Assembly (NCBI RefSeq): GCF_003334765.1
Contig: NZ_QOWT01000104.1
Length of the DNA stretch: 720 nucleotides
Strand: one strand, 5' to 3'
Source: Escherichia coli
GTDB lineage: Bacteria; Pseudomonadota; Gammaproteobacteria; Enterobacterales; Enterobacteriaceae
Part shown: positions 1 to 720 of the stretch, one piece after another
Layout of the letters: the number at the start of each line of letters is the position of its first letter
Position numbering within the stretch: position 1 is the stretch's first letter
Program-made: the position numbers and the translations under genes
The notes under the pieces: model-generated
Databases searched by the model: none
Seen by the model: the letters and a program-made list of their open reading frames with translations, nothing else
Told to the model about the DNA's origin: nothing

Positions 1-363
1 CTCCAGTGACCGGTACCATGTATCACGGGCCTGTGCATCCATTAAGGAAAGCATCCCTGAACGTTGCATCAGGTCACGCCAGATTTCGCGATCGAGATTG
101 CGTGTGATGGCTTTCATTGCGGTTTCCGGTTTCTCCATCAGCCAGCAGCCGCAGCGAAAATCCTGTTTCATGGCCCAGTCCGGGGCGGCTTTACCGCCAA
201 TACTTTCTGTCATTGCTGATATTTCAGCCAGTTGCCGGATAAGTGTGTCGATTTGCAGCAGTGTACTCTTTCGTACAGCCAGAATGTGGCGGATACTGGT
301 TGAGCAGATAACGTCCGTATGCCCGGTGACCACTTCCGGACGGGAGATTGTGATGTCTGACAT
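1..363 (-). CDS. hypothetical protein, N-terminal 121 codons (3' end truncated by window left edge)
   Basis: Same minus frame has no stop codon anywhere from 447 down to 1. First ATG after the upstream stop is at 363..361, preceded by AAAAGGGAAACCGATA (AGGG about 9 nt upstream). Translation begins MSDITISRPEVVTGHTDVICSTSIRHILAVRKSTLLQIDTLIRQLAEISAMTESIGGKAAPDWAMKQDF... with balanced, protein-like composition. Not listed in the ORF track because it has no in-window stop. Confidence 0.6.
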   Translation of the reverse strand, partial: MSDITISRPEVVTGHTDVICSTSIRHILAVRKSTLLQIDTLIRQLAEISAMTESIGGKAAPDWAMKQDFRCGCWLMEKPETAMKAITRNLDREIWRDLMQRSGMLSLMDAQARDTWYRSLE

Positions 364-372
364 TATCGGTTT

Positions 373-377
373 CCCTT
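373..377 (-). promoter_or_regulatory. Shine-Dalgarno (ribosome-binding site) for the downstream minus-strand CDS
   Basis: Minus-strand sequence AAAAGGGAAACCGATAATG; the AGGG core sits about 9 nt upstream of ATG 363..361. Confidence 0.5.
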
Positions 378-384
378 TTGGTTT

Positions 385-419
385 ATAAACGAAAACGCCA
401 GCCCTGTTCAGGCTGACGT
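385..419 (-). terminator. candidate Rho-independent terminator after the upstream minus-strand CDS
   Basis: Minus-strand RNA ACGUCAGCC[UGAACAG]GGCUGGCGU forms a 9-bp stem (one G-U wobble, 6 G-C pairs) with a 7-nt loop, followed directly by UUUCGUUUAU. It begins 28 nt after the TAA stop at 450..448. The plus-strand equivalent has a C-A mismatch and no T-tract, so the signal is strand-specific. Hand-folded; no energy computed. Confidence 0.4.
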
Positions 420-447
420 CAGTGGAATGAAGTATGGTGAGTGATAT

Positions 448-720
448 TTACCGGTTCTGGTGCAGAAGCTGCAGATGACGAAGAGTACGGACATCCTCCC
501 GGGCCTGTTCGATACAGGGCAACAGTGCTACCGAATCCGTTTTATCCTCATCGTTGTCAAAGATAATTCCCGATTCGCAGTCGATATTGTCCTGCAGCCA
601 CGCAATGAGGATATCCAGCGCTGTTTCAGTGGTTAATGGCATCACGCTCTGTATCACTGTATTGTCTTCCGGCAACTGATGAGGGCTGGCAGAAGTCGCC
701 GGTGTTTCGGTAGCGTCACG
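448..720 (-). CDS. hypothetical protein, C-terminal part (5' end probably beyond window right edge); Pro/Ser/Thr-rich segment followed by a strongly acidic ~64-aa tail
   Basis: Minus-strand frame with codons at plus positions 1 mod 3 is open from the window edge at 720 to TAA at 450..448. The track's TTG start at 675..673 is not a boundary: the frame continues upstream as ...RDATETPATSASPHQLPEDNTV.... Composition is protein-like and CTG/GAA/CCG-rich codon usage is typical of Enterobacteriaceae. Internal ATG at 642..640 has only a weak Shine-Dalgarno, so the true start is probably outside the window. Confidence 0.55.
   Translation of the reverse strand, partial: RDATETPATSASPHQLPEDNTVIQSVMPLTTETALDILIAWLQDNIDCESGIIFDNDEDKTDSVALLPCIEQAREDVRTLRHLQLLHQNR

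Follow-up and report, generated by a model that had tools for sequence, protein, structure and literature searches.

A long antisense open frame over an Escherichia coli DUF4942 gene is very probably a shadow of the minus-strand coding sequence

Introduction

Long antisense open frames inside bacterial genes, known as shadow ORFs, have been treated as a general phenomenon (Mir et al., 2012; PMC3454372), with Merino et al. (1994) and Silke (1997) cited there among the earlier accounts. Antisense overlapping genes have also been described in E. coli O157:H7, where the abstract of the report (PMC9927249) lists RNA-seq and Ribo-seq signals as well as promoter, Shine-Dalgarno and terminator elements.

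Here we analyze a 720-base stretch of Escherichia coli DNA (the window; positions count from its first base, and negative positions lie beyond its left edge) with long open frames on both strands. Like a shadow ORF, the plus-strand frame lies inside a real gene of the opposite strand, and its openness is set by the codons of that gene. A first-pass annotation of the bare sequence had judged the minus strand to be the probable coding strand of the left two-thirds of the window and the listed plus-strand ORF to be its antisense shadow. Our results bear out both judgments and extend one of them: minus is in fact the coding strand of the whole window. From sequence comparison, we consider it very probable that the minus strand codes, for a 280-amino-acid DUF4942 protein that begins at the ATG at 363..361 behind an AAGGGA site, and that the plus-strand open frame is a non-coding by-product.

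Results

Genomic setting of the window

The window is 100% identical to a segment of NZ_CP025903.1 and to many other E. coli chromosomes. Identical copies occur in hundreds of genomes, 429 records match at 99% identity or more, and a related copy is present in 4,898 of 5,426 complete genomes, with a median of 3 matching places per genome when any match is counted; E. coli copies number 7,653. In NZ_CP025903.1, the window is part of an integrated island, now degraded, beside dcuS and IS1. The genes of this island are on the minus strand throughout and comprise a GTPase gene, an Ag43 fragment, an antirestriction fragment, a JAB/RadC-like gene, DUF987, a YeeU-family antitoxin, cbtA, a DUF5983 pseudogene, DUF957 and DUF4942. 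This is the block order of CbtA/CbeA (CP4-44-like) islands, in which antirestriction, JAB/RadC-like, DUF987, cbeA, cbtA, DUF5983, DUF957 and DUF4942 genes follow one another on one strand. The tail end of the block recurs at 11 other E. coli loci and on Citrobacter and Klebsiella plasmids. Judged by gene content and order, the window is part of an E. coli chromosomal island of this kind, and the DUF4942 gene is the last gene of its cbeA-cbtA-DUF5983-DUF957-DUF4942 block.

The borders of the island vary among copies. At L001 (3862-5191), the distal end adjoins IS1A, a truncated cadC-like regulator fragment and an integrase fragment, beside dcuS, and the island boundary is thus rearranged in the NZ_CP025903.1 strain; elsewhere the island stops at tRNA-Ser, at tRNA-Ile or beside an integrase that is intact. 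On the E. coli plasmid pMTY18781-2 (L016, 58% identity), DUF4942 directly follows cbtA, with neither DUF5983 nor DUF957 between them. Both this copy and L012 have a DUF6088 gene immediately after DUF4942.

The minus strand carries the 5' part of a DUF4942 gene

The minus-strand frame is open from 447 to 1, as the first-pass annotation had stated; it is bounded upstream by the TAA of the DUF957 gene at 450..448 and continues for 160 codons past the left edge of the window. RefSeq places in this frame a DUF4942 gene (WP_001280493.1, 280 amino acids), of which the first 121 codons occupy 1..363 on the minus strand while the CDS runs on to -479. The 5' part of this gene lies in the left two-thirds of the window. 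Its ATG start codon (361..363, minus strand) is annotated at the same place in all RefSeq copies, and an alignment of 12 sequences, the Citrobacter and Klebsiella copies among them, shows no variation in it.

Reading the sequence upstream of this ATG revealed a Shine-Dalgarno-like AAGGGA at 372..377 on the minus strand, with 9 nt between its last G and the start codon, so the canonical start and Shine-Dalgarno site attributed to the minus frame are both present. The motif AAAAGG(G/A)A, with its AAGG core, is retained in 10/10 aligned E. coli copies, and the Citrobacter and Klebsiella copies have AAGGAAA slightly closer to the ATG, by a few bases. Translation would thus be predicted to begin at 363..361 behind the AAGGGA ribosome-binding site.

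In RefSeq/PGAP, every inspected copy carries the minus-strand DUF4942 CDS from the ATG at 363 alone. The assignment of the gene to the minus strand is already in public annotation, and in this respect the finding is an ordinary one.

The product is a full-length member of the DUF4942 family

Pfam DUF4942 (PF13708) matches residues 87-275 of the minus-strand product with an E value of 5.5e-66 and covers positions 1-189 of the 190-position model, a near full-length profile match that places the protein in this family. Three PHROG families match as well, including phrog_6263 ('DNA methyltransferase'), and the match to phrog_38825 spans residues 28-279. Homologues number 2,433 proteins in one database and 2,112 50%-identity cluster representatives in another; many of these representatives align from query residue ~13-20 to ~279 at 30-56% identity, which indicates homology over the whole protein, including its N-terminus. 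A tblastn search of plasmids with the same product returned 4,352 records from more than 50 genera, 4,320 of them below 60% identity. They come from Klebsiella, Escherichia, Salmonella, Enterobacter and further genera, with identity falling to 24% in a Sphingobium plasmid, and 3,997 of the 4,352 are conjugative.

An alignment of 81 sequences revealed conserved residues S20, R30, D90, W94, L97, G102 and M107, all encoded within the window. The AF2 model built from this alignment (pLDDT 89.7, pTM 0.81) consists of long helices followed by an alpha/beta subdomain. Compared with PDB structures, the model gave no significant fold match of any kind, and neither the protein nor the 81-sequence profile matched any PDB sequence. 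Neither minus-strand product of the window matched NCBIfam, PADLOC matched no product of the window, and an Rfam search of the window was likewise negative. In the literature, judged by titles and single occurrences, DUF4942 appears in 4 papers, in incidental mentions only, and in the same material PF13708 is not mentioned.

Some AFDB matches are named 'restriction methylase'. We rejected this label, and that of DNA methyltransferase, for the 280-amino-acid protein, in which Pfam finds DUF4942 only: the protein has no SAM-binding methyltransferase (Rossmann-type) domain, and the name is unjustified for that reason. Such a domain does occur in relatives. The 468-amino-acid P0203 carries DUF4942 and a separate MTS methyltransferase domain at 305-411, and A2SNG5 is another relative of this type.

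A conserved hairpin precedes the DUF4942 gene

The gap between the DUF957 and DUF4942 genes contains an intrinsic-terminator-like hairpin at 385..420 on the minus strand, found by a terminator pattern scan. Its stem-loop (420..394) has 11 pairs, six of them G-C, and a loop of 5, and is followed by TTTTCGTTT in the T-rich tail at 393..385. A G+C-rich stem-loop with a T-run directly after it is the sequence signature of an intrinsic (Rho-independent) terminator, and the T-run is present on the minus strand only. Folding of the 420..394 segment gave a dG of -18.1 kcal/mol and a z of -3.4, with 0/200 shuffled sequences as stable. The earlier description of an upstream gene and a terminator on the minus strand thus holds, the gene being DUF957 at 645..448. 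A second terminator-like site lies on the minus strand downstream of the DUF4942 stop, so that both flanking hairpins have their T-runs on this strand.

Aligning 12 copies from three genera (E. coli, Citrobacter and Klebsiella) revealed that the stem CCAGCC/GGCTGGCG and the TTT after it are invariant and the loop is variable. Since the flanking proteins are only ~66% identical, this pattern suggests a functionally maintained element, which could be an attenuator, a terminator or an RNA-stability element. It probably terminates or attenuates transcripts that enter from the DUF957 gene. If it is an efficient terminator, the DUF4942 gene would need a promoter of its own. The sole promoter-like match on the minus strand, at 389..362, was rejected for this role, because its -10 element overlaps the start codon and it cannot serve the DUF4942 ORF.

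Two further features of this gap vary among copies. The stem in the window contains one G-U pair at a position that is G-C in every other copy. In L007 and L010, just past the DUF957 stop (equivalent to ~435-447), there is a 12-nt insertion that resembles a tandem duplication of TCACTCA(C/T)C.

Upstream genes on the minus strand

Upstream of the hairpin, RefSeq annotates a 65-amino-acid gene at 448..645 on the minus strand (WP_085949090.1, named DUF957 domain-containing protein), which ends in the TAA noted above. In the protein collection, the exact protein belongs to a cluster of 1,689 members on ~1,000 contigs. The remaining minus-strand sequence (646..720) is a linker and, from 673, a truncated DUF5983 (YeeW-like) remnant, annotated in RefSeq as a pseudogene and in frame with the DUF957 gene. 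Alignment with the copy in C41(DE3) revealed an internal deletion of ~275 nt in DUF5983, which leaves a single continuous 140-amino-acid ORF with DUF957. A Pfam-A scan of this ORF returned DUF5983_N only (E 1.2e-27), and the DUF957 part had no match even at E <= 10.

The 140-amino-acid ORF has kept the original start codon of DUF5983, an ATG overlapping the stop of cbtA, and the variant (L001 6448-6870, window 448-720) is also present in L008. RefSeq divides the ORF into the pseudogene and the 65-amino-acid CDS. Because the DUF5983 remnant and DUF957 form one open frame, a protein that fuses the DUF5983 N-domain to DUF957 is possible in this island variant.

The plus-strand frame lacks the features of a gene

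The antisense frame, which we judge to be non-coding, occupies 2..388 in plus frame 2: as had been reported for the window, it is open from 2 to 385 and closes with TAA at 386-388. The listed ORF of 96 amino acids runs from TTG 98 to this stop and has an in-frame ATG at 107. In its genome context, the frame extends from -124 to 388, which amounts to 169 codons, or 161 amino acids from the first TTG. A scan upstream of the ORF for promoter-like sites found none on the plus strand. On reading the sequence before TTG 98 and ATG 107, we saw no good Shine-Dalgarno site at either, in agreement with the first-pass annotation. The contrast in composition that it had drawn between the two translations was also evident: Ser, Arg, Cys and Ile together make up 46% of the plus translation and Asp, Glu and Lys 7%, against 29% and 17% of the minus translation.

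Searches with the plus product gave no family match in Pfam, PHROG or PADLOC and only a sub-threshold chance match in NCBIfam. None of its 96-, 93- or 161-amino-acid versions is in a collection of ~15 billion predicted proteins, though the underlying DNA is in hundreds of genomes. On plasmids, the plus product was found in 34 records only, those in which the DNA itself is still similar, as compared to the 4,352 records, mostly below 60% identity, for the minus product.

Substitutions and frame persistence favor the minus strand

Selection was examined in a sample of the window and 11 E. coli paralogues of 88-96% DNA identity. Among the six frames, the minus frame had the lowest pN/pS (0.20), followed by the plus frame (0.36), and the four remaining frames gave 1.1-1.7. 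Variable sites are concentrated at one coordinate class (51 at 1 mod 3, versus 28 and 21 in the other two). We rejected this third-position periodicity as a strand discriminator: both frames have their third codon positions at 1 mod 3, and because these coincide, the periodicity cannot separate the strands. The apparently low pN/pS of the plus frame has the same origin, since its wobble positions are shared with the minus gene. Variants that are silent in one frame only do distinguish the two. Seventeen were silent in the minus frame only and 6 in the plus frame only, although possible changes of these kinds number 74 and 90, respectively (binomial P = 0.005). The proposed check of synonymous-site variation thus came out for the minus strand, and the plus frame gave no sign of purifying selection beyond the constraint imposed by the sense gene, as an overlapping gene would be expected to give.

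The minus ORF is intact in 10/11 E. coli paralogues and in all five annotated diverged homologues. The plus frame is open in 9/11 paralogues and closed by stops in L004 and also in L009, which has an intact minus gene; its openness in paralogues and a pN/pS below 1 are both expected from the shared wobble positions and the 88-96% DNA identity. TTG 98 has become a Phe codon (Leu to Phe) in 4/11 paralogues, and ATG 107 is kept in all of them. The five diverged homologues are from Citrobacter (66% protein identity), an E. coli plasmid (58%) and IncK (38%), IncL/M (33%) and IncHI1B (32%) plasmids. In 5/5 of them, stops close the corresponding antisense frame somewhere in sense codons 1-121, and the sense ORF is intact. 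The conserved homologues of the plus product that would have counted against the first-pass reading did not turn up, and the frame is interrupted in every homologue examined at 66% identity or less. Other antisense frames in these five genes are open for up to 201 codons, which indicates that such frames arise and vanish freely.

The length of the plus-strand frame is within chance expectation

As the plus frame is the complement read with coincident wobble positions, it can meet a stop only where a Tyr codon follows a pyrimidine-ending codon or where a His or Gln codon follows a T-ending codon. Residues 1-121 of the DUF4942 protein include one Tyr, two His and five Gln. The N-terminal half thus offers few stop-permitting codon pairs, and the plus frame stays open for this reason; it would be a by-product of wobble positions that coincide with those of the DUF4942 gene. 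We also considered the codon-aligned antisense frame as an explanation and rejected it, as the gene contains 10 TTA/CTA/TCA codons and this frame is open for only 72 codons.

We then held the protein sequence fixed and either redrew synonymous codons according to K-12 usage, from an approximate codon table, or shuffled them within the gene, a procedure independent of that table. The mean longest open run in a frame of the plus type was 116 codons with K-12 usage and 128 with the within-gene shuffle. The observed run within the CDS, 161 codons, was equaled or exceeded with a probability of 0.07 and 0.20, respectively, a length within the expectation for the sense gene and characteristic of a shadow ORF. 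As a control, we took the 39 complete CDSs of a 50-kb core region chosen arbitrarily from the same genome. In 23/39, some antisense frame was open for 129 codons or more; in the relative frame of the plus ORF, 4/39 had at least 129 codons and 3/39 at least 161. Two long overlapping open frames are no more than chance gives here. Together with the absence of family matches and the broken frame in diverged homologues, this chance-level length supports the view of the plus ORF as an antisense shadow.

Discussion

The reading most at odds with ours is that both strands code and that the plus ORF is a very young, Escherichia-restricted antisense overlapping gene, translated from TTG 98 or ATG 107 or as the 161-amino-acid version. 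We regard this as very improbable. A frame that is open for 169 codons and still open in nine of the 11 E. coli paralogues, with an in-frame ATG 107 kept in all, would be compatible with such a gene. Precedent can be found in the Ribo-seq-supported antisense overlapping genes of EHEC described in PMC9927249 and in the argument of Mir et al. (PMC3454372) that non-aligned antisense frames contain long ORFs in excess of what codon usage predicts. Yet a run of this length is expected once the sense protein is fixed, and 3-4 of the 39 control genes have one as long. The frame is closed by stops in L009, whose sense gene is intact, in L004 and in five of five diverged homologues, and discordant variants favor the minus frame by 17:6. 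Nearly half of the residues of the product are Ser, Arg, Cys or Ile, the product matches no family, the ORF has neither an upstream promoter-like site nor a good Shine-Dalgarno site, and no gene caller reports the product in the protein collection.

Still less credible, to the point that we set it aside, is that the plus strand alone codes and the minus frame is the shadow. Just the existence of the 96-amino-acid ORF (161 in context) speaks for this, against a minus product that belongs at full length to a large conserved family and a minus ORF that is intact down to 32% identity, whereas stops break the plus frame. All annotation agrees on the minus strand, the T-runs of the terminators point the same way, and the Pfam match, the disparity in plasmid records and the persistence of the frames already refute this reading. 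A different doubt is whether either strand is functional, the DUF4942 copy being a decaying pseudogene in a degraded cryptic element. The island is indeed degraded, with DUF5983 deleted, the Ag43 and antirestriction genes truncated and the integrase reduced to a fragment, and in some paralogues the DUF4942 gene has become a pseudogene, with an internal stop in L004 and no annotation for L015. The gene in the window, however, is full length, with its start, Shine-Dalgarno site and stop intact; the same sequence is shared by hundreds of genomes, and the pN/pS of the paralogues points to continuing purifying selection. We consider decay unlikely, and a minus-strand DUF4942 gene overlain by a non-coding plus frame is the reading that we retain.

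In practical terms, the antisense ORF should stay off gene lists, whether as 96 or as 161 amino acids, and standard annotation is right. The case illustrates a pitfall: a shadow frame that shares the wobble positions of a gene inherits its low pN/pS and its third-position periodicity, so that these two measures alone cannot tell the strands apart. What does separate them is whether a frame is conserved in diverged homologues and how variants synonymous in just one frame are distributed.

What the DUF4942 protein does is a matter for a tentative suggestion. The methyltransferase-fused relative, the match to phrog_6263, the prevalence of conjugative plasmids and the neighboring antirestriction, JAB/RadC-like and relaxase genes lead us to a guess, which we hold to be rather doubtful: DUF4942, which is N-terminal to a methyltransferase in relatives, may here be a stand-alone accessory module that acts in a shared plasmid or island set for establishment or anti-restriction. 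On plasmids, antirestriction, JAB/RadC-like, Hha and relaxase genes are found close to DUF4942, the same company that it has in the chromosomal island. A family so widespread on conjugative plasmids and integrated islands, whose fold is predicted with confidence and has no solved relative, is the mildly interesting residue of this analysis.

Set against its own family, the protein of the window is a typical member and shares the length class of ~260-290 amino acids. Some relatives of ~460-560 amino acids have a methyltransferase domain C-terminal to DUF4942, which the 280-amino-acid protein of the window is without. The gene order cbtA-DUF5983-DUF957-DUF4942 is common to the E. coli, Citrobacter and Klebsiella copies.

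The plus-strand frame, for its part, behaves as shadow ORFs do in that it is lost once the sense protein diverges. It differs from the longest shadows of E. coli, which lie in the codon-aligned antisense frame (median of 129 codons in our control), in sharing third positions with its gene, and a third-position-sharing frame is somewhat less often as long as the plus ORF (3-4/39 control genes). With the overlapping genes of E. coli O157:H7, as these are presented in the abstract of PMC9927249, it has in common that a long antisense ORF lies within an annotated gene in a horizontally acquired E. coli region. Unlike the genes described there, the plus ORF showed no promoter, Shine-Dalgarno or terminator elements of its own in our sequence scans, and it is interrupted in paralogues and homologues.

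Follow-up and report, generated by a model that had tools for sequence, protein, structure and literature searches.

Separate DUF957 and DUF4942 genes at the end of an Escherichia coli toxin-antitoxin island, with a terminator-like hairpin in the spacer and a reading frame probably shared by chance

Overview

We analyzed a 720-nt stretch of E. coli DNA (the whole of which is hereafter called the window), in which two minus-strand open reading frames, encoding a DUF957 and a DUF4942 protein, lie in the same frame and are separated by one stop codon and 28 stop-free codons. Our conclusion is that these are very probably two separate genes, that the spacer is non-coding and carries a terminator-like hairpin and a ribosome-binding site, and that the frame is shared by chance. 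The initial annotation of this DNA had likewise favored two independent genes, and its preference was supported by the existing genome annotation, the non-coding substitution pattern of the spacer, its variable frame and length, and the conserved hairpin. Both genes were already annotated and the finding is an ordinary one: a single stop in 449 codons makes a tempting pattern, yet it appears to mark neither a broken gene nor a recoding site.

Genomic setting of the window

The window was 100% identical to chromosomal sequences of E. coli 55989, O104:H4 strains, 042, E24377A and many others, and related copies, roughly 14,000 in all and with a median of 3 in each genome, were present in 4,898 of the 5,426 complete E. 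coli genomes. It lies where a cbeA/cbtA toxin-antitoxin island ends; this island is of the CP4-44/CP4-57-like integrative type of E. coli, and the window covers its last two genes. In strain 55989 (locus L001), the gene order was DUF932, antirestriction, radC, DUF987, cbeA, cbtA, DUF5983 (incomplete), DUF957, a gap of 84 nt and DUF4942, after which the core genes yghD/gsp follow on the opposite strand. In the sequence that matches the window at 100%, RefSeq annotates DUF957 and DUF4942 as two genes 84 nt apart, and in 55989 the DUF5983 gene before DUF957 is labelled "DUF5983 family protein, incomplete, missing C-terminus". The features of the window, all on the minus strand, are as follows.

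448..720, minus strand: 3' part of the upstream gene, read as a putative 140-aa DUF5983_N-linker-DUF957 frame (open frame L001:5851-6273; Pfam)
448..645, minus strand: DUF957 coding sequence according to RefSeq/PGAP, 65 aa, GTG start at 645..643 (WP_085949090.1)
448..450, minus strand: TAA stop codon of the upstream gene (translation)
364..447, minus strand: putative non-coding spacer, 84 nt or 28 stop-free codons (alignment and substitution pattern)
394..420, minus strand: GC-rich stem-loop GACGTCAGCC-TGAAC-AGGGCTGGCGTT, 11 pairs, -18.1 kcal/mol (predicted fold)
384..393, minus strand: T-rich tail TTCGTTTATA, immediately 3' of the stem (terminator scan)
372..377, minus strand: Shine-Dalgarno-like AAGGGA, 8 nt before the DUF4942 ATG (read from the sequence)
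1..363, minus strand: DUF4942 gene, first 121 of 280 codons, extending past base 1 (WP_001280493.1; Pfam PF13708)

Frame geometry and chance expectation

Translation of minus-strand frame 1 confirmed the coordinates given in the initial annotation. The upstream frame ends at the TAA of 450..448, exactly 28 sense codons (447..364) follow in the same frame up to the ATG of 363..361, and the DUF4942 frame stays open from this ATG to base 1. The translation reads ...LQLLHQNR*ISLTILHSTDVSLNRAGVFVYKPKGKPIMSDITISRPE... (in another rendering after the stop, ISLTILHSTDVSLNRAGVFVYKPKGKPIMSDITISRPEVV), where the spacer codons would encode peptides such as ISLTILHSTDVSLNR and AGVFVYKPK; stops are present in both of the remaining minus-strand frames of the spacer. 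Upstream of the TAA, no stop interrupts the frame as far as base 720 or, in the source genome, in the further 150 nt beyond the window edge up to an ATG; counting from L001:5851 we found a single stop within 449 codons.

Given the frame, the probability that 84 nt contain no stop was 0.21 for the shuffled spacer, 0.28 for the base composition of the window and 0.37 under a first-order Markov model, and multiplication by 1/3 for a shared frame gave ~0.07-0.12. This estimate agrees with the earlier remark that 28 stop-free codons are not improbable, and an in-frame, stop-free spacer is unremarkable, not being beyond what chance readily gives.

Substitution pattern of the spacer in E. coli-type copies

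We aligned 17 copies of the junction, namely those of the window, E. albertii, 3 metagenome contigs, 2 E. coli-like MAG contigs and 10 complete genomes (67-95% identity). The stop position was occupied by TGA in 13 of the 17 copies, by a sense codon (TGC or TTA) in the 3 metagenome copies and by TAA in the window; the exact 40-nt context of this TAA was recovered from 516 complete genomes. In 14 of the aligned copies, the variable columns of DUF957 at codon positions 1, 2 and 3 numbered 9, 10 and 25 (diversity of 0.052, 0.038 and 0.145), a substitution pattern that bears the signature of a translated gene, versus 7, 9 and 6 for the spacer when its codons are counted in the frame common to both genes. 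Under the DUF957 pattern, a count of at most 6 third-position changes among the 22 in the spacer has a probability of 0.005, and Fisher's test gave P = 0.036. Conservation of the spacer codons as protein, which had been suggested earlier as a check, was thus not borne out by any third-position excess, and the spacer appears not to evolve as coding sequence in the shared frame.

Variation in the spacer was found mostly in its first 28 nt and from the T-tract to the ATG, the hairpin being the least variable part with 5 of 27 columns variable. Since the constraint on the hairpin hits all three codon positions, it is not a protein constraint. Every sampled E. coli-type copy with an 84- or 96-nt spacer was in frame without an internal stop; the spacer of the divergent E. 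coli allele L043 was 80 nt long and out of frame. We take the open shared frame to be a coincidence that has lasted because the copies in E. coli are still so similar to each other.

Orthologous loci in other genera

Scanning one genome per species yielded 36 loci, in only about a dozen of which DUF957 directly precedes DUF4942. The spacer was 84 nt and in frame in E. coli and E. albertii, 78 nt and in frame at four Enterobacteriaceae loci, 75 nt and in frame in Mixta (L006), and 81 nt and in frame but with an in-frame TAG in Tenebrionibacter (L015). It was out of frame in Yersinia alsatica (L005, 79 nt), in another Mixta locus (L014, 80 nt), in Edwardsiella (L028, 80 nt) and at L032 (49 nt). 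In Hafnia and Lelliottia, other ORFs occupy the 0.9-1.2 kb that separate DUF957 from the downstream DUF4942, and in the scan of the 36 loci DUF957 was absent at Salmonella arizonae, several Yersinia, Serratia, Rahnella, Cedecea and other loci. DUF4942 is preceded in Yersinia and Serratia by a gene that ends in ...IAVYQ..., which we take to resemble the C-terminus of a CbtA-type toxin. Going upstream from the DUF4942 ATG, the first stop in frame was met after 6 to 237 nt depending on the locus, and no DUF957-DUF4942 fusion was found among the 36 loci from other genera.

Open in-frame spacers (84/96 nt in the E. coli type; 75 and 78 nt elsewhere) were more frequent than independent draws would give. 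These spacer types are not independent, however, because the block of hairpin, T-tract and Shine-Dalgarno sequence is common to them. The initial annotation had named spacers of variable length with frame shifts as the pattern that speaks against a split gene or readthrough, and this is largely what was observed, with spacers of 49-81 nt, L005, L014, L028, L032 and L043 out of frame, and a TAG in L015.

A conserved terminator-like hairpin before DUF4942

The stem-loop of the window (420..394) has 11 pairs, 6 of which are G-C, and a predicted energy of -18.1 kcal/mol (z = -4.7), and none of 200 shuffles was as stable. A simple terminator scan flagged this hairpin with its tail TTCGTTTATA. Its last stem pairs are themselves G-T/T, and the T-tract is broken by C and G. 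Both the terminator-like hairpin and the separate Shine-Dalgarno sequence (AAGGGA, 377..372), on which the initial annotation had based its preference, are real features of the window.

The same order of GC-rich inverted repeat, T-tract, Shine-Dalgarno sequence and ATG sits ~20-35 nt before the DUF4942 ATG whatever the upstream gene, with the T-tract on the gene strand only at all loci. In many genera it takes the form ..CGCCAGCC-CTCACC-GGCTGGCG-TTTTGCTTTATATAAAGGAAAG..ATG, compared with GACGTCAGCC-TGAAC-AGGGCTGGCGTT-TTCGTTTATAAACCAAAAGGGAAACCGATAATG in the window, and it also precedes DUF4942 where DUF957 is missing and the upstream gene has the CbtA toxin-like ending. The two arms of the stem changed together, from CAGCC/GGCTG to CAAC/GTTG in Yersinia and to CAGTC/GACTG in Tenebrionibacter, and from CGCC../..GGCG to CACC../..GGTG in Cedecea, and Serratia has an unrelated stem at the same place. 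In 29 sequences from many genera, 88.9% of the cells were paired, versus 24-46% when partners were slid by 1-3 columns; double (compensatory) changes were found in 5 of 9 stem pairs, and the covariation score was reached by 0 of 500 shuffles. Predicted fold energies ranged from -13.4 to -18.9 kcal/mol across loci (z = -3.4 to -4.7). The RNAalifold consensus recovered only 5 stem pairs because the Serratia and Yersinia rows were shifted in the alignment, and the full 9-pair stem was counted directly as well. A search of the window against Rfam at permissive E-values gave only two chance snoRNA-like matches (E = 4.5 and 5.6), both outside the spacer.

Judged by sequence comparison, the spacer is non-coding and structured, built like an intrinsic terminator, and we infer that the hairpin works as a Rho-independent terminator. 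The spacer would then be laid out as ~27 nt of variable 3' untranslated sequence, the GC-rich hairpin with its T-tract, and the ribosome-binding site and ATG of DUF4942. The hairpin would end, wholly or partly, transcription of the upstream toxin-antitoxin module, and DUF4942 would come mainly from transcripts reading past the hairpin or from a promoter elsewhere; the shared frame and the missing stops in the spacer are best accounted for by coincidence.

The DUF4942 gene and its expression

The DUF4942 protein matched Pfam PF13708 with an E-value of 5.5e-66 (residues 87-275; model positions 1-189 of 190). Across genera, its N-terminus MS(D/E/A).. is kept and an AAGGA or GGAG motif is found at the Shine-Dalgarno position. 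The distance from the T-tract to the ATG is too short for a standard promoter. A sigma-70-like match at 389..362 was considered as the promoter of DUF4942 and rejected, as its -10 hexamer overlaps the ATG and one match was found where 0.6 were expected by chance. Given the lack of room for a promoter and the chance-level match, expression of DUF4942 probably depends on partial read-through or on a promoter elsewhere. The terminator-like hairpin conserved before DUF4942 across Enterobacterales is a modestly useful by-product, and it prompts one to ask by what route this widespread and uncharacterised gene is expressed.

Fused reading frames

We searched a collection of 5.8 billion proteins with an artificial fusion composed of DUF957, Q in place of the stop, the translated spacer and DUF4942. 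Among the best 120 of 2,170 matching clusters, 3 covered 99% of the query and the others listed covered 75% or less; we estimate that a fusion diverged to ~65% identity would still rank within these 120. The three fused proteins were singletons (378, 378 and 375 aa) encoded on ENA metagenome contigs, and each contig also carries cbtA and a full DUF5983 upstream. At the stop position, contig L039 reads CGG TTA GTC versus CGG TGA GTC in the otherwise identical allele L049, and contigs L038 and L040, whose allele has a tandem duplication of 12 nt, read CGG TGC GTC; in L042, this allele still has its TGA.

When the junctions were used as 60-nt queries, 192 and 96 complete genomes were matched at 95-99% identity, the top matches listed being one base off. 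Neither stop-loss allele was found in the 5,426 complete E. coli genomes by 40-nt queries centred on the changed base, for which the TAA allele of the window, recovered from its 516 genomes, served as the positive control. One record of at least 99% identity to the 60-mer of the TGC allele was ranked below full-length matches of 98.3% and was therefore taken as a partial match; the stricter 40-nt test found none. The sense codon and single fused ORF that the initial annotation had proposed to look for were thus found on three metagenome contigs but in none of the complete genomes.

These comparisons indicate that the fused frames are rare and recent stop-loss derivatives of common TGA alleles, neither ancestral nor common. 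Since L038 and L040 came from different samples and differ by a few bases, the stop-loss lineage is real and tolerated. As the spacer is open and in frame, loss of the stop by a single base immediately gives a fused frame of 375-378 aa. The natural occurrence of such alleles is a modestly useful by-product of this analysis.

Alternative explanations

The initial annotation had also considered that one ancestral longer gene was split by a nonsense mutation; this would have been a DUF957-DUF4942 gene, with the spacer as its former linker. The single stop between the frames, the open spacer and the 375-378-aa frames of the three metagenome contigs fit such a history, which we nevertheless regard as scarcely credible and as largely refuted by frame, length, substitution pattern and the occurrence of DUF4942 without DUF957. 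In many genera DUF4942 stands alone behind the same hairpin, DUF957 may also be ~0.9-1.2 kb away (L010, L011 and L030), and several lineages differ in frame. The spacer carries no coding-type substitution pattern, its conserved core being a base-paired stem with compensatory changes that points to a constraint on nucleic acid and not on protein, and the fused alleles are one base away from TGA alleles present in 96-192 complete genomes. Low-level readthrough, also raised earlier, or programmed readthrough would make a functional DUF957-DUF4942 fusion beside the two separate products. Every sampled E. coli-type copy with an 84- or 96-nt spacer would permit it, 13 of the 17 aligned copies carry TGA, which leaks more than any other stop codon in E. 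coli, and stop-loss alleles are tolerated in nature. On the other hand, the window allele has TAA followed by A, and UAA, which both release factors recognize, is the stop that leaks least in E. coli; frame and openness are not kept outside the E. coli-type copies; the spacer lacks protein-level constraint; many transcripts would probably end at the terminator-like hairpin before the start of DUF4942; and neither a readthrough-promoting motif nor an Rfam match was found. The substitution pattern and the frame changes elsewhere give no sign of selection for the product, and we consider functional readthrough highly improbable, while basal readthrough at 1e-4 to 1e-3 may occur but would have no special status. 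Two separate genes sharing a frame by coincidence thus remained our preferred reading.

The role of the hairpin may also be read differently, as a regulatory or processing element, i.e. a conditional attenuator for DUF4942, a protective mRNA 3' end, or the 3' end of a 3'-UTR-derived small RNA. The stem sequence hardly differs between genera with DUF4942 proteins of only ~60-70% identity, it is always 20-35 nt from the DUF4942 ATG behind any upstream gene, and folding of a wider region lets the U-tract pair with the purine-rich Shine-Dalgarno stretch. We judge such a role unlikely, however, as a GC-rich stem with a U-tract confined to the gene strand corresponds to the classical intrinsic terminator, Rfam gave no match, the consensus fold gave no alternative conserved structure, and the conservation could simply reflect recent horizontal spread of the islands. 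More speculatively, the hairpin, which adjoins the DUF4942 ribosome-binding site in all genera examined, might be a conditional attenuator coupling DUF4942 to read-through from cbeA/cbtA, with the open E. coli spacer permitting fusions by stop loss or readthrough; we hold this combination to be very unlikely, and if true it would hint that the DUF957 and DUF4942 proteins act together. With the spacer taken as a non-coding terminator-like element, the two-gene annotation of the DUF957/DUF4942 junction is confirmed and has little further importance.

The upstream DUF5983_N-DUF957 gene

The region L001:5851-6273 forms one 140-aa frame, the start of which overlaps the cbtA stop. Its residues 4-57 matched Pfam DUF5983_N (PF25638) over the full model (1-56) with an E-value of 1.2e-27, nucleotides 1-156 are homologous to the start of the standard DUF5983 gene, and nucleotides 233-421 are homologous to DUF957. 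In standard alleles these two parts are separated by 351 nt, containing the DUF5983 C-domain, its stop and the Shine-Dalgarno sequence and start of DUF957, instead of which 76 unrelated nucleotides are found here. PGAP splits the 140-aa frame into a pseudogene and a 65-aa protein starting from a GTG with a weak ribosome-binding site, while the exact 140-aa protein has been called on at least 961 contigs, with older records naming it "Aec78" or hypothetical. An ORF of 121 aa in Hafnia alvei has the same two domains and aligned end to end with the E. coli 140-aa frame (52% identity, E = 2e-40).

From these homologies, the "DUF5983 pseudogene + DUF957" of PGAP is more likely to be one intact two-domain gene of 140 aa, and because the Hafnia alvei ORF shares it, the DUF5983_N-DUF957 architecture is recurrent and probably functional rather than a product of decay. 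This reading, with the architecture found also in Hafnia, is a further modestly useful by-product.

DUF957 homologues of 63-92% identity were found in other genera by tblastn. RefSeq names the 65-aa protein DUF957, and searches of a Pfam-A copy and of NCBIfam gave no DUF957 match; NCBIfam and PADLOC scans of the three proteins also gave no matches. The "DUF4942" proteins of 186-189 aa that appeared in the cluster look-up of the 140-aa protein were internal-deletion variants of DUF4942 and not fusions. Literature searches on Aec78/Aec79 found only unrelated papers, and those on the DUF names found mentions in gene tables and one preprint on the neighbouring DUF5983 junction. This preprint describes AntiFam ANF00264, a small domain encoded directly after DUF5983 beside cbtA/cbeA, which is predicted as fused to DUF5983, as separate, or beside a 'DUF5983 incomplete C-terminus', and it proposes a programmed frameshift at the DUF5983-ANF00264 junction (bioRxiv 10.64898/2026.06.09.728211). 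Its three annotation situations match those met here for DUF957, and we infer from this context that ANF00264 corresponds to DUF957; the junction concerned differs from the DUF957/DUF4942 junction studied here. Programmed frameshifting into DUF957 was considered and set aside, as the upstream open stretch of the DUF957 frame, which in E. albertii is 138 codons long and overlaps DUF5983, is not conserved and varies from 3 to 138 codons among loci. The open-frame lengths give the frameshift proposal at DUF5983/DUF957 no general support.

Comparison with known systems

The junction resembles stop-loss fusions and readthrough systems in that one stop lies between in-frame ORFs and natural stop-loss alleles give a single ORF. 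It differs from them in that there is no evidence of selection for a fused product, the spacer has a non-coding pattern, the frame is not conserved and the stop is TAA. Like intrinsic terminators, including partial ones within operons, the spacer has a GC-rich stem (9-11 pairs) with a short loop, followed by a U-rich tail that is confined to the transcribed strand, and it lies after a stop codon; the hairpin is maintained by compensatory changes. Unlike in a typical intrinsic terminator, the U-tract of the window is interrupted (UUUUCGUUU) and the ribosome-binding site of the next gene comes within ~15 nt.

For the genes themselves, close counterparts appear as individual ORFs in a published table of the Shigella SRL island, where orf54 is L0008/YeeW, orf55 is L0009 (DUF957) and orf56 is L0010 (DUF4942) (PMC6980539). 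L0009/L0010 of the EHEC island and orf55/orf56 of SRL have the same order as found here (toxin, YeeW/DUF5983, DUF957 and DUF4942), downstream of YeeV/CbtA-YeeW. Unlike these counterparts, the allele of the window is without the DUF5983 C-terminal domain, and its DUF5983_N is joined in frame to DUF957.

Stop codon and spacer variation between DUF957 and DUF4942

We compared the junction between DUF957 and DUF4942 across 17 aligned E. coli-type copies (the window, E. albertii, three metagenome contigs, two MAG contigs and 10 complete genomes). The window allele was the only one in which DUF957 ended with TAA; the stop position was occupied by TGA in 13 of the 17 copies and by a sense codon in the three metagenome copies. 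The variable sites were as follows.

L038:1183-1185 (TGC), the same junction in L040 (TGC) and L039:1696-1698 (TTA), all metagenome contigs: sense codon replacing the DUF957 stop, corresponding to window 450..448
L042:614-709 (an aligned E. coli-type copy), L038 and L040: spacer lengthened near its variable 5' end by a tandem duplication of 12 nt that resembles TCTCACTCACCA, the insertion site lying between window positions of about 434 and 433

Each of the three stop-loss copies differed by a single base from a common TGA allele, and DUF957, the spacer and DUF4942 formed one ORF of 378 aa in L038, 378 aa in L040 and 375 aa in L039. Neither of the two alleles (TGC and TTA) was detected in the 5,426 complete E. 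coli genomes searched. The 12-nt duplication, found in some E. coli copies, extended the spacer to 96 nt with the frame kept. An extra premature TAA was also observed in the aligned copy L044, seven codons before the usual DUF957 end.

In a Raoultella island, a near-identical second copy of the terminator-like hairpin, GCCAGCCCTGACCGGCTGGC (L035:871-890), was followed by TTTTTT right before another ATG, about 2 kb upstream of the DUF4942 gene of that locus. This second copy suggests that a module in which a predicted terminator abuts the next start codon is recurrent within these islands.

The N-terminal part of DUF4942 seems to be prone to rearrangement, as judged from sequence variants.

Window 1..84, minus strand: duplicated segment region, DUF4942 residues 94-121

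Tandem duplications of IWRDLMQRSGMLSLMDAQARDTWYRSLE or its neighbourhood were found in two singleton NCBI proteins, P0004 (308 aa) and P0006 (313 aa), and in DUF4942 variants of 186–189 aa ('Ybl125') roughly residues 26–118 were deleted internally.

Coding status of DUF957 and the upstream reading frame

Two overlapping proteins were considered in the upstream region.

Window 448..720, minus strand, and on to L001:5851 in E. coli 55989 (protein L001:5851-6270): chimeric ORF of 140 aa that joins DUF5983_N in frame to DUF957 through a unique linker of 76 nt
L001:6076-6270: 65-aa DUF957 protein, RefSeq name 'DUF957 domain-containing'

RefSeq/PGAP splits the 140-aa ORF into a 'DUF5983 pseudogene, missing C-terminus' and the 65-aa DUF957 with a GTG start, and at least 961 contigs carry the exact 140-aa protein as a called gene, named 'Aec78' or hypothetical. 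This ORF is probably a real two-domain gene rather than a product of decay, because a 121-aa ORF of Hafnia alvei has the same DUF5983_N-DUF957 architecture, with 52% identity end to end. Despite the RefSeq name, the 140-aa sequence had no DUF957 match in the Pfam-A copy searched, and neither the 140-aa nor the 65-aa sequence had one in NCBIfam; it is possible that DUF957 has been withdrawn as a family or transferred to AntiFam. The substitution pattern and cross-genus conservation indicate that DUF957 is a real coding gene.

L002:2347-2916 (E. albertii) and L039: open DUF957 frame upstream of the gene, over the DUF5983 C-domain in another frame

This frame was open for 107–138 codons upstream in some standard alleles, but for just 3–46 codons at other loci, and its long upstream openness is therefore not conserved across the loci compared. 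The extent of the open frame bears on the programmed-frameshift idea proposed in bioRxiv 10.64898/2026.06.09.728211.

Follow-up and report, generated by a model that had tools for sequence, protein, structure and literature searches.

This analysis concerns a window of 720 nucleotides from Escherichia coli (assembly GCF_003334765.1, contig NZ_QOWT01000104.1), by which is meant the whole stretch of DNA that was analysed. It covers genes for the DUF5983, DUF957 and DUF4942 proteins, and has matches in 4,898 of 5,426 complete E. coli genomes, at roughly 12,800 places, the median genome carrying three copies. In a record that is 100% identical to it, the genes all lie on the minus strand and begin with those for a RepB-like protein, a GTPase, an Ag43 fragment, an antirestriction fragment, a JAB/RadC-like protein and DUF987, followed by a YeeU-family antitoxin, the CbtA toxin, a truncated DUF5983, DUF957 and DUF4942, and finally by integrase and IS1 remnants beside dcuS. 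The locus is the distal end of a CP4-44-type, prophage-like E. coli island. At 3862-5191 and 6673-6870 of L001, the source-identical genome, the DUF5983 gene upstream of DUF957 is truncated, and the island tail runs up against fragments of an integrase and of a cadC-like regulator, with an IS1A copy beside dcuS. The counterpart of the window in a K-12-type genome, at the right end of CP4-44, follows yeeW, with the DUF957 gene reduced to a truncated pseudogene. The DUF957 and DUF4942 proteins found no match in NCBIfam or PADLOC scans, and Pfam recognised only a domain of unknown function in the DUF4942 protein, so that nothing about the flanking proteins suggests a DNA-binding or modifying enzyme that would read a site between their genes. 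The literature on yoeF, DUF957 and DUF4942 holds only genome-annotation mentions, with nothing on the spacer. The features of the spacer and its flanks are collected in Table 1.

Table 1. Features of the DUF957/DUF4942 region, in window coordinates.
Feature	Position	Strand	Description
DUF957 gene	448..645	minus	65 aa in the RefSeq annotation; stop codon 450..448; followed by the hairpin
DUF957/DUF4942 spacer	447..364	minus	84 nt; sense strand reads AUAUCACUCACCAUACUUCAUUCCACUGACGUCAGCCUGAACAGGGCUGGCGUUUUCGUUUAUAAACCAAAAGGGAAACCGAUA
Palindrome	413..422		CTGACGTCAG; 10 bp, identical to its own reverse complement; 413-420 in the 5' arm of the minus-strand hairpin
Predicted terminator stem-loop	394..420	minus	11 pairs, of which 3 G·U and 6 G-C; about -18 kcal/mol (-17.6 to -18.1)
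Hairpin 5' arm	420..410	minus	GACGUCAGCCU
Polymorphic stem position	419	minus	A on the plus strand, U in the transcript here (U·G wobble); C in most copies (C-G pair)
Hairpin loop	409..405	minus	GAACA, 5 nt
Hairpin 3' arm	404..394	minus	GGGCUGGCGUU
U-rich tract after stem	385..395	minus	UUUUCGUUUAU on the transcript; overlaps the decamer at 381-390
Second perfect decamer	381..390		GTTTATAAAC; spans the last part of the U-tract and the A-rich DUF4942 leader
Shine-Dalgarno-like AAGGGA	372..377	minus	8 nt before the DUF4942 ATG; in homologues AAGGA is conserved at the corresponding position
DUF4942 gene, 5' part	1..363	minus	ATG 363..361; continues beyond the window; Pfam PF13708, E = 5.5e-66

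A preliminary description of this DNA had singled out the palindrome at 413-422, which it saw as overlapping the 5' arm of a terminator hairpin and as one of two exact decamers in the same spacer, and had raised the idea that a protein bound there could modulate termination. Its structural observations are sound: the self-complementarity is exact, both decamers do fall within the 84-bp spacer (DUF957 stop at 448, DUF4942 start at 363), and the palindrome does run into the minus-strand stem-loop (420..394), eight of its ten bases being part of the 5' arm while the remaining two (421-422) immediately precede the stem in the transcript. The second decamer is likewise real, and only its distance needs correction, from 23 bp to 22 intervening bases (32 from start to start). 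The two are the only perfect 10-bp palindromes in the window, which holds no perfect 12-mer palindrome. Dinucleotide-preserving shuffles of the whole window produced a mean of 0.69 perfect decamer palindromes and P(≥2) = 0.15; with the 84-nt spacer alone, a region picked post hoc, the same shuffles gave a mean of 0.056 and P(≥2) of about 0.001. Both decamers sit in sequence that is otherwise constrained, one in a GC-rich stem and the other across a U-tract and an A-rich leader.

A terminator scan placed the hairpin directly after the DUF957 stop codon, its stem (420..394) starting 27 nt past the codon and consisting of 11 pairs that enclose a loop of 5 nt; the tail is T-rich, and on the minus strand UUUUCGUUU comes after the G-C portion of the stem. 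When the sense-strand spacer was folded with RNAfold, this hairpin was both the MFE and the centroid structure (-20.1 and -18.1 kcal/mol), with z = -2.4 against shuffles. The antisense strand folded no better than its shuffles (z = -0.58), and its hairpin is interrupted. The plus-strand sequence after the hairpin, CAGTGGAATG, is without a T-run; a bidirectional terminator was rejected for these reasons. Searching the whole window against Rfam (E ≤ 10) gave only two chance-level matches to snoRNA models, eukaryotic and archaeal (E = 4.5 and 5.6), both away from the site.

Comparison with homologues shows how the hairpin has been maintained. A scan with the DUF957 protein, taking one genome per species, gave 31 loci, and eight E. 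coli copies spread across the identity range brought the set to 39 loci from about 15 genera, or 40 copies with the window. A hairpin with a T-rich tail directly follows the DUF957 stop in 38 of the 39 loci, and the DUF4942 gene comes soon after in nearly all; the genera carrying it include Escherichia, Kluyvera, Citrobacter, Enterobacter, Edwardsiella, Yersinia, Mixta and Serratia, among others. In an alignment of the 24 distinct spacers (MAFFT, with the consensus by RNAalifold), the consensus stem has nine pairs, and standard pairing is found in 95.4% of cells, falling to 23-49% when the 3' partner is slid by one to three columns. Four of the nine pairs show changes on both sides, i.e., compensatory changes (e.g., CAGCC/GGCTG to CAGTC/GACTG, CTGCC/GGGTG or CTTCC/GGAGG), and none of 500 column shuffles matched the observed covariation score or percentage paired. 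Where cells depart from Watson-Crick pairs, G·U on the sense strand predominates (19 cells, versus 2 of C·A), an excess that fits a sense-strand RNA structure rather than a DNA-binding site. The T-run after the stem (alignment columns 77-80) is nearly invariant.

Some individual loci may be mentioned here. The one locus without the conserved hairpin, from a Lelliottia sp. (L024), has a DUF957 relative followed by different sequence and a different downstream gene, with a TTTATAAAAGGAAAATG leader kept. Downstream of the DUF957 pseudogene of the K-12-type genome (L033), the hairpin and U-tract are intact, with a GAATAC loop and with C at the stem position that is U in the window. The genome of Serratia sp. 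DD3 contains at least six copies of the DUF957-hairpin-DUF4942 module (L025-L030), of two sequence types. An E. coli- or Citrobacter-type module also occurs on short contigs under non-enterobacterial names: L002, L003, L005, L007 (Collinsella MAG), L008 (Lachnospiraceae MAG), L032 (Segatella copri MAG), L004 (Arthrobacter sp.) and L022 (Chryseobacterium sp.). These labels most likely reflect binning errors or contamination, and not transfer.

All of the sequence-level marks of an intrinsic terminator are present, namely a GC-rich stem, a U-tract on the sense strand only, a place after a stop codon, and conservation of pairing rather than of sequence. The hairpin is very probably an ordinary Rho-independent terminator, or a partial one (an attenuator), standing after DUF957 and before DUF4942. 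On the transcript, GACGUCAGCCU would pair with GGGCUGGCGUU around the GAACA loop, with UUUUCGUUU following, and the polymerase would be released as the hairpin formed in the nascent RNA at the U-tract. Set beside the intrinsic terminators of enterobacteria, it shares their GC-rich stem of 9-11 pairs, short loop, immediate sense U-tract and location just after a stop codon, as well as compensatory conservation of pairing and predicted activity in one direction only. Nothing structural separates it from them; the points of difference are that the U-tract here is broken by CG and that a co-oriented gene lies 30 nt on, which is perhaps attenuator-like. Because the U-tract is interrupted by CG (as in UUUUCGUUU) and the co-oriented DUF4942 gene, starting 30 nt beyond the stem, lacks a predicted promoter, the hairpin may leak and let part of the transcription through. 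A single promoter-like match was found in the window, TTTATA-16-GATAAT at 389..362 on the minus strand; it does not overlap the palindrome, and was rejected as a promoter for DUF4942 because its -10 overlaps the start codon. In published Term-seq tables (Adams et al. 2021, PMC7815308), no sense-strand 3' end is listed for yoeF or yeeW, or at the K-12 homologue downstream of yoeF; expression of the island is probably poor, so that the absence weighs neither for nor against termination. On the strand opposite to yoeF, the same tables place a 3' end at 2078833(-) that is sensitive to bicyclomycin (PMC7815308).

A hairpin that is real and selected could also serve mainly another purpose, as a 3' stabiliser of a processed upstream mRNA or in tuning the translation of DUF4942, and the palindrome would be just as incidental to it. 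The flanking genes are co-oriented and close together, DUF4942 lacks a predicted promoter of its own in the window, and the distance from hairpin to SD and a TTTATA(TA)AAGGA leader are conserved across genera, all of which would suit such a role. However, the conserved T-run right after the stem is what defines an intrinsic terminator, whereas a stabiliser would not need it, and the predicted fold does not sequester the SD; a function of this kind in place of termination is unlikely.

While the hairpin is widely conserved, the palindrome is not. The perfect decamer is confined to three of the 40 copies, those of the window, L003 and L007. The usual E. coli form, CTGACGCCAG, stands in twelve other Escherichia-type copies, and two further E. 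coli copies (L035 and L036) read ATGACGTCAG, while the remaining, more distant genera have ATAAGCGCCAG, ATAAACGCCAG, ATCAACGCTGC and similar sequences from which the left half is absent. Outside the Escherichia-type copies, ATAA, ATCA or ATAT stands in place of the left half CTGA, and the right half is kept only as GCCAG, as the stem requires. Even with one mismatch allowed, the decamer occurs once in 12.7 kb of the island, and in about 100 kb of the other 39 loci no copy was found beyond the homologous position in L003 and L007.

These observations bear directly on the idea that CTGACGTCAG is the operator of a dimeric regulator, which, acting on the DNA or the nascent RNA, would modulate termination and read-through into DUF4942. 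Like the operators of CRP/FNR-type and toxin-antitoxin regulators, the site is a perfect 10-bp dyad in an intergenic spacer; a pair of perfect decamers in an 84-nt spacer is rare in shuffles, and the allele that completes the dyad is found on more than one haplotype background. In contrast to such operators, the dyad is unconserved in homologues, with neither half-site retained as such, the site is not repeated in the island, and no promoter is predicted where it could act. The variation obeys the rules of RNA pairing, with G·U tolerated, and not the symmetry of half-sites, and the perfect form is a minority allele in E. coli. Orthologues keep the pairing of the hairpin through compensatory changes while losing the palindrome, and the protein-binding idea is for that reason not supported; an operator here is highly improbable. 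The more modest suggestion made alongside it, that the palindrome may simply be part of the terminator structure, is the one that stands, positions 413-420 being the 5' arm of the conserved stem.

The allele in question lies at position 419, corresponding to alignment column 54, where 21 rows have C-G and three have U-G, so that the T completing the palindrome is a derived transition from a C-G pair to a U·G wobble. It weakens the predicted hairpin by about 2.7 kcal/mol (-17.6 for the T allele versus -20.3 kcal/mol for the C allele). Frequencies among the 5,426 complete E. coli genomes were estimated with 30-nt megablast queries, each with a 28-base seed forced across the site, and the resulting counts are lower bounds that cover four haplotypes only. 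On the GAACAG loop background the T allele was found at 715 places and the C allele at 2,571, and on the GAACAC background at 291 and 715 places, respectively, giving totals of 1,006 versus 3,286; T is the minority, at about 23% of the four haplotypes. All four combinations of stem allele and loop exist, which points to recurrent mutation or to gene conversion among paralogous copies of the island.

In all likelihood, CTGACGTCAG is a real but incidental by-product of one C-to-T change in an ordinary terminator stem. The ancestral and majority 5' arm would end in ACGCCAGCC, as demanded by the stem, and in Escherichia-type copies the bases before this happen to be CUG; a single C-to-U transition would then turn CTGACGCCAG, already palindromic in four of its five pairs, into the perfect CTGACGTCAG, a change that would be tolerated because U·G still pairs. 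Hairpin arms should readily yield short perfect palindromes in this way, with transitions tolerated as G·U pairs completing them by chance. The sequence, the predicted fold with its conservation and covariation, the difference between the strands and the allele frequencies are direct results, and from them we infer both that transcription would actually terminate at the hairpin and that the palindrome is not read by a protein. What was noticed belongs to a familiar class of element, and the functional speculation attached to it is rejected. A candidate regulatory site is thereby removed, and what is left is a small annotation point, that the DUF957/DUF4942 spacer of CP4-44-type islands carries a conserved predicted intrinsic terminator; expression of DUF957 and DUF4942, two genes of unknown function, is probably unequal.

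Against an incidental origin, it could be argued that the occurrence of the T allele on several backgrounds might in principle reflect selection, and not recurrent mutation or gene conversion. The C-to-T change would in that case have made a new site for a host or island protein (with the TGACGTCA core), or an allele with weakened termination, spread over at least three haplotype backgrounds by repeated selection, and read-through into DUF4942 would then differ between island copies carrying T and those carrying C. There is very little likelihood of this. The sequence TGACGTCA is the eukaryotic cAMP response element (CRE), a site for CREB/ATF (bZIP) proteins, and its core is identical to that of the palindrome, while the hexamer GACGTC, identical within the palindrome, is the recognition sequence of AatII, a restriction enzyme from an unrelated bacterium. 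Nothing in the island points to a cognate protein for either, and both resemblances are coincidences of sequence. Least probable of all is that the palindrome is a target for DNA modification or restriction, perhaps recognised by the DUF4942 protein and hence autoregulatory, for although it is a palindromic hexamer/octamer of type II-like character, 50 nt upstream of a gene of unknown function, it is missing from most copies that have the same DUF4942 gene, no NCBIfam or PADLOC defence model fits either flanking protein, and chance alone would give a single such hexamer about once in 4 kb.

Proteins that alter the formation of a terminator hairpin, as the preliminary description had imagined, do exist, e.g., TRAP, PyrR, BglG/SacY and LicT. 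The RNA motifs recognised by these proteins are specific ones, overlapping a second structure, the antiterminator, that competes with the hairpin. The candidate motif here is unconserved, and an alternative RNA structure formed by the palindrome itself was considered and rejected: because its halves are adjacent, it cannot form a competing hairpin, the mini-hairpin being worth only -0.1 kcal/mol.

The second decamer is also variable, its place being taken in E. coli copies by ATTTATCTGC and ATTTATAAAC. In the loci of Kluyvera, Citrobacter, Mixta, Edwardsiella, Yersinia and Enterobacter (L009-L023), the stretch that separates the U-tract from the start of DUF4942, some 60-75 nt past the DUF957 stop, mostly reads TTTATATAAAGGAA, and the TTTATATAAA of distant genera is itself a perfect 10-bp palindrome. 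The latter could consist of nothing but U-tract, A-rich leader and SD, or could be conserved as a -10-like or a translational element. A short repeat of the CTCACTCA type at window positions 425-447 on the minus strand, immediately past the DUF957 stop, is polymorphic in length, as seen also in L004, L005, L035, L036 and L038, and the spacers are 84, 92 or 96 nt long as set by an extra (T)CACTCAT(CAT) unit.
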